In this document: piece by piece, positions 1-64,000 of the stretch | How the letters are laid out: the number at the start of each line of letters is the position of its first letter | Numbering within the stretch: the first letter of the stretch is position 1 | Source: Chloropicon primus | Taxonomy: Eukaryota | Assembly: GCA_023205875.1 (NCBI GenBank) | Contig: CP060755.1 | Location: 992,001-1,056,000, forward strand | Direction of reading: 5' to 3' | DNA: 64,000 bases | Position numbers and translations under genes: made by a program | The notes under the pieces: model-generated | Database searches by the model: none | What the model was told of the DNA's origin: nothing | Seen by the model: the letters and a program-made list of their open reading frames with translations, nothing else

Positions 1-797
1 CAAGAGTCTTGCTCTCGCCCGCCAAGACGTACGACTCGAGCTTCTCAGGGTATTCTAGTCCAGCGAAGGCCTTGTTCAAAATCAAATCGTTGTCCCCTGT
101 GGTAATGTAAGCCCCCTTTGGAGCAATGGAGCTGTCTTTCTTGATGTCCTGAATCATGGTTTGGAGTCTCTGGAGCTCGGTGTACTCGAAGGAGACCTCA
201 GCTGGCTCCTCGGCCTCCTCGGCCGCAGGCTCGGCGCCCTCCTCGGCTGCGGCCTCCGCCGCGCCCTCCGCCTTCGGGGCCGGCTCAGTCACCGTGTACA
301 CCTGAGAAGGGTCCCCGGACATGGTAGTGTTGATGGTCAGACATCTCTTCGAGGTCTCCTCGTCAACAGGGTTCAAGTCCAACCACTTCACGCAGTCCTG
401 GGTGTAGAAAAATTTCGTCTCCGCTACGAGCTTGTTGTCGAAGTAATACGCCTTTCCCTTTCCTTCGGCAATGAAGTAGTCCTTTCCATTTGATGCTGCT
501 ATCTTCCCGAACAGGGACAAGCTCTTCAAGGCAGCCTCGGCCTTCTTAAGAGGAATTGAAACTGTGAAAGCGGACTATTTCGGTCGAAAGCAAAGCGAAG
601 TTGAGTCAGTAATCAAGCCCAAAGGAACGGCAACGCTTCGCACCCCTTGCCCTCAGCCACCGAAAAGGGCTTCCGCAGCACGTCCTCCTTCCCTCTCCCT
701 CTCTTGCCTTCCCCCTTCTCCTTACTTTCTGTTCGTTCGAGAGCACAATTCCGCTGCTGGCGAGCGCGTCCAGTGTGAGCGAGAGGTTATTCTCCAT
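1..797 (-). CDS. RSP9: Radial spoke head protein 9 (flagellar); 3' end runs off the window; intron 575-725
   Basis: Exon 1 (797-726) MENNLSLTLDALASSGIVLSNEQK, GTAAG...TAG intron, exon 2 from 574: SAFTVSIPLKKAEAALKSLSLFGKIAASNGKDYFIAEG...ETKFFYTQDCVKWLDLNPVD...FAGLEYPEKLESY. This closely parallels Chlamydomonas RSP9 as recalled. Confidence 0.9.
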
Positions 798-1270
798 GTC
801 TAACTGTGTCTGTGGGCCTTGTGTATCTCCTTGTCCTCGTCCCCTGTCCTCTTGTCTCGCCTCGCCGGTACGTGTGTGCGTGTGCCTCCACCTCCAGTCG
901 ATGGGTTCACCAAGCGTCCTGCCTGCTCCCCCCTGGCGCTCCGGGGCTTCTTAACGTTCAGAATCACCTTAACAAGGGATTACCACAGGGAGGGAGGGGC
1001 CAAAGGCCTTGGGAAAATAGGAGAGTCAATTTTGACCAAGATTCCATCTTGGGTGTAAAAGGGAGAAGAAGGAGTGTAGTGAGAAGCACGAAGTTTCCGA
1101 GGAGGACGGGGAGGACGGGGAGGACGGGATGTGTTGTCGTACTCCTCAATCCAGTGAGTCTTCATCTCGTTAGCTTCTCCTTGAGAAACTCCAGAGATGA
1201 AATGAAAAAAAATTGTTTGGATGTCAGAAAATAAAAAAGATTGGCTTGAATTTGACTTTCTCCACCCAAC

Positions 1271-2680
1271 TCAGTGGAGATACCACCAAGTGTTGAAGTC
1301 CTCAGCACTCCCAGACTGTGACCAGCGGCCCTCGAGCGCCGTGAGGGCTGTGGTGGCCGATGCGATCTCGCTCTTTATGGGAGCAAACTCTTCGTCCCTC
1401 ATCACCTCCAGGAGGCAGCTCTTCTTGGCGTAGTGGAAGACGTCGAAGATGAACTGCTCCATCTTCACCCCCGGCACGGGTCCGTCCACCGTCGGGATGG
1501 TCTTCGAGGCGAGGTGGTGCTCGAGGTGCACCTCGTCGTCGCAGCATATCCTCGTCAGAAAGTCCTTGGAGTAGTACTGCATGCAGATGTTGCTCCAGTT
1601 GTAGTAAAGCTCTCCCGTCTCCGCGTTGGCCACTTTGGCACTCATCTCTGGGTCCAGCTCCGAGTACTCCACCACCCCGACCCCCTCGCCCCTCTCCACG
1701 AAGACGCCGACCCTCTCCCCCGGCGAAGACTTGGCCAAGGTCCTGCAACACAGGTCGGCCCCAAAACTCTTGCAGTACCCGATCAGGAGGGGGTCGGCGA
1801 TCTTTGCCAGAATGTTGTCCACGCAGTAGCAATCCAGGGCCTCCACCCCGGCCCTTTCCATGCTCTCCAGGCACCCGGAATCCCTCAGGGCCTTGTAAAT
1901 CCCGCCATTGCCATCGGGGGACTCGGCTATCTTGCCCTTGGTCTCGAGGAGGACTTTGCCCTCCTCCGAGACGCACGGCAGCTTCCCTTGGTTGAAGAGG
2001 AAGACCTGATCCTCCTTGAGCCCGAACCAGGAGTTCTCCCTGAAGTAAGACTCGGTGTACGCCCGAGTCGCGTCGCTCAGCATGATGTACCACATGATGG
2101 ACTTCTGCACCGCGTGGCCCTTGCCCCCCCCCGCCTCGGCCGCGAGCTTCTGGAGGTCCAGGATCCGCTCCGCTTGGATCTGGAACAGAGTTTTCTTTCC
2201 AGGAAGCTGCAGGTCCACGCAGCCCTTTGGCAGCTTCGTGCCGAGCCGGGTTCCCTGGCCGCCCGCGAGGAGGATCACCCCGACCTTTCCCTCCGCGATC
2301 AGACCCAAGCCCGTCCTCACGTACTCCTCCCTCCTCGCGGCTGTCAGGCTCGCCCTGGAGCACACCCGCCCGGCGCTCACAGGCTTCGGGGCCTCCCCCG
2401 AAAGATCCCGTCCGCTCTTGGTCGCGGTGGCCTCCTCGAACTTTTCCCTCAGCCCGCCGAGCCCGAGGGACTCGATCTGGACCGAGAGCTGGCTCCTCTC
2501 GTCCTCGCTCAGGTCACCCCAACACCTCGTGATTTGGCCCTGTCCAACCTTCTCCAACGCGCTCTGCGGGAAGTTTCGGCGGGGACGAACCAGAAGGTGG
2601 TCAGCCAGCCGCGACCCCCTCGCGGAACTCGTCTCGACCTCCCTCGTCTCACTTACCTGAAGCTCCACCGGCGGGGCCAT
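1271..2680 (-). CDS. UAP1: UDP-N-acetylglucosamine pyrophosphorylase; probable in-frame intron 2564-2656
   Basis: Motifs LLAGGQGTRLG..PKG, SPDGNGGIY, YCVDNIL, VVEYSE, KMEQFIFDVF, EEFAPIK. CAG|GTAAGT...GCTGAC...CAG intron near the 5' end. Confidence 0.92.
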   Translation of the reverse strand: MAPPVELQVSETREVETSSARGSRLADHLLVRPRRNFPQSALEKVGQGQITRCWGDLSEDERSQLSVQIESLGLGGLREKFEEATATKSGRDLSGEAPKPVSAGRVCSRASLTAARREEYVRTGLGLIAEGKVGVILLAGGQGTRLGTKLPKGCVDLQLPGKKTLFQIQAERILDLQKLAAEAGGGKGHAVQKSIMWYIMLSDATRAYTESYFRENSWFGLKEDQVFLFNQGKLPCVSEEGKVLLETKGKIAESPDGNGGIYKALRDSGCLESMERAGVEALDCYCVDNILAKIADPLLIGYCKSFGADLCCRTLAKSSPGERVGVFVERGEGVGVVEYSELDPEMSAKVANAETGELYYNWSNICMQYYSKDFLTRICCDDEVHLEHHLASKTIPTVDGPVPGVKMEQFIFDVFHYAKKSCLLEVMRDEEFAPIKSEIASATTALTALEGRWSQSGSAEDFNTWWYLH

Positions 2681-2992
2681 AACGAACACGATCTCTCTCT
2701 CCCTCTCTTCTCCTCTTCAATGAAATGGAACAACAAACAACGACGACGACGACGACGACGACCCAAGATGTTTCCCGCGGCGACGGAGACTACCTCCCCT
2801 GACTCCGGCCCGATCGATCGATTCTCCTCCCAACAAGTCCACCGTGCGCGCGCCCCACCACTCTCGGCTTTTCGTCGAGAGAAGAGAATAGAAAAATCGC
2901 AAAAGAAGCCGTTACAAACACGAAGAGGGGAGAGCGAGGGCGAGAGGAGGTCGCGTTGCGTTGCGTTGCGTTGTTTTGCCGGAAAGGAAAGG

Positions 2993-3859
2993 ATGACGGG
3001 AGGTGCGACGGAGGAGGGGGGGAGCGTGAGCTACGGCCCGTGGATACTTCAGGGGCCCAAGGAGAGGAGGAGGACGACGGACGAGGAGCCGAGCCTTCGA
3101 CTGTTTTGCATCCCTCAGGCCGGGATGGGGGCGTGGGCTTTCCACGGTTGGCAGGAGGTCCTGGGGAGCAGCGTCGAGGTGATGCCGATCGAGCTGCCCG
3201 GGCGCAACTCCAGGCAGAAGGAGAAGCGCCACACGTGCATGGCGGAGCTCGTGAAGGACCTGGTGGACAACCTGCTGAACGAGTTCAGGAAGGCGCCGTA
3301 CTGCATTTTGGGCCACAGCCTTGGCGCCTGGATCGCCTACGAGGTGATCCACGAGCTCTGGAGGCGGCACGAGCCCCTGCCGATCAAGCTGTACGTGTCG
3401 GCGAACCGGGCCCCCCACCTCTGCGGCCGGCACCACGACGTCCACCCCGTTCATCTGCACAAGCTGCCTTACCAGGAGTTCTGGGAGGCGTTCAAGCACA
3501 GGTACGGGGTGAACAAGGACCTGCAGAGCGAGGGGATCAAGAAGTACCTCTTCCCCATGCTCAAGGACGACTTCACTCTGCTGGAGACGTACGAATGGAA
3601 CGGGTTCACGACGACCCAGAACAGCCTGAAGGCGCCTGGGGGGCCGAAGAGCCCCAGAGGTCTGCCCGTCCCCATCGAGGCCTTCGGCGCAAAGGGCGAC
3701 ACACGGTACACCAAGGAGCAGCTCTCTTCCTGGTCGGAGCACACCGCCATCAAGTTCAAGGAGGTTTGGTTCGAGGGGAAGCACCGGTACATTGTGGACG
3801 AGCCGGAGGAGGTCAGGAAGTACGTGGCCTACGACCTCTTCGGCTGCATGGTGGCTTGA
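2993..3859 (+). CDS. Type II thioesterase (alpha/beta hydrolase, GrsT/OLAH-like)
   Basis: LRLFCIPQAG, IELPGRNSR, nucleophile elbow GHSLG, C-terminal FEGKHRY (catalytic His). ATG at 2993 is in frame with ORF 1433-3859. Confidence 0.85.
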   Translation: MTGGATEEGGSVSYGPWILQGPKERRRTTDEEPSLRLFCIPQAGMGAWAFHGWQEVLGSSVEVMPIELPGRNSRQKEKRHTCMAELVKDLVDNLLNEFRKAPYCILGHSLGAWIAYEVIHELWRRHEPLPIKLYVSANRAPHLCGRHHDVHPVHLHKLPYQEFWEAFKHRYGVNKDLQSEGIKKYLFPMLKDDFTLLETYEWNGFTTTQNSLKAPGGPKSPRGLPVPIEAFGAKGDTRYTKEQLSSWSEHTAIKFKEVWFEGKHRYIVDEPEEVRKYVAYDLFGCMVA

Positions 3860-3899
3860 AAAGATTGGACGCTTCGCAATTGCGTGTGTATGTTGTGTG

Positions 3900-3904
3900 T
3901 GTAA
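3900..3904 (+). terminator. TGTAA chlorophyte-type polyadenylation signal (example; others at 47007-47011 and 48246-48250)
   Basis: TGTAA about 35-40 nt downstream of the stop codons of the thioesterase, helicase and RPN2 genes. Confidence 0.55.
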
Positions 3905-3948
3905 TGTACAAGAAGGAAAGCATTCTAGTTTTTGAGAAAAAAATATGC

Positions 3949-5226
<1,278 letters not shown>

Positions 5227-5256
5227 TCAGCATTTGAGTCAGTCTCCCCCTCCTAA

Positions 5257-5533
5257 ATCACGATCACGATCGATCGATCTGATTGTCCTTGTCCATGGGA
5301 CCGACGATCGATCGTGTAACGGGCGCGCGCGGGGGCGGGCGAAGACTGAGGGAGAGAGAGAGAGCGGGACGTGGACGTGGACGTGGACAAGGGAGGGCGC
5401 GATCGACGGACGCCAACCCTCCCCCGAACCTTTTTTTTTCTTCTTCCTGGTTTCCCGGGACGAGGACGAGGACGAGAACGAGAGGGGGAAGTGCTCCGGA
5501 AGCAAGGATCGATCGCGATCTATCGATCATCGA
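5257..5533. promoter_or_regulatory. Divergent promoter region with tandem GATC/ATCG arrays
   Basis: ATCACGATCACGATCGATCGATC, GACGATCGATCG and GATCGATCGCGATCTATCGATCATCGA between two divergent start codons (5190 and 5536). Confidence 0.4.
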
Positions 5534-5535
5534 GG

Positions 5536-8500
5536 ATGGAGGACGCGCTGGAGAGGGAGGACGCGAGGTCCCTCGTGGCGGCGCTGCGCGAGTCCGAGGC
5601 GGCGATCGACGGGCAGGTCCTGTTCTCCCTCGGGGAGAGGATGAGACTTGTTTGCGACGCGGGCGTGAGGGGGGACGAGGCGTGCAGCCTGGTGACGGAG
5701 ATCCTCCGCTTCGTCGATCGCGGGGCGAACGAGGAGGGGGGCGCCCTCCCCGTGCCGACCACGATCCTCGATCAGCAGAACAAGTTCGGGGACGGCCTCG
5801 GCAGGGCCCTCGAGTTCCTCTGCAGCGACGTGGACGAGTGGCTCGGCTCTTGCGACGCGGGCGAGTACGAGCTTTGCCTGCGCAAGGCGACCGAGTTCGT
5901 CTCCATGACCTGCGGCGAGGAAGGAGGCGCGGGGGCCAGCGCGTACGCCAAGGGCGAGCTGGGGAGGCTGTGCATCCCCCACTTTGTGAGTCTGGCGGCG
6001 AGCCCGCGCGGGGAGATCGCGAGGGCGAGGAGGGAGGTGCTCCAGACGGTGGCCGAGCTGGTGCACGGCTGCGAGGCGAACGCCGGCCTGGTCCTCTCCC
6101 TCCTCTCGGACCTGGACCACGCCTTCTTGGGTTTCCTCGCGCAGTGCGGGGACTACCAGACGCAGCTCAACTACGTGGACATCGTGTACAGGCTGCACAG
6201 GCACGCGAGCAAGAAGTCGAACAAGTCCGACCGAGACTGCAGGGCGTTCCTCGACCAGGACTTCGGGGTCTTCGGGCAGAAGAAGTTCTTCGTGGAGAGG
6301 TACAAGGGCCACGACGAGATGAAGAGATCGTCCATGAAGCTCCTGGACGCCTTCAACGCCGAGAACGACGCTTGCGGTGTGCACTCTTTCAAGGTCAAGT
6401 CGGTCGTCTTGGCCGGGAGCAGAGAGGGCTGCGATCGAGCCTCCGAGCCAAAGGGTGGCGCGGCGAGGAGCCACGACCGCGTTTTCGTCGGCGAGAGCCT
6501 CATGACCTTCTCCGTTCTCGTGCAAGATGAGGGGGATTTGTGGAACGAAACCGTGGACGTTCCCCTGAGGGACATCGCCGTCGCCGAAGCGGAGGAGGGA
6601 AAACGCGGCACCTGGAAGCTCTATCTGTCGGTGCCCTCCGATCCCAAGCGGCTGAACCCATTCCTAGAGCACGGGAGCGAATCTGTGGTCTGCATTTCTG
6701 GAACCAAGAAGGTTTTGGCGGGCATCAAAGATACTTGCTTGGCCGCGAACAGGCTTTCACCCACCGGAGACGCAGACGATGGGCCGAGCCAGAAGATATC
6801 CAGGGGCATCCACTGCAGCATCCCTTGCACCCTCGAGGGGGGCAAGAGCGTGCCGAAAGCACCTGAAGCGAAGAAGAGCCAGAGGAAGGTGCCAGAAAAC
6901 TTCGGGGACGAGTTCTTTGTCGGCCGGGCATTGAGCGTTTGGTGGGACGGCGATGAGTGCTACTACCACGGAAAGGTCAGCGAGTGCGACACCATGAAGG
7001 GCAGGGTCCACGTGGAATACGACGACGGCGATAAAGAGTGGATCGACCCATCCAAGTGCAAGATCGCCTTCGACCACGAAGAGCAGGCGAAAGAGGACCC
7101 AACTCCACGGCAGAATGGCCAGGTCGGGAAAGGGAAGAAGCAAGCTTCCAGCAGGAAGAGGACACCACCGGCCAAGCCCAAAGCATCCGTGCCAGAGAAA
7201 CCAAAGGCAAAGCCAAAGCCTTTGGCCAGTCTCAAAAGAGAGCAGGAGAGGAGATCTTCGCCGCCCACGGAGACGATCAGGAGGAAGAGGCCAGTCAAAA
7301 GAAGGATCGACTTGCTGGCCGAAATCCCGGAGCACCCGGAGCACTCGGAGAGCGAGACCGAGCGCGTGAATGACGAGCGCGTGAATGACGCCAGCGAGAC
7401 TCAAGATGGATCCAGCGACGATGAACCAAACGAGCGCTTTTCAGACGAGGCTTGGGTTCCAGAGGAAGTGCAAAAGAAGAGACCGAAGATGACTGCGAGC
7501 AAGAAAGCAAATCCAGGGAACAAGAGCACTACATCTAAGGCAAAGGCTTCAATTCAACGCCAGAGGATTTCGAGAAAGGGCAGCACGGCTCCGAAAAAGA
7601 GATGCTCTCCTCGCTCGCCATCACCAGGATTAAGATTCAAGACAGGAAAACAGGCAGAAAGTGATATTGCGGCGGACATGTCGACACTGGACGAGCCGGG
7701 GAGTTCTCTGCGCCACTACAGAATCTCCGGCCGCAAGAAGAAGGATTCCTGGACTGGTCACACCATCAAGAGGCGTCCTCCTCCGCAACCTTTGCGCTCA
7801 GAGCAGAGCGTCTCTCTCTTCTCTCTGTCGCCAGAAGAGAAGGAGAGTGAGAGGAGTGAGAGTTACAAGGAAGACACTTCCAGTGCAGAAGCGATGGATC
7901 CAGAGATTATTCCAAGTGCCAGAAAGCCCAGGACCTGGGAGCCCGTGCCTGCAGGCAGACCGAAAGATCGACGCCAAACGAGTTCAAGCAAGCTTTTCGG
8001 CGATTTGGAGTCGTCCCTCGTCACTGGCGGCAGCACAGGGACTGAAGCTGAGAATATGGCCGTCCTCGGCAATCTCATTCAATCGATCATGGCATCAAGA
8101 AAGAAGAAGAAGGGCAGGAAGAGGAAGAAGATGGAGGATCTCTTCGTCTCAAAACTGCATGGTGACTCCAAGAAGCTTGAGGGCTACGTGTCCACCGCGA
8201 TCGAGGAATCCAATCAATTCTGTTCGGATGTGTACTCCGGCATCACCAAGGAGTTCGACAAGATTGACTCCAAGATGAAGAGCTGCGTCGCCGCTTTCAA
8301 CAAGGAAATGCAAGCCCTGTCAAGGACGTACTCTAAGTTCCTGGAGAGCATAAACACGAAGGAGAGAGAGGTGGATTCCTTTGTGCAGAAGAAAGTGAAA
8401 AGCGCCAGAGACCTCACCGTGAGAGCCAGATCAAAAGCGGAGGAGCTCATGCAGAGAACCAAGCAAAAGACGGCGGAGCTGGAGAACAACAAAGAATCCA

Positions 8501-8547
8501 GCCATCAAATTTCTCAGCTCCTGAACGCATTAATGGCAAACGCGTGA
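5536..8547 (+). CDS. SYCP2/Red1/ASY3-like meiotic chromosome axis protein (ARM-like + PH-like, Tudor, disordered linker, C-terminal coiled coil)
   Basis: QCGDYQTQLNYVDIVYRL resembles the SYCP2 ARM motif GDYDLQV..EALCR. FNAEN..VHSFKVKSV marks the ARM-PH junction. Tudor VGRALSVWW..YYHG..VEYDDGDKE. About 140-aa terminal coiled coil. Confidence 0.6.
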   Translation: MEDALEREDARSLVAALRESEAAIDGQVLFSLGERMRLVCDAGVRGDEACSLVTEILRFVDRGANEEGGALPVPTTILDQQNKFGDGLGRALEFLCSDVDEWLGSCDAGEYELCLRKATEFVSMTCGEEGGAGASAYAKGELGRLCIPHFVSLAASPRGEIARARREVLQTVAELVHGCEANAGLVLSLLSDLDHAFLGFLAQCGDYQTQLNYVDIVYRLHRHASKKSNKSDRDCRAFLDQDFGVFGQKKFFVERYKGHDEMKRSSMKLLDAFNAENDACGVHSFKVKSVVLAGSREGCDRASEPKGGAARSHDRVFVGESLMTFSVLVQDEGDLWNETVDVPLRDIAVAEAEEGKRGTWKLYLSVPSDPKRLNPFLEHGSESVVCISGTKKVLAGIKDTCLAANRLSPTGDADDGPSQKISRGIHCSIPCTLEGGKSVPKAPEAKKSQRKVPENFGDEFFVGRALSVWWDGDECYYHGKVSECDTMKGRVHVEYDDGDKEWIDPSKCKIAFDHEEQAKEDPTPRQNGQVGKGKKQASSRKRTPPAKPKASVPEKPKAKPKPLASLKREQERRSSPPTETIRRKRPVKRRIDLLAEIPEHPEHSESETERVNDERVNDASETQDGSSDDEPNERFSDEAWVPEEVQKKRPKMTASKKANPGNKSTTSKAKASIQRQRISRKGSTAPKKRCSPRSPSPGLRFKTGKQAESDIAADMSTLDEPGSSLRHYRISGRKKKDSWTGHTIKRRPPPQPLRSEQSVSLFSLSPEEKESERSESYKEDTSSAEAMDPEIIPSARKPRTWEPVPAGRPKDRRQTSSSKLFGDLESSLVTGGSTGTEAENMAVLGNLIQSIMASRKKKKGRKRKKMEDLFVSKLHGDSKKLEGYVSTAIEESNQFCSDVYSGITKEFDKIDSKMKSCVAAFNKEMQALSRTYSKFLESINTKEREVDSFVQKKVKSARDLTVRARSKAEELMQRTKQKTAELENNKESSHQISQLLNALMANA

Positions 8548-8633
8548 TTACACTCGCGCGTGCGTCATATTCTTCTTTCCCAATCTTATTACACGAAGCT
8601 CGCCACAACTGTCAACCTCTTGTCTGAGCCGCC

Positions 8634-10130
8634 CTAGCTCTTCTTCTTTGAATTTGAATTGTTATTGTGCGGCCTCCACGTGATCCTTGAGCTGTCTATA
8701 TTTACGTCCCGAGACAGCTTGAAGTTCTTCAGGTGCTCCTCGACCATCTTGGGGGTCACGTTCAAGATGTGCTGCCCCTTGTAGTACTTGACTAAGTTCA
8801 GCGTCTGCAGCGTTTGCACGATGTCCTCAACTCTGATCGCCGTCATGCTGGACAGATCCTTGATGCTAAGACTTCCTTTGTAGTCCCTCAGCAGGCCCAT
8901 CAGAACCCTCGTCCAGTAGCTCCTGTAGCTCACGAGGCCCAAATCGGACAAAGGCCTCTCCGGTGTCCCCACCTTCCCCTCGAGCTTGCTCAGCTCGTAG
9001 CTGAATGCGATCAGAAGCTTCCCGTACCCCTTCCTCTGATAGCTTGGGAGGGTCAAAATACACGCGAGATTGAAGCCCTCGGCGGAATTCTTCTCCTTGC
9101 TGAAGTAACCCACAATGTGGTACCCGCTGCTGTCCCTCTCCGTGAGAACGTAGAACCAAAAGTGCTCCACGTCGTAGAAGCACGTCTTGTGATCGAGAAA
9201 GAGCTTTGAAAGCAAGCAAAGACTTTGGCAATACCTCTTGTCCTTGGCACCGTCCACCTCGAAGAAGCACACGGGGTTCTTGTGCCTGAGGGACGGGGGC
9301 CTCACGGAGGAGTAGATGTCCTTGCCGGGGGGCTTCCTCACCCCGCACTTGTGCATGTGTTTCACAAGGGTCTTCTTCGAGTGCATGTACTTGAGACAGT
9401 ACTCGCAGAAGAAGAGCTTGAAGGCGCTGGAGTACTCGTCTGGGAATGGGGAGTAGTACCAAGTGTCAAGCTCGTACTTCCCAAGCTCGATCATCTGGAT
9501 GTTCTTCACTTTCGTCTTCTCCTCGTGCTCCCTCTCCAGGGTCTGCTCCGCGGGCGTGAGGTCCTCCACCGCGGGCGCCGTGTGGTGGATCTCGTCGTAC
9601 CGCCGCTTCAGGTTTCGAGTCACCTTTCGCTCCAATTGCCCGGGCCCCGCCTCGATGCCGGTGTGCCGAGGCGATAGCACGCTCGGCGACTTGAGGGAGT
9701 CCATCTTCTTCAGCTCCGCCGGGGAAGTGATGGGCGAAAGCCTCGAGTGCTCCACCCACTCGTCAAGCCGCTTGTTGTACTCGAGGTAGTGCACGTAGTA
9801 CAAGTACTTCTCATCCTTCTTCCCCACCTTCCGCCTGGAAATCACCTCAGCCGGGTGCGGCTGCCCGTCGAAGGTCGTCTTGCAGGACACCTGGGTCCCG
9901 ATCTCGTAGATCCCGTTCGTAGAGGAAGTCCCCCCCACGCCATCCTTCCCCTCCTCTCCGTTCTGTTTTTTCACCGGCGTCACCTCCGTCTTCACCGGCG
10001 TCACTTCCCTCGCCTCCACACCACCACCCTCCCCTCCCCCTGTCCCACCCCTCGGCGTCGCCCCCTCCTCTTTCCCTTCCATGACCCTCGCCCTCCCCTC
10101 GTCGCTCTCTCCCCCAATCGTCTTGCTCAT
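8634..10130 (-). CDS. MYST-family histone acetyltransferase (MOF/Esa1/HAM-like) with Tudor-knot
   Basis: YYVHYLEYNKRLDEWV, WYYSPFP, C2HC finger, LSKLFLDHK, VGYFSKEK, YQRKGYG, GTPERPLSDLG. Start is 10130 or 10083. Confidence 0.95.
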   Translation of the reverse strand: MSKTIGGESDEGRARVMEGKEEGATPRGGTGGGEGGGVEAREVTPVKTEVTPVKKQNGEEGKDGVGGTSSTNGIYEIGTQVSCKTTFDGQPHPAEVISRRKVGKKDEKYLYYVHYLEYNKRLDEWVEHSRLSPITSPAELKKMDSLKSPSVLSPRHTGIEAGPGQLERKVTRNLKRRYDEIHHTAPAVEDLTPAEQTLEREHEEKTKVKNIQMIELGKYELDTWYYSPFPDEYSSAFKLFFCEYCLKYMHSKKTLVKHMHKCGVRKPPGKDIYSSVRPPSLRHKNPVCFFEVDGAKDKRYCQSLCLLSKLFLDHKTCFYDVEHFWFYVLTERDSSGYHIVGYFSKEKNSAEGFNLACILTLPSYQRKGYGKLLIAFSYELSKLEGKVGTPERPLSDLGLVSYRSYWTRVLMGLLRDYKGSLSIKDLSSMTAIRVEDIVQTLQTLNLVKYYKGQHILNVTPKMVEEHLKNFKLSRDVNIDSSRITWRPHNNNSNSKKKS

Positions 10131-10384
10131 CCTGGCGCGCTGCTTCGGCTTCGTGGAGGAGAGGGAACGAGAGGGAACGAGAGGGACGAGGAGGACGAGG
10201 GGTTTGGAGAGAAGGGAGGGGAACCATCGGAGCAAGCTTCTGTTTCTGTTTCTGTTTCTCTTTCGTTCGTGTGGTCGCTTGAAAGAAAAGACGCTCTGGT
10301 GAGGAGTGGAGGACACACACACACACACAGAGGAAGGAGAAAGGGACAACGAGGGAGAGAGAGAGGGAGGGAAGGTGTTTGAGG

Positions 10385-10994
10385 ATGAGTCATGACATGC
10401 TGTTGAGGAATAAGGCGTGGAGGATCGTGGTGAATGCGAGCAAGCGTTCGCCGACTTTCTTCTTCGCCTTCACGGCGACGTGCACGGCGGGGTGCTATTA
10501 CTTGGCCACTGCTGTGCAAGGGGGCACGAACCCATCGGACAAGAAGGCCCTCTTCATCGCGGAGGAGAAGCTGAATAGGGATGCGGGTCTCCACGCCCAG
10601 GTTCTCGCAAAAGCCAACAAGGAAAGGCTGGGGTGAGTTCGAGCATTCCGAACCCCAGATCATCTCAGATCATTTCGAGGATGACGTGTCTCCCTCCTCG
10701 TCCAAACGTACTGACGAAACGTTTGCACCTCCTCCTCTTCTTCACCTCTGTCCCTGCAACCACAGGGTTCTTCTGGAAGAAGCGAGGTCAAACAAGGGTG
10801 ACAACAAGCGGTATAAAGCGGCACTCAAGTAAGTTCTGGCAAGCACATCGCCTCATCCGACCTCCTGCGTTACACTTCAGTGTGGCTGACCTTGGTCTCT
10901 CTCTCTCTCTCTGCCTGTTTATGATGTCTCCAGTGGGGAGTCTTTGGGCACGCACACGACGGGGACGACGATGGGAGCAAAGGCTGTGGAATAA
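10385..10994 (+). CDS. Small single-TM protein of unknown function, 3 exons (introns 10633-10765, 10829-10933)
   Basis: GTGAGT..ACTGAC..CAG and GTAAGT..GCTGAC..CAG introns join to give ...AKANKERLGVLLEEARSNKGDNKRYKAALNGESLGTHTTGTTMGAKAVE*. Confidence 0.7.
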
Positions 10995-11317
10995 CGACGA
11001 GGCCGGACGTTCCCTTGCAGCGAAATGTACCATAAAGAAACCTCTAAAGTGTGCGCGTGAGTGTGCACATTGTGTTCAGCAACTCCACCGCTGCGTAATG
11101 AAGCCATCTGTAACTTATTCACTCGTTGTTTCTGACGACTTCACAAAGCACTTTGGACACAACCACGGCGGAACACCGTTATCATCATCAACGTCATCAA
11201 CTGCTGTTCTGTTTGCTGTTCTGTTTGCTGGTAGTGGTGGCCCCAGGACGGGCGCCCTGCTGGCAGTCACAGTGAGCGGAAGGAGCATCGAGAACACACA
11301 AAAGCACTAGGATCGGG

Positions 11318-11704
11318 CTACAGCTTTACAGCTCTTTTGAAGTTGGATCGGAAGCTCGCACTGACAGCGAAAGCGAGAGGCCACAGGGCTGTAAGGACCG
11401 CCTTGGTTGGAAAGTTATTGTTGTAGCTCGTGTTCCGGTACCCTGAGGCGAACCTCGCGCCCCCGAACGCGTACGCGATGAAGAGAGTCACGGGGTTTAG
11501 GAACCAGCCCACGACAGGCAGGCCCATGGTCGTGGTGGCCCTCGACCTCTGTCTCTGGACTCCGAGCGAGCAGCCCCGACTTCCCGACGCAGTCCGATTC
11601 CCGTGGCCGACAACCGCACCCCGCGGAAGGGACCGGGCACCCCTCCTCCCTCGCGTCGCGACGCCTCCGCTCAATCCCACCCGTCCCGCCTCGCTGATCA
11701 TCAT
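11318..11704 (-). CDS. Small plastid-targeted membrane protein resembling a conserved cyanobacterial hypothetical protein
   Basis: R/S/G-rich transit-peptide-like N-terminus, then YAFGGARFASGYRNTSY...LWPLAFAVSASFRSNFKRAV. Confidence 0.7.
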   Translation of the reverse strand: MMISEAGRVGLSGGVATRGRRGARSLPRGAVVGHGNRTASGSRGCSLGVQRQRSRATTTMGLPVVGWFLNPVTLFIAYAFGGARFASGYRNTSYNNNFPTKAVLTALWPLAFAVSASFRSNFKRAVKL

Positions 11705-11881
11705 CCTCTCCTCTCCTCCTCTTATCTTGTCCTTATCCGATGCCGAGGCTACCTCTCCCCTCTTCTCGTAGCCGTGGTTTGTGAGCAGAGACAAGAGCCC
11801 ATGATGGGGATGGTTGGAGAAAACGTTTGTATTACAGCGAAATTCTATCGGGGACCTGGCCAAGCGTCCTTGACAAGCCCA

Positions 11882-13255
11882 CTACATTCTGCAGATGTAA
11901 GAGCTGCTCTCTGTCATGTACCTGATCCACCTCGCGGGGTTCTGGCCCTTCTCGGTGCTCTGATTCAGAATCTGCAAGTACTTGACCTGCAGCCTGGAGG
12001 AGTTGAAGAGCGGAAGGTTGAACTGCAAGCTGACCGGCCCGAACTCCTTCTTGACGCTCACGCTGCTCTGGCTGTTGAGGGATATCCTCGCGACTACGAT
12101 ATGCTCGCTCCCACCCTGGACCTTCTTCAGCGTCCAGTTAATCTTCTTCTCCTTTTCCAGGAAGGTGCCGGGGGGCGTCGCGGCTTGGGCCTGCTTTCCG
12201 GACCTGTCACCGGGCTGGTTCGAGGAAGGGAAGCTAATACTAATCGTGCTCTTCGGCACGGGCATGGAAATACTAAGAGCCGGGGCTACGATCCTCTGAG
12301 CGAACTCCGCCCTTATCTTCATCACCAGCTCTACCTTGAAGGGTCCGGAGTCGTTCAGGGACGTCGTCACCCTGAAGGGCGGCCTAATCTCCCTCGTCGT
12401 ACGGTAGTTCATCAATGCAAACTCTCCCTGGCTCGGGTTGAGCGTGATCGTCCTGTCGATATCGAAATTGTCGAGGTTGCAGTGCTCATAAAAGTTGCAG
12501 TCGTCAAGCAAGACTCCGTAGTTGCTACCGTAGGAGTTGTACCCGTCGTTCCTCCCGGCGATCTGCAGGTCCTCGTTTAAAGCAACCTTGACGAGGGGCC
12601 TGCCACTGAGGTAGCTCTTTACCTGGATGGATCCGTCGATAGCCGAGTTCTGCACGTAACCAGACGAGTTGAAGGTGATACTCAGCTTCTCCACGATGTC
12701 CACAAAGATTTCCCCCTTCTTCCCGGAAGTGTCCCGAGACAGGACGGACTTTGAGATCACTGGAGCCTTTCCTTCCCTCTTGGCCAAAAGATTAGACGAC
12801 TTCATTGGAAGCTGCTCGGGGAGGATCGGTCTGTTCAGTATGTACCTCTTCAGCACGTCCGTCGCAGTGTTCTGCGGAACACCGTAATCAACGATCTCGT
12901 CCAGGAGCTCGTACAGGAGGACGAAGTTTTGCCTGATCGACTCCTCGTTCAGAACCCCGCAATAGTCCTTGATGATATTCGCCACGCGAGACAGGAACTC
13001 CAGAACGAGGGCTGGAGACACGTTCTTCCTCGAGGTCGCGAGGAGGTACACCCCGCCTATCTTGATGTAAAGGTACTGCACCCCGTCCACGTAAAACACG
13101 GGGGGAGCCTCCTCCTCCGCGTTCGCCCCGTCCCAACGGTTCGCCTTCGTATAAAAGACCTCCGACGTTGTCTTCACCTTGTGGACGTCACCCGTGAAGT
13201 CCCTCGATATGATCGTGTCGCCGCGAAGCGACATGATCAGAAATTGTGATATCAT
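11882..13255 (-). CDS. AP4M: AP-4 adaptor complex mu subunit
   Basis: MISQFLIMSLRGDTIISRDF, DYCGVLNEESIRQNFVLLYELLDEIVDYG, EIFVDIVEK, SAIDGSIQVKSYLSG, WIRYMTESSSYICR. Confidence 0.93.
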   Translation of the reverse strand: MISQFLIMSLRGDTIISRDFTGDVHKVKTTSEVFYTKANRWDGANAEEEAPPVFYVDGVQYLYIKIGGVYLLATSRKNVSPALVLEFLSRVANIIKDYCGVLNEESIRQNFVLLYELLDEIVDYGVPQNTATDVLKRYILNRPILPEQLPMKSSNLLAKREGKAPVISKSVLSRDTSGKKGEIFVDIVEKLSITFNSSGYVQNSAIDGSIQVKSYLSGRPLVKVALNEDLQIAGRNDGYNSYGSNYGVLLDDCNFYEHCNLDNFDIDRTITLNPSQGEFALMNYRTTREIRPPFRVTTSLNDSGPFKVELVMKIRAEFAQRIVAPALSISMPVPKSTISISFPSSNQPGDRSGKQAQAATPPGTFLEKEKKINWTLKKVQGGSEHIVVARISLNSQSSVSVKKEFGPVSLQFNLPLFNSSRLQVKYLQILNQSTEKGQNPARWIRYMTESSSYICRM

Positions 13256-13339
13256 GGCGGCCAGTCTCTTCCTGAGCCTCTCTTTCACCCCTTCCCCTGC
13301 TTGTCGCTCGTCCCTTCCCTTCGCTTCCCTGCGCCCGAG

Positions 13340-13537
13340 TTACTTGTCCTTCCTGCTGCTCGTGGAAGACTTTCCCTTCTTCAAACCGTTTATGAGCAAA
13401 GCGATGAGCTTGTGCGCGACGACGACCGTGGGAAGGAAGAGCAGGACAGTGGCGAGCGCAATCTTCACCTCCAACAGCGACAAGTGCGGTGGAAGCCACT
13501 GGTTACTGTGCAGCCACTCCTCCAAAGGCTGCGACAT
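13340..13537 (-). CDS. Putative 65-aa single-TM microprotein
   Basis: ATG-initiated ORF with one hydrophobic helix and a basic tail; it fills the gap between two genes. No homology recognised. Confidence 0.4.
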   Translation of the reverse strand: MSQPLEEWLHSNQWLPPHLSLLEVKIALATVLLFLPTVVVAHKLIALLINGLKKGKSSTSSRKDK

Positions 13538-13774
13538 CGACGACGACGATTGCTCTCTGTTTTGAGGAACGATTGGTTCGCCTTCTCGACATGAAACCCT
13601 GCTCTTCTCCTGTCGAAAAAAAAAAGTGAGAGGCAAGAGCCGAGGCCCTTGGAAGGGGGAAGCCTTGCTGGTGAAGGAATGCATGTAAACTTTGTTCGTG
13701 TGGATCACACGCGGGATTGTCATTTTTATTTTTCGTCTTCTCGCTCCTGCTTGCCATGCTCCGTCGCGTCGCGC

Positions 13775-15209
13775 TCACGGCTCGGCGTCATCGCCCGCTG
13801 GGTTGGCTTGCATCATCTCGACGTCCTTGTTGTCCTCCGTGGACTCGAACCCAAACTCGACGTCGTCAGATCTCGACTTTGCGTGAGCGGTGAACGTGCA
13901 GCAGAGGAAGGGGAGCATGACGAGGGACCAGCCAGCCGCGCCGATGAAAATCCAGGCGGACCAGCCCCAGTACTGGTGGAGGTCGTACGGGATCGGCTCG
14001 TCCACAAACATGTAACTGACGTTCAGCACCTGCTTGGAGTTGCTGTTGGCTATGCGAGCGGTGAGAATGAAGTAGCATATCACGCCGCCGAGGCCGCAGA
14101 GAACTTGCAGGACAGCAAAGATCGTCCCGGACACGATGTTGCTGTACGAGCAGCTGCCGACCGAAACGGCCAGGGTCCCGAAAAAGATGAAACAAGCGAG
14201 GGCTCCCAGTATGCCGTAACCCACCACAAAACCCCTTTTGTTTCCAACAAGAGAGAGACGGAGAGAGACAGAGAGAGTGTGTGTATGCGTGTGGTCAGCA
14301 AAGTGCTTCAACGACGTTCTCTTCGCCGGGATGAAAGCTTACCTGAGGCTCTGGAAGACGTAGTAGCTGCTCCCCCCGTACGGAAAAGGCACAAAGGAGA
14401 AGAATTTGCCAGGTTGATCATCCTTGTACACCCCCACTGCGTTCGTGCACCCGGAGGATACCGGGAAATCTTTCAGGGCCGAGGTCACCAGCACGTTCAC
14501 CGTGGCTCTCTGCAGGGCGTCCTGGTAAGACGCGGTGTCCTTGACGTCCTGGGGGATCATGTCAGGGGTCAGCTCCCCGTCCGCCAGCTCGTCCACGAAC
14601 TTTTGGGCGGCTTCCGGATCCCCTGCCGTCGAATTATCCGACCTGCTCACATCCGGGGCGTTCGTCGCGAGGAGGTCCTTCAGCTCCTCCTTGAAAACGC
14701 CGGGCCCGTCCTGCTCCAGGAGTTCCTGCTCCAGCTGCTTGTTGAACGTCGCCGAGGTTCCGTCCGCGCCGAACAAGTTCTCCGCCACAATACCGCTCAG
14801 GTGCCTCGTCAGGTCGTCCACAGTCTCGTCCTCCGGGACATCCGTGTAGCACACCGACCACAGGCCCGCGTTGTTGATGCCCAGGAGCCCATTGGGGCTC
14901 GCGTCTGTGGAGCAAAAAGTCAAAACGTCAGCCCAGGGCGAAGCTTGAAACACCGCGGAGCGTCGGGGGAGGGGGAGGGAAGAATCGCGCACGGACCGGG
15001 GAAACAGAAGGCTCGGACGGGGGGAAGCCCAGGAATCCACTCGCGCGGTACTCACTTATCCAGTGCGTCGTGCCCACCGCCACACCCGCAGCTGCCAGAG
15101 CGATGAGCAACTGCACGGCATTCCAGGCAACCAGACGATAGTAGTGCCGCCTCGCTCGAGAGGAGCCCGTCTGCTCCTGGAATTCTGACTCGTCCATCTC
15201 ATGCATCAT
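13775..15209 (-). CDS. Claudin/PMP22-superfamily-like 4-TM protein, 3 exons (introns 14905-15055, 14235-14342)
   Basis: Spliced CDS of 1176 nt: TM1, then THW...NAGLWSVCY (W..GLW..C signature), a long acidic extracellular insert, three further TMs including YWGWSAW. Confidence 0.65.
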
Positions 15210-15589
15210 CGCGTCTTTCCGTACCCTCGCAAGCCCGCTCGCAAAGCCCAGTCAAAGCGCACCAAGGTTATCGTCGCTCCCGTCCGAGACAGAGCGCGCC
15301 TTCTGCCCTAGATGATGCAAACATTAAAAAAATCTTAGCCTCGTCCAAAGACAAGGGGAGAGAGAGCGAGAGCGAAGAGGTTGGTGGTGAACAGAACGAA
15401 CGAAGCGAGCATTACGACTGGGCCGGGACGTTAGGTCTGCGCTCGACGGAGAGTTTCCTGAGTCGTCTTGCCGTCCTTCGCATTGTTTCGCTTGGCGTCG
15501 TCTCTCGTACAGTAACGTTTGTAACGCTCGTGTCGTCCTCACCACCGGGCGAAGAGGGAGAGACGCGGGGAAGTCCACGTTGTTGCGGG

Positions 15590-17002
15590 ATGGCGGGAAA
15601 AACGATGCGCGTTGGGATAAGCGGTGGCGGTCCGGCTGGGCTGACGCTTGCAGCGATCTTGAGCAGGGAGGCGAGCGAGGGCGCCTTCAAGGTCACGGTG
15701 TTCGAGCGGGGGGAGGAGGATCGCGACCAGGGGAGCGGATGGGACATGAACCAGGCCGCCAAGGACGCGCTGTCGAGGGCGGGCGTCGATCCGGCGAGCG
15801 TGCAGAGAGCCGGGAGCGACACGATGAGAATTTTCAAGGTCGCGGAGAGCGGGCAGCAGGAGCTGACGGCCTGCTTACGTATGCCCGGCGTGCTGAGCAG
15901 GTTGGGCTTGCGGAAGGAGATGATTGGCCTGAACGAGTTGGGGCAGGAGACCGAGAGGACGAAGATCATCTCGTACCTTCTCGGCCAGCTCGGCGAGGAC
16001 GTCGTCGTCAAGCACGAGTGTCCGGTGACGGGCGCCCGCCGCGTGACAGGCCAAGGCGTGGAGGTGCTGGGTCGGAACGGCGCTTCCCTTGGAATCTTTG
16101 ACGCCGTTGTGGACGCCTCGGGAACCGCGTCGGCGCTGAGGCGCTGCCGTTACCAGCCCGAGGCGGACGCCTTCTACACGGGGACCGTTTTCTTACAGGG
16201 CGAGGTGGACTCCCCGGAGAAGGAGTGGGACGCCAAAATCGTGCAGAGGCTCGGCGAGGGAACGTACGGTTTCTGCGGTCCCAGCGAGGACGGGAAGGGG
16301 GTCGTCGACGGCTGGGCGCAGAGGTACGGGGCCCTCAAGGAGGATCAGATGACCAACGTCACCGTCAGACTCGGGGCCAAAGATTTTCACGAGTTGAGTC
16401 GAGCTGTGGGACTGGAAGGGGTCCACGGCATCAGTCACGAAAAGAGCCACGTCGCATCAGTTCGAAAATTCCTGGCGAAGAAGTTCTCTCACGGCGCGTG
16501 GGATCAGGCTCACCTCGGCCTTTTCGCTTCCATAAAGGGGGTGAGGTTTCTGCCCATCTTCATGCACCCGCTCGCGGAGGTCGCCAGAGCGAATGTGGTG
16601 CCAGGGAGCGACTCCCTTCCCTTGGTGGGAATCGGGGACGCCCTCCACGCCCTCCCCCCTTGGAGCGGCACCTCGGGAAACTTTGCGCTGAGCGACGCCA
16701 GCGATCTGGCGACCGCGCTTCTCGAGGAGCAAAAGAAGGCCTCCTGGTCCATCGCATCGACGTTGAGAGCGAAGGAGAACGAGTTCCTGGACCGAGCTGA
16801 CGGCCCTCGGCAGCGCTGCATCGATTCGAACAAGTACACGGTGGAGCACTCCGCAACGACACCAATCGCGGACTTTGATTTTATCAGCTCTCACATCTTG
16901 GGAGGAAAGAAGTGGTACCAGTCCGTCGAAGGCTTTTTTGTCACGGCATTTATCAGGGGCCTCACAGCCCTCAACTGGTGGGATAACTATGGCCTCCGCT
17001 GA
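15590..17002 (+). CDS. FAD-dependent monooxygenase (TetX/UbiH-like group A)
   Basis: GGGPAGLTLA, VTVFER..DQGSGWDM, VVDASGTASALR, IGDALHALPPWSGTSGNFALSDA. Confidence 0.85.
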   Translation: MAGKTMRVGISGGGPAGLTLAAILSREASEGAFKVTVFERGEEDRDQGSGWDMNQAAKDALSRAGVDPASVQRAGSDTMRIFKVAESGQQELTACLRMPGVLSRLGLRKEMIGLNELGQETERTKIISYLLGQLGEDVVVKHECPVTGARRVTGQGVEVLGRNGASLGIFDAVVDASGTASALRRCRYQPEADAFYTGTVFLQGEVDSPEKEWDAKIVQRLGEGTYGFCGPSEDGKGVVDGWAQRYGALKEDQMTNVTVRLGAKDFHELSRAVGLEGVHGISHEKSHVASVRKFLAKKFSHGAWDQAHLGLFASIKGVRFLPIFMHPLAEVARANVVPGSDSLPLVGIGDALHALPPWSGTSGNFALSDASDLATALLEEQKKASWSIASTLRAKENEFLDRADGPRQRCIDSNKYTVEHSATTPIADFDFISSHILGGKKWYQSVEGFFVTAFIRGLTALNWWDNYGLR

Positions 17003-17292
17003 ATCTTTTGCCGAGGAGCATAGCCTGGCTCCGGCTAAACCTTGCAAAACAAGGGTCTCAAGCCCCTTTCTTTGTCTTCCGTCGCCGTTACCCTGCTTTT
17101 TTCGGTTACCTGCCTGGCATGACTTGCCTCCTCTCTGCCAGGACCTTGGGCCTTTGCTCGGGGGGAGGGAGAGAGAGGCCATAAGGTCGTGGTGGTGAGT
17201 GCGTCAGGAGGAGGAGGGGGCAAGCTGGAGCGGCTCGAAGAAGGGCACGCATCGCGAGTGACGAGTGCGGGACCACCGTTCTTTGCTCTCGG

Positions 17293-18402
17293 ATGGCAGT
17301 CAACCGAGACGACACAACAATGAAGGAGGAATATCTTTGCCTCGGCTTGATGAGTGGAACCTCGTTGGATGGCGTCGACCTCTGCCTCGCTCGTTTCAGG
17401 CCTGGATCGTGGGAGGACTTTGAGATCGTCGAGGCGGAGACGAGGGGCTACCCCGATTCTTGGCGAGCGCGCCTCAAGGGAGCTTTTGAGGCCAGTGGTG
17501 GCGACTCCGAGGAGCTCGTCCAGTTGCACGAGGATTACGGGACCTATCTTGGAAAGCTCGTCAAAAGCTTCCTGAGCGACAGGGGTGTCGATGGGGTGGA
17601 CCTGATTGCCTCTCACGGGCACACGGTGCACCACCGGCCCGACCTTGGTCTGACGCGACAAGTGGGTAGCGGGAAAGCGATCTGCGAGGAGACTGGGGTC
17701 ACGGTGGTGTCCAATTTCAGGGAGCAGGACGTCAAGTTGGGGGGGCAGGGGGCTCCCCTCGTCCCGATTGGCGACGAGCTCCTGTTCAAGGGCTACGAGG
17801 TGTGCTTGAACCTCGGGGGCATTGCTAACCTTTCGTTCTCGTCCGAAGGCAAGAGACTGGCGTTCGACATTGTCCCTGTGAATCTGGTCCTCAACCACTA
17901 CGCCGTCTCCAAGCTCGGCCTTCCCTACGACGACGGTGGCAGCACGGCGAGAGAGGGCGACCTCGTCCCAGCTCTGCTGGACGTGCTGAACGCCCTCGAG
18001 TTTTATGACAAGGCCTTGGGACCGAAATCGTTGGGATACGAGTTTGTGGTGGACACGATCTTCCCGCTCCTCGAGAACTCCGGGGTGTCGAGCACGGCGG
18101 ACGTCCTGCGCACGTTCACGGAGCACGCGGCTTGCCAGATTGCGAAGACGCTCAAGGGCACGGGAAAGTCCAGGGTGCTCGTTACGGGCGGCGGGGCTTA
18201 CAACACCTTCCTCGTGGAGCGGATCAGGACCTTGAGTGGTTTCGACGAGGTCTGCGTTCCTGACCCCGAGATTGTCGAGTTCAAGGAGGCCCTCATCTTT
18301 GGCCTCTTGGGCGTCCTCAGGCTCGAGGGGATCAACAACTGCCTGTCCAGCGTCACGGGAGCGCAGAGAGACCACTGCAGCGGCGACTTGCACCAAAAAT
18401 GA
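17293..18402 (+). CDS. anmK: Anhydro-N-acetylmuramic acid kinase, Bacteroidetes-type
   Basis: GLMSGTSLDGVD, SHGHTVHH, DVKLGGQGAPLVPIGD, NLGGIAN, AFDIVPVN, YDDGG, PKSLG, TGGGAYN, FKEALIFGLLGVLR, NCLSSVTGA. Confidence 0.93.
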   Translation: MAVNRDDTTMKEEYLCLGLMSGTSLDGVDLCLARFRPGSWEDFEIVEAETRGYPDSWRARLKGAFEASGGDSEELVQLHEDYGTYLGKLVKSFLSDRGVDGVDLIASHGHTVHHRPDLGLTRQVGSGKAICEETGVTVVSNFREQDVKLGGQGAPLVPIGDELLFKGYEVCLNLGGIANLSFSSEGKRLAFDIVPVNLVLNHYAVSKLGLPYDDGGSTAREGDLVPALLDVLNALEFYDKALGPKSLGYEFVVDTIFPLLENSGVSSTADVLRTFTEHAACQIAKTLKGTGKSRVLVTGGGAYNTFLVERIRTLSGFDEVCVPDPEIVEFKEALIFGLLGVLRLEGINNCLSSVTGAQRDHCSGDLHQK

Positions 18403-18471
18403 GCGCTTGCCTTCAAAACAGCCGAGACCCGTGTTGCCAGTTGTTATATAGAGATAGATTATGGCTCCGTC

Positions 18472-18804
18472 TTACTCGAGAAGCTCCGCCCCGCTCTGCT
18501 CCTCTTCTTCTTCAGAAGGGACGGCGGCTTTTGCTTTGCCCGTTCCCGTTCCCTTCTTCATGGCCCGGAGTCTGAGCCTGATCGGACCCTTGAAACCCCT
18601 CGGGTCGTCGACCACCTTGCCCTTCTGTAGGATCTCCAGTCGACCCTCCTCGACCAGGTCTCGCGCGACTCGCCGCGTCAACTCCATCAGCGGCCTCCAG
18701 TTCCGAGGCCGAACCCTCCTGGGTATCTCCGACGGTCAGCACGTCTTCCTCAACCCCCTCTCCTCCAACACCTCCACCATCGCCTCCCGGATCAACGACT
18801 CCAT
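18472..18804 (-). CDS. DUF3253-family protein with in-frame TGA (18736-18738) at the conserved Cys; candidate selenoprotein
   Basis: Hand translation from ATG 18804: MESLIREAMVEVLEERGLRKTC*PSEIPRRVRPRNWRPLMELTRRVARDLVEEGRLEILQKGKVVDDPRGFKGPIRLRLR...*. Recalled family consensus R..KTICPSEVAR..WR.LM..R..G.I.I.QKG...GPIRLR. Confidence 0.8.
18493..18577 (-). other. Eukaryotic SECIS element (type II-like) embedded in the coding sequence
   Basis: AUGAA (18561-18557), GAAGGG-A-ACGG stem, GAA apical adenines, CG(G)GC/GCCG minihelix, CCGU-CCCUUC, UGAA (18514-18511). Lower helix GCUC/GAGC and CUCC/GGAG. Confidence 0.75.
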
Positions 18805-18856
18805 CCAGAGAACTTTTGGATAAGAGTGAGATCACCCCATCGTCATCGTCATCGCC

Positions 18857-20259
18857 ATGGCGCCGAGGCTTGGTGCTTGGTGCCGCGGGGGCGCGGGGGA
18901 GGCCTCGAGCTTGAAGCGGAGGGAGGTCAGAGACCTGGTTGCAACGTTGCCCCTCTCATCCAACACCTCCGGATCGAGAGAGGGGAGGAGGGTTTCCGCT
19001 GGGGCGTCGTCGTCGTCGTCGTCGAATCCATGGGACGCGTTTTTGAGGTTCTCGAGAGCGTCGGTGGCCGCACTCGCGATCCTGATCTCCGTCGAGTCCG
19101 GCCTCGACGACGTGGTTCTGGGCTCCCAGGCCTTGGCGACGAGCCTGCCCCCCTCGAGGAGCGCGGCGAGCTTGGCCGCGGAGGAGGACGCGGTTGTGAA
19201 CATTTTCAGGGAAAACACGCCAGCAGTTGTCAACATCACCAACCTGCAGCAAGTTCTCGCGCGGTCCGGGGGCTCGCTCGACATGACGGACGTTCCGGTG
19301 GGCACGGGGTCGGGGTTCGTTTGGGACAACGAGGGCCACGTCGTGACGAACTTCCACGTCATCAAAGGGGCCTCGATGGTGAAAGTGACACTGATCAACA
19401 AGGAAACGTTCGACGCTCGCGTGGTTGGCTACGACGACGACAAGGACATTGCAATCCTTAAAGTCGAGGGGGTGAAGCCCTCGGACCTCGTGCCCGTGAG
19501 ACTGGCGAGAAGTGACAAGCTCCTGGTGGGCCAGCAGGTCTACGCGATAGGGAATCCCTTCGGCCTGGACCACACGATGACTGGAGGCATCGTGTCTGGC
19601 CTGGGCAGGGTTATTCAGTCGCAATCGGGCAGGCCGATCCGGGGTGCCATCCAGACGGACGCGGCCATCAACCCGGGAAACAGCGGGGGGCCGCTGCTGA
19701 ATCGATACGGGCAGCTCATCGGCGTCAACACCGCGATCCTCGATCCTTCTGGAAAGGTGAGCTGGGCTACTGGGTGCTTGCTTCTGCAGGACTTCTGACT
19801 TCTGACTTCTCGCTCTTCCGTTTGTGTTTTGGCGTTACGAACCAAAAAAAGGGCGCCAACGTGGGCGTAGGCTTTGCCATCCCGGTCGACACCGTGAAGG
19901 GAATCGTGGACCAGATCATTAAGTACGGCCGGATCGTGAGGCCTTACCTGGGGATCACCCTGGCGCCGGACGGAGCCCTGGCTCAGCTCGGGAAGAAGGG
20001 CGTCCTGATCCTCGACGTTCCGGACAACTCCCCGGCGGCCGGGATCCTCCAGCCCACGTACCGGTCCTTCACGGGGATCGTCCTCGGCGACGTGATCACC
20101 GCTCTCAACGGCCACCCGATCGAGACGTCCGCGGACTTGTTCAGCGAGCTGGACGACCTTCGTGTGGGGGACTCGGTGACCCTGTCGTTGGAGAGGAACC
20201 AGGTCCAGGAGGAGGTCTCCGTGACGCTGGGCAGCAAGACGACGACCTTCGAGAGTTGA
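18857..20259 (+). CDS. Deg/HtrA serine protease with PDZ domain (plastid Deg1-like); intron 19757-19851
   Basis: GTGSGFVWD..HVVTNFHV, DIAIL, AIGNPFGLD, IQTDAAINPGNSGGPL, GFAIPVD, then PDZ. Bipartite transit-peptide-like N-terminus. Confidence 0.92.
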
Positions 20260-20407
20260 GTGCGAAAAAACGCGATTTGCTCTATTTGTTCAGTTGGAAT
20301 AAAATGGTGCTTATTTTGTGTTGTTGTTTGTCGTGTGTTATCGATCGCGCTCGACTCCACACCGAGGCGGTGTTTGGTGGCGAAAGAAGACCGTGAAACA
20401 AGAGGAG

Positions 20408-21076
20408 CTAGTAGGGGCTGTAACCCCCTCTTCCCCCCCTGTACCCGCCTCTGTACCCGCCTCTGTACCCCCCGCGACCCCTGTATCCTCCCCTGAACCC
20501 TCCCCTCCCCCTCCCTCTTCCTCTTCCTCCCCGCATCCCGGGGACGTTGGTCCTCTTGGGCGAGACCTTGAGCTTCCTGCCGTTCAGCTCGGACTCGTTG
20601 AGGAGGACGGCGTGCTGCACCGCGTCCGGCTCCAGGAACTCGATGTACGCGAAGCCCTTGGGGTTGTTGAACTTGTCCGTCATGATAGTGACGCGGTTCA
20701 CCGTGCCGCAAGACGCAAAGTGGGCATGGAGCTGCTCCGGCGTCACCGCGTAGTCGACCTGGCCGACGTAGACTGACCGGGTGTCGACCTCCTCCTTGGC
20801 GGCCGCGTCCACCTGGGCGTTGGCGTTCGAGCCCCCCCCCATCTCCTTCTCCACCTGGGCCTGCATTTCTCGCAGCTTCGCCTCCTCCTCCTCCAAGCCC
20901 TTGAGATCTGCATTCAGGGCCTCCACATCATCCCCTTCCTCTGCCTCGGCTTGTTCCTCCTTCTCCTCGTTCCCTCCCTCCTCCTCCTCGTTCTCCTCCT
21001 CCTCGTTCTCCTCCTCCTCCTTCTCCTCGTAGTCCTCGTCCAGCAACTCGTTCACCTCGTCCTCGACCCCCGCCAT
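20408..21076 (-). CDS. PABPN1: Nuclear poly(A)-binding protein (PABPN1/PABP2)
   Basis: Acidic N-terminus, coiled coil [25 protein letters not shown]...[21 protein letters not shown] repeats, terminal YSPY. Confidence 0.93.
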
Positions 21077-21186
21077 GATGCTCGCCCTCGAACCCAAACC
21101 AAACTCCACCGCCACCCTCCAGCGCCAGGCCAAAACCCTGCAGGGAGAGAGAGAGAGGGAGAGGCAGAGAGAGAGGAGAGAGGAGG

Positions 21187-22407
21187 ATGGAGGAGGCGGT
21201 GGGGGAGGCGTGGGGGGAGGGGGGAGGGAGGGACTTTGGGAAGGCGTGGAGGCACCTGGGGAGGAGGCCGGAGGACGTGAACGTGTCGGACGAGAGGGGG
21301 AGGACGGTGCTGCACTGCTGCTGCGTCCTGCCCGATGATCGGGGGAGGGCCGTGCTGATCAACAACCTGCTGGCCGCGGGGGCGGACCCCTCGAGGGAGG
21401 ATCGGGACGGGTGGGCCCCGATCCAGTCCGACTTCGTGCTGGAGGCCCAGGGCAGCTGGGAGGCGTGGTCCTCGAAGTTCCGGGCGACGGGGAGGTCCAG
21501 GCCCTGCCTCGAGTTCCTGCTGGAGGAGGCGGGGGCCACGAGGGCCGAGGGGACTACGAGGGCCCAGCAGGCGCTGTGGTCCTCGGTCAGCAGGCACAAC
21601 GTGAACCGCAGGCTGGGCGGCCAGCTAGGCGGGAGGACGCCCCTGCACCTGGCGTGCGAGGCCCTGGGGGTCGGGGTCGGGGGGGCGCTGGACCTGCAGG
21701 GCGTGGGGGAGGAGGCTGGGAGGGAGAGGCTGACCCGGTGGAGCGCGAGGAGGGCGCTGGCGAAGCTCCGGGGGGAGGCCGCGGCGGAGGACTGGACGAC
21801 GTGCCACGACCTGGTTTGCCTGCTCCTGGACCTGGGGGCGGACGCCGAGCGGAGGGACGACGGCGGGAGGAGGCCCTTGGACTTGCTGCCCCCCGGCCGG
21901 TGCGACTCGGTGCGGGCCCTGCTGGAGTCCGACTGGGAGCTGGGCGAGAAGACGGGGAGGGGGACCACGCTCGCGGCGGACTCGGGGGACGTCGTGGACG
22001 GGGCCTCGGGCCTGGTTGTGGCCGAGGGGGGAGGAGGAGACCCGGGTGCCGCGAATGGGGCGCCGGAAGACCCGACCCTGGCCTCCGAGTTCGCCCGGCT
22101 CAGCGTGGACCTCCTCGCCTCGGACGTCGAGGAGGAGGGCCTGTACCGCAGGGTGGAGCGGGCCGAGGCCGAGCTCAGGGAGTGGAGGAGGGTGAACGCC
22201 AGGGCCCTGGGCCGGATGATCGAGGCGTGGCCCGCGGAGGACGCCGCGAGGAACTTTGGGGAGTGGGGCAAAGGAGAAGGTTTAGACGCAGTTCACCCGG
22301 CCAGGAGGAGGAGGGGGAGCGCGGTGGCGGTGGTGGTGGAGGAGAGCGCGGGGGAGGTGGAGAGCGTGGAGAGGGAGGTGGAGTACGAGCTCGAGTACGC
22401 GGCGTAA
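21187..22407 (+). CDS. Ankyrin-repeat protein
   Basis: [59 protein letters not shown]. Confidence 0.7.
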
Positions 22408-23355
22408 TTCAATGTGTGGGATCCGCCAGTGTCTCGAAGCCAAGGCCAGGCATCAGCATCCAAGTATGATATTAGAAAGTAAAATTTAAGGAAGAGAAAG
22501 GAAGTGCCTCCGTCTTGATCGTGCGATCGATCGAAGATCGATCTGAAGAACCAAGGGAGCGCTGGTTCTCAAACACATTCCTTGGCAATGGCATATGTTC
22601 CAGGTGCCTTGCGAGCAAAGAGGGGGCTCTTCAAGCTCCTACCTTGTGCTCTTCCTCGAGCCTCAAGCTCCTGCACCACTCGCCTTTGGCTGTCCTCTCG
22701 TTCTGCGCACGGCAGCCAAGCCAAAGCAAAGTCCGCTCGTCCCCCCTTGTCCTGTAGCCCAGAGAGACGAAGAATTTCGCCAAAGTCTTTCTCATCCTCA
22801 GCCCCCCTTGTCAAATATATCTGGCGGGAGTTTGGGGTTGTTCGCTGTTTCAAACTTTTGGTTTAAGGTCGCCCGTTAAAGTGGGAATTTCATTCTCGCG
22901 ATATTTTTCTCTTCGTCCGCGCCAATTTCTTGATTAGCAGCCATCAGCTCCGATAGGTAGATTTCACACGTTGAGACTACAAATGGGAAAAACCTAGCCG
23001 GCTGCAGAACTCGGCTGTGCAGAAATGTACAGCGTAAAATTCCTTTGCTCCCCGAGAATAGTCGCATCGTCTTCTGAGAACCGACGAAGACGGTTTCGAC
23101 TTTTGTTTTGAAGGGGCTGTGACTGCGCTGTCCACTGTGGGGGCAAAAACGACAGCAACGTGGCTCTGTTTCGCCACTGCGGATTAGGTCCTGCTCCGCT
23201 TTTTGGACCAGAAGAGACCGTAACGCTCGGCGACCTTCGATGGCGTAACGTCCGACGAAGGGGTTGTTCCGTTGTTGTCCTTGCAGTTGGCGTGGGGGCG
23301 GGCGAGTTGCCCTTGTGCTGCGAGGGTTTGTTTGGGGTGGGGCGTCGATCCGTTG

Positions 23356-24753
23356 ATGCCAACGACGAGCGAGAGAGCACAAGAGTACGGAGACACGGAG
23401 ACAACACGGATGACGGGCACGACCATGGAGCAGCAGCAAGCTCCTCCTTGTCCTCCTCCTTGTCCTTCTCCTTGCGGCGGGGACGACGACAACGACCCCC
23501 TCGTCGAGGACGAGGTCCTCAACCCTCCGAAGAGAAGCGCGCAGGAGGAGGGTCTGCCGCCGGCTCCCCCTATGTCGTCCGCGACGACGTCCTCCGCGGT
23601 GTCGGACAAGACCGCCGTGCACTCGAGCAACTCCATGTCGTGGTTCGACATCGAGGGCCTCGTGGACACGGCGGAGGACGCGATGGAGAAGAAGCTGGAC
23701 GACATGAACCAGTCCTTCGTGGACCCCTTGGGCCTGGACAACGAGGCGTTCATGAAGGAGATGGAGGAGGACCTGGGCGGGGACCTTGGGTGGGGGGACA
23801 TGATGCCCCCCCACCCCTCGGTGTACACCCCGCCCCCGATGGCGCCGGCCGTGCACTACCCGCCGCCGATGATCGCGACGCACAGGCCCCAGCACCAGGC
23901 GCACCCCACCAGCCTGCACTCCAGCGCGCAGGCCAGCAGGATCCAGGCGGGGTTCGACGCCCTCATGAAGTCGTTCAAGCTGGACCACGCGGCGGCCGTT
24001 TCGAAGCAAGGCCAGCCGCGGACCCCCAAGGGGAAGGGGGACTCCCCCTCGAGGAGCAACAACAAGGGGGAGGATTGCCGCAAGGGGGGCGGCAGCAGCA
24101 TCGACGAGCAGAAGGGGAAGAAGGAGGAGGCGGCGACGGGGTCCAGGAGCCCCGAGAGCAACAACGAGGCGTTCGTGAACGGCTTGCTGAGCAGCATGGC
24201 GGCCGCGAGGGAGACGCCCAAGGGGAGCCCAAGGACACCCAAGGGGAAGAAGGGATCGTCCTCCCCCCTGCTGTCCAGGACCAACTCGTTCAAGAAGGAG
24301 ACTGGCAAGCTGTCCCCGGCCAGCTCGCTGGTGCGGTCCCTCTCGGACAGCAGGTCGACGCTCCTGAGGACGTCCAAGGACGCCAGGGAGTGCACCGTCG
24401 CGGGGGCGATCACGTCCCTCCTCGCGGGGGGGAAGACCACCCTGAACCTCCACCGCACCTCCTCCGGGGGGCCGTACAACCCCACCTCGCCCTCGGACCA
24501 CTTTGAGATGATGCGCCGGATGTACGGTTACAAGGGGTGGGAGCTCCAGCAGCAGCAGCAGCAGCCGTCCATGTACAACGTCAACGAGGTGATCAGCCAC
24601 CAGATGTACAGCAGCCCCCCTCCCTTCGGCACCCCGGAGGCTCCCCAGCGCTACAGAAATTTCTCGGCACCGATCTCGGACCCGCTCGGCGGCTGCCCCG
24701 AGCTCGACCTCTACGACCCTCACGTGACAAGGTGCCTGTCCTCGAATCTTTGA
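23356..24753 (+). CDS. Hypothetical low-complexity/disordered protein
   Basis: Long ORF with GC3-rich codon usage like neighbouring genes; P/S/Q-rich. Start uncertain (23356, 23410 or 23425). Confidence 0.6.
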   Translation: MPTTSERAQEYGDTETTRMTGTTMEQQQAPPCPPPCPSPCGGDDDNDPLVEDEVLNPPKRSAQEEGLPPAPPMSSATTSSAVSDKTAVHSSNSMSWFDIEGLVDTAEDAMEKKLDDMNQSFVDPLGLDNEAFMKEMEEDLGGDLGWGDMMPPHPSVYTPPPMAPAVHYPPPMIATHRPQHQAHPTSLHSSAQASRIQAGFDALMKSFKLDHAAAVSKQGQPRTPKGKGDSPSRSNNKGEDCRKGGGSSIDEQKGKKEEAATGSRSPESNNEAFVNGLLSSMAAARETPKGSPRTPKGKKGSSSPLLSRTNSFKKETGKLSPASSLVRSLSDSRSTLLRTSKDARECTVAGAITSLLAGGKTTLNLHRTSSGGPYNPTSPSDHFEMMRRMYGYKGWELQQQQQQPSMYNVNEVISHQMYSSPPPFGTPEAPQRYRNFSAPISDPLGGCPELDLYDPHVTRCLSSNL

Positions 24754-25121
24754 TGACGACGACGACGAAGGAGAAACCTCCTCGCGCCGAGCGAAGACGT
24801 TTTTGCATGGACTGCACGTACACAGAGTTGGCAATAAACAAATGGAAGGAAAGCCGCTGCGGACTGCCGGAGGGGCGAATTGAACTAGAATTGAGGGCGT
24901 TGGTTGGTGTGTCGGTGAACTGGGGTCTCTCACATCACACCCCGTTAGCACACCACACCCCGTTAGACGTCATGGGTGAAAGAGAGAAAACCAAAAAATA
25001 TTATAAGACAAAACCCATGGGAAAACCTCCAAGCGTTTTTATTTAGGCTACACTTAATTTTGTATACGCACGCGCACGAGACCAAGAATGATTTGTTCAT
25101 TCCCTGCAATGCCTTGCGTGC

Positions 25122-27476
25122 TCACCCCTGCTGCTGCTCGTCCACCAGGCGAAGGAATTGCCTCATCTGGTCCACGCCCTCGCGGTGTTGCTGCTGTCCC
25201 CCCATCGCCGCCGCCTGGCAATCCGCCAAGCAGTCCCTCACGAACCCGACCAGGGCACCCACCTCCTCGGGGACGGCGCGAAGCCAACCCTCGGGGACGG
25301 CCTCGCAGAGGAAGCCCCCGATGCAGGCCTGGGCCCCCACGTCGCTCTTCAGCGTCCTCAGGTAGGGGAGCATTGCCCCCTCGAAGATCGACTTGATCGC
25401 CATCCCGGCCAGAGCCCCTTGGTCGATGAGGCCCTCCCACAGCAGCAGGCCCGCGAACTTGTGGGCCGCCCTCCTCACGGCGTGGGCCACGAAGCCCTGG
25501 GACAGGGGCACGCTCCTCGCCACTTTCTGCGGCCACATCGGAATGCCGGCATTTGCGTTCTCGTGGTCCCAGTGGTACGCATTCCTCACGGCCAGGAGCA
25601 CCTCTTGCAGGGCCTCGCTGCCGCCCTCGACGCCACAGCCGACGACCGCGTCGTCAACCGCGGATCTGAGTGCCCTCGTTTGGTGCAGGTTCGCCGGGTC
25701 CCACAAGTGCGCCACCACGAACCTCAGCTTGGGCAGCAGGAGCTTCTCCGTCAGCGTGCGGAGGAGGTCGCTGTCGGGATCAGCTTTGTAGCTCTTCAGG
25801 ACCCTGTACCACTCCATGGCCCCGAGGGGCGCCGAGACGGCGGCCTTCCCGCCCGACGAGTCGGCCCACTGGAGGAGCTCCAGCCGCACAAAGGGGGAGA
25901 CCAGCTGAGGGAGGGACTCCGGGACGTAGGCCTGGGAGTAGGACCCCCTGTCGAACTCCTTGAAGTGCCCCAGCCTCCGGGCGATCCGATCCAGGGAGCA
26001 GAAGTCCTCGTCGACGTCCGCGAGGAGGGTGTGGGAGGAATCGAAGAGGTCCTTCAGCTTCTCCTCGAGCACATCTCCCTCCTCGTCCTCCGCGGCGCGG
26101 TGCCCCCCGTCTTCTTCTGCGTTCAGGAACTCCCAAGACATGCCCCGAAAAGCCCCGTACCGCTTCCTGTCCTGCTCCATGACTCGCCGCAGGGATGCGC
26201 CGTCGCCGTCGTCGTCCCGGCGGCAGTGCGCGTCCACGAGGTCAGCCTCCTTCTTCTCCAGCTCCTCGGCCACCCTCTGGGCGTCGGGGCCCGAGAGGTC
26301 GGTCCCGCCCAGGAACATGGCCTTCATTATGCCGGCCTGCATGGACTGGAAGAGCACGTCCCTCGCCAAGGGCCGAAGCCGTCGAAGACCGTCGTCGATC
26401 TTCCTCTGGACGCCCTCGATGTCCTCCTCCAGGGCCTCGATGTCCCCGGCCTTGTCCCCAAGGCACTCGCAGAGGGTGGAGAGGTACTGCTGTGTCTGCT
26501 CCAGGAACACGTACTGCTCCGTGAGCGAGTCCAGCCTCCCCTTCGCGTTCGCCTGCTTCCCCTCCGCGAATTCGACCTTCTCCCTCAGCCTCGAGATCTC
26601 GCCGTCCCTCGACACCTCGCCCCCCTCCATCCTCCTCAACGCCCTCGAGATGTTCTCCATGGCCTCCTTCGCTTGGTTGTCCAGGTCCGCCACGCTGACG
26701 ACGGCGGCGCTGATGCCGTGCGCGGCGGGCTCGTCGATCTCCCGAACGTAGCGACCTCCCGCCATGTCGCCAACGCCCTTGCCCTCGTCGTAGAACTTGA
26801 ACTTCACCCTCTCGCCCTCCTCCCCGTCGGAAAGGCCGGCGACGCTGCTCAGCTTGGCTGACCCCCGGACTGGGATGAACGCAGGGGCGGAGCTAAGCTT
26901 TCTCCTCTTGAGCTTGGCGGCCTCGATCTCGGCCGGGGTTGGGATCGCCTGGCCGGACTCCTCGTCGCTCCTTGCCCCCGGGACGTCGTCGTCCCCGGGG
27001 GTCGCGAGGCCGCGATCCTCCTCGCCCTCGGGCTTGAAGGATCCCTTGAGACCGACCTCGGAGAGAGCCTCCGTGTTCCTCCGGTTCGCCTCCTTCAGCT
27101 GCCTCAGCCTCTCCGCGGTGTACTCCCCGGAGCTGGTCATGTGGGCCGCCATCTCCCTTCCCAGCCTCTTGGAGGAGGCCCCGTAGCTGTGGTCCCCCCG
27201 CCCCTCCCCCCGGCCCAAGCGCTTGCCCCTCCTCCTCCTCGAGACGATGGTGCTGGCCTCGCCCTCCGCCTCCTCCTCCTCCGCGAAGGACAGCAGGCCT
27301 GCCACCGTGGCCGCTGGCTTGGGCGGCGCTCGGGAAGCTCGGCCCCCCGCAGGAGTGCCGCCCCCCTGCTCGCGCCCAGACGTCCCAACGACCACCTCCT
27401 CGTTCTCCTCCTCTGAGTCCTCCTCCTTGGCCTTCCTCCTAATGTTCCTCCTCCTCTGCCTGCTCCTCTCCCGCAT
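25122..27476 (-). CDS. GCF/GCFC2/PAXBP1/ILP1-family splicing-associated protein
   Basis: LLSFAEEEE, GEYTAERLRQL, IPTPAEIEAAKLKR, ADVDEDF, YSQAYVPESLPQLVSPFVRLELLQW, HLWDP. Confidence 0.85.
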   Translation of the reverse strand: MRERSRQRRRNIRRKAKEEDSEEENEEVVVGTSGREQGGGTPAGGRASRAPPKPAATVAGLLSFAEEEEAEGEASTIVSRRRRGKRLGRGEGRGDHSYGASSKRLGREMAAHMTSSGEYTAERLRQLKEANRRNTEALSEVGLKGSFKPEGEEDRGLATPGDDDVPGARSDEESGQAIPTPAEIEAAKLKRRKLSSAPAFIPVRGSAKLSSVAGLSDGEEGERVKFKFYDEGKGVGDMAGGRYVREIDEPAAHGISAAVVSVADLDNQAKEAMENISRALRRMEGGEVSRDGEISRLREKVEFAEGKQANAKGRLDSLTEQYVFLEQTQQYLSTLCECLGDKAGDIEALEEDIEGVQRKIDDGLRRLRPLARDVLFQSMQAGIMKAMFLGGTDLSGPDAQRVAEELEKKEADLVDAHCRRDDDGDGASLRRVMEQDRKRYGAFRGMSWEFLNAEEDGGHRAAEDEEGDVLEEKLKDLFDSSHTLLADVDEDFCSLDRIARRLGHFKEFDRGSYSQAYVPESLPQLVSPFVRLELLQWADSSGGKAAVSAPLGAMEWYRVLKSYKADPDSDLLRTLTEKLLLPKLRFVVAHLWDPANLHQTRALRSAVDDAVVGCGVEGGSEALQEVLLAVRNAYHWDHENANAGIPMWPQKVARSVPLSQGFVAHAVRRAAHKFAGLLLWEGLIDQGALAGMAIKSIFEGAMLPYLRTLKSDVGAQACIGGFLCEAVPEGWLRAVPEEVGALVGFVRDCLADCQAAAMGGQQQHREGVDQMRQFLRLVDEQQQG

Positions 27477-27908
27477 CTCTCCTTCTCCCCCCCCTCTCTC
27501 TCGAAGCAAAGGATAACACGCAACGTCCGTCCGTCCGTTCTCTCTCTCTCTCTCCTTCTAAACTAAACCTTCCCGCAAGGTGTGCCCATCCCTCTGGTCC
27601 CCTGATCCAACGCAGCAGCAGCAGCCGTCGTCGTCTCGTCTCTTAATCGTATTCTTAATCGTAATCTCGTATTACCTCTTCTCTGGCATAACCTCCTCGT
27701 CCTCGTCTGCCACAAGGTCAAGGTCAAGGTCAAGGTCAAGGTGTTCCCCCCATCCTCTCTTCCTCTTCCTCCCTCCCTTCCCTCCAGTGGCAGTGGAAGC
27801 CAGCCCGAGCGACAGCCCCTCCTGAAGATTCTCGGCGAGACAGCGAGGACGACTGCGGAGAAAAAAAGAGGGAGAGGAGGGAAAGAGGGAAGGCAGAAGG
27901 GAAGAGGG

Positions 27909-27913
<5 letters not shown>

Positions 27914-27949
<36 letters not shown>
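27914..27949 (+). repeat. (AG)n microsatellite abutting the VAMP7 start codon
   Basis: Perfect AG run directly before ATG 27950. Confidence 0.9.
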
Positions 27950-27953
<4 letters not shown>

Positions 27954-28789
27954 GAGGGGAGAGTGGAAGTATACTGTTCTCTCTGGTGTCGAGAGGGGCG
28001 GTGGTGCTGGCGGAGCAAGGGAGTGAGAAGACAGAGGCGGCACGCGCGGCACCGAGGGTGGCCCGTCGTATTATCGAGAAGCTCTCGACTGCGAACAACC
28101 GTGTGACATATTCCCAGGACAGCCACTTGTACCACATACTTTGTGAGAATGGTATCATTTACCTCACCATGGCGGACGAGAGCTTCGGGAGGCGCATCCC
28201 TTTCGCCTTCTTGGAGGACATCAAGTCCAGGTTCTCTTCGCAGTACGGCGCCACGGCGAGCACGGCCTTGGCGTACGCCTACAACACCGAGTTCTCGAGA
28301 GTGCTGAGGTAAGCGAGGCGAGGACCTGGGCTCGGGGGACCTGCGCCGGCGTCGAGCCCGGTGTCGCTTCTCGTCCCTTCCTCTGACCCCCTTTGGGTGC
28401 TGACTTTTGCTCTTCTTCTTCTTCTTCTTCTTCTTCTTGTTTGTTTTGTTTGTTTGTCCCGCTCCAGGCAACAGATGGAGTACTACAGCTCGAACCCGAA
28501 CGCGGACAGCATCAACAAGGTGAAGAGCGAGATCGCGGAGGTGAAGAACGTGATGGTGGAGAACATCGAGAAAGTCCTGGACAGGGGCGAGAAGATAGAG
28601 CTCCTGATGGACAAGACGGACAGACTCCAGGGAGAAGCAAGCAGGTTCAGGGGCCAGGCGAGGAAGCTGAAGAACCAGATGTGGTGGAACAAGATCAGAA
28701 ACATGATGCTCCTCGCTCTGATCATCTTCCTCGTCATCTACTTCATCTTGGCTCTGGCGTGCGGACCCAAGCTGAAGTGCGCCGGATGA
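27950..28789 (+). CDS. VAMP7: VAMP7/VAMP71 longin R-SNARE; intron 28309-28467
   Basis: Longin ILFSLVSRGAVVLAE...GRRIPFAFLEDIK; SNARE VKNVMVENIEKVLDRGEKIELL; C-terminal TM. Confidence 0.93.
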
Positions 28790-28923
28790 AGAGGGTCAGA
28801 GCGAGAGAGAGAGAGAACCACTTTCTCTGTTCTTGTGAGAGCTTCCCGAAAGACTTAAACAAAAGTGACCGGATTTGGAAAATTACATTTTGTCCTCTGA
28901 GGAAACGAACGCTGTTTCGCCAA

Positions 28924-29877
28924 TCAGTCCCAGGCGTCCTCCTCCCCCTCGGTCTCCTCCTCGGAGTCGGACCGCATCCCGTACACGGCCTTGATGTGCT
29001 CGTGGGGGTAGCACCTGCCGCACACCTCGCAGGGCTCCAGGTCGCCCTCCCCGTCACCCTCCCCGTCCTCCAGCCCCCTCTTCGTATTCCTCCTGCACCC
29101 GCACGACAGGAGCCAGCTCACCACGGCCCTCTCGTTCACCTCCTCCGGGGCGCCCGCCTCCTCACCGAAGAGTATCGCCTTGTGCCTCCCGTTCTCAAAG
29201 CAGCAGATCGCGGCCTGGTTCACCTTGTCCCTCTGGTTGACGACCACGCCCTTGACCTTCTCGATCCGGACGAACTTCGTGCCCATGAAGTCCGTCGCTG
29301 CGAGCTCGTCCAGCAGCTCCGACAGCTCGTGGCTGAAGACGTCCCCCTTCACGCTGAACTGGCACACCAGGACGACGGGTGGCCCGGGCTGCGCCTTGCC
29401 GCTCCACTGCGACTGGGCGTGCGTCTTGAGGATCTCCTGCAGGGACGTGTTGTCGACGCCGTGCACCACCCCGTTGCCCAGCTGCAACTTCAGGGCCTTG
29501 GCCACCCCCTGGTCGCTCCCTCGGCCTGTCGCCTTCTCCTGCAACTCGCGCAGCCTCTGGGTCCTGTACTTCTCGAACTCCTCGTCAAAGTCGTCGAGGT
29601 CGTCGTCGTCGAACTCGTCGCCGATCACGTCTGCCTGAGACGCCGCGCTCGACCCAACCTCCTTCGGGGCCTCCGTCGTGACCACCCGCCGTCTCTCCCT
29701 CTCGTGCCTCGTGGAAGGATCGTGCTCCCTCAGTATCGTGAGGACTCGGTTCGCCTCCTTCCTGTCCTCGAGCTCCCGCTCGCAGCAGGCGGCCATGGGA
29801 GCGTCCCCCGTCGCCAGGCCCTCGTCCCGCCCCGCCTCGAGGTGGCTCACCACGTCACAGCCCGCACAGTCCTTCAT
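28924..29877 (-). CDS. Phosducin/thioredoxin-like fold protein with C-terminal Cys/His motif
   Basis: DEEFEKYRTQRLREL, VVLVCQF, LDELAATDFMGTKFVRI, CFENG; tail CEVCGRCYPHEH. Confidence 0.65.
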   Translation of the reverse strand: MKDCAGCDVVSHLEAGRDEGLATGDAPMAACCERELEDRKEANRVLTILREHDPSTRHERERRRVVTTEAPKEVGSSAASQADVIGDEFDDDDLDDFDEEFEKYRTQRLRELQEKATGRGSDQGVAKALKLQLGNGVVHGVDNTSLQEILKTHAQSQWSGKAQPGPPVVLVCQFSVKGDVFSHELSELLDELAATDFMGTKFVRIEKVKGVVVNQRDKVNQAAICCFENGRHKAILFGEEAGAPEEVNERAVVSWLLSCGCRRNTKRGLEDGEGDGEGDLEPCEVCGRCYPHEHIKAVYGMRSDSEEETEGEEDAWD

Positions 29878-30008
29878 GGTGTGTGGGTCTCTCGTCCTTC
29901 CTCCCCCTGACTAAGACTAAGTTCCTCTTCTGGCGGGAACAAGAATCCTGTCCAATATACAAGATATAGATAGTATTAGATATTAGATAGATAGACTAAG
30001 GAGAGTTT

Positions 30009-33000
30009 TTACTGGCCCATTAGTGCGAGGTCCCTCGCTTGCGTGATTGCAGTCGCCGCGCTCTTCACGCAACCAATGCTTTGGAAGATGGACGAGGCCT
30101 CGGACAGGAGCTGCGCGGCCTTGAGGTTCACCTCCTCGTCCATTTTCGGTGTGCTGGTGAGAAGGTCTTCCGCCTGCTGGACGAGCCCCTTGGCGATCAG
30201 CTTGGTCTTGTTGAAGTGGTGGAGCGCCATGTTCAGAGAGGCTGAATCCTTATCGCGGGAGTGGTAAAGCGAGGTGAGGATCTCCCGCTTCAAATTCCTT
30301 CTCCTGGACACCGTTCTCTCCTTGATGTCGTTGGAGCTCCTCTTCTTCAGCAGGAGCTCCAGCTTGTCGCTGCTGACGAGCTTGTCGATCGCGTGCTGCC
30401 TGAGCTTGGACTGGCCGATGCCGTTCAGCATTCTCACGAGGGCCTTGAACTCGCCCAAGGACGCGTAGGTGGAGACCCTCCCGAAGGCAAGGGCGGTCAG
30501 GACGTCGACCCCGTTCATGGCGTGGGCTGCCTCGTAGTACTGGTAGGCCAGGATAATGACCTCCACTTCGAACTCCGAGGGCAGGTGGTGCTTGGTCAGA
30601 ATGATGTTGAGGAGGGCGTGCCCCAGCTCGGCGTTATCGCTGCAGATGAAAGCACACTTGTCAAACTCTTCCGTGCTGTAGGAGGGCTCGTACGACGTCG
30701 TCGAGGCCTCCTCGGGCACGTCCCTGTGCACGATGAGCAGGCCCTTGAAGAAGCTCTTGACCAAGACGTCCGCCACCTTGCTCTGCGGCACCGAAAACAC
30801 CTCTACGAACTCCCTCGCTTCCTGCAGGAGCTCAGGGCCCTGCCTGAGCACGAGCTGGAGGGTGTCCTCTGGCTTGGCCATCAGCACCAGGTTCGGGGTG
30901 ACCGATGAGGCCAGGGAAGAGAGCTTGAAAGAGAAGGAGACTCGGCTCGCAAACTCCATCCCGATCTCGTGCGGAATGTTTTCCGTACAGAACTTCACCG
31001 CTTCGATCACGTTGTGGGGCACCTGGAACTCGGAGAGCAAGTCCTGCAGATAGGACACACAATTGCCTGATAAGAAGCAGCCCCCACCATTCAGCTCTCC
31101 ATCCCCGTGCTCCGCCAGTATCTCCACCAGAGCTTCGAGGAACATTATTCCCTTGACCTTGTCCTTCAGCTTCGAGCTGAGCTGCTTCACAAAGTCAATC
31201 TCGCCGTACCACACAAAAGCGTTGAAGAGCATGGTGAGCAGGGTGTCCCCCATTCCACTTACGCCGCAGCTGTTCATGTAGGACACGAGTGTTTCGTGCT
31301 CCACCGAATCTATCATGAACGAGCCGCTCGAAACCTTCGTCTCCCCCTCCGGTTCTGCGTGTTTGGAACCGGCTTGGATGTACCACTTGTCGACCTTTTC
31401 GATCTCCTGGTGGTTCTCAAAGCACAGGATGTGGCCACAAATAAGCCCGCGAAACTTGACTTCCTCAAGGAATTCAGCCGAGCAACAAGGCTCCGAGTTT
31501 CCGTGGACACCCTGGTACCACTTGAATGCAAGTTCGAGAACATGAAGGCTGGTCGCGACGGTCGAGTAAGAAAGCTCCTTGTTGAATTGCTCGAAGAAGA
31601 AGTCTCCGGCCAATCTCTCATCGAGGCCATCTTCCACGAACATGGTTTGGATGTCATTCCAGGACTCGCGGCGATCCGCCTCTACCTTTGCCTTGTTTTC
31701 ATAAACGTTCTCGAGAATCCTTGCGGCGTGCCTCAAGACAATGTGATCCGTCTCGAGACCGCACCTCTCGTAGATCATGCGCGCCTCCTTGAACCTGTTA
31801 CCATTCTCCAAGTGGCAAGCGGCGCCTTCGAGGTCCACGCGCAGGAAAGGCTCCGCCGAGATCTCTGAATCCTGCCAAGGATCCGTCGGCACAGCGTTCC
31901 AGGAAATGAAGGAGCTGTGCTCATTCTCCCCAAGAATGTCGTACAGGACATACATCTTCACCATGCTTGGGAAGTATTCCAGGACCTCGCACTTGTTAAT
32001 CAAGTTGACGGCCTTGCTCCTCAGGAACAGGTCAGACGTCTCCGAAGCAAGCGAAGATTCCAAGGCAATGATGATGGACTCCTCCATCCAAGTGTCCGAC
32101 TCCAAGTGGGACCCCTGTCTCATCATGTGCTTGAACTGCAGAAGGTACGTTTCCGCGTCCTTCATCCGAATCTGCATGAAGGAGTGAAGAAAGTACATGA
32201 AGGTAACAAAGATGCTTTTGGGAAAGAAAGTTTCTCCCCCCCGTATCAGTGGCAGGAAGCACTTCTTTCCGCACATGACCGTCACCAAGAAAGGGATGGT
32301 GTGATTTTCTGGCGAAAAGCCATCGCTCGCCACGCATGTTGAACCCAACCAATACTGGAAGCATTTTGCTTTTGAGACGTCGTCGTGGCACGAGGAAAGG
32401 ACAGCTAGGAATGGCCACCGGGACTCGACACAGGACTCCAACAGAAACTGACCAGGCAAGTCCTGCCTTTCGGATTCTGAGATGAGAGCGAAAAGCTCGG
32501 GTGGCTCCTGGCTCCCCATCTTTTCGTCATCCAGGTCGTCCGCCACCAAGTCTCTGCTTGCAAACAATGCTCTTTCGAGGTGCAATTTCAGCTCCCTGCA
32601 GCTGAAGTCTGCTAGGGCGATGACTTCCCTCAGCGTGTACCCGTGCCTCTCTGCCTCCGATAAGAAGTACACCCAGTCATTCTTCCGAGCCAAGTAGGAC
32701 ATATAACGGTCGTCCCTCTCATAGCCAAACAATTCGTTAAGGGCATTCAAGAGCACCCATGTGCTCACCCGGGCATCTATGTCGCCCGAGCCCTCAACGT
32801 GGATGCTCGCAGGATCTTCTTCTCCCTTGAGGATGTCCTCCAGGATCGCATCCATGATTTCATGCAACTGCATCACGCCGGTGTTCTCTGTGCTCATCAT
32901 AAAGCCCTTCTTGATGTTCTCGCACATGAGTTGCACGATGGGAGTCAAGAAATCATACCCGTCCGCATTAGAATCCATGGGAAATGGGATCGACTCGGCC

Positions 33001-36000
33001 ACCAGACCACTGTCAACGCACAAAACCAGGTATCTCAAGATGGAAATGACCAGCTGCAAGGCATAGGTGTCCTCGTTCACCAGTTGCAAGGTCAGAATGC
33101 ACGCTGACACGATGGTCTCGTCCTGGAAGTTCGACAGAGCTGAGCAGTAGCTCGTCCGCTCCAAGGTGACAAAGTCGTTATTGATTTTGATTTCCTCCCA
33201 GCCTTTGCCCTCCTCTACCACGGCCTTCGTGATGTCTGACTTCAGGCAAGCATCGATTGAGGCGAAACTCCTTCCATGCATGATGTTGTTCTGGATCTTC
33301 AAATTCAACGAGCTTTCGTAAGGCAGCACAAAGAATTCGTTCTCAATGCACTTCTCAATCTCTCTCTCTTGAGTCAAAAACATTTCCTCGAAGTGCCGGT
33401 GCCCAGCCTTCTCAGGTTCTGCGCCTGCGTTCTTGTAGTGCCTGACATTTGTGGACAAGTGAATCAACTTTTTCGTCCAATGAGGCAATTGAGCAGGATA
33501 GTTGGACATCAGCAACGAATACTGGTTGGAGTAGGCAAAGACAGCGTTCCTGACAGCAACGAACAGTCCTTCCTCTGTACAAGCTGCGGTATGCTCGCTC
33601 GGCTTCTCAGACAACTCGTTCAAGAAACATGACAAAGTGGGGTACTTGTCCTGGAACCTCGTATTCTGCAGCAGCTCCTCCTTGAAGTCCGGCCAGAATT
33701 TCGATGCAAAGTACCTGCAAGCTTCTCCTTCCTTGGGCTCAAAGCCGAGCAGGGGCAGGGAGTGCAAGTAGTTACCAATGCCCTCAATCCTACGGATGCA
33801 ATTTTCTTCACTTGTGCGAATGTCCAAATGGCACACAATCGCCGTGTTTAATGCACAGGACAACGCCCGCAACTCACGGTGCTGCGCGATCGGCAGCCAG
33901 CTGCACCAAGATAGATCCTCAATGTTCTTCATGGTATCGTCCGCGTGCGTGGTACCTCCAGCTGATCGATCATGGAGGAGTGTGAAGTTTGGGAAATTGT
34001 TTACGCTGAAATACATGGCGGAGACGGACTTCAGGGCATCCTGTATCCTAGCAAACTCAGCCGCGTCTATCTTGTTTCGTGCTGATAAGATGTTCTCCTC
34101 ACAGAAAGCCAACATATCAAGGGCCGATGACCAGTAGAGCTGCTGAAATATGCCTTGCTCGGCCAGCAAGCGACGAACCTGAATTTGCACGAATTCTGGC
34201 AGTCCGTCTGGTAGAGCTGGCATGAACACAACCATTGGAATCTCTTGGACTCCCCTCTGATTGATTCGCACTTTCAGTTGCCCCGGGCACTTTGCATCAT
34301 CGGGTATCTGGGCCAGCGCGTCCCTGAGGAGATCCAAGTGAGCGTGCTCACAAGCGTATCTGAAACAAGTCTCCCAAGACTCGTGCAATATGGTCTTGGA
34401 CCAAGCTCCCTGGCTCAGATGGACGCCTTCAATGATAATCCTTCTCACGACTTCATCTTCCATCTCCGCGAACCAGAGGGCGGGTATTGAGCTCAGCCCG
34501 CTTGCTGCAGTGCCATCAGTTGGCCGTCCTCCTTCGCTTGCTGAAATCATCGTCTTCGGCCAATCCCGCCCTAGAACGCCTTCGAATTGCAGGGTGCTCT
34601 CCAAGTCCACGTGAACATCCAGGGGAGAAGCATATCCAACCGAAAATTCTCCGCCACTCTCTGCAAGAAAAGATTGGACGACTCTCTCAGAATCCGAGCT
34701 GGACGAAAAGCAGTACAGGGAGCTTTCTCTTCCACAGTACACGTCCTTCACGTTCTGCATCACGTTCATGACCCGCAGGTGGTCGCCACCCAAGCCGCCG
34801 AGAGAGCATAGGTTCTCAATGGCCTTTCTGCGCACACCGACACTGAAGGCCGACCAGAAGACGTCACCCAATAGGGACGTTGGAAGAATGTCAAGCCTGC
34901 TCAGGGAATGACGGATTTCTTTCAGAGGAGCGTTCTGAATCATGTGAATGAGGTAAGAGTTGATCGTTCTTCTCACACCCCCAATCTCACCCGTTTGCTG
35001 GGAGCTGAAATCGTGGTCGCTCAACCCGAATGACAAGAGCTTGTAGACTGCTTCCGAGGCTCGGTCTGCAGAAAGACCTAACTTCAAGATCTCGAACTTG
35101 TCACTTGAGGTGGACATGCCCTTGGACACCGAGGTTGCCTCCGAAACTTCTGAGCCCCCGGGAAGAATCTGGATTCTCGAGAAGCACCTCAAAACTTGTA
35201 GGTACCTGCTCAGCTGTTGAGCTTCACTGCTCCTTCTCGAGTCATGGGCCTGCCTGAGTAAGCATATAACGAATTTCAAGATTTTTGGAACCACGCTACT
35301 CTTCAGGGAAGGATACCTGAACAAGTATATGACCACTTCGAGCGTGATGTACCTTGCCGACCATATCCACAGCTTGTAGCTCCCTTTCATGATTGCGGGA
35401 CAAAGCTTTTCCAGCAGATTAATATCAAAGCGATGCAACACGGCTTGCAGCACCAGCAGGATTTTCTCATCCTCGCTGCTGCAGAGGTCGTTAAGGTCAA
35501 TCAAATTTGAAACTTCCTCAACAGTCTTAACCGCAAGAAAGTCTGCCAGCCAAGAGAAGTTGCCTATGCTAGGCAAGGATTTTTCTCCCAAGGTATCCTC
35601 GCAAAGATGTGACACGTTGTGATTCTCCTTCCGAGCCCTCTGAAGCTTTGGCATGACGCAAAACATGGAATGCTGGTCAAAAAACACAAGAAGATCTGAG
35701 GAGACGTGCAACGTCGTTGCCTCGCAAATCTCAACAATTTTCTCCCCCCGGCTGTACTCCAGGCTCTTCCTCGTCGTCTGTGGGAACAAATCGCTCCACA
35801 CGAGCTTCAGTTTTCTTGAGCATTCACTGGTGTGAAGCGACAAGAGGCTTTTGTGGTGAAACGCTAAGTGTGTCAAAGCATGTCCTGAGAAAGCGGGCAC
35901 GACCAGCCTTTTACAACGGCAGTGAAACGTCTGAAACTTTTCAAACGCGTCTTCCACCGTTATGCAGCCAGGACAGTCCTTGCTGTCCCTCGTTCCATTC

Positions 36001-36965
36001 TCATGAGCTGTCGTTGCCCTTCTGAACATTTTTTGGAAAAGTCCTGTCGGTTCCAGCACACAGGTCAGGCCTCCTTTCGTCCCTACGGCGATCACCAAGT
36101 CGTCTTTCGGAAAGAAGTGGGCCTCCACGCACGCCACCGTGCTTTGGTCGCCTCTCCCGTGCAGAAGGAGATCAGGGGCGAGCGTGTGGCGCCAAATGAG
36201 GGAAGGGGCGTGCGCGCTCCACACGTACAGCGTGTTTGGCAAAGCGTAAGCTGCAACGGTTCCCTCCTTCACGCAGATCGCCTGGGTGCAGGACTCCTTT
36301 AAGGCGAGCTCAACCAAAGGGCAAGCCTCGATCCAGTGCGCGGATGATCTCAACGTGATGAAGCACTCTGATCCACCCGCACTGCCCAAGACCATCGTGC
36401 ACAGCCCGTGCCTCGGGTCGGAGGACGCCATCATCAGCGCCTCCCAATCCCCCTGGCGAGTCCTGCCCTCGTCACAACCCTGGAGCTCGAAGCTTTTCCG
36501 CTCCAAGTGGTTACTGATAGGGTATTTCCTCTCGTTCGCCCGACCCCCTTCGCCGCAACTCGCGCTCACGACTTCGACAGGCACAGCAAGATTGACCCGA
36601 GAGGCTTCCCCGCCACCACCATCCTTGCTTTCCTCCTTCCCAAGTTGGTGCACTCGAACCTTCAAGGTCGACCGCCGTTCTCGCCTCTCTATCCCAGCGC
36701 AAACGAGTCTGTTGGTACCTATCCAGCAGCACGCATCGCAAGGCGCCCCGAATTCAGCCACCTCCGACCCGTCAGAAGTCCTGATCACCGTGACGCGGGC
36801 ATCTTCCCCTCCGCTTCGGCTTCCCCTCGAGGCGACAGCAACCCACCCGCCACTCGGCGACAGCGAGTACGAGCACGACTCCCCCCCTTCCTCCCCGACG
36901 GCACCCGTCCGTTCTCCGTTCCACCGCCCGACGCGCACCACGCACGCCGCCTTCGTCTCGATCAT
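30009..36965 (-). CDS. SPG11: Spatacsin (SPG11), AP-5-associated coat protein
   Basis: About 2300 aa; N-terminal beta-rich region, LARKNDWVYFLSEAE, WPFLAVLSSC, C-terminal EVEVIILAYQYY..MNGVDVL..YASLGEFKALVRMLNGI. Confidence 0.88.
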   Translation of the reverse strand: MIETKAACVVRVGRWNGERTGAVGEEGGESCSYSLSPSGGWVAVASRGSRSGGEDARVTVIRTSDGSEVAEFGAPCDACCWIGTNRLVCAGIERRERRSTLKVRVHQLGKEESKDGGGGEASRVNLAVPVEVVSASCGEGGRANERKYPISNHLERKSFELQGCDEGRTRQGDWEALMMASSDPRHGLCTMVLGSAGGSECFITLRSSAHWIEACPLVELALKESCTQAICVKEGTVAAYALPNTLYVWSAHAPSLIWRHTLAPDLLLHGRGDQSTVACVEAHFFPKDDLVIAVGTKGGLTCVLEPTGLFQKMFRRATTAHENGTRDSKDCPGCITVEDAFEKFQTFHCRCKRLVVPAFSGHALTHLAFHHKSLLSLHTSECSRKLKLVWSDLFPQTTRKSLEYSRGEKIVEICEATTLHVSSDLLVFFDQHSMFCVMPKLQRARKENHNVSHLCEDTLGEKSLPSIGNFSWLADFLAVKTVEEVSNLIDLNDLCSSEDEKILLVLQAVLHRFDINLLEKLCPAIMKGSYKLWIWSARYITLEVVIYLFRYPSLKSSVVPKILKFVICLLRQAHDSRRSSEAQQLSRYLQVLRCFSRIQILPGGSEVSEATSVSKGMSTSSDKFEILKLGLSADRASEAVYKLLSFGLSDHDFSSQQTGEIGGVRRTINSYLIHMIQNAPLKEIRHSLSRLDILPTSLLGDVFWSAFSVGVRRKAIENLCSLGGLGGDHLRVMNVMQNVKDVYCGRESSLYCFSSSSDSERVVQSFLAESGGEFSVGYASPLDVHVDLESTLQFEGVLGRDWPKTMISASEGGRPTDGTAASGLSSIPALWFAEMEDEVVRRIIIEGVHLSQGAWSKTILHESWETCFRYACEHAHLDLLRDALAQIPDDAKCPGQLKVRINQRGVQEIPMVVFMPALPDGLPEFVQIQVRRLLAEQGIFQQLYWSSALDMLAFCEENILSARNKIDAAEFARIQDALKSVSAMYFSVNNFPNFTLLHDRSAGGTTHADDTMKNIEDLSWCSWLPIAQHRELRALSCALNTAIVCHLDIRTSEENCIRRIEGIGNYLHSLPLLGFEPKEGEACRYFASKFWPDFKEELLQNTRFQDKYPTLSCFLNELSEKPSEHTAACTEEGLFVAVRNAVFAYSNQYSLLMSNYPAQLPHWTKKLIHLSTNVRHYKNAGAEPEKAGHRHFEEMFLTQEREIEKCIENEFFVLPYESSLNLKIQNNIMHGRSFASIDACLKSDITKAVVEEGKGWEEIKINNDFVTLERTSYCSALSNFQDETIVSACILTLQLVNEDTYALQLVISILRYLVLCVDSGLVAESIPFPMDSNADGYDFLTPIVQLMCENIKKGFMMSTENTGVMQLHEIMDAILEDILKGEEDPASIHVEGSGDIDARVSTWVLLNALNELFGYERDDRYMSYLARKNDWVYFLSEAERHGYTLREVIALADFSCRELKLHLERALFASRDLVADDLDDEKMGSQEPPELFALISESERQDLPGQFLLESCVESRWPFLAVLSSCHDDVSKAKCFQYWLGSTCVASDGFSPENHTIPFLVTVMCGKKCFLPLIRGGETFFPKSIFVTFMYFLHSFMQIRMKDAETYLLQFKHMMRQGSHLESDTWMEESIIIALESSLASETSDLFLRSKAVNLINKCEVLEYFPSMVKMYVLYDILGENEHSSFISWNAVPTDPWQDSEISAEPFLRVDLEGAACHLENGNRFKEARMIYERCGLETDHIVLRHAARILENVYENKAKVEADRRESWNDIQTMFVEDGLDERLAGDFFFEQFNKELSYSTVATSLHVLELAFKWYQGVHGNSEPCCSAEFLEEVKFRGLICGHILCFENHQEIEKVDKWYIQAGSKHAEPEGETKVSSGSFMIDSVEHETLVSYMNSCGVSGMGDTLLTMLFNAFVWYGEIDFVKQLSSKLKDKVKGIMFLEALVEILAEHGDGELNGGGCFLSGNCVSYLQDLLSEFQVPHNVIEAVKFCTENIPHEIGMEFASRVSFSFKLSSLASSVTPNLVLMAKPEDTLQLVLRQGPELLQEAREFVEVFSVPQSKVADVLVKSFFKGLLIVHRDVPEEASTTSYEPSYSTEEFDKCAFICSDNAELGHALLNIILTKHHLPSEFEVEVIILAYQYYEAAHAMNGVDVLTALAFGRVSTYASLGEFKALVRMLNGIGQSKLRQHAIDKLVSSDKLELLLKKRSSNDIKERTVSRRRNLKREILTSLYHSRDKDSASLNMALHHFNKTKLIAKGLVQQAEDLLTSTPKMDEEVNLKAAQLLSEASSIFQSIGCVKSAATAITQARDLALMGQ

Positions 36966-37265
36966 GATTCCCAACCAAGCGTGAACACCATCGCTCTACC
37001 ACACAACGACACCACCTTGGTCTCCCCCCTCTCCATCGAGTCCCCTCGGCCCTCAACTCAAACCTTGCATCAACACCCCACTGCAAAAACCGACACAACT
37101 TTGGGTCGGACGAGACTTTGCCCAAACCTTGTCACGATCCCTCGCAGCAAGTGATCACGGCAAGTTCCTCCACCCCGTGCCTTCTCCTCCCTCTCTTCCT
37201 CTTGACCGATCGATCGATCGACTTCTCTCTCTCTCTGTCTCTCTCTGGCTTTTTCCCGAAGCGCT

Positions 37266-37266
<1 letters not shown>

Positions 37267-37306
<40 letters not shown>
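37267..37306 (+). repeat. (GA)n microsatellite in the SPG11/UNC-50 divergent intergenic region
   Basis: Perfect GA run, preceded by CT runs and GATCGATCGATCG. Confidence 0.9.
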
Positions 37307-37310
<4 letters not shown>

Positions 37311-37539
37311 GAGAGAGAGAAGGTGTCGAGGAAGGAAGGGAGGGGGGGGAAGACTGAAGGAGAAGGAGGTGCCGGAGGGGTTCTGGTTCCGAAGGGAAGG
37401 CGTAGTCGTTGCCGGAGCGCGAGGGAGGGAAGTTTTTTACTGAGATTTGAGCGTTTTGGGGGGCTGGGCAAAAAAGGGGAGAGACGAAGAAGCAGAGGGA
37501 CGGGGTACGTGGCTCGAGTCCTGGTAGAGGTGGAGTATA

Positions 37540-38382
37540 ATGAGCTCGTCGACGTCGGCAATGTCTGCGACTGGTCTCATGCAGGGCCTTCCGACGAGCA
37601 GCGGTGCTTCCGGGAGCGGGGCGTTCGGGACGCAGAGCGTGAAACCCTTTCACAAGCGCGGGGGGAAGGGGCAGTACAGGTCGTTTGCCTTCCTGCCGAC
37701 TTACTTGCGCAGAATAGTCAAGTACAAGCAGATGGATTTCGAGTACTCTTTCTGGCTCATGCTCCAGCTCCTCGTGTCGCCCAAGACGGCTTATAGGCAA
37801 ACGACTTACCACAAACAGACGAAGAACAGGTGGTCTCGGGATGACCCCGCCTTTGTAGTCATTTGCAGCCTTTTCATGGCCGTCTCTGCCAGTGCGTACT
37901 GCATAAGCTTTGGGGCATCGGTCGGAACCTCGATCTACACTATTATTGCGGCCGTTGCGATCGACTTCATTCTGTTGGGCGTGGGGCTCTCCACGGTGTG
38001 CTGGTACTTGGCGAACAACTATCTGCGGGCCAAGGGCAGCCACAACCACACCGTGGAGCAGAAGGTGGAGTGGCTTTACGCCTTTGACGTGCACTGCAAC
38101 TCCTTCTTCCCGGTGTTCTTGATGCTGTATGTCCTCCAGTACTTGCTGTCTCCCCTGCTGCTGGCGAGGTCCTTCATATCCAGCCTGCTGGCGATAGCGC
38201 TCTACGGCTTTGCGCTGTCGTACTACCACTACATGAATTTTTTGGGTTACAGCGCCCTGCCTTTCTTGGAGCACACAGACCTCTTCCTGTACCCAATAGG
38301 GGTGATCGCGCTCCTCGCTGTGCTGGCGTTGCTCTTCCAGTTCAACCCCACCATCTTCACTCTGTCCATTTATTTTAAGTGA
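37540..38382 (+). CDS. UNC50: UNC-50/GMH1 Golgi membrane protein
   Basis: YLRRIVKYKQMDFE, YHKQTKNRWSRDDPAF, VEWLYAFDVHCNSFFP, FLGYSALPFL. Confidence 0.95.
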   Translation: MSSSTSAMSATGLMQGLPTSSGASGSGAFGTQSVKPFHKRGGKGQYRSFAFLPTYLRRIVKYKQMDFEYSFWLMLQLLVSPKTAYRQTTYHKQTKNRWSRDDPAFVVICSLFMAVSASAYCISFGASVGTSIYTIIAAVAIDFILLGVGLSTVCWYLANNYLRAKGSHNHTVEQKVEWLYAFDVHCNSFFPVFLMLYVLQYLLSPLLLARSFISSLLAIALYGFALSYYHYMNFLGYSALPFLEHTDLFLYPIGVIALLAVLALLFQFNPTIFTLSIYFK

Positions 38383-38557
38383 CCTTTCTTTTGAGCTGCA
38401 AGTAACAATAACAGTACAGTAAAATATAGTCATAATCAACTGGCCCCAGAGAATTGCTGTTGCTCTCACAACTCCCGCCCCCTGGGCTCTCCCCATATAC
38501 GCTCTCTCTCCCCCTGGCCCTGGCCGGCCTGATCTTCTCCAGGGGGGAAAGACGACC

Positions 38558-39370
38558 ATGGCCGTGCGTTCTTCGAGGTGCCACAGGAGCCTGGGAGGCG
38601 CTGGGGCCGGGCCCAGTGTGGCCGGCGCGGCGAGGTCCAGGGGGATCAGGAGGCCGTGCTCTGGGTGCGGGCGAGGGCGGCGGGGGCGGGCCAGGTTCCC
38701 GCTTCGCGCGGGCAACGACTTCGACCCGTTCGCCCAAGCGGATGAGAATGACAAGCCCCCTCCGGAGAGCATGAGCAGCCCGTTTCTCAACAGCCCGGTC
38801 GTTGCGCAGGAGGCCCAAGAGATTTTCGAGCAGTTCAAGCAGCTGAGTTCTTTGCAGCCCAAGTACAACAAGTTCGACGTGGAGGGCAAGAGAATCTTCG
38901 TGAATCAGATGGAGGAGATGTGCGAGAAGCTCAAGGTGTTCACCACGCGTTACAAGCTGGCGTCGGGCGACGCCTACGCTCAGGAGATGATCAGGCGGCT
39001 GTCCGACCAGCTGGCCGAGGTCAACATGACAATAGACGGAATGTACGAGGGCCTCGTGCAGACCACCAAGGCGATGAAGGAGATGCTCGAGCAGGAGGAG
39101 CGTCTCGGCGCGGACATCGTCAACACGGGAAATCCGTACTTCAAGGACAAGTCTTACGGTGGTCCGGCGTTCTCCCAAGCCATGCCGGACATCGGGAAGC
39201 TGATGGAGGACCCGGAGGCGGCCGCGCTTCTCTCCGACCCCGAGGTGCTGAAGATCATGCAGCGTTGCATGGCGGACCCAGAGCTGTTTGTCACGGAGGC
39301 GGAGAACAACGAGAAAATCAGGAAGGTGGTTGAGCTCTTCGTCAAGAACATGGACCAGGACATGATGTGA
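38558..39370 (+). CDS. Plastid-targeted DUF1825 protein with C-terminal STI1-like domain
   Basis: Transit-peptide-like start; FLNSPVVAQEAQEIFE..YNKFDVEGKRIFVNQME matches recalled cyanobacterial DUF1825; LMEDPEAAALLSDPEV..MADP is STI1-like. Confidence 0.75.
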   Translation: MAVRSSRCHRSLGGAGAGPSVAGAARSRGIRRPCSGCGRGRRGRARFPLRAGNDFDPFAQADENDKPPPESMSSPFLNSPVVAQEAQEIFEQFKQLSSLQPKYNKFDVEGKRIFVNQMEEMCEKLKVFTTRYKLASGDAYAQEMIRRLSDQLAEVNMTIDGMYEGLVQTTKAMKEMLEQEERLGADIVNTGNPYFKDKSYGGPAFSQAMPDIGKLMEDPEAAALLSDPEVLKIMQRCMADPELFVTEAENNEKIRKVVELFVKNMDQDMM

Positions 39371-39485
39371 AGCCAGAAAAGAAGCTAAAAAATAGAAAGA
39401 AGTGTTGAGTATGATCATCGGGCCCGGACCGGGCCCCCATTATTGCTTCCAAGCGCGCCGCACCGCTCGCTCGCTCGCACTCCCT

Positions 39486-41414
39486 CTAGAGGCTTGTCCT
39501 GCAGGACATCCTCCTTCCTGCTCCCGGGAGCGGCCTGCTCGCCCTCGCCACCCTCGCGGCTCTCATCACCTGCTTCGTCACCTTCCTTGTCGGGAGCGAG
39601 TTGGCGGCCACGGTCCTTCCGGCCATGACGGTGCGAGCGGTCGAGCTGTGTCTCTTGAGGGCCGAGACGCCGTTGGCATCCGCCTCGCTCTCGGCGACAT
39701 AGTACTCCCCCGAGGACTCGTGCACCCCGGCAGCCCTGCCTGAGATGTCCCCTTGCAGCTGGTTCTCCCACTCCGGCTTCCACGCGAGGGCCTCCGGGGT
39801 GCTGCAGGCCACGCTCCTTCCGTCGGGAATGGTGGCCACGGCGCGCTCCCCCGGAAAGTGCTTCTCGAACATGGACCTCAGGAAGTAGTACTCTTTGGTC
39901 TGCGGGGTCTCCTCCGGGAACCTCTCGTGCCTCAGGCTGAACTCCGCGTCGCTGATGATGGCCTCCGCATAATTCTTGAGGCCATCGACCCAGTCGTACC
40001 CCACGCCGTCGCTGAACTGCTCCTTCTGCCTCCACAGCACCTCCTCGGGAAGGTAGCGGTCCTCGGGCGTGTCAAAGGCCTTTCTGAGGATGTACTTCTC
40101 CATCTTCGGGTGGACCCCGTCGGGCTTGGCCTCCATGTCGCACATCTTGGCGCTCGGGTCGATGGTCATGAGGAGGTCGAGGACCTCCTTGTCCAGGAAG
40201 GGCACCCTGGCCTCCAGGCCGTTCGCCATGGTGGCCTTGTTGGCCCTCAGGACGTCCCACTGGTGCAGCCTGGTCGTCTTCCTGACGCTCTCCCTGTGGA
40301 ACTCCCTGGCGTCCGGAGCCTCGTGGAAGTACAGGTACCCCCCAAGGGCCTCGTCCGCGCCCTCTCCGCTGAGGACCATCTTGACGCCCAGGGCCTTGAT
40401 CTTCCTGGCCAGCAGGAACATGGGCACCGCCGCCCTGACCTGGTGCCAGGACTCGAGGTGGTACACCACCTTGGGGACCGCGTCGATCGCCTCCTCGGGC
40501 GTGAAGTGGAACTCGTGGTGCTCGGTCCCGAGGAAGTCCGCGACCTTCCTGGCGTTCTGGAGGTCTGGGGCGCCCTCGATGCCGATGCTGAAGGTGTGGA
40601 GCTTCTCGGACCAGTCGAGCGAGTTCTTGGCCTGGTCCCTGTGCTTTGCCGCGATTGCGGTCACCAGGGAGGAGTCCAGGCCGCCGGAGAGGAGGACGCC
40701 ATAGGGGACGTCCGCCATCAGCCTCTTCAGGACGGCCTTCTTGACGGTCTCCCTCACCCTGCCCAAGTCCACGGGCTCGCTGGGCAGGTAAGCCTCGTCC
40801 GTCACCCACCTCGGCTCGTACCACCTGGTGAACTCGGGCTTGTCCCCGGCCCGCCACAGGGTAAAGTGGCCGGGCGGGAAGATCTCGTAGTCCTTGATCC
40901 CCGGGACGTGCTGGAAGCACTTCATCTCGGAGGCCGTCCAGGTGGACCCGTCCTCGCCGTAGCCGATGTACATGGGGGAGATGCCCATGTGGTCCCTGCC
41001 GGCCATGTACACGGGCTCCTCGCCCCTCGAGTCCACGATGGTGAAGACGAACATGCCGTCCAGCATGCTCACGAAGCCCGAGCCGTACTTCTCGTACAGC
41101 AGGCCGACGACCTCGCTGTCCGACGTCGTCCTGCAGTCCAGGCCGTGGTCGTCCCGGAGCTGCTCAAAGTTGTAAATCTCGCCGTTCACGACCCAAGATA
41201 TCGTGCCCTCCGCGTTGTGCATGGGCTGGTCCCCGCACTCCCTCGGGTCCATGATCGCCAGCCTCTCGTGGGCCAGGAAGTTCTTCCTCCCGTCGGTCCA
41301 CACGCTGCTCCAGTCCGGGCCCCTGTGGCGCAGCCTGGACGCCAGCTCCACCACGAGGCGCCTCAGCGTGGCGTCGTCCCCCGACGCGTTCAGAAGAGCG
41401 AATATGCCGCACAT
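39486..41414 (-). CDS. ASN: Glutamine-dependent asparagine synthetase
   Basis: MCGIF, RHRGPDWS, HERLAIMDP, NGEIYN, LLSGGLDSS, SGEGADE..GYLYF, EARVPFLD, RQKEQFSDGVG. Confidence 0.96.
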   Translation of the reverse strand: MCGIFALLNASGDDATLRRLVVELASRLRHRGPDWSSVWTDGRKNFLAHERLAIMDPRECGDQPMHNAEGTISWVVNGEIYNFEQLRDDHGLDCRTTSDSEVVGLLYEKYGSGFVSMLDGMFVFTIVDSRGEEPVYMAGRDHMGISPMYIGYGEDGSTWTASEMKCFQHVPGIKDYEIFPPGHFTLWRAGDKPEFTRWYEPRWVTDEAYLPSEPVDLGRVRETVKKAVLKRLMADVPYGVLLSGGLDSSLVTAIAAKHRDQAKNSLDWSEKLHTFSIGIEGAPDLQNARKVADFLGTEHHEFHFTPEEAIDAVPKVVYHLESWHQVRAAVPMFLLARKIKALGVKMVLSGEGADEALGGYLYFHEAPDAREFHRESVRKTTRLHQWDVLRANKATMANGLEARVPFLDKEVLDLLMTIDPSAKMCDMEAKPDGVHPKMEKYILRKAFDTPEDRYLPEEVLWRQKEQFSDGVGYDWVDGLKNYAEAIISDAEFSLRHERFPEETPQTKEYYFLRSMFEKHFPGERAVATIPDGRSVACSTPEALAWKPEWENQLQGDISGRAAGVHESSGEYYVAESEADANGVSALKRHSSTARTVMAGRTVAANSLPTRKVTKQVMRAARVARASRPLPGAGRRMSCRTSL

Positions 41415-42157
41415 GGCGCCAGCGCTCAAGCTTTGGTGGCGAAGAAGGCCTCGACAAGACCTCTGCTCAGTCGCACCAAACTAGTAATCCAAATGTGCCA
41501 AAGCAAAACAAACCCCTCACGAACCCGTCCGCAATTCGTCGCGCAATCCTCTCGAGCTCCAAGGTAACCCAAACCGATCCGGTGGCAGGCGACTCCTCAC
41601 CAACACGCAAAACGACTCTCTTACTTGGCCTCTCCCGCCCTGGTTCTCCCGCCCTGGTTCTCTCTCTCTCTCTCGAGCCGCCCTGCCGCGCGCACGTGTC
41701 TGCGGAGCGTCCCCCGCCTCTGCTTTTCTCCACATGGGAAATCTACTCTCAGAGATTCTCAGAGATTTCCATACAAGAAAGGGAGATTTCCAAATCATCG
41801 CTTACTACTCTCAAAGAGAGAGAGGGAGGAAGGTTGCTCTTTGTTTGGGAGTCACGAGGATCCTCTCGACTCCCCCTTGTTAGAGAGAGAGAGGGGATGG
41901 TGGTTGGGCACGCGAAATAATACATTGTTGCTGTTGTTGTTGCTCAATCAAGACCCAAAAGTCCCAAAATGTCACACAATCAATGGATGTTATGTTTTCC
42001 ACGAATGAATTGCTTGAAAAAAAACACCACGGCCACACACCCCGCACCACGAAAAGAGTGGATCCAGCCAGCCAGCCTCCTCCACTTCCACTTCCACCTC
42101 CTCCACGTCACGTCACGTCGTGAGGAGGGGCATTGGATGATTGCTCCTCCCCACCAT

Positions 42158-42794
42158 TCATCGCCCCAGCAAGCCGCCGGTGAGCACGGGGCTGTTGACC
42201 ATGGCGTTCACCGTGATCGTGAGATTCCCCTCGATGTAGCCGGAGAGCTCGTTCATGGTCAGGAGCAGGGGCATCAGCGTGGTGGCCTCGTAGGCCGCGT
42301 CCACGCCCTTCTCGATGTCCGTGAGGCCTAGGATGATGGCGTCCAGGTTCGGAATGATGGTGTCCGTCGCCGCGGTCAGCTTCTGAATCTCCACCAGGGC
42401 CAGGAGGGCGAACACCGCCAGGAGGATGACCGCTATGCTCAAGCTGCCGGCGGGCGGGCAGGAGAAGCACGAACGGAGTCGAGGGAGAGAGAGGGAGAGG
42501 GCAACAAAGAAAAGCAGGGACGGACGAGGAACGCGAAGAAACCAAAGGACGTCAGCAAGCTGTCGCCACGAGGGTGGCTCGGAAGGAACGCGCAGGACGC
42601 GTCGTGTTCTCATCTGTCTCGACTTACAACCCGGCTTGCGCCATGAGCAGGACGTTCTGCCTCCTCTGGTTGGGGTTCACTGCGTCCCTGATCTGCTTCA
42701 GGAGCTCGTGCTTGGAGGACCTCGTGTAAGACCTCGAGAGCCCCCCCTCCTCCTCCTCCTCCTGGCCCATCGGGTTCTGGAACGTTGTCGCCAT
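42158..42794 (-). CDS. Small single-TM protein of unknown function; intron 42444-42627
   Basis: GTAAGT..GCTGAC..CAG intron joins MATTFQNP...MAQAGF to LSIAVILLAVFALLALVEIQKL...GGLLGR*. Confidence 0.65.
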
Positions 42795-43382
42795 CTCTCG
42801 GGAAACGGACTCTGAGCTCTTCGGAGCCAAAACCTATCCCCTCCCCTCAAAAAAAGAAGGAGAGTTTCGAGCCAACGTCCTCGCAAAGGAGCTCCTGCGC
42901 GTGCACGGAGACCCGCGAGAGAACAAGAAGAAACCTGAAAAAGAAAGAAAGAACGAAAGAAAGCACTCCGCCGCCGCACACTTCTTTCCCAACGAACGTC
43001 CTCCTCGTCCTCGCCGTCGTCCTCGTCTGAAGACCTCAGCCGTTACCCCTGGTGGTCTATTATTGATGTAACATATCGTACACCGATGTCTCGCTCGACG
43101 AGAAGCTCCCTTTTTCAGCAGGAAGCTGGATCGGTGAATCAGGAGTGTGGAGTGTGAGCCGAGGCGCTGGATCGGTGAATCAGGCTGGAGCGTGGCCCTC
43201 CGCAACCTTCGAAGGATTCGATGATGCCCGTCCTGCACCCTTGCTCTTGCTGAGATTGTCGGTCGTGAGTGATCCATCCATCTCTGGCGGGGTGTTCTGG
43301 GGCAGAAACACTAACAACAACAACAACAACAAATTGGGTTTGGGTTGGGGTTTGGATAGATTGGTCGTGCTGCCGCCGCGAA

Positions 43383-46300
43383 ATGTTCCGGTACGATGCG
43401 CCCCACGGCGTGACAATGCCCAACAATGGCGGACAGTACGTTTTCAAAAGCATTGTAAGTCTCGCTCGCTCGCTCTCTCGTCGAGTCGACCAAACGACCA
43501 ATCGACTGACTCGCTCGTCTCGTCGTCTCGTCTCCCCCTCTCGCTCTCGTAAAAAGCAGCAAACGCGTCCCGCTTTCGAGAAAAGGGTTCAGCAGTGCAT
43601 GGACGCGATACAAAAGTCGGAGAAGTACCAGTGCTCGCCCAGCGTCACGATAGCATTGCTGGCCCTTCTCGTGACCAAGGTCGAGCACAACGCGAGGGAG
43701 TTCAGCTTCTGCTACGACCAATCAGTCCTGGTGTCGGCCAAAGCGATCACGAAGGTGACCCAGACGGTGGCGACGGGGCAGCAGAGCGAGGGGAACGAGA
43801 GGCTGACCACCCGAGCCCTCAAGTGGCTCGTTTACCAGTACAAGTCCGGGACGCTTTTCCCGAAAATAATTGGAGGGCTTGGTATAGGGCAGCCGGTCGT
43901 CAAGGATCACAATCCTCCGAACCACCAGCACCACCAGAAACCGGAGATCGTCACCAAGGCTCAGGGCCACCTCCCCCAGGCGACCGGCGCGCAACTGATA
44001 GTAGACTTGCTGACCATGCTGCAGCAGGTGGGCGGGAGGTTCGACTCGACGTCGCCGGACCACCTCGGGGAGGCGTCAGAGGATAGAGCGGGCCATCCGA
44101 GCGTCTGCACGCCGGCGTCGGGCTACCCCTTGGAGTTGTACCAGCTCAGGGAGAGGGGCGAGCTCAAGCAGGTGGTCGGGGAGGCCTTCAGGAGGAGGCC
44201 GAAAAAGCACAAGGAGGGGGTGGTGGTGAGGGACAGTGTGAGATTCTTCGATCTCGGGAAGGAGTCTTCTCAGAAGAGGAAGTACCGGGCAATGACGTAC
44301 AAGAACAGGGGAAGGAGGCCCGTGTTCCTGATCAGGGCAGGGTTCAGGAATGCTCTGAACGCGTCCAACTTCGAGCTGACGGACGATTTCGGAATTACGG
44401 ACGATTTCGAGGACAGGGAGGAGGTCCTCATGCTCAGGCCTGGACACGAGTACCAGATAACTGTCATCATGACAGGGAGGTCCGACTCGGAAATTCAAGA
44501 GGAGCCAGTGGTCTCCGTCGTGTTTTGGAACGAGGAGTGCGGGTTCAACGCCTGTCATGCCACGATCCTGGTGATTCCTTTCTCAACGGAGGAGGAAAAG
44601 GCGGGCGGCGGGCGCTCCCTCTCCTCCGAAGCAGAGGTCTACATTTCCAAATCCTTGTCGTCGCTGTTCGACGAGATGGCAAGCCACGTGAAAGGCGTCG
44701 AAAGCTTGCCCTTGATCTCTGGCCTCATCAAGGTTGGCATCCTACCCCAGCCTTCTCACAACCTGATCAGCACGCCTTTCAAATCATTCTCGGATACAAA
44801 CGCCTCCCATGCGTTCAACAGGATGCACGGGCTGAGGCTCCCCCCTTGGAACGGTGAGATGCAAGACAACAAAGAGTATCGCAAGTTTCAGAGAGGAATA
44901 TTATGCCAAGAGGTCGATGAGATGAGGGGCATGAGGAACCTCCAAATGTTTCACATACCTTTTCACCGGGGCGTCGTTGAGTTCAGAACGAGGCGGTACC
45001 AGTACGTTCGCCAAAACAAGGGAGAAAGCAATCACGGGCCTTACTCTGGACCTATGCTGAACAAGCTGTGCAACTTGAAGAATAAACTTCCGTGCGTCTT
45101 GTTCGACGTCCCTGGACTGCTAGAGAAAGATCCAGAGCTCAAGGCCGGGGCCCTTGTTCACGTGAGAGGTGCAGAGGAGACTGAAAAAGAGTTTATTTTG
45201 ATAGTCATTGCAACGCATAACTCAACCGCTATTCTCCTTGCACCGGACGCCGTGTTTGAGATGCTGGACACCAATTGGCATGTTACCTTCCAGATAGACT
45301 TCGACAAATATCGGAACATGTATTCCACGCTTGGGCTGGCGTACGGTTTGCGGGTGTTTGACTTTGACAAGGAATTCCAGTGCGCGCTCGGGGGGAGCAA
45401 GCTCACCAAGCAGGAGCTGAAAAAAGTCAAGGTCCCAGTCTTGAATGACAGCCAGCTCCAAGTGGTTGGCAAAGTATGCAAAGCCCTGAGGACGACTACC
45501 GAGAGGGCTCAGACTCAGCCGACGTACATCACCTGCCGCGGCCCAGCAGGCACGGGCAAGTCTCTCACTGCTGTTATGACTGCCGCGCTGGTCGCAAAGG
45601 AGGCAAGCCCGCGCAGAATACTGATCTGTACTCCCGGAGAGTTCACTTGTGATCTTCTAGCAGAAGCTTTGGCGAAGGAGCTCGAGAAGCACAAGACGAA
45701 GAAGCAGCAGAACGCCAAAAGCGGATTGCTGAAAAGGGGTTCGGTGATCCGATTGAATGATCCGAAGAGACCACTTGCCTTTGCCAGCAAGGGGGTGCTC
45801 CCGTTGTGTAAGTTAGACGAAAATGTTGGCTGCTTCACCATCCCTCCCCCCGAGGAACTGGCCAAGTATCAGGTGGTTTGCACGTCTTGCTCGTCTTGCT
45901 GGTTCCTCCACCGAGGCCAAACGAACCTCGCAGCTGCGCAGAACTTCGATTTATGCGTCGTCGATGAAGCTGGTCAGGCTACCTTGGCAGACTTGATGGG
46001 GCCACTGAGCTGCATGGGGCCTGCACAGGGCGGCGGCAAAACAGAGAAATGCGTCCTCTTGCTGGGCGATGAGCACCAGCTTGGGCCTTCGAGTGCCGCC
46101 GTAAATGACACTGTCGGGTCAGTTTTCGAATACTTTCGGACAGACGTTCGCTTGTCCATGAATTATCGTTCGAATCAGGAGCTCCTGGAGATACCAAAGG
46201 CCCTCTTCTACGGCGAAGATCTCGAAGCGGTTGCCCCCCCCACGGAGGTGAATGCGCCTGACGTCAGGCAAACAGATATCTTCTCCAACGTGGAGAATTC

Positions 46301-46973
46301 GTCCGCGTCGATCTTGACCGTCTGTTGTCAGGCTGGAAAGCACCAGCGATCAAGCATTTACAGCAAGGGGAGAAGCTGCTTCAACGCGGTGGAGGCGAAC
46401 ACCGTGAAGGACATCTGCTTGCAGTTCATAGGGAAGCAGATTGCCTCAGCAGCTTCGATCTCTGTCATCAGCCTTAGTCGTGCGCAAAACGGCTTGATCA
46501 GGAAGGAGCTCCGGCACGTCGGCCTGTCGGAGATCAGGTGCGGAACCGTGGACGATTTTCAGGGTCAGCAAGGCGACGTCGTCATCATCAGCACGGTTGC
46601 CAGCTCGATCAAGGCGCTCGACTGCGACGAGAAGAGATTTAATGTCGCCACCACCCGGGCACGCCGACTGGTCATCGTGGTGGGTTCCAGTAAAGTTCTG
46701 AAAGACAAGCGGGCCGGGCCCTGGAACGAGCTCACCCAGATGTGCATGAAGAAGAACGTCGTCCTCAATTTCAAGGGCCAGTCGGACCAAGGCTCTGCCG
46801 TCGAGGAAAGGGAGGAGACTTTGACGAAGGTCGCAACTTTGGCCAAGACTGCGCTCTTGGGAGTCGGCCACGAGGAGACGATGTTCCCCGACAACCTTTA
46901 CGACACCAACATCTCTTTGGGTTGGGCGGCTACCGATGATGAATTCAATCTGCCTGCAAGGATTGTTCTGTGA
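43383..46973 (+). CDS. MOV10/SDE3-like SF1 (UPF1-like) RNA helicase; probable in-frame intron 43455-43559
   Basis: DVPGLLEKDP (cf. VPGLAE.RPS), GPAGTGKS, RILICTP, DEAGQA, GDEHQLGP, NYRS, GTVDDFQG, RFNVATTRAR. Confidence 0.8.
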   Translation: MFRYDAPHGVTMPNNGGQYVFKSIVSLARSLSRRVDQTTNRLTRSSRRLVSPSRSRKKQQTRPAFEKRVQQCMDAIQKSEKYQCSPSVTIALLALLVTKVEHNAREFSFCYDQSVLVSAKAITKVTQTVATGQQSEGNERLTTRALKWLVYQYKSGTLFPKIIGGLGIGQPVVKDHNPPNHQHHQKPEIVTKAQGHLPQATGAQLIVDLLTMLQQVGGRFDSTSPDHLGEASEDRAGHPSVCTPASGYPLELYQLRERGELKQVVGEAFRRRPKKHKEGVVVRDSVRFFDLGKESSQKRKYRAMTYKNRGRRPVFLIRAGFRNALNASNFELTDDFGITDDFEDREEVLMLRPGHEYQITVIMTGRSDSEIQEEPVVSVVFWNEECGFNACHATILVIPFSTEEEKAGGGRSLSSEAEVYISKSLSSLFDEMASHVKGVESLPLISGLIKVGILPQPSHNLISTPFKSFSDTNASHAFNRMHGLRLPPWNGEMQDNKEYRKFQRGILCQEVDEMRGMRNLQMFHIPFHRGVVEFRTRRYQYVRQNKGESNHGPYSGPMLNKLCNLKNKLPCVLFDVPGLLEKDPELKAGALVHVRGAEETEKEFILIVIATHNSTAILLAPDAVFEMLDTNWHVTFQIDFDKYRNMYSTLGLAYGLRVFDFDKEFQCALGGSKLTKQELKKVKVPVLNDSQLQVVGKVCKALRTTTERAQTQPTYITCRGPAGTGKSLTAVMTAALVAKEASPRRILICTPGEFTCDLLAEALAKELEKHKTKKQQNAKSGLLKRGSVIRLNDPKRPLAFASKGVLPLCKLDENVGCFTIPPPEELAKYQVVCTSCSSCWFLHRGQTNLAAAQNFDLCVVDEAGQATLADLMGPLSCMGPAQGGGKTEKCVLLLGDEHQLGPSSAAVNDTVGSVFEYFRTDVRLSMNYRSNQELLEIPKALFYGEDLEAVAPPTEVNAPDVRQTDIFSNVENSSASILTVCCQAGKHQRSSIYSKGRSCFNAVEANTVKDICLQFIGKQIASAASISVISLSRAQNGLIRKELRHVGLSEIRCGTVDDFQGQQGDVVIISTVASSIKALDCDEKRFNVATTRARRLVIVVGSSKVLKDKRAGPWNELTQMCMKKNVVLNFKGQSDQGSAVEEREETLTKVATLAKTALLGVGHEETMFPDNLYDTNISLGWAATDDEFNLPARIVL

Positions 46974-47178
46974 CCGAGGCAGAAGCACTTCTTTGTCGTC
47001 ACTCTCTGTAATTTAACAAGGACATGCTTCACGATCTTCGCTTGTCCCTCCCTCCCTCCCTCCCTTCCAGCCAGCATCAAAGCCTGTTCATTTGCAGGGG
47101 TCATCGAGAGTCGGCTGTGCTCGAAACGAAACAAAGGGTCTCTCCAAAGGGTTCGCGCGCGAGAGGGACTGACGAGGA

Positions 47179-48207
47179 ATGAGGCCAACGGGGATGACGG
47201 CGGCGGCGCGGATGGGGTCGGGAATCCGGCCCGCTCTCATCGTCGCGCTCGCGGTTCTCGCTGTGGGCGTGGCGCGGTGTGGGGATCTGGTCGAGATCAG
47301 GAACGCGAACCTAAATTTGGTGACCTCAGAGAAAGACGCTAAGAGCACGAGGACGCCCATCACGAGCGCCCTCTTGGCGACGCCAGCTCACTTGCACGAC
47401 GACAACGAGATCGCCGTGGAATTCTCTATGTCGGTTGACAAGCCAAGCGTGAGTAGCCTGCTTCTTTTCCTTTTGATCTTCTCGCTCGCTCGCTCGTAGG
47501 GCGTCTCCGTGGCTGAGGACTGACTCCCTTCTTCTTTGCCTCTCACCGAGCAGGACTTCAAGCCCCAGCAGAGGGTTCTCACGTTGACTCACTCCGAGAG
47601 GAGGACGCAGGCGGCACGGTTCGTGGGTGACGTGACCTCGAGTGGAAAGGGCTCCCTGAAGGTTACGTTCCAGGTGACAGCAGACGCGGTGGAGAAGCAG
47701 CTGGGGACCTTGAACGGAGAGTACGAAGCCGAAGTCGTGGTGGCGGACGCCAGCTTCAAGAATTCGTACAAGTTCGGCTTTGGAAAGGTCCTCGTCTCGC
47801 ACGCCCACCAGGCGGACGGGTCTCTGAGTTCCGACCCAGAGCTATACCCAAGGGAGACAAAGTACGCCCCGAAGGAAGAGTTTGAGCACATCATGAGGGA
47901 GGCAGACAAGCGACCCCCATCCATGATCTCCCTCGTTTTCGCGGGAGCAATGTTTTGCCCCCTCGTCTTGCTGATGCTCGTGGTGCAGCAGTCGGGAGCG
48001 AACCTCAAGAAGCTCCCCTCGGTTTTCTTCCAGGCCGTGCTCTTCCATTCCGGGATCGCGGCGACCCTGGGCCTGATCGTTTACTATTGGCTGTCCCTCC
48101 CCTTCCTGCAGACGGTGCCCATACTCTTGGGCCTGAGCGCTTTCGCGGGTTTGACAGGATTCCACTTGTTGAGGGGACTGTGCAAGGTCTCCGAGAAGGC
48201 CGAGTGA
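47179..48207 (+). CDS. RPN2: Oligosaccharyltransferase subunit ribophorin II/Swp1; intron 47449-47553
   Basis: Signal peptide, FKPQQ, YAPKEEFEHIMREADKRPP, three C-terminal TMs with YYWLSL. Confidence 0.82.
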
Positions 48208-48767
48208 TCCTTCGTGTGTCAAGACAAGAAAGAACATAAATCTTTTGTAACATAATGAAGCATTTTTAGTCGTACACGCCAGCAGATACAACATGCTGGC
48301 CGAGCTAGTCCTGCACCTCGCACGCATCGAAAACGATATCAACGGTGCAGTTCTTGGCAGCAAGGGCGGCAGCGAAGCCTTGGGCGCACTGCTTGCATGA
48401 CCAAGATGTTGTCCACGGCTTTGGGCAGAGTTTCTTCAGCTCGGCCGTGCACGTTGGAAGCCTCCTCGAAGCTCGCGATTGTTGCGCAGCTGGGATTCGA
48501 CGTCAGGCCGTTCCCCTAGGCCTAGGTACGCGGCGTTATACCACAACCTCATCTACCAATCTACCAGGAAATGCTTCGCGCCAAAAAAAAAACATCAGCT
48601 GTTGGCTGGCGATCGGAGAGGGGCAAGGGCAAGGCCCAGTGTGGTGGAAGGAAGGAGGGGGACGAGGAGGAGGGGACGAGGAGGAGGGGGAGGCAAGGTG
48701 TTGGTGTATTGATCGGGATTGGTTGTCCCGCGGCGTTTGCGTGCGGAGGAGGAGAGCGGGGGAGAAG

Positions 48768-51700
48768 ATGGTGGACACGGATGTGTTGAAGGAGGCGCTG
48801 GAAATGATCGAGGACATGGGGGAGGAGCTCTCCCTGTCCGTGTCCAGCGACCCGGACGAGGACGACGAAAGCGCGTTGCAGGGGGTGGCGACGTCTCCGG
48901 AGTCAGGCGGGCCTCCTGCGCGGACGAGTGAGGCGACGGTGCTGGACGTGGACTTGCCTCCGAGGAGGGGCTCGAAGAGGCCAGCAGCGGCGACCACCCC
49001 ACCCCGGGAAGGCACTTTGGGTGCGAGCTGGGGCAGGAAGAGGAGGTTCGAGTACCGGAGTCACAGGTCCCTGCAGCGGGACCTGCTCGCACTCGGGGAC
49101 GACGACAGCGACGACAACGACTCGGGGAGCGAGGCACTGGAGGAGGCGGACGCCATGTCCTCCGAGGAGGTGGTCGGCGAATGGCCGAGGGGGAGCACCC
49201 CCTCGGCCGATTCGGGCAGGTCTGATCGCGATAACTTCTGCATTCCTGTGCCTTCCAAGCCCACCTCGACGACCACCCGGCACGTCTTGGGGGCTCAGCT
49301 TAAGGCCCTGAGGGAGGGCCAGGGCGCGAACAGCGAGTACTACACCCACGAGCATTTGAGGCGCTTGAAGGAGTTCGAGGCGAGGGAGACGTGGAACCGC
49401 CTGTCTCGGGGCTCGAAGACCTACTGCAGCAAGGTCCATCGCCAACCCTGCAAGGAGTGCACGACGTGCCACTTCTGCAGGCAGAGGACCATCGATCAGA
49501 AGACGTGGTGCCCCTGCGCGTTGAAGAAGGGCCGGATTGTCGGGGGGAAGTCGAGAGGCATCATCTGCGGGTTCTGCCTCGAGATGAGGTACGGGGAGAA
49601 CCTTGACGAGGCCCTGGCGAATCCCAACTGGAGGTGTCCGGCCTGCAGGGACATTTGCATCTGCTCCGGGGCAAACTGCTTGAGGGCAAGGAGGAACCTC
49701 TTTCCCACGAATCACCTCTACCACGAAGCGGACAGCTTGGGGTACAAGTCTGTGGCGCACTACTTGATCTTGACCCACCTCACGGACGGAAATGCGATGC
49801 CCATGCCAGAGGTTGGCAGCGGAAGGAAGCCCAGGAAGACAGGCGCGGCTTTGGAGCTGGGCGAAGAAGAAGAGTTCGCGGCGGCTTCGGAGAACAAGAA
49901 TGCCTTGCGACAGAAGACGAAGATAAGGCTGAAGAGGGAAATCGAAGTCATGAGGATGGAGTTCCTCCCACCAGCGGGGTGGGAGGCGTTGGATCTGGCC
50001 GGTCCAGACGAGCCGGAAGCGCTGGTGGAATCGCAAGAAGGGGAGGGCAAAGGCCACGGGTACGCCGAGCACGCGAGCACTCTTCTTCTCACAGAGAGGG
50101 ATCAAGTCTTCTCCCCATCTCTCAGGATCCTACAGAGAAATCAGGTGGAAGGGGAACGAGGAAGCGGGCCGTGGCACGATATCCTGAAGCAGGTGCAAGC
50201 AGTGAACTGGGAAGAGCTCACCGTTCCCCAAAGAAACCAAAGGGCATCCCCAATCGTTGCCCAGCTGCCCACTAGGGCTTGTGTAGTGAAATCTGAGGAA
50301 GGCAAGGCGAGCGCGCAGCCAGGGTGCATGGCCATGACCCACGAGGAGTTGAAGATTTGCTCCTCGGTGCTGCTGATCCTCGCCAGTGCCCTGCCAGAGA
50401 GGCAGCTGGTACCCATGATATGCAAAAAGGTATTCGGAAGGGCGCCCATTGTGGACATGGAGTCGAGCGACACGAGGGCAAAGGCAATCATTTTCGATAC
50501 CTCGTTCAAGGTCCTGAAAATCATGCAATCCAGGATGATTGAGCTTTCTGGAGCGTTGGATATGCTAGTCGGCATATGCACTACATCCTTGGACAATCAG
50601 GACACCCTTTGGAAAGCTCTGTCGATCAAGGCCGAGATTGGGACAACCCCAGAAGTGAAGATTGGCTCCCTCGTGCTTCCTTCCGTGAGAAACAGGTTTC
50701 AACAGCTCGAGAGAATCGCTCTGGTGAAATCCTCCTTGGAAGCCAACCAGGAGCTGTTGCTGAATGCGTTGTCCCACTTTGCTGCGTTGTCCTCTTCTTG
50801 TGGGAAAATATTCCCCACCGTTTTGAGCAGCCTCGTCGTGAGGATGGTCGACAGCAGAAACCATCACCTGAAAGGCATGAGAAACGGCGCCCTCGGTTTT
50901 GCCTACAACGCTTTGGTCCACTTGAAAACCAGGTGGAAGGACTTGAGCGCGGAAGAGAAATTTGAAGTGGCGGACATCGTCGGCAAGCGGCTCTTGAACC
51001 AAGTGAATGGCCTGGTCAACATGCACTATCCGATAAGGAACAAAGAGGCCACGAGCGGCGATGCGCCTGATGTCAGCATAAGCATATCAGAGGATACAGT
51101 CACAATGTCCATTCATTTGCTGAGCCAGATAGTCTCGTTCTTTTTGGACGATGGCCAAATGACTTGGGACCAGGCATCGTCGTACGTCTTTGCCCCATAT
51201 GCTTCCGCTCAATTCTGGAGCTTTGCGAACTCTCACTACAGGAGCTTGGTATACAAATTTGTGTCAAAGATTGCATTGAACACGAGGACGCTTGCCTTCA
51301 AGCAGCAGGAATCCTTGGTTCGCGCGTGGATCGTTTGCATGATTGATCCTGTCAAAGGCAAGCACCAAGTGCAGATGACGGATGCGTTGGCAAGGGCTCT
51401 CAAGTTAGAGGAGTTGTCTCCGACTGGGAGGGCACCATCCTTCCCAAGCGAAATTCGCAATGACAAGGATGGAAGCCTCCGAGCAACCTGGATGACGTTC
51501 CTGTCGCAAAGCATCAAGACAAGGGCCGATCTCGCGAACCGCCTGATTTCGCCTGACACCTTGAAGAGCGTTTGCGAATTCTTCCAAGCTGCCCAGAAAG
51601 AGATGATAAACTCGGGGAAGAGGAAGAGGCACCGGCAGTACGAGGAGTCAGCGTGCAAAGTTTTGATCAGCCTTGAGAAGAATTACATGGATCTCCAAGA

Positions 51701-53708
51701 GAACGATAGCTCGATCTGTGGAGCAATGCCTCTCGTAGATCTCCTGGCTCAAAAGGCCGCGGCCAACCTTAAAGGCTGCCTTTCTCTTTTCTTGCAGTCA
51801 AAGAACAGCAAAACAACTCAAAGGCTGGACAGACTTGAGAATTTGGGGCTTGCTCGGTTACAAATGAAAAGTTCCTCGTTGGCGCACTTGCATCAATTGC
51901 TTAGAGATGTTGCCAGGGTTTCTGTGCGAGACAGCACTTTTGTGTCGCCTTCAACAAGTCTGCACGAAATCCTCTGTGCAATTTTCGAGTCCATTCCTGG
52001 GACGAGCTCCGATAGAGAACCATTCATGACAGCGTTGTATGAGTTGATTGCATCAGCCATGACACCTCACTTGGAGTCCAGCGAAGACTTGGGTGGGGCC
52101 CCAAGAATCTGTGACAGGACGCGGGTTTTGTCCCATTTCGTGCTCGGGACGTACATGAGAAGATGGCTTCAGAAAGCGATCGTTGCCCCAAGGCCACAAG
52201 CAACGATCGCACTGGGGGCATTGAGGTACCTCAAGGTCTTCTTCACTCAAGAGAGTCTGAGATCTCCAAAGTGGATGAGGCTGTACCTCCCCCCCTTGAT
52301 CGGGCCTCTGATCGAGTGCTTTTGCTGCAGCGACTCTTGCGACAGCACCAGCTCGCTGCAGCAAGTTTCCCTGTTGAAGTCGACGTTTGAAGTACTGTCC
52401 CACCTGGCGGTTTCATGTGATCACATCATTCCAGAATTCCAGAGCGCCGAGGCTTTGGGCAAAGCCGTTTTCCCTTCAGACATGAATCTTCTGAGCAATG
52501 CAGAGCCTCTGGAGGAGGGAAAGTATAGCTGTTGCTTGAAACTCCTTTGGCACTCAGCCCTGCAGGCATTCTTGCGCGTCCTTTCCAACGCTTTGAACGT
52601 GAACTTGCATACCGTGGACCAAATCAACGCGGCTTCTGAGGCGAACCACCGCATTTCTATCCTGACAAACACGCTGTCTGCGAACAATAGAAGCAAGGTC
52701 TTCAGGTTGCTAGGCAGGCCGCGGCCTTCTGGACCCATTGAGACCCTGTACGCCCAATCCACCCGAGCGAACGCGGTGGTGATGAGGACGGACAATGTAA
52801 AGTACCCGCAAGAATTGGCGAGCCTGACTGACCTGATTTCTGCCGGGTTCAAGCTCGCACAGAACATGCAAAACACTGATGCTGGCCTGAATTGGGTGTT
52901 GAACCTCGTGCCCGCGCTTCACGATTTGCTGAGGCTGGCGCCAACGAGGCCTACTCACATTGACCAAGCGTACGTGATCCTTTGGAGCGCCCTAGAGGCA
53001 AAGAGCGATGTCTCCAAGTTTGAGATTCCCCCAAAGCCTTCGACGACGAAGTTGTCTTCTCCTGGGCCAGCCCAAGAGGACGAGTGTGGCACCCAGATGT
53101 ACTCTCAGAGCGACAGTCAGGAAACCGTGAGGTACCCCTCCCAGGCCCTTTCCCAGGCATCAGTCCAGTCGAAAGGGAACCAGCAGAGAGCGGTTGTTGT
53201 GTCTACGAAGGACCTTGGGCAGTATGTCGGCCAGATCGTCAATTTCTTGGGGTACCTTGTCAGCAGGGACCCAAAAACTGGGACGAAGGAGTTCAAAAGC
53301 CAGAAGAGGTTCCTTTGCTTGACGCTGGGCGACAGGAATGGATCCGTGAAGCTGATCCTCGCCGGTGGTACTGCACAAGACTTTGCCGCGGCTTTGGACA
53401 AGGGCACGAGTCTTGGGACGCAAATTCTTGTTATCAAGGGCGTCAAGGTGTTTCAGAGGAAGGACAATGGGCAGATCCTGCTGCAGGGGCTCCCCACCAC
53501 GAAGAAGCACCTGAATCCGGAGGTGAAGGCCGTCCGCGCTCTGAGGGCTTGGGTCGAGAGCAAGCAGAACAGGGAAATCCAGGAAATCACGGGGACCCAA
53601 GACTCGAGCCAAGTGGAGAGAGCCCTCGCTCTCGCAAAGGGAAACAAGAATCAGGCCGCAAACATTCTTTTGGACCACAACATCAACAGGAGACCTTTGA
53701 CAAAGTAA
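48768..53708 (+). CDS. CDCA7-type zf-4CXXC_R1 protein fused to an MMS22/Mus7-like helical region, an OB-fold-like domain and a UBA-like domain
   Basis: TCHFCRQRT..RGIICGFCLEMRYGE..WRCPACRDICICS..GYKSVAHYL; long helical body; LTLGDRNGSVKLILAG (OB-like); EITG..QVERALALAKGNKNQAANILL (UBA-like). Confidence 0.75.
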   Translation: MVDTDVLKEALEMIEDMGEELSLSVSSDPDEDDESALQGVATSPESGGPPARTSEATVLDVDLPPRRGSKRPAAATTPPREGTLGASWGRKRRFEYRSHRSLQRDLLALGDDDSDDNDSGSEALEEADAMSSEEVVGEWPRGSTPSADSGRSDRDNFCIPVPSKPTSTTTRHVLGAQLKALREGQGANSEYYTHEHLRRLKEFEARETWNRLSRGSKTYCSKVHRQPCKECTTCHFCRQRTIDQKTWCPCALKKGRIVGGKSRGIICGFCLEMRYGENLDEALANPNWRCPACRDICICSGANCLRARRNLFPTNHLYHEADSLGYKSVAHYLILTHLTDGNAMPMPEVGSGRKPRKTGAALELGEEEEFAAASENKNALRQKTKIRLKREIEVMRMEFLPPAGWEALDLAGPDEPEALVESQEGEGKGHGYAEHASTLLLTERDQVFSPSLRILQRNQVEGERGSGPWHDILKQVQAVNWEELTVPQRNQRASPIVAQLPTRACVVKSEEGKASAQPGCMAMTHEELKICSSVLLILASALPERQLVPMICKKVFGRAPIVDMESSDTRAKAIIFDTSFKVLKIMQSRMIELSGALDMLVGICTTSLDNQDTLWKALSIKAEIGTTPEVKIGSLVLPSVRNRFQQLERIALVKSSLEANQELLLNALSHFAALSSSCGKIFPTVLSSLVVRMVDSRNHHLKGMRNGALGFAYNALVHLKTRWKDLSAEEKFEVADIVGKRLLNQVNGLVNMHYPIRNKEATSGDAPDVSISISEDTVTMSIHLLSQIVSFFLDDGQMTWDQASSYVFAPYASAQFWSFANSHYRSLVYKFVSKIALNTRTLAFKQQESLVRAWIVCMIDPVKGKHQVQMTDALARALKLEELSPTGRAPSFPSEIRNDKDGSLRATWMTFLSQSIKTRADLANRLISPDTLKSVCEFFQAAQKEMINSGKRKRHRQYEESACKVLISLEKNYMDLQENDSSICGAMPLVDLLAQKAAANLKGCLSLFLQSKNSKTTQRLDRLENLGLARLQMKSSSLAHLHQLLRDVARVSVRDSTFVSPSTSLHEILCAIFESIPGTSSDREPFMTALYELIASAMTPHLESSEDLGGAPRICDRTRVLSHFVLGTYMRRWLQKAIVAPRPQATIALGALRYLKVFFTQESLRSPKWMRLYLPPLIGPLIECFCCSDSCDSTSSLQQVSLLKSTFEVLSHLAVSCDHIIPEFQSAEALGKAVFPSDMNLLSNAEPLEEGKYSCCLKLLWHSALQAFLRVLSNALNVNLHTVDQINAASEANHRISILTNTLSANNRSKVFRLLGRPRPSGPIETLYAQSTRANAVVMRTDNVKYPQELASLTDLISAGFKLAQNMQNTDAGLNWVLNLVPALHDLLRLAPTRPTHIDQAYVILWSALEAKSDVSKFEIPPKPSTTKLSSPGPAQEDECGTQMYSQSDSQETVRYPSQALSQASVQSKGNQQRAVVVSTKDLGQYVGQIVNFLGYLVSRDPKTGTKEFKSQKRFLCLTLGDRNGSVKLILAGGTAQDFAAALDKGTSLGTQILVIKGVKVFQRKDNGQILLQGLPTTKKHLNPEVKAVRALRAWVESKQNREIQEITGTQDSSQVERALALAKGNKNQAANILLDHNINRRPLTK

Positions 53709-53752
53709 AGTAGTTACTAGTTTACACAACAACATCCTCTGATACAGAACAT

Positions 53753-54571
53753 TCAGTCTTCGCCCTTCGTGGAGTCTTCGCTTTGCTTCCCCTCCTCGGC
53801 CTCGTCGCCACCTTCCTCTTCAGACGCGGCTTCCGGCAGGCACTCCACCGTGAACTTATCGTTGGTGTAGATGCAGATGTCCGCTGCAATCCTCATAGAC
53901 TTCTCCGCAATGTCCATCGCGCTCAGGCCTTCCACATCCAGGAGAGCCCTCGCGGCTGCGAAGGCATAGGTCCCCCCCGACCCCACAGCGAGCACCCCGT
54001 GGTCCGGCTCGATCACGTCCCCGTTTCCAGTTATCTCGAGCATGCAGTCCTTGTCCGCCACGATCATGACCGCATCCAGGCGCCGGAGGTACTTCTCCGT
54101 CCTCCAAGCCTTGGCGAGCTCGACCGATGCCCTCCTGAGCTGGCCCGGATACTCCTCCAGCTTGCCCTCGAGCCTCTCGTACAGAGTCAGAGCGTCGGCA
54201 GTCGAACCAGCAAAGCCGCCAATCACCCCGCTCTCTCCTATTCTCCTCACCTTCCTCACGTGGTGCTTAATGACCTCGTGGCCCGCCGTCACCTGACCGT
54301 CGCCGATGAGGACCGTCTGCCCCTCCTTCTGCACGCAGAGGATCGTCGTCCCACAGTACCCGTCCGCGTTACCTCTGGCGTACGACGAGAGGGCCTGACG
54401 GGAGGGCCTCCTGACGTCGTTATCCACGTCGTGAAGAGTAGTGTGCCCGAGTCCGAACAAGCTCGCTTGCGCTGGCGGCCGGAAGGCCGCCGCGCCGGGG
54501 GCGGCCGAGTCCAGGAGCGTGCCCAACCCCCTCGCCGCGCGCCACGCCAACTGCCTCGCTCCTCCTAGCAT
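53753..54571 (-). CDS. hslV: Mitochondrial HslV (ClpQ) threonine protease
   Basis: Presequence, then [46 protein letters not shown]. Confidence 0.95.
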
Positions 54572-54712
54572 TGCTCGCACGAGATGAGACAAACGAAGCC
54601 CCCTCGCTCGCTCGCTCAAGAGACCCAGAATTGTTGGCTTTGAGGATTGGCGAAAAATGAAACGGGCCCCCGGGGGGGCTGACAACGGTGGATTACAAAG
54701 CAGTTTTTGCGG

Positions 54713-55866
54713 TTACGCGCAGCCCGAGTAAGCGAACTCGAGGTCTTTCACCTTTTCGCAGTCGCCGATGAGCTTGGCATACTCCTCCTTGGTGTTTTCC
54801 AAGATCTGCTTGGTGTCCTCGAGGCCCTTCCAAACTTGCGGGACGTAGGCGTCGGTCAGCCCGGGCCAGAAAATTCCTGGAGCGTCCCCCACGGCCGCGG
54901 GTTTGTCCCTGGGAGAGGAGAGACGATGGGGACGAGGATGTCAGCACCTGATGGGGGGCGAGGGGCTTTCCGAGCAAGCTTACCTGAAGTAGGTGAAGAT
55001 GGTCTCCTTGACACTTGCGGGCACGTCGTCGATGGTGTCGTACTTGCTGGCGTCCGGATCGTTCGCGTTGATGAGAACGACTTTCCAGTCCGTCTCGTTG
55101 TCGTCGATCAGCCCGAGGGATCCCAGAACTTTCGCGACGTACGGGAAGCCGATGTCGGGCACGGCCGACCCAATGTCCAGCGCGTCGATGGGGTCGTTGT
55201 CCCCCTTGATTCCGGTCACGGGGTCCGGCTCGAGGCTGTTCTCCCAGGTCTGGGGGATCGCACCGTACGTGAAGGGGCTCGGGCCGTAGGCCACGTACCT
55301 GGGGGAGGGCAAGGAAGAGGCGGAAGAGGCGGAAGAGGCGGCGGTGTTATTGGTCGCGTCAGCCGAGGGCGATCGTTCGGGTAAGACTCTTACCTGGGCC
55401 TCTTGTACAGGAACTCCCCCGCGGAATTACTGACGTCCTTCGTGTCGTACTTGATGGGGTTCCCCTCCACGTCCTTGATGATTTCCAGCTTGCCTATCGC
55501 CCCCCTCCTGATCTCCGGGACGAAGTTGACGAGCACGGCCCCGCCGCTCGACTCCTCGGACCCATCCATCCCGGTCACCCTCTCCTCCGCGTACGTCGGA
55601 ATGGAGTGCCAGTACGACGCAGGCTCGCCGCCCTCCCCGTCCACGAGCGAGGCGGAGAACGCCAGGGCATCGTCGGGACTGTCGTGAGCGACAGAGAACC
55701 TCGAGGCAGCGGGCTCGAACGCCCCCTCCTCAAGCAGGCCGGTCGCGCCCTCGTAGCACCCGAGGTTTCCCGCCGCGTACTCGCAGGTCTCGCACGCTTC
55801 ACCGCTCACGACGACGACCAAGAGCGCCGCCGACAGCGCGGCAGCGAACCCCCTCCACGAAGCCAT
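54713..55866 (-). CDS. Family I inorganic pyrophosphatase with N-terminal signal peptide; introns 55299-55393, 54909-54983
   Basis: SYWHSIP, VNFVPEIRRG..KLEI, NPIKYD, YGAIPQTWE, GDNDPID, LIDDNETDWKV; exon 3 ends ...FAYSGCA*. Confidence 0.85.
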
Positions 55867-56195
55867 TTCGTTCATCTCGATTCGATCGCCCTCTCCCTCT
55901 CTCTCTCTCTCGACGCGCGCCAGCATTCGCCTCCCCTTTGACTTGAACTTCTGGGATGAGCGCGAAGCCAACCGTTTCAAAAAATATGCTCTGATGATGC
56001 TCTGATGATTCTCTGGTGCGCGCTGCAGCAAAGGCCTTTGTCTCGAACCGAATCTTGCCAAAGTCCCTGCTGTTGGCGGGGGTTGGGGTTCACTCGCCCC
56101 CTGTCCCCTGTTCCTTCGCCCTGCCACTCGTCCCTTCCTCTCGGGCCGTTACTGCGGTGCGGTGCGCTCCCCCCTGGCCGACAGAACAGAAAACC

Positions 56196-56820
56196 ATGGC
56201 CACGCCCACGACGACGACGGGCTTGACGTCGCACGACGAGGTTCTCGCGGAAGGTAAGGGGAGGAGGCGAGGGGGAGGAGCGGGAAGGGAGAAGGACACA
56301 GGGACGACGGTCGCCCTTCTTTCTTTCTTTCTCCCTCCCTCTCGAGAGTCGAGTCTCTCTCTGAGTGTTTTGATGGCGTGCTGAACTCAACATATCGCTC
56401 GCTCAACATCGTTTTTGTTCCCTTGCCCTTGCCTCAGAGTTCCTCAACGTCATCGACGGGTCCGTCCAGGACTGCCACGAGGAGGTGAGCTTGGTGCTGG
56501 AGAGCCAGCAGGAGCTGCAAAAGTCTCTGCACAGGCTTGGGGGCGAGGTGCAGAAAGTTTTCCAGAGGCTGCCTCGGACAGAAATCACGAAGAGGACGTC
56601 GAAGATCCCAGTGCTGAGGCGAAGGTGCCAGAGGCTGGGCTCCAAGGTCAAGGAGATCCAGGTGAGTTCACACGCGGCACGATTCAAAGCTTTGTCACCA
56701 CCACGTTCTCACCCCCAGTCGTTGCTTCTTTCTTTCTTTCTCTCTCTCTCTCAGGATCGCCTGGCGAGGATCTCCGTCATAGCAGAGGGTCTCCCCGCCC
56801 AGCAGGCCGGAACGTCCTAG
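56196..56820 (+). CDS. SNAPIN-like BLOC-1/BORC coiled-coil subunit; introns 56254-56437, 56662-56754
   Basis: Spliced product ...VSLVLESQQELQKSLHRL...KIPVLRRRCQRL..IQDRLARI resembles Snapin. Confidence 0.72.
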
Positions 56821-57011
56821 GAGGCCCGAGGCCTCTGCCCTCGAAGCTGAGAGCGGCTTTTGTTCCCCGGGGGGCGAGGGGGGGGATGAGTTGTTCCTCA
56901 GCTAGAAAAGAATTTTCTTCTTCTGTTAAGAACCTGTTGTTTTAGCTAATATAATAAACGAGGCAGTGGCGCGAAGTCGGTTTTCAGCCATCTTCGCCTT
57001 TCCTGGCCCAA

Positions 57012-58496
57012 TCACTCCGCCGATCCATCGTCATGCTCCGCGGCACCTTCCTCGGTCGTCTCGCCTGGGTTCGTCAAGGGCGGAGGCGTGCCATCGTACA
57101 GGCCTTGGATCTCGCTGATGTGCTCGGCGAGTTGCAGGCACTCTGGCTCTTCCCCGAGGTCGAGCAAATCTTGGAGGTAAATAGCCGCATACATCTCTTT
57201 CATTTGCGCGCAGTAGTTCTCTGCAAGGAAAGGGATCATCTCCTCCTTGGTCAGGTGAACGACGTTGTCCTCCTGGGTCACTCGAGTGGATGCCTTGTAC
57301 TTAAAGTCCTCGCCCCACCCCCGTCGCCACTCGTCGCAGTGCACGAAACCATCCTCGACGCGCTCATCGTAGTAGCCCAGGACAGTCTTAGCCTCGCTGA
57401 TTTTCCCCTGCATCATTTCGGCGTGCTTGACGTTGTCCGGGTGCTTGTCCGGGTGCCAAGTCCTCGAAGCGTCCCTGTAAGCTTTGTGGAGCTTCTTCTT
57501 GTCCGCCCCGATGTCTACCTTGAGGAGCTCTCTCGCTTCCAGTGGGGTCATCTCCTCCGAGTCCCAAGGCATGTAAGCCTCGGCGTAGAGAGCAGCAAAG
57601 AGCTTCTCACCAGGCTTTCGTGTCCACTTCTTGTCGCTGTACATGTCCCACATCAACATCCTTCCAGCCGTGATGTAGCTCCCCTTCGCGTGCTTTCCAA
57701 CGACGTGGCTCACTTCCGCAAGGGGGAGGCCGTGGTTCAAAGCCTTGCCAGTGAGAAGTTGGACTGTCCCGTTCCGGATCCAGTTGTTGGTCGAGATGTG
57801 GTAGCTTGGCCACAGCAGCAAAAAGACGATGAAGCCGAGTTTTGTGTGCTCCCTCGTCGTGTACTTGGAAGGGGTCTTCTTGTACCTGCGGGTCAGCAGG
57901 CAGACGATGGGTGGCAAGTACTCCTTGAAGGATATGAGGTATGGGATGTACCTTGGCGGCGCTCCTTTGTCCAGGAACACCATGGCCACTGTCGACAAAA
58001 GTCCGGACACCATCACAAGCGGCAAGCTGCCGTGGGCCCACTTGCTCGCAGTCGAAGCGTAAACGCAGTAAGAGCACAGCAAGCCGGTGAAAAGGTACAC
58101 GAGGGTCGCGATCATGTCGGGCCACTCGGGGAAGAAGTTGTACTTGAAGTTGAATATGATGAACCTGGAGAGTCCCTCAATCATGTACGACGCGTAAAAG
58201 TGGTCTATGAGTTCGAACGAAGGCTTTTTCCCAGCCTTGATTTTCTCCTTGATCTCGTCGTCGTACTTTGGGTCGTCGTTCGCCTCCCTCACGAGGTTCC
58301 CGAACCACCCGAAGCAGAACAGCCCGCAGAACCACATCGTGGAAGGGTAGTAGGGGTCCAAGAACGTGGCAAACAACACGCCTTTGACCACATTGCCCAA
58401 ATAAATGTGGTGCAAGCCTCCACACAGATACCAAAAGAGCACGCCCGAATTGGTGGCCGGACTCTTCTTGGCCTTGGCTTGGCCTTCACCCGCCAT
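57012..58496 (-). CDS. TM2-domain multi-pass membrane J-protein (DNAJC22/Wurst-like)
   Basis: N-terminal GGLHHIYLG (TM2), several TMs, J-domain AYRDASRTWHPDKH. Confidence 0.72.
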   Translation of the reverse strand: MAGEGQAKAKKSPATNSGVLFWYLCGGLHHIYLGNVVKGVLFATFLDPYYPSTMWFCGLFCFGWFGNLVREANDDPKYDDEIKEKIKAGKKPSFELIDHFYASYMIEGLSRFIIFNFKYNFFPEWPDMIATLVYLFTGLLCSYCVYASTASKWAHGSLPLVMVSGLLSTVAMVFLDKGAPPRYIPYLISFKEYLPPIVCLLTRRYKKTPSKYTTREHTKLGFIVFLLLWPSYHISTNNWIRNGTVQLLTGKALNHGLPLAEVSHVVGKHAKGSYITAGRMLMWDMYSDKKWTRKPGEKLFAALYAEAYMPWDSEEMTPLEARELLKVDIGADKKKLHKAYRDASRTWHPDKHPDNVKHAEMMQGKISEAKTVLGYYDERVEDGFVHCDEWRRGWGEDFKYKASTRVTQEDNVVHLTKEEMIPFLAENYCAQMKEMYAAIYLQDLLDLGEEPECLQLAEHISEIQGLYDGTPPPLTNPGETTEEGAAEHDDGSAE

Positions 58497-58911
58497 TGTC
58501 CTCTCCCTCTAAGGACTTTCTCTCCAACACAAGAGACCCTCCTGGTCTGCAAACCAAACGCGCGACGAAAAGATAGGGTTTCTCTCTCTCTCTCTCTGGT
58601 TTCGTCCTCCTCTCGTCGTACAGTCCAGGAGGAGAGCAGAGCAGAGGAGGGGAGAGCAGAGCAGAGGAGGGGAGAGGAGGGGAGGGGAGGGGAGGGGAGG
58701 GGCAGAGGAGAGAAGGAGCTTCTCTGCAGCTTTCGAGAGGCTTCAGGATTGGCGTGGCTTGAGAGAGAAAAACGAAACGGAGAGGGTGGGAGGATTGGAC
58801 GGAGAGGGACAGGTGGTGATGATGAGACTCTCTGGAAGGGGGGAGACTTTGGATAGGTGACGGGGTTGAGATAGAACGACTGCGATCGCTTTAGACAGGA
58901 CGACGAGAGCT

Positions 58912-60303
58912 ATGTTCATGGTGCTGCTCAAGTACGTCCCGGCCAATCGACGGCTCCCGGCGCTCGCTCTGTTCTTCCTCGGGATCTTCGTCGTTTCCTT
59001 GTTCCTCGTGGACTTGGACTCCGCCGAGGAGGTGGGCAAGGGCCTCGAGCACGCTCAGGGGAGGGGGTCTTGGGGCTCGGGGCTCGGGGCGCACCGGGAA
59101 GCGGGGGAGGCAGACGCAGCACCGGCGTCTGGGATCCAGATTACCCACGGCAAGATCAGCACTGGGTACAACTACAAGATGTTTGTGTACGAGGAAGACA
59201 TACCGAGAGAGCTGTACGGGTCGTTCAAGCACGATCTCCACTGCCAGAGCGAATACAGCGGAGTCGAGGCTCTCTTCCCTGCGATATTGAAACGCCTCGA
59301 CGTTTACACGCCGTTCAGCGACACCGCGGACTACTACGTGGTCCCGGTGATGACCGAGTGCTTTTTGAACAAAAAGCTGCTCATGGGGAAGGACTTCAAC
59401 TGGGCGGTGAAGGACCTGAATTCCCTGTTCGAATCGACCTTGGACGAGATCCAGTCCTCGTACCCGCACTGGTCGAGGACCGAAGGCAGGGACCACATTT
59501 TCGTTTTCCCTTCGGAGAGGGGGCCCTCTCTCCTGAACGCGGCAAACATGCAGAGAATAAGTAAGTCCATCTTCCTCACCGGGCTGACTTCCTACAGGCC
59601 CACGGTATTCGAGCCGTGGAAGGACATTACCGTGCCTGCGTTCAACCGCCCGGAGAATGGCAGCGACAGCGACGGCTCGGTCCAAGGTGACACCTCGAAA
59701 GAAAACCGAGACATTTTCGTCCACTTTCGGGGAGCCGTGCCTGGTTTGGAAGACAAGCAGCCCTCGGGCTTGACCCACGAGCTCCAAATGGCCCTCGAGG
59801 AGTACGGTTTGGACAAAGAGTACGTGTTCAAGGACCTTGACGAGGACTGCCCGGACTTGGCTTGCGTCAGGCGTGAAATGAAAAGGAGCACGTTCTGCCT
59901 CTGCCCCGGGGGAGACTTCGAGGGCTGGAGCCTCCGGCTTTACAAGGCCATCTCGGCGGGCTGCATCCCTGTGATCCTTGCGGACCAAGCAGAGCTGCCC
60001 TTCGCACAGCTGCTCGACTACTCGAAATTTAGCGTCAAGATTCTGGAGAGGGAGGTGGACCGAGTCCCCATGCTTTTGAATGAGATGGGCCCGACGAAGA
60101 TCAAGAACAAGCAGGCGGAGTTGAGGAAAGCAAAGGAAAAGCTGTCGTGGGACTACACGATTCGGGACGCCAAGGGGAACCCGATGTGGAAAGGCGCCTC
60201 TGCTCTCGACTCCCTTCTCAAGGTCCTCCAACTGAAGCTTCGATTTATGCGGAACTCGCCGTACCACTTTTGGGTCAAGGAGGAGAACGCGGTGACCGAG
60301 TGA
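58912..60303 (+). CDS. Exostosin-family (GT47) glycosyltransferase
   Basis: Type II TM, ADYYVVP, WSRTEGRDHIF, STFCLCPGG, AISAGCIPVILAD..LPF. Confidence 0.9.
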   Translation: MFMVLLKYVPANRRLPALALFFLGIFVVSLFLVDLDSAEEVGKGLEHAQGRGSWGSGLGAHREAGEADAAPASGIQITHGKISTGYNYKMFVYEEDIPRELYGSFKHDLHCQSEYSGVEALFPAILKRLDVYTPFSDTADYYVVPVMTECFLNKKLLMGKDFNWAVKDLNSLFESTLDEIQSSYPHWSRTEGRDHIFVFPSERGPSLLNAANMQRISKSIFLTGLTSYRPTVFEPWKDITVPAFNRPENGSDSDGSVQGDTSKENRDIFVHFRGAVPGLEDKQPSGLTHELQMALEEYGLDKEYVFKDLDEDCPDLACVRREMKRSTFCLCPGGDFEGWSLRLYKAISAGCIPVILADQAELPFAQLLDYSKFSVKILEREVDRVPMLLNEMGPTKIKNKQAELRKAKEKLSWDYTIRDAKGNPMWKGASALDSLLKVLQLKLRFMRNSPYHFWVKEENAVTE

Positions 60304-60507
60304 TCCAATATGATGTACTAGTAACAGAGGCCAAATCGATTTTTTTGCTCGTTGCTGGCCGGCCGGGCCACCGCGAGAACTTGACGTGGGAGGGACAACT
60401 TCCAGTCGAAAATATGTGTGTGTATATGCTTTACAACAATTATGCTACAAAACCATCCTAGAGTCTACATTCTAGACCGGTGGACCTCCCGCCTCAGCGG
60501 CATCCAC

Positions 60508-61389
60508 TCAGCCCTGTCCCAACAACATCGACGCCGCTTCGTTCAAGTTGTTGTTTGTCTGCCTCAAAGCCTCAGATGCGACCCCCGTATCGAAACCCAT
60601 ACTCTCCAGCATCTGCAGGGCTTGGGGGTGGGGCTCCGCCGGCCTTGCCCCACCAAATAAGCCCGTGCCTTGCTGGTTCTGCCCCCCACCTTCCCCCCGC
60701 CCAGGTTCCCTTCGAATTTGGACGAACCTCCCGTACCTGACCTTCACCTTGTCGTAGTCCGCGCCCTCGAACACCTTCCCGCAGGCCTGGGACAGGAAGG
60801 ACGGCAGCTCCACCCTCCCGAGACTCAAGAAATTGGTCTGGTAAGCCAGCCCAAAGAGCCAGCCCACGGCACCAAGGGAAAAGGACTTCCACCCCCGACC
60901 GACGATCAGATGCAGCGCGGCCACGTAAACGAACACGTTGTTCGTCACCTGAAGCCCTCCGAAGACTTCCAGCGAAGCGATGGACGGCACGGTAAGCCAG
61001 AAGGCCGCTATGAGGGCGAAGACGGCTGTGAGGGGTCCGTCACAGAATCCGCCCTTGAAGACGTCCGGCCACAAAGCCGAGAGGGCGGCCCGCGCGAGGG
61101 ACTGGACCACAGACGCCAGCAGGATCATGGTCGCCGTCTTCCTGCTTCCCTTGACCCTCTCCACCTCCTTAAGCCAATACAAAAGCAAAGTCCCCACGAT
61201 GATTTCCGAGCCCGTCGACCAGCACAAAAGCTCGAATCCCCTCGCAGGAAGCTGTACCTTGTCTTGGCCGAGGACGAGCGAGAGTCCCAGACTCGCGAAG
61301 AGCAGTGCCCTCGTCACTGGCACCCCATCGAGTCCTCCCCCCGCCTCCTTCCGGTACACAACCTCCCTCCTCCTCTCCCCCTCCCTCAT
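60508..61389 (-). CDS. UBAC2/Dsc2-like rhomboid pseudoprotease with C-terminal UBA
   Basis: PVTRALL, LLLYWLKEVERVKGSRK, multiple TMs, LESMGF...EALRQTNNNLNEAASML. Confidence 0.8.
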   Translation of the reverse strand: MREGERRREVVYRKEAGGGLDGVPVTRALLFASLGLSLVLGQDKVQLPARGFELLCWSTGSEIIVGTLLLYWLKEVERVKGSRKTATMILLASVVQSLARAALSALWPDVFKGGFCDGPLTAVFALIAAFWLTVPSIASLEVFGGLQVTNNVFVYVAALHLIVGRGWKSFSLGAVGWLFGLAYQTNFLSLGRVELPSFLSQACGKVFEGADYDKVKVRYGRFVQIRREPGRGEGGGQNQQGTGLFGGARPAEPHPQALQMLESMGFDTGVASEALRQTNNNLNEAASMLLGQG

Positions 61390-61599
61390 TCTCTTCCTTT
61401 TTCACAACCTCCCCCCCCGCTTAAAACCTCTCAAGATTGGATCTTGGGAGAGGAGGCGCGCTTTGCGACCGAGGAAGAGGAGGCGTGGAGAAGGGGCCTT
61501 CCTGGGTGGTGTGACTGTGATTGATCGTCGTTTTGCAAGGAGGGTTTGGCCGCCACCGGTTTTGGGGGGAACTCTGGTTTTGAGAACCTCCAAGGAAAA

Positions 61600-62970
61600 A
61601 TGAGGTCGAGTTTCACCGAGTGGATCACGAGGCCGAGGCAGATACTGATCCTGTTCGCAATAACACTTGCCGTGGCAGCCATATCGGCCAGCAACAACAT
61701 ACACCGGTGCCATGCCAGGAAGGTGGGGCAGGGGAAGCAGAGGTACCAGATGAGGGACCACCACGTGGGCAACGGGGTCGAGAGCGGTGGTAGTCGGCAC
61801 TGGGACGAGTCCGTGGTGAAGCAGCTCGCCCAAGGAGCCAAGGCGTTTGCTTTCGGCAACCAGGCCTCGCTGACGGGCAAGGAGGCCACCCTAGTGAACC
61901 AGATCTCGGACAAGCTCGTGGAGACAGTAGCCGAGGAGGACATCGAGGCGGACATGGCCGAGGAGTTGGGCATGCAAGAGGAGGACGCCGCTGGAGAGGT
62001 CAACGAGGAATTGGCGGACGCCTCGGGGAGACCTGGAGGAGCGTCCAGCAGCAGCAAATCCGGGGGAAGCCGCCCCAGGGGCTCGAGGGACCACCGGTTC
62101 TCCAAGCCCTCCGAGAGCTCAGGTTTCTGCCCGGCCATCCACAGGCGCGAGGACGGCACCTGCGACCGCAGTGGCGTGCCCGAGTCCCTGCAAAAGTACT
62201 TCAAGGGATCTTTCGGCGGGGACTTGATCCTCACGTCGACCAGCCTCAGGAACAAGAGCGTCATTGCCGTGTCGTCGTCCCCCGGGAAGACCCGCAAGTC
62301 AAAGCTGATGGATGTCAACAGCCACCTGCTCGACCTCTTGCCGAAGGAGGACCAAATCTTCGGCAAGAACTTCACGACCTGTGCGGTGATCGGGAGCTCT
62401 GGCATCTTGCTGAAGTACCAGAACGGCAAGGAAATCGATGGCCATGACATGGTCCTTCGGTTCAACAGCGCCAGAACCAAGGGGTTCGAGAAGCACGTGG
62501 GGGGGAAGACGACCCACAGGCTGACAAACTCAAGAAACTTCGGCTTCAGAGAGAGCAAGTCCGAGCAAGTCCTGGTGCACTTGAGGACCCCAGGGGCGAT
62601 GAGAGCGCTCGTGCAGCGCCTGAAGAACAAAACAAAGTCCGTCCTGTACGGGCTGAACCCCCCGTGGTACTCTTACATGGACAAGAGCCTGCACTTCTTG
62701 TCGACGAGCGGGTTGAACGGGATCTTGATAGCGTTGCACAGGTGTGAGCGGGTCAGGCTGTATGGTTTCCATGTCCACCCCCGGCACGGGGTGCCTTACC
62801 ACTACTACAACGTCAAGGACAAGCCCGCAAACGTGGGGAGGGATGACAACGAGTGGCTCGTGGTGAAGCACCTCATCGAGAACAAGTTCGTGGAGCTTGG
62901 GGAGCCGTGCATCCTCGAGTGCAACGAGAACGAGTCGGAGTGCCAAAAGTGCGTCAAAGCGAATCAGTGA
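61600..62970 (+). CDS. GT29 sialyltransferase-like protein
   Basis: Type II TM; motif L CAVIGSSGIL..GKEIDGHDMVLRFN..VGGKTT; motif S STSG..ALHRC..LYGF; motif III YHYY. Confidence 0.88.
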   Translation: MRSSFTEWITRPRQILILFAITLAVAAISASNNIHRCHARKVGQGKQRYQMRDHHVGNGVESGGSRHWDESVVKQLAQGAKAFAFGNQASLTGKEATLVNQISDKLVETVAEEDIEADMAEELGMQEEDAAGEVNEELADASGRPGGASSSSKSGGSRPRGSRDHRFSKPSESSGFCPAIHRREDGTCDRSGVPESLQKYFKGSFGGDLILTSTSLRNKSVIAVSSSPGKTRKSKLMDVNSHLLDLLPKEDQIFGKNFTTCAVIGSSGILLKYQNGKEIDGHDMVLRFNSARTKGFEKHVGGKTTHRLTNSRNFGFRESKSEQVLVHLRTPGAMRALVQRLKNKTKSVLYGLNPPWYSYMDKSLHFLSTSGLNGILIALHRCERVRLYGFHVHPRHGVPYHYYNVKDKPANVGRDDNEWLVVKHLIENKFVELGEPCILECNENESECQKCVKANQ

Positions 62971-62979
62971 TCGCGGAAA

Positions 62980-63349
62980 TCAGTGTTTTACAAAGAGCGG
63001 CGACAAGCTTTTGCCCTGCAGACCCTTGCCCAAGTCGCTGGCCACTTCGGAGACCAGCAGACGGAGGGGCCCCCTGTACGCATCGAAAAGCAGGTGGAGG
63101 TATGGCTTGTAGCACGGCTTGGCGGTGGGACCGGGGCCAGCCCCGCCTGAGTTTTTGCCTCTCGCCAGGCCCTCGTGCTCGAGGAAGACTCCCGTTTGGA
63201 ACTGCTCGGGCCTCCGAAACCTGCGCCACAACTGTGTCAAGGGGAACCGCTCGGCCCCCAGAGCCAAGACTTGTACAATTAGCATTGTAAACTAAACGTG
63301 TGTTTGAGTAGCGCTCTTTGGAGTCAGTTTCTGTTGTTGTTTGTGTGTC

Positions 63350-63392
<43 letters not shown>

Positions 63393-64000
63393 ACATCTTG
63401 CTTCCAAGGTCTCTTTTCAGAAAGAGCGAAGGCGGTGGGGGTGTCGATTGGACTTACCTTTAAGCAAACGACGATGAGGAGCCAGAACGCGTAGTAAACC
63501 AAAACTGTCGGGAGCAAGAATAGCAAAGGCGTGAGCAGCAAAACCCCGACGATGACGTGCTCCAGCATGAAGTTGTCCGAATGATCTCCCGCGGTGTCCT
63601 GCCACCTCCCCCGAAACAGGAGATACATTTCCCTCGAAAGCCGCAGGTGGCACCGCAGCGCCAAGGAGTGCGCGTAGTACAGGCCAACGTAGGGAGAGGC
63701 CAGGAGCAGGACCACGTCAGCCAAGAAGGAGAGCCCCGCCTCCAACCCGAAAAACCCTGGCACCACGGGGAAGACCACCCCCGTGTAGCTCACAATCGCG
63801 TCGAACAAGTGCGCACTGGAGGTGGCTTCGATCGCAAACAAGCTTGACCTGGCGAAGAAGTGGCTGAGGTCATCATACAGCTTGAGGCCCCCCGGAGCGT
63901 CGTCGAGAACGGACAGGGAACGCAGGACGACGTCCTCCTCGAAACGTTCCCGGAACTCGAGCGCGGCTGTGGTCGCTCGCAGCCGGGTGCCCTCTCTCAA
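62980..64000 (-). CDS. PIGQ: GPI-GlcNAc transferase subunit Gpi1/PIG-Q; 5' end outside window; intron 63292-63457
   Basis: LLFRGR, EHVIVGVLLLTPLLFLLPTVLVYY; last exon FTMLIVQ..RFPL..RRPEQFQTGVFLE. Confidence 0.82.
63356..63391 (+). repeat. (TG)n microsatellite inside the PIG-Q intron
   Basis: Perfect TG run. Confidence 0.9.

Follow-up and report, generated by a model that had tools for sequence, protein, structure and literature searches.

The window, the whole 64,000-nucleotide stretch of Chloropicon primus DNA that was analysed, is gene-dense and eukaryotic, with genes for a MYST acetyltransferase, an adaptor mu subunit, a proteasome subunit and spatacsin. Between a convergent and a divergent neighbour lies a short minus-strand gene with an in-frame UGA at the conserved cysteine of its family, and to judge from its sequence the product is likely a winged-helix selenoprotein of 110 residues. 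The genes and coding features of the locus are as follows.

17293..18402, plus strand: AnmK-family kinase, convergent neighbour, with an ordinary TGA stop (profile match).
18472..18804, minus strand: single-exon open reading frame, 110 aa with the UGA taken as selenocysteine, Sec (frame reading; jointless contigs).
18568..18795, minus strand: DUF3253 (PF11625) winged-helix domain, residues 4-79 (profile; pLDDT; match to 2NS0).
18736..18738, minus strand: in-frame TGA, codon 23, predicted Sec at the nearly invariant Cys of C-P-S-E (homologue alignment; contigs X3 and X5).
18857..19798, plus strand: chloroplast Deg1-like protease, divergent neighbour, the frame given over its protease domain (best PDB match chloroplast Deg1).

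The divergent ATGs of this gene and the Deg1-like gene are separated by 52 nt (18804-18857), which suggests a shared bidirectional promoter. Contigs from sequencing runs of other studies break between the two genes: those of the Deg1-like gene begin at 18870 and 18842 and those of this gene end at 18806 and 18783, which fits separate transcripts. Four further ATGs in the frame of this gene lie upstream at 18858-18832 (minus strand), where an in-frame TGA at 18834-18832 ends the reading. These ATGs run antisense to the Deg1-like gene over its start and 5' region, and because they lie past the contig end at 18806 they are probably off this mRNA. All four runs compared (X3, X5, X6 and X7) have a 3-nt insertion at 19004 relative to the window, in a short repeat; this is an allele or assembly difference in the N-terminal region of the Deg1-like protein. 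On the other side, AnmK (anhydro-N-acetylmuramic acid kinase) is found here in a eukaryote, and its sequence cluster occurs in collections of eukaryotes. Its relatives match at 62-69%, after which the best named matches among those listed are Bacteroidota at 50-55%, and on this sequence evidence the gene is possibly a bacterial acquisition.

The first-pass annotation had the reading frame run from an ATG at 18804 through one TGA, with Met40 at 18687 as the start given in the track of open reading frames, and frame reading confirmed this. On the minus strand, ATG 18804, TGA 18738-18736 and TAA 18474-18472 share one frame, a further in-frame start ahead of the UGA is Met9 at 18780, and the read-through product contains T-C-[TGA]-P-S-E-I-P-R. 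The codons ahead of the UGA look coding; 22 of 22 end in G or C, the corresponding GC3 being 0.79-0.81 in the neighbours and 0.62 in the tail. Global reassignment of UGA was ruled out, since TGA is an ordinary stop in five of the ten long window frames checked, AnmK included, and Trp and Cys codons are normal there; therefore no changed genetic code applies at codon 23. With the UGA read through, positions 3-80 of the 81 in the PF11625 profile align to residues 4-79 (E 1.1e-23) at 83.6 bits, compared with a curated cut-off of 22.1, which bears out the proposal that the domain is intact on both sides of the TGA.

Four runs were compared over the gene: X3 and X5 cross the UGA, X6 crosses the SECIS candidate described below and not the UGA, and X7 crosses neither. 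The X3 contig (study P2) spans 17900-18806 with one letter different from the window and the X5 contig (study P3) spans 17900-18783 with two, none of them at the TGA and neither contig with a joint (both runs being RNA by guess only). One of the X5 differences corresponds to E52K, as in the database protein P0002. It is highly improbable that the true product is a 71-residue frame from Met40 behind a 22-codon upstream frame, or that the UGA comes from misassembly or is removed by splicing. The databases do carry the 71-residue version starting at 18687 (P0002 and P0025), yet such a protein would miss helices 1-2 and the C-P-S-E of the compact fold. Assembly error and splicing, both foreseen in the first-pass annotation, are opposed by the agreement of two other studies' contigs on an unchanged TGA without a joint.

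The placement of the UGA at the conserved cysteine of DUF3253 was upheld by the homologues. Among 171 aligned homologues the UGA column holds Cys in 165, a gap in four and another residue in two, and C-P-S/T is present in 105 of 106 further homologues. The named green-lineage relatives Chlamydomonas sp. UWO241, Astrephomene, Ceratodon, Monoraphidium and Apatococcus all have Cys at this column. The earlier proposal of a Sec forming a C-U dyad stood in its first part, the Sec reading being supported by the Cys/UGA alignment, the SECIS candidate and a bacterial UGA form; the dyad is not conserved, since among the 171 homologues position 22 has 73 Ile and 39 Cys, and the bacterial form reads I-U. 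The column counts thus make the dyad incidental and put the UGA on the one conserved Cys of the family. C23, P24, S25, R29, W36, R37, M40, R44, Q60, G62, G73 and R76 are nearly invariant. The family is large (1,303 clusters at 50% identity), and nine DUF3253-like loci (L047-L051, L079, L081, L087 and L104) are without an exact C-P-S/T; several of these keep the Cys (C-P-G, C-A-G, C-S-G, C-P-A), and L047 and L104 have none.

The gene models of the closest relatives, P0003 (82%) and P0013 (76%), both begin at a Met that follows the motif. Such starts are what a stop at the motif would produce, but introns or contig ends could give them too. One 82%-identical environmental contig ends about 1 nt short of the UGA codon, and four low-share environmental runs reach neither the UGA nor the SECIS candidate. 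Low-share environmental runs with related sequence are mostly marine metagenomes, and a metagenome scan gave at least four loci, all of the bacterial type with TGC. In a FastTree tree of 275 sequences the algal gene falls together with P0003, P0013, Astrephomene and P0016 (support 0.85-0.90), on 84 columns that are too few to prove independent origins.

The hairpin past the UGA resembles a SECIS, the RNA element for Sec insertion, of the eukaryotic type, and lies inside the coding sequence. Its parts and the flanking RNA features are given below.

18684..18735, minus strand: stable structure directly after the UGA (-26.3 kcal/mol, z -2.80; this stability is reached by 2 of 200 shuffles).
18493..18577, minus strand: eukaryote-type (type II-like) SECIS candidate, wholly in the coding sequence, codons 76-104 (pattern scan, folding).
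18558..18561, minus strand: 5' AUGA of the SECIS core, its UGA out of frame and its AUG being Met82 (folding).
18543..18544, minus strand: unpaired AA, 13 nt past the AUGA, followed by C and not a purine (consensus comparison).
18511..18514, minus strand: UGAA, 3' side of the core; the 10-bp helix II that it closes contains one bulged A (folding).
18412..18471, minus strand: probably a short 3' UTR, in which no SECIS pattern occurs (one X6 contig ends at 18412, a weak hint).

The first-pass annotation had placed a SECIS-like hairpin about 175 nt downstream. Counted from the UGA this hairpin is real (AUGA at 18561, score 9.5); what had gone unstated is that it lies upstream of the TAA, within the frame, the element ending at least 18 nt before the stop codon and specifying the final residues of the domain together with a low-confidence tail. 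This differs from the usual position in the 3' UTR. From its outer pair (18577-18493) the element is composed of helix I, the core, helix II, the AA, a mini-stem of 3-4 bp and the 3' UGAA. Both strands of the window were scanned with a pattern of core, 11-13 nt, AA and GA, scored by helix II pairing, and the top-scoring site of both strands was the AUGA at 18561, at 9.5 by a score set after the element had been seen (post hoc); the next site, under a relaxed core, reached 8.0. Among 150 order-5 Markov shuffles, scores this high arose at a rate of 0.033 per 128 kb, or 1.6e-4 per 600 nt past the UGA. When residues 71-110 were recoded synonymously 20,000 times, just 0.17% of the versions retained the score.

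The spacings of 13 and 29 nt and the energies of -18.1 kcal/mol (upper stem) and -30.6 kcal/mol (whole element) are within the limits of SECISearch as quoted in PMC1802603 and PMC2375036. The AA spacing is at the upper end of the published range of 10-13 nt, and the AA is followed here by C (AAC), most elements having a purine at that position (AAR). Compared with shuffles, the upper stem has a z of -2.65 and the whole 93-nt element a z of -1.39. Scans with Rfam models gave no SECIS family at E<=10 and only weak chance matches. The 3' UTR is about 60 nt long if the X6 contig end is taken as a weak hint of its limit, and the 76 nt behind the stop are less stably folded than their shuffles (z +1.57). 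Within 600 nt the only other SECIS candidate is an AUGA hairpin at 18296, about 175 nt past the TAA and antisense within AnmK; it was rejected with a score of 2.5 against 9.5 and a z of -1.17. The second-best score of the window (8.0) belongs to a site at 1274-1220 (minus strand) that starts at the TGA stop of a UDP-glucose pyrophosphorylase-like frame and is probably a chance occurrence. A tRNA search of the 64-kb window found none.

The tail that carries the hairpin is shared in frame by P0003, with three changes in residues 82-100 compared with eight in residues 40-81, and Cys-type relatives stop soon past the domain or carry unrelated tails. By single-base routes, the three tail changes of P0003 hit the core-closing pair, the apical loop and a G-C pair that becomes G-U, and helix II stays paired. 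Judged from the protein, these changes would show compatibility with the hairpin and not covariation.

A recent pseudogene or loss-of-function allele, in which TGC or TGT became TGA by a nonsense change and the hairpin is a coincidence, is very improbable. Cys and UGA are one base apart, every named green-lineage homologue with the motif has Cys, and the contigs confirming the TGA are 99%+ identical to the window, as expected of near-identical strains. However, the best SECIS candidate of the window lies on the same strand 175 nt past the codon, at the low chance expectation given above, both halves of the domain are intact, and the models of the 82% and 76% relatives start after the motif. 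The same codon is also TGA in a Sec-using bacterium. Still less probable is read-through of the stop with insertion of Cys, Trp or Arg, without a SECIS or Sec, through a UGA-C context and the structure behind the codon. UGA-C is a leaky stop context, and here a C follows the UGA and a stable structure comes after it. Read-through leaves unexplained the SECIS-shaped tail, its low GC3 and its sensitivity to synonymous recoding, as well as the bacterial case with a bSECIS-like loop.

That bacterial case was found with a strict UGA-motif pattern, which would recover 85 of 163 Cys homologues, run over 185,579 prokaryote genomes. Among the 29 stretches matched, one is a DUF3253 gene (L012, E 1.2e-29), in a Verrucomicrobia metagenome-assembled genome (G001). 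It reads T-I-[TGA]-P-S-E, with the TGA at the same Cys and Ile at the dyad position. The genome has selA, selB, selD and tRNA-Sec over the cut-offs, and UGA-containing fdh and Rdx genes. In L012 a 6-bp stem bearing a GGUCG loop follows the UGA at 20 nt, the fdh gene of the same genome has GGUCU at 18 nt, and a comparable G-loop stem was found in two of 47 genes with a Cys codon. In this single genome L012 thus combines UGA at a Cys, a candidate bSECIS G-loop within 16-37 nt downstream, and selA/B/C/D. Its minimum-energy fold favours a different upper stem.

In the tree, L012 lies among the bacterial Cys forms and is only the 87th nearest of 274 sequences to the algal gene, a distance that, over 84 columns, suggests two independent gains of Sec. 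A chance nonsense change in L012 is also possible because only one genome with the UGA form was found. Searches for the DUF3253 family gave matches in 14 of 301, 22 of 81, 0 of 5, 18 of 201, 13 of 201, 0 of 251, 3 of 300 and 2 of 201 genomes, the first two sets (301 and 81 genomes) overlapping. The 251 genomes without DUF3253 were from the phylum of a Desulfuromonadaceae genome. In these searches TGA inside DUF3253 was seen in G001 only; TAG was present in three weak matches and TAA in one. DNA relatives of L012 were not found in 40 other genomes, and viral contigs gave no relatives among 52 stretches and no match to the UGA pattern. In G001, the UGA-form DUF3253 gene (L042/L039, on G001:C103) does not lie in a photolyase cluster; it sits immediately upstream of a translational GTPase frame, which we take to be TypA-like, and the two are divergent. 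A Rdx/SelW-like gene of this genome (L109, G001:C31:44862-45068) has two in-frame TGAs, which form a U-x-x-U motif.

The algal gene has a viral parallel. In fowlpox virus GPx4 a eukaryote-type SECIS with the quartet and AA likewise lies in the open reading frame past the UGA and encodes C-terminal residues (PMC1802603); the algal gene differs in being cellular, chromosomal and of another family. According to the available portions of that report, a coding-region SECIS works at reduced efficiency in mammalian cells, fowlpox GPx4 is the one natural Sec-encoding case alongside a fossil canarypox element with none in human, and such use was judged apparently unique to viral selenoproteins (PMC1802603; Mix, Lobanov, Gladyshev). 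As far as the accessible text of later sources goes, the literature on coding-region SECIS elements from 2008 onward offers only a partial overlap in Lokiarchaeota (PMC4989117; PMC8704476; PMC7539508). The Lokiarchaeal element is eukaryote-like, archaeal, and overlaps the end of the coding sequence in part, whereas the algal element is wholly within it (PMC4989117).

The number of selenoproteins in green algae varies, some having none or a handful and others over 20 (PMC7539508). The algal selenoproteomes, in the portions available, share with this gene the UGA at a conserved Cys and a type II-like SECIS of the AUGA-AA-GA kind (PMC2375036; PMC7539508; PMC6627142). DUF3253 is absent from the algal selenoprotein families in the accessible texts, and the main texts of 2019 and 2020 do not contain "DUF" at all (PMC6627142; PMC7539508). 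Three hypothetical selenoproteins of Ostreococcus have sequences unrelated to DUF3253. By their accessible descriptions, the 2007 pipeline dropped candidates with a coding-region SECIS (Lobanov, PMC2375036) and the 2019 pipeline looked only past stop codons (Liang, PMC6627142). On the prokaryotic side, L012 fits the bSECIS consensus given with the 119-family inventory, with a 5-nt loop starting GG and a 6-bp stem 20 nt from the UGA; DUF3253 is in none of the eight mentions of "DUF" in the available text of that inventory (PMC13188914), nor is it in the 2022 list of prokaryotic selenoproteins. The terms "winged" and "helix-turn-helix" are absent from the accessible text of two prokaryotic inventories. 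All annotated DUF3253 members seen have Cys where this gene has UGA. The names DUF3253, PF11625 and RHA04536 occur in no paper of the openly searchable literature, and no paper listed for 2NS0 deals with this protein to judge by its title. Most listed selenoproteins are thioredoxin-like or other oxidoreductases. The statement in the first-pass annotation that DUF3253 is not known as a described selenoprotein family therefore agrees with the searchable lists and papers, and the gene is probably a new selenoprotein family member whose SECIS is unusually placed.

On the sequence evidence assembled here, with a probability of roughly 0.85, the UGA of this gene would be decoded as Sec with the aid of the SECIS candidate in its own frame. 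By analogy with the known eukaryotic pathway, SBP2 would bind the kink-turn core of the hairpin and recruit eEFSec with Sec-tRNA to a ribosome paused at codon 23. The stable structure directly behind the UGA possibly slows the ribosome there, and is possibly a helper element of the Sec-redefinition type. While translating the tail the ribosome would melt the same hairpin, which would need to refold before the next round; because of this need the efficiency of Sec insertion is probably low, like that of a SECIS placed in a coding region in mammalian cells. Loss of an ancestral stop, or formation of a SECIS upstream of the stop, is the likely origin of the tail, and its RNA structure is likely what keeps the tail in place.

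The AlphaFold model of the protein is a winged helix with helices at residues 2-16, 26-31 and 37-52 and strands at 21-22, 56-60 and 76-79; pLDDT is 95-98 over residues 1-80 and 57-69 after residue 80. The model places residue 23 past strand 1 and ahead of the first residues of helix 2, and conserved Arg residues are modelled on the recognition helix and the wing. Judged by sequence, the nearly invariant residues are consistent with a nucleic-acid- or anion-binding surface. The structure 2NS0 (Rhodococcus RHA04536) belongs to DUF3253 as well and shares the fold (E 3.2e-15; Z 14.6, rmsd 1.4 with 82 residues aligned). The next-best fold matches are Z-alpha domains (ADAR1, ZBP1, PKZ; 1QBJ with Z 9.3, rmsd 1.9, 64 aligned), at 11-19% identity and little above MarR-type and other winged helices (Z 8.5 and lower). 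The Asn/Tyr/Trp set is the Z-DNA-binding signature of Z-alpha domains, and in a comparison at the level of columns it is missing from the conserved columns of DUF3253. NCBIfam has no family for this protein. The automatic name "putative S-adenosylmethionine tRNA ribosyltransferase" on one Atlas cluster was not adopted; an Atlas search with a Cys homologue gave only DUF3253 clusters.

The neighbourhood of bacterial members was scanned over 126 flanking frames at 43 loci, near-duplicates left out, the loci being partly kin. Photolyase-family genes are beside nine of the 43 loci in three phyla, and flavin amine-oxidase-family genes beside seven. HhH-GPD glycosylase, Fpg glycosylase and DinB polymerase genes occur at one locus each, and DUF3253 is fused to DUF2256 (Cys-rich), DUF4385 and HemD. 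No photolyase was found among the scanned frames of the algal window. From the modelled fold and these bacterial neighbours, a tentative proposal, for which the odds are somewhat short of even, is that Sec23 could act as a selenolate redox switch that senses photo-oxidative stress and alters nucleic-acid binding in a light or UV-damage response. Given Sec, a different function is rather doubtful: a nucleophile, catalytic or sacrificial, that acts on damaged nucleic acid, or a metal ligand, in place of a redox switch. A nucleophile would go with the single loci of HhH-GPD, Fpg and DinB repair neighbours and has an analogue in methylated-DNA-protein-cysteine methyltransferase (MDP), a listed selenoprotein, although no alkyltransferase is among the sequence matches or top fold matches listed. 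The fusions to Cys-rich DUF2256 would suit a metal ligand; a self-contained metal site is disfavoured because the single conserved Cys of the domain is too few.

Reading the algal and bacterial cases together, it is fairly probable as one joint proposition that DUF3253 is a new selenoprotein family in which Sec was gained independently in a green alga and in Verrucomicrobia, each with the SECIS type of its own domain of life; that the algal SECIS works from inside the open reading frame and represents a hidden algal class missed by standard searches; and that the conserved Cys of this photolyase-linked winged-helix family is redox-reactive. If true, each ribosome would melt its own recoding signal in a natural cellular gene. 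A coding-region SECIS in a natural nuclear gene would also bear on an old question, whether the 3' UTR position is needed or just more efficient. Compact algal genomes may hide more genes of this kind, because published pipelines filter out or skip coding-region SECIS elements and one of them reports algal selenoproteins for which it detected no SECIS. Sec forms usually mark redox-active or catalytic Cys residues, and the Sec form would be the first functional handle on the widespread, uncharacterised DUF3253 family.

Follow-up and report, generated by a model that had tools for sequence, protein, structure and literature searches.

The window, by which we mean the whole 64,000-nt stretch of Chloropicon primus DNA that was analysed, carries on its minus strand a frame running from an ATG at 18804 to a TAA at 18472, with one in-frame TGA at codon 23. 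The frame encodes a DUF3253 (PF11625) protein, lies between a convergent anmK gene and a divergent protease gene, and contains a hairpin shaped like a selenocysteine insertion sequence (SECIS) (Table 1). The Pfam match over residues 4-79 scores 83.6 bits (E = 1e-23, gathering cut-off 22.1). AlphaFold models a winged-helix domain with a pLDDT of 93-98 over residues 1-80. The closest structure is PDB 2ns0 (Rhodococcus RHA04536), which the algal protein resembles in both sequence (E = 1.7e-33) and fold (TM 0.86 on target, rmsd 1.3). Bacterial members of the family carry Cys at the position where the alga has its TGA. NCBIfam returned no model for the protein.

Table 1. Features of the DUF3253 locus of C. 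primus (positions are those of the window).
Feature	Position	Strand	Evidence
Single-exon CDS, 110 aa, DUF3253 (PF11625), in-frame TGA read as Sec (predicted)	18472..18804	-	Domain match; no joint or indel in X1, X4, X5
DUF3253 winged-helix domain, residues 4-79	18568..18795	-	Pfam; PDB 2ns0; AlphaFold pLDDT
In-frame TGA, codon 23, Cys-Sec-Pro-Ser-Glu motif, predicted selenocysteine	18736..18738	-	Cys in 246/249 homologs; U in O. lucimarinus candidate
C-terminal tail, 31 aa, predicted unstructured, holds most of the hairpin	18475..18567	-	pLDDT 60-66, without secondary structure; same tail in P0002, P0025, P0003
Type II SECIS-shaped hairpin, wholly in CDS, codons 76-104	18493..18577	-	Folding, pattern scan, recoding
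Helix I 5' arm, pairs with 18493-18502, encodes last domain beta-strand, weakly predicted	18567..18577	-	Fold, p ~0.2
5' core AUGA, Met82 codon and first base of Lys83	18558..18561	-	Sequence
Helix II (18556-18546 with 18515-18524, one bulged A), apical GAA (18545-18543), helix III (18542-18540 with 18525-18527), 12-nt loop	18515..18556	-	Sequence, whole-mRNA fold
3' core UGAA, last base of Ser97 and Glu98; fits KGAW consensus	18511..18514	-	Sequence
True stop codon TAA, 18 nt past the hairpin 3' end	18472..18474	-	Sequence
Gap between convergent stops, 69 nt, without SECIS pattern	18403..18471	.	Scan
anmK, convergent neighbour, PF03702, E 2.5e-62	17293..18402	+	Pfam
DegP-type protease, divergent neighbour, ~95-nt intron near 19753-19847	18857..20259	+	Spliced in X4, X5, X7

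The start codons of the DUF3253 and DegP genes are 52 nt apart (18805-18856), leaving a very short shared promoter region. The DegP intron is spliced in runs X4, X5 and X7, so RNA is present in these runs. The anmK gene (17293-18402, plus strand) encodes a bacterial-type peptidoglycan recycling kinase in a green alga. It has no match in the other algae listed in a table of the C. primus paper, which suggests horizontal transfer. Two positions outside the DUF3253 gene deviate from the window: at 19004, in the DegP N-terminal serine run, all four aligned runs hold one extra CGT unit, and at 18270, in anmK, X1, X4 and X5 differ. Both are allele or assembly differences.

Longer, fused DUF3253 homologs are represented by three of 7995 candidates, one being a fusion with a photolyase-related domain (P0288, 608 aa, PF04244); the other fusion partners seen were HemD, DUF4385 and DUF3891. 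On account of this one photolyase fusion and of faint fold neighbours among DNA-binding winged helices, our best guess is that this small winged-helix protein assists in DNA repair and that its Cys-Sec pair is reactive. No alkyltransferase domain was present in the 14 longer DUF3253 proteins scanned, and the link to DNA repair thus remains weak.

Homology extends to both sides of the TGA, which aligns to a conserved family Cys, as expected of a selenoprotein gene. This position is Cys in 246 of the 249 homologs that span it; the full set numbers 285, of which 36 do not span position 23, and was retrieved in part by a query with C at that position. In an alignment of 125 sequences the position is among the near-invariant columns. 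P0287, a 649-aa UvrB that shares the cluster of P0176 with a 56-aa DUF3253 fragment, probably through a clustering artefact, was excluded from the homolog counts. The frame is open from the TGA (18738-18736) to the TAA (18474-18472). The published C. primus annotation lists PSTK, SBP2, eEFSec, SelW and SelT. The 64-kb window contains no tRNA genes.

A selenocysteine (Sec) form of the family is already on record. In the available part of supplement S5 of PMC3753652, Ostreococcus lucimarinus chr12 529744-530025 appears as Seblastian candidate index 15 with a grade A SECIS (Infernal 21.06). The ranking in which it appears comprises 186 candidates (its hScore is 7.56), and the name DUF3253 is not given to it there. 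It is distinct from the hypothetical selenoproteins of Lobanov 2007, as the coordinates of all three lie on other chromosomes. Sec in DUF3253 thus has an independent prediction from a distant green-algal class, which is the strongest evidence from outside the locus for the UGA as a Sec codon.

We also checked contigs of relatives for the TGA. One of them, X8, has the same anmK-DUF3253 arrangement, including a syntenic anmK copy. Its alignment passes the TGA and reaches 18740 with 17 differences, and the X10 piece ends at 18732 with 16. The one difference within 18733-18740 probably falls on the wobble base of codon 24, and the TGA is therefore likely retained in this relative, as judged from difference counts and not from displayed letters. 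Past 18740 the 30-letter loose end of X8 has the look of an intron end (a branch-point-like CTGAC, then AG). If real, this intron would lie in the Cys codon beside the UGA, where the window gene has none. The loose end of X10, a contig like that of X8, translates to a peptide present in the protein of C. roscoffensis, the closest named green-algal homolog.

These data bear on the simplest alternative, that the TGA is a real stop. The locus would then be a pseudogene or yield only a 71-aa product from Met40, and the hairpin would be a by-product of the purine-rich tail. In its favour, 15 of the 36 homologs that do not span position 23 (15 of all 285), including the annotated C. roscoffensis protein, begin at the Met40 equivalent. 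A start after an in-frame UGA, here Met40, is however what gene callers produce. Such starts could equally come from introns. The domain match spans both sides of the TGA, the codon falls on a near-invariant Cys of the family, the ortholog from another algal class has Sec there together with a grade A SECIS, and the syntenic X8 contig aligns across the site. We therefore regard a genuine stop at codon 23 as improbable.

In six homologs, P0196 (an MMETSP transcript), P0146 (Chlamydomonas schloesseri), P0180, P0186, P0191 and P0267, the start lies on the Met40 equivalent or a little before it. The label of P0196 describes it as a complete ORF, so that a stop in the same frame should precede it. 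All six may be further Sec-DUF3253 genes clipped at the UGA. A metagenome scan covering 31 of 64 parts gave five loci, four of them bacterial-type DUF3253 genes with Cys-Cys and one spurious. A degenerate pattern for the TGA form had two matches in GTDB genomes, both rejected as chance since their translations are nothing like DUF3253; the L007 genome has no PF11625 match. The same kind of pattern had no matches in viral contigs.

The hairpin has the parts expected of a type II SECIS, helix I being weakly predicted. Its core pairs AUGAA with UGAA in tandem GA-GA fashion, in agreement with the UGAN/KGAW consensus. Helix II consists of ten Watson-Crick pairs plus a closing A-U pair, with one bulged A and no mismatch. 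In the whole-mRNA fold its pair probabilities are 0.91-0.97, dropping to 0.47 beside the bulge where the register is ambiguous. The helix is within the range of 7-15 pairs, bends little and has no mismatch past the core. In the unpaired apical GAA, the AA lies 13 nt after the AUGA, at the upper limit of the loose pattern (10-13 nt). Helix III has 3 bp (p 0.56-0.77) and a 12-nt loop, and the apical part as a whole measures 21 nt (8-30 nt allowed). The hairpin passes those structure checks of the SECISearch3 filter that could be applied by hand: it has the GA-GA core, a stem2 of 10-11, 21 nt in its apical part and a bending of 1. The preliminary description had listed the AUGAA, a 10-bp helix with a bulged A, an AA about 12 nt above the core, a small third helix, the UGAA and a lower helix, and we found every one of these in place, the AA being at 13 nt. 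The lower helix, helix I, is made of two 4-bp parts. It forms in the minimum free energy structure of 18493-18577, whilst in the whole-mRNA fold its outer four pairs reach p = 0.21.

The element is on the same strand as the UGA, which lies 174 nt from the core and 158 nt from helix I. The minimum UGA-SECIS spacing, given as 51-111 nt in the available part of PMC3753652, is thus exceeded. In its location the hairpin departs from the usual 3'UTR placement: it lies wholly upstream of the TAA, as had been described from the letters, and the UGA of the AUGA core is out of the reading frame.

To assess how rare such a structure is, we used our own SECISearch-like filter, which combines the loose SECISearch rules (Mix et al.) with a core consensus (Mariotti et al.) and was run without a positive control. 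Over both strands of the window, 25 pattern rows yielded four passing sites. The hairpin was the top match and alone lacked a helix II mismatch. The other three (+31315, -59645 and -48552) have two such mismatches each, and by eye their upstream frames hold no obvious selenoprotein. Block shuffling, with 806 windows amounting to 103 Mb, gave 1485 passing sites (14 per Mb); 78 of these fell in the middle class and nine in the class of the hairpin, whose bounds were set post hoc with the candidate already known. At the plain pass rate, the ~340 nt that separate the UGA from the anmK stop would contain a passing site with a chance of ~0.005. Synonymous recoding of codons 70-110, drawn from the codon usage of five window genes, gave seven passing sequences in 5000 and none of the hairpin's quality. 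The structure thus depends on codon choice and not on the peptide.

Compared with 200 shuffles each, the upper stem was more stable than 198 (z = -2.57) and the 85-nt element more stable than 194 (z = -2.30); for a wider 111-nt stretch z was only -1.41. Rfam, searched without a positive control, gave no SECIS match at E ≤ 10, its hits being chance matches to miRNAs and snoRNAs, and on this point the data suit a hairpin that is a by-product of the tail behind a genuine stop.

A second alternative keeps the selenoprotein and moves its SECIS. The working element would be a non-canonical one further 3', for example at the AUGAG at 18296, antisense to anmK, and the in-frame hairpin would be accessory or a chance structure. 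There is room for it. RNA contigs run unbroken across the 69-nt gap, which the preliminary description had measured correctly, into anmK. On the minus strand a TGTAA, which we take to be the green-algal polyadenylation signal, occurs at 18202, antisense inside anmK and 270 nt past the stop, so that the 3'UTR may extend over a few hundred nt; a TATAA lies at 18448 in the gap. A SECIS in the 3'UTR is the rule, which the Ostreococcus ortholog follows, and the sensitivity of our filter is unmeasured. The site at 18296 nevertheless fails the filter with at most four helix II pairs and folds into a different shape. When the core and apical rules were relaxed, a scan of 18740-16000 found six sites, of which the hairpin was the sole one to pass in the 2.7 kb after the UGA. 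The rarity of the in-frame hairpin under both shuffling and recoding also counts against an accessory or chance origin. We give a downstream element a small chance, if a little more than a genuine stop at codon 23.

Next, we checked whether the hairpin is carried in an unbroken coding sequence. The preliminary description had named a sequencing error that hides an upstream stop as a way for its proposal to fail. X1 (DNA, possibly the source), X4 and X5 (both RNA) contain no indel, joint or other letter in 18472-18650, and the gene as a whole is without indel or splice in all three. Its sole difference is in X5 at 18651 and corresponds to E52K of the database protein P0002. The RNA contigs have their ends beside the start codon, at 18806 and 18783, and DegP is where other, separate contigs begin. 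These ends fit a transcript of the DUF3253 gene, although the contigs give neither strand nor rare isoforms. X7 aligned outside the DUF3253 gene.

The database proteins P0002 and P0025 have tails identical to that of the window gene. In P0003, which is 82% identical, the reading frame continues over the full length of the hairpin. This protein has eight changes in 42 domain residues and, in the tail, three changes and a one-residue deletion. Traced by single-base paths, one tail change hits the variable position after the AUGA, another the apical loop, and the third turns a G-C pair into G-U. The deleted residue belongs to the Glu run at the internal loop. All three substitutions are compatible with the structure, against 42 of 98 reachable changes (chance 0.08, assuming minimal codon changes). 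As a protein-level proxy, P0003 is thus suggestive of a hairpin that is kept. Not all relatives share the tail: C. roscoffensis has an unrelated one of 38 aa and that of P0013 is unrelated too. As far as proteins show, the translated-SECIS layout would not be genus-wide. At 80% likeness, the relatives' contigs X8, X9 and X10 cover 18330-18434 and 18644-18740, which are outside the hairpin, and in X17 nothing aligned, which is no proof of absence.

A third alternative accepts the hairpin as the SECIS and holds that most ribosomes stop at its edge, through an isoform that went unseen or a frameshift that lets the core UGA be read. Such a stop has a parallel in the Lokiarchaeota, where, in the available part of the source, VhuU.1 uses the UGA of an AUGA core as its stop. 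Moreover, in 63 of 160 homologs the C-terminus is no more than six residues away from the last domain strand (RLRL). In the alga, however, the core UGA is out of frame, X1, X4 and X5 are free of joints and indels, and no GT donor was seen between the last domain strand and the core. The same open tail is also found in P0002, P0025 and the 82%-identical P0003. An edge stop thus appears unlikely, much as the genuine stop at codon 23 does.

Taken together, our results indicate that the UGA stands at the family Cys and that the hairpin within the ORF is likely the gene's only SECIS, so that the UGA would be read as Sec and the hairpin would itself be translated as a predicted unstructured tail. 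We put the probability of this reading at roughly 78%. The proposal that a eukaryotic SECIS lies in the CDS of a Sec gene is in this way supported by the Cys/Sec match, the Ostreococcus ortholog, the lack of a downstream rival and a gene in which neither a hidden stop nor a splice was found, in so far as sequence comparison can speak to it.

Eukaryotic SECIS elements sit in 3'UTRs as a rule, and in eukaryotic Sec decoding SBP2 binds the GA/GA core of the SECIS and recruits eEFSec with Sec-tRNA. By the same mechanism, SBP2 would bind the hairpin's GA/GA kink-turn core, which follows the UGA at 174 nt, and recruit eEFSec with Sec-tRNA. Once Sec is inserted, the ribosome would have to unwind the hairpin and displace SBP2 before reaching the TAA. 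The hairpin would therefore refold between ribosomes, and read-through would probably be less efficient than from a 3'UTR SECIS, as for the coding-region SECIS in PMC1802603.

The in-frame position is probably derived, a stop having been lost or an older tail deleted, since the Ostreococcus core lies ~10 nt after the stop and the 63 homologs mentioned end near the last strand. In such an origin, a stop just after the domain would have been lost, or an older tail deleted along with its stop, joining a 3'UTR SECIS to the frame. An in-frame SECIS would be tolerated because the tail is unstructured. Compaction or stop loss had been proposed before as the origin, and either would be plausible, although the RNA contigs run across the 69-nt gap and the UTRs may therefore overlap anmK. 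The position of the stop relative to the hairpin in orthologs, put forward as a check, gave a divided answer. P0003 is open through the whole hairpin, and in O. lucimarinus the core follows the TAA.

A broader and more speculative idea, to which we give some credence but which is probably wrong as a whole, is that compact picoalgal genomes maintain and pass on the translated SECIS as a stable design. The hairpin would recode the UGA and encode the tail at once and be melted by each finishing ribosome, acting as a built-in throttle on selenoprotein output. Such genes would make up an overlooked share of picoeukaryote selenoproteomes, as pipelines discard SECIS matches within coding sequences. 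That searches restricted to 3'UTRs miss genes of this kind had been suggested from the letters alone. It holds for Lobanov 2007, where SECIS candidates inside known coding regions were removed. It is uncertain for Seblastian, which, in the available part of PMC3753652, counts the SECIS distance from the end of the homology alignment and not from the stop. The one thing that could therefore trip it is helix I, which overlaps the domain end by ~10 nt.

A eukaryotic SECIS is taken to belong in the 3'UTR since translating ribosomes would disturb SBP2 binding, and the tested natural counter-example we found in the literature is viral. The algal gene and its Ostreococcus ortholog, with a SECIS just after the stop, would form a natural pair for studying how SBP2, eEFSec and elongating ribosomes get along on the same piece of mRNA, and at what cost a SECIS is placed in frame. 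The case also serves as a warning that selenoproteomes of compact algal genomes may be undercounted. It strengthens DUF3253 as a probably real, unnamed selenoprotein family with a putatively chemically reactive conserved cysteine.

By name, DUF3253 had no mention in the literature we searched. The family is missing from those listed in the main text of the algal selenoproteome paper, and neither the BSepDB supplement nor the passages on DUFs in a 2026 review of prokaryotes mention it. The Sec form of DUF3253 is nevertheless not new, given the Ostreococcus candidate with a 3'UTR SECIS in the available Seblastian supplement. That candidate shares with the alga the C-U-P-S-E ... GPIRLRLR sequence, a similar tail length (33 aa), a type II SECIS and a similar apical geometry. 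It differs in that its SECIS core lies ~10 nt after the TAA, in the 3'UTR, so that no more than the border of helix I reaches the stop and the codon before it.

On published coding-region elements, the excerpts available to us describe three cases. In Lokiarchaeota, the lokiSECIS overlaps VhuU.1 and the UGA of its AUGA core is the gene's stop (PMC4989117). It shares with the algal hairpin the AUGA-GA type, the overlap with a CDS end and a compact genome, but is archaeal and overlaps in part, whereas in the alga the whole element would be translated. The SelW gene of the horseshoe crab Carcinoscorpius rotundicauda has a predicted SECIS in its ORF (Lobanov 2008, PMC2397514), as the alga does, but also a second one in the 3'UTR, whereas only the in-frame one was found in the alga. 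In a ciliate GPx case, by contrast, Sec is lacking and the SECIS is on the reverse strand.

The closest parallel is fowlpox GPx4 (Mix, Lobanov and Gladyshev, PMC1802603), which likewise has a eukaryote-type SECIS in the ORF downstream of a Sec UGA. According to the available part of that paper, the coding-region SECIS supports Sec insertion in mammalian cells at lower yield and fails when its core is mutated, and location is not a functional requirement. That gene is a viral GPx and has been tested, whereas the algal one is a cellular nuclear DUF3253 gene known from sequence alone. In the literature on coding-region SECIS elements that our search covered, most subscription papers being outside it, we found no cellular eukaryotic gene with its sole SECIS in frame. 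What is new is thus a cellular eukaryotic gene whose only recognisable SECIS is, on the predicted reading of its UGA, translated, the tested precedent found being fowlpox GPx4.
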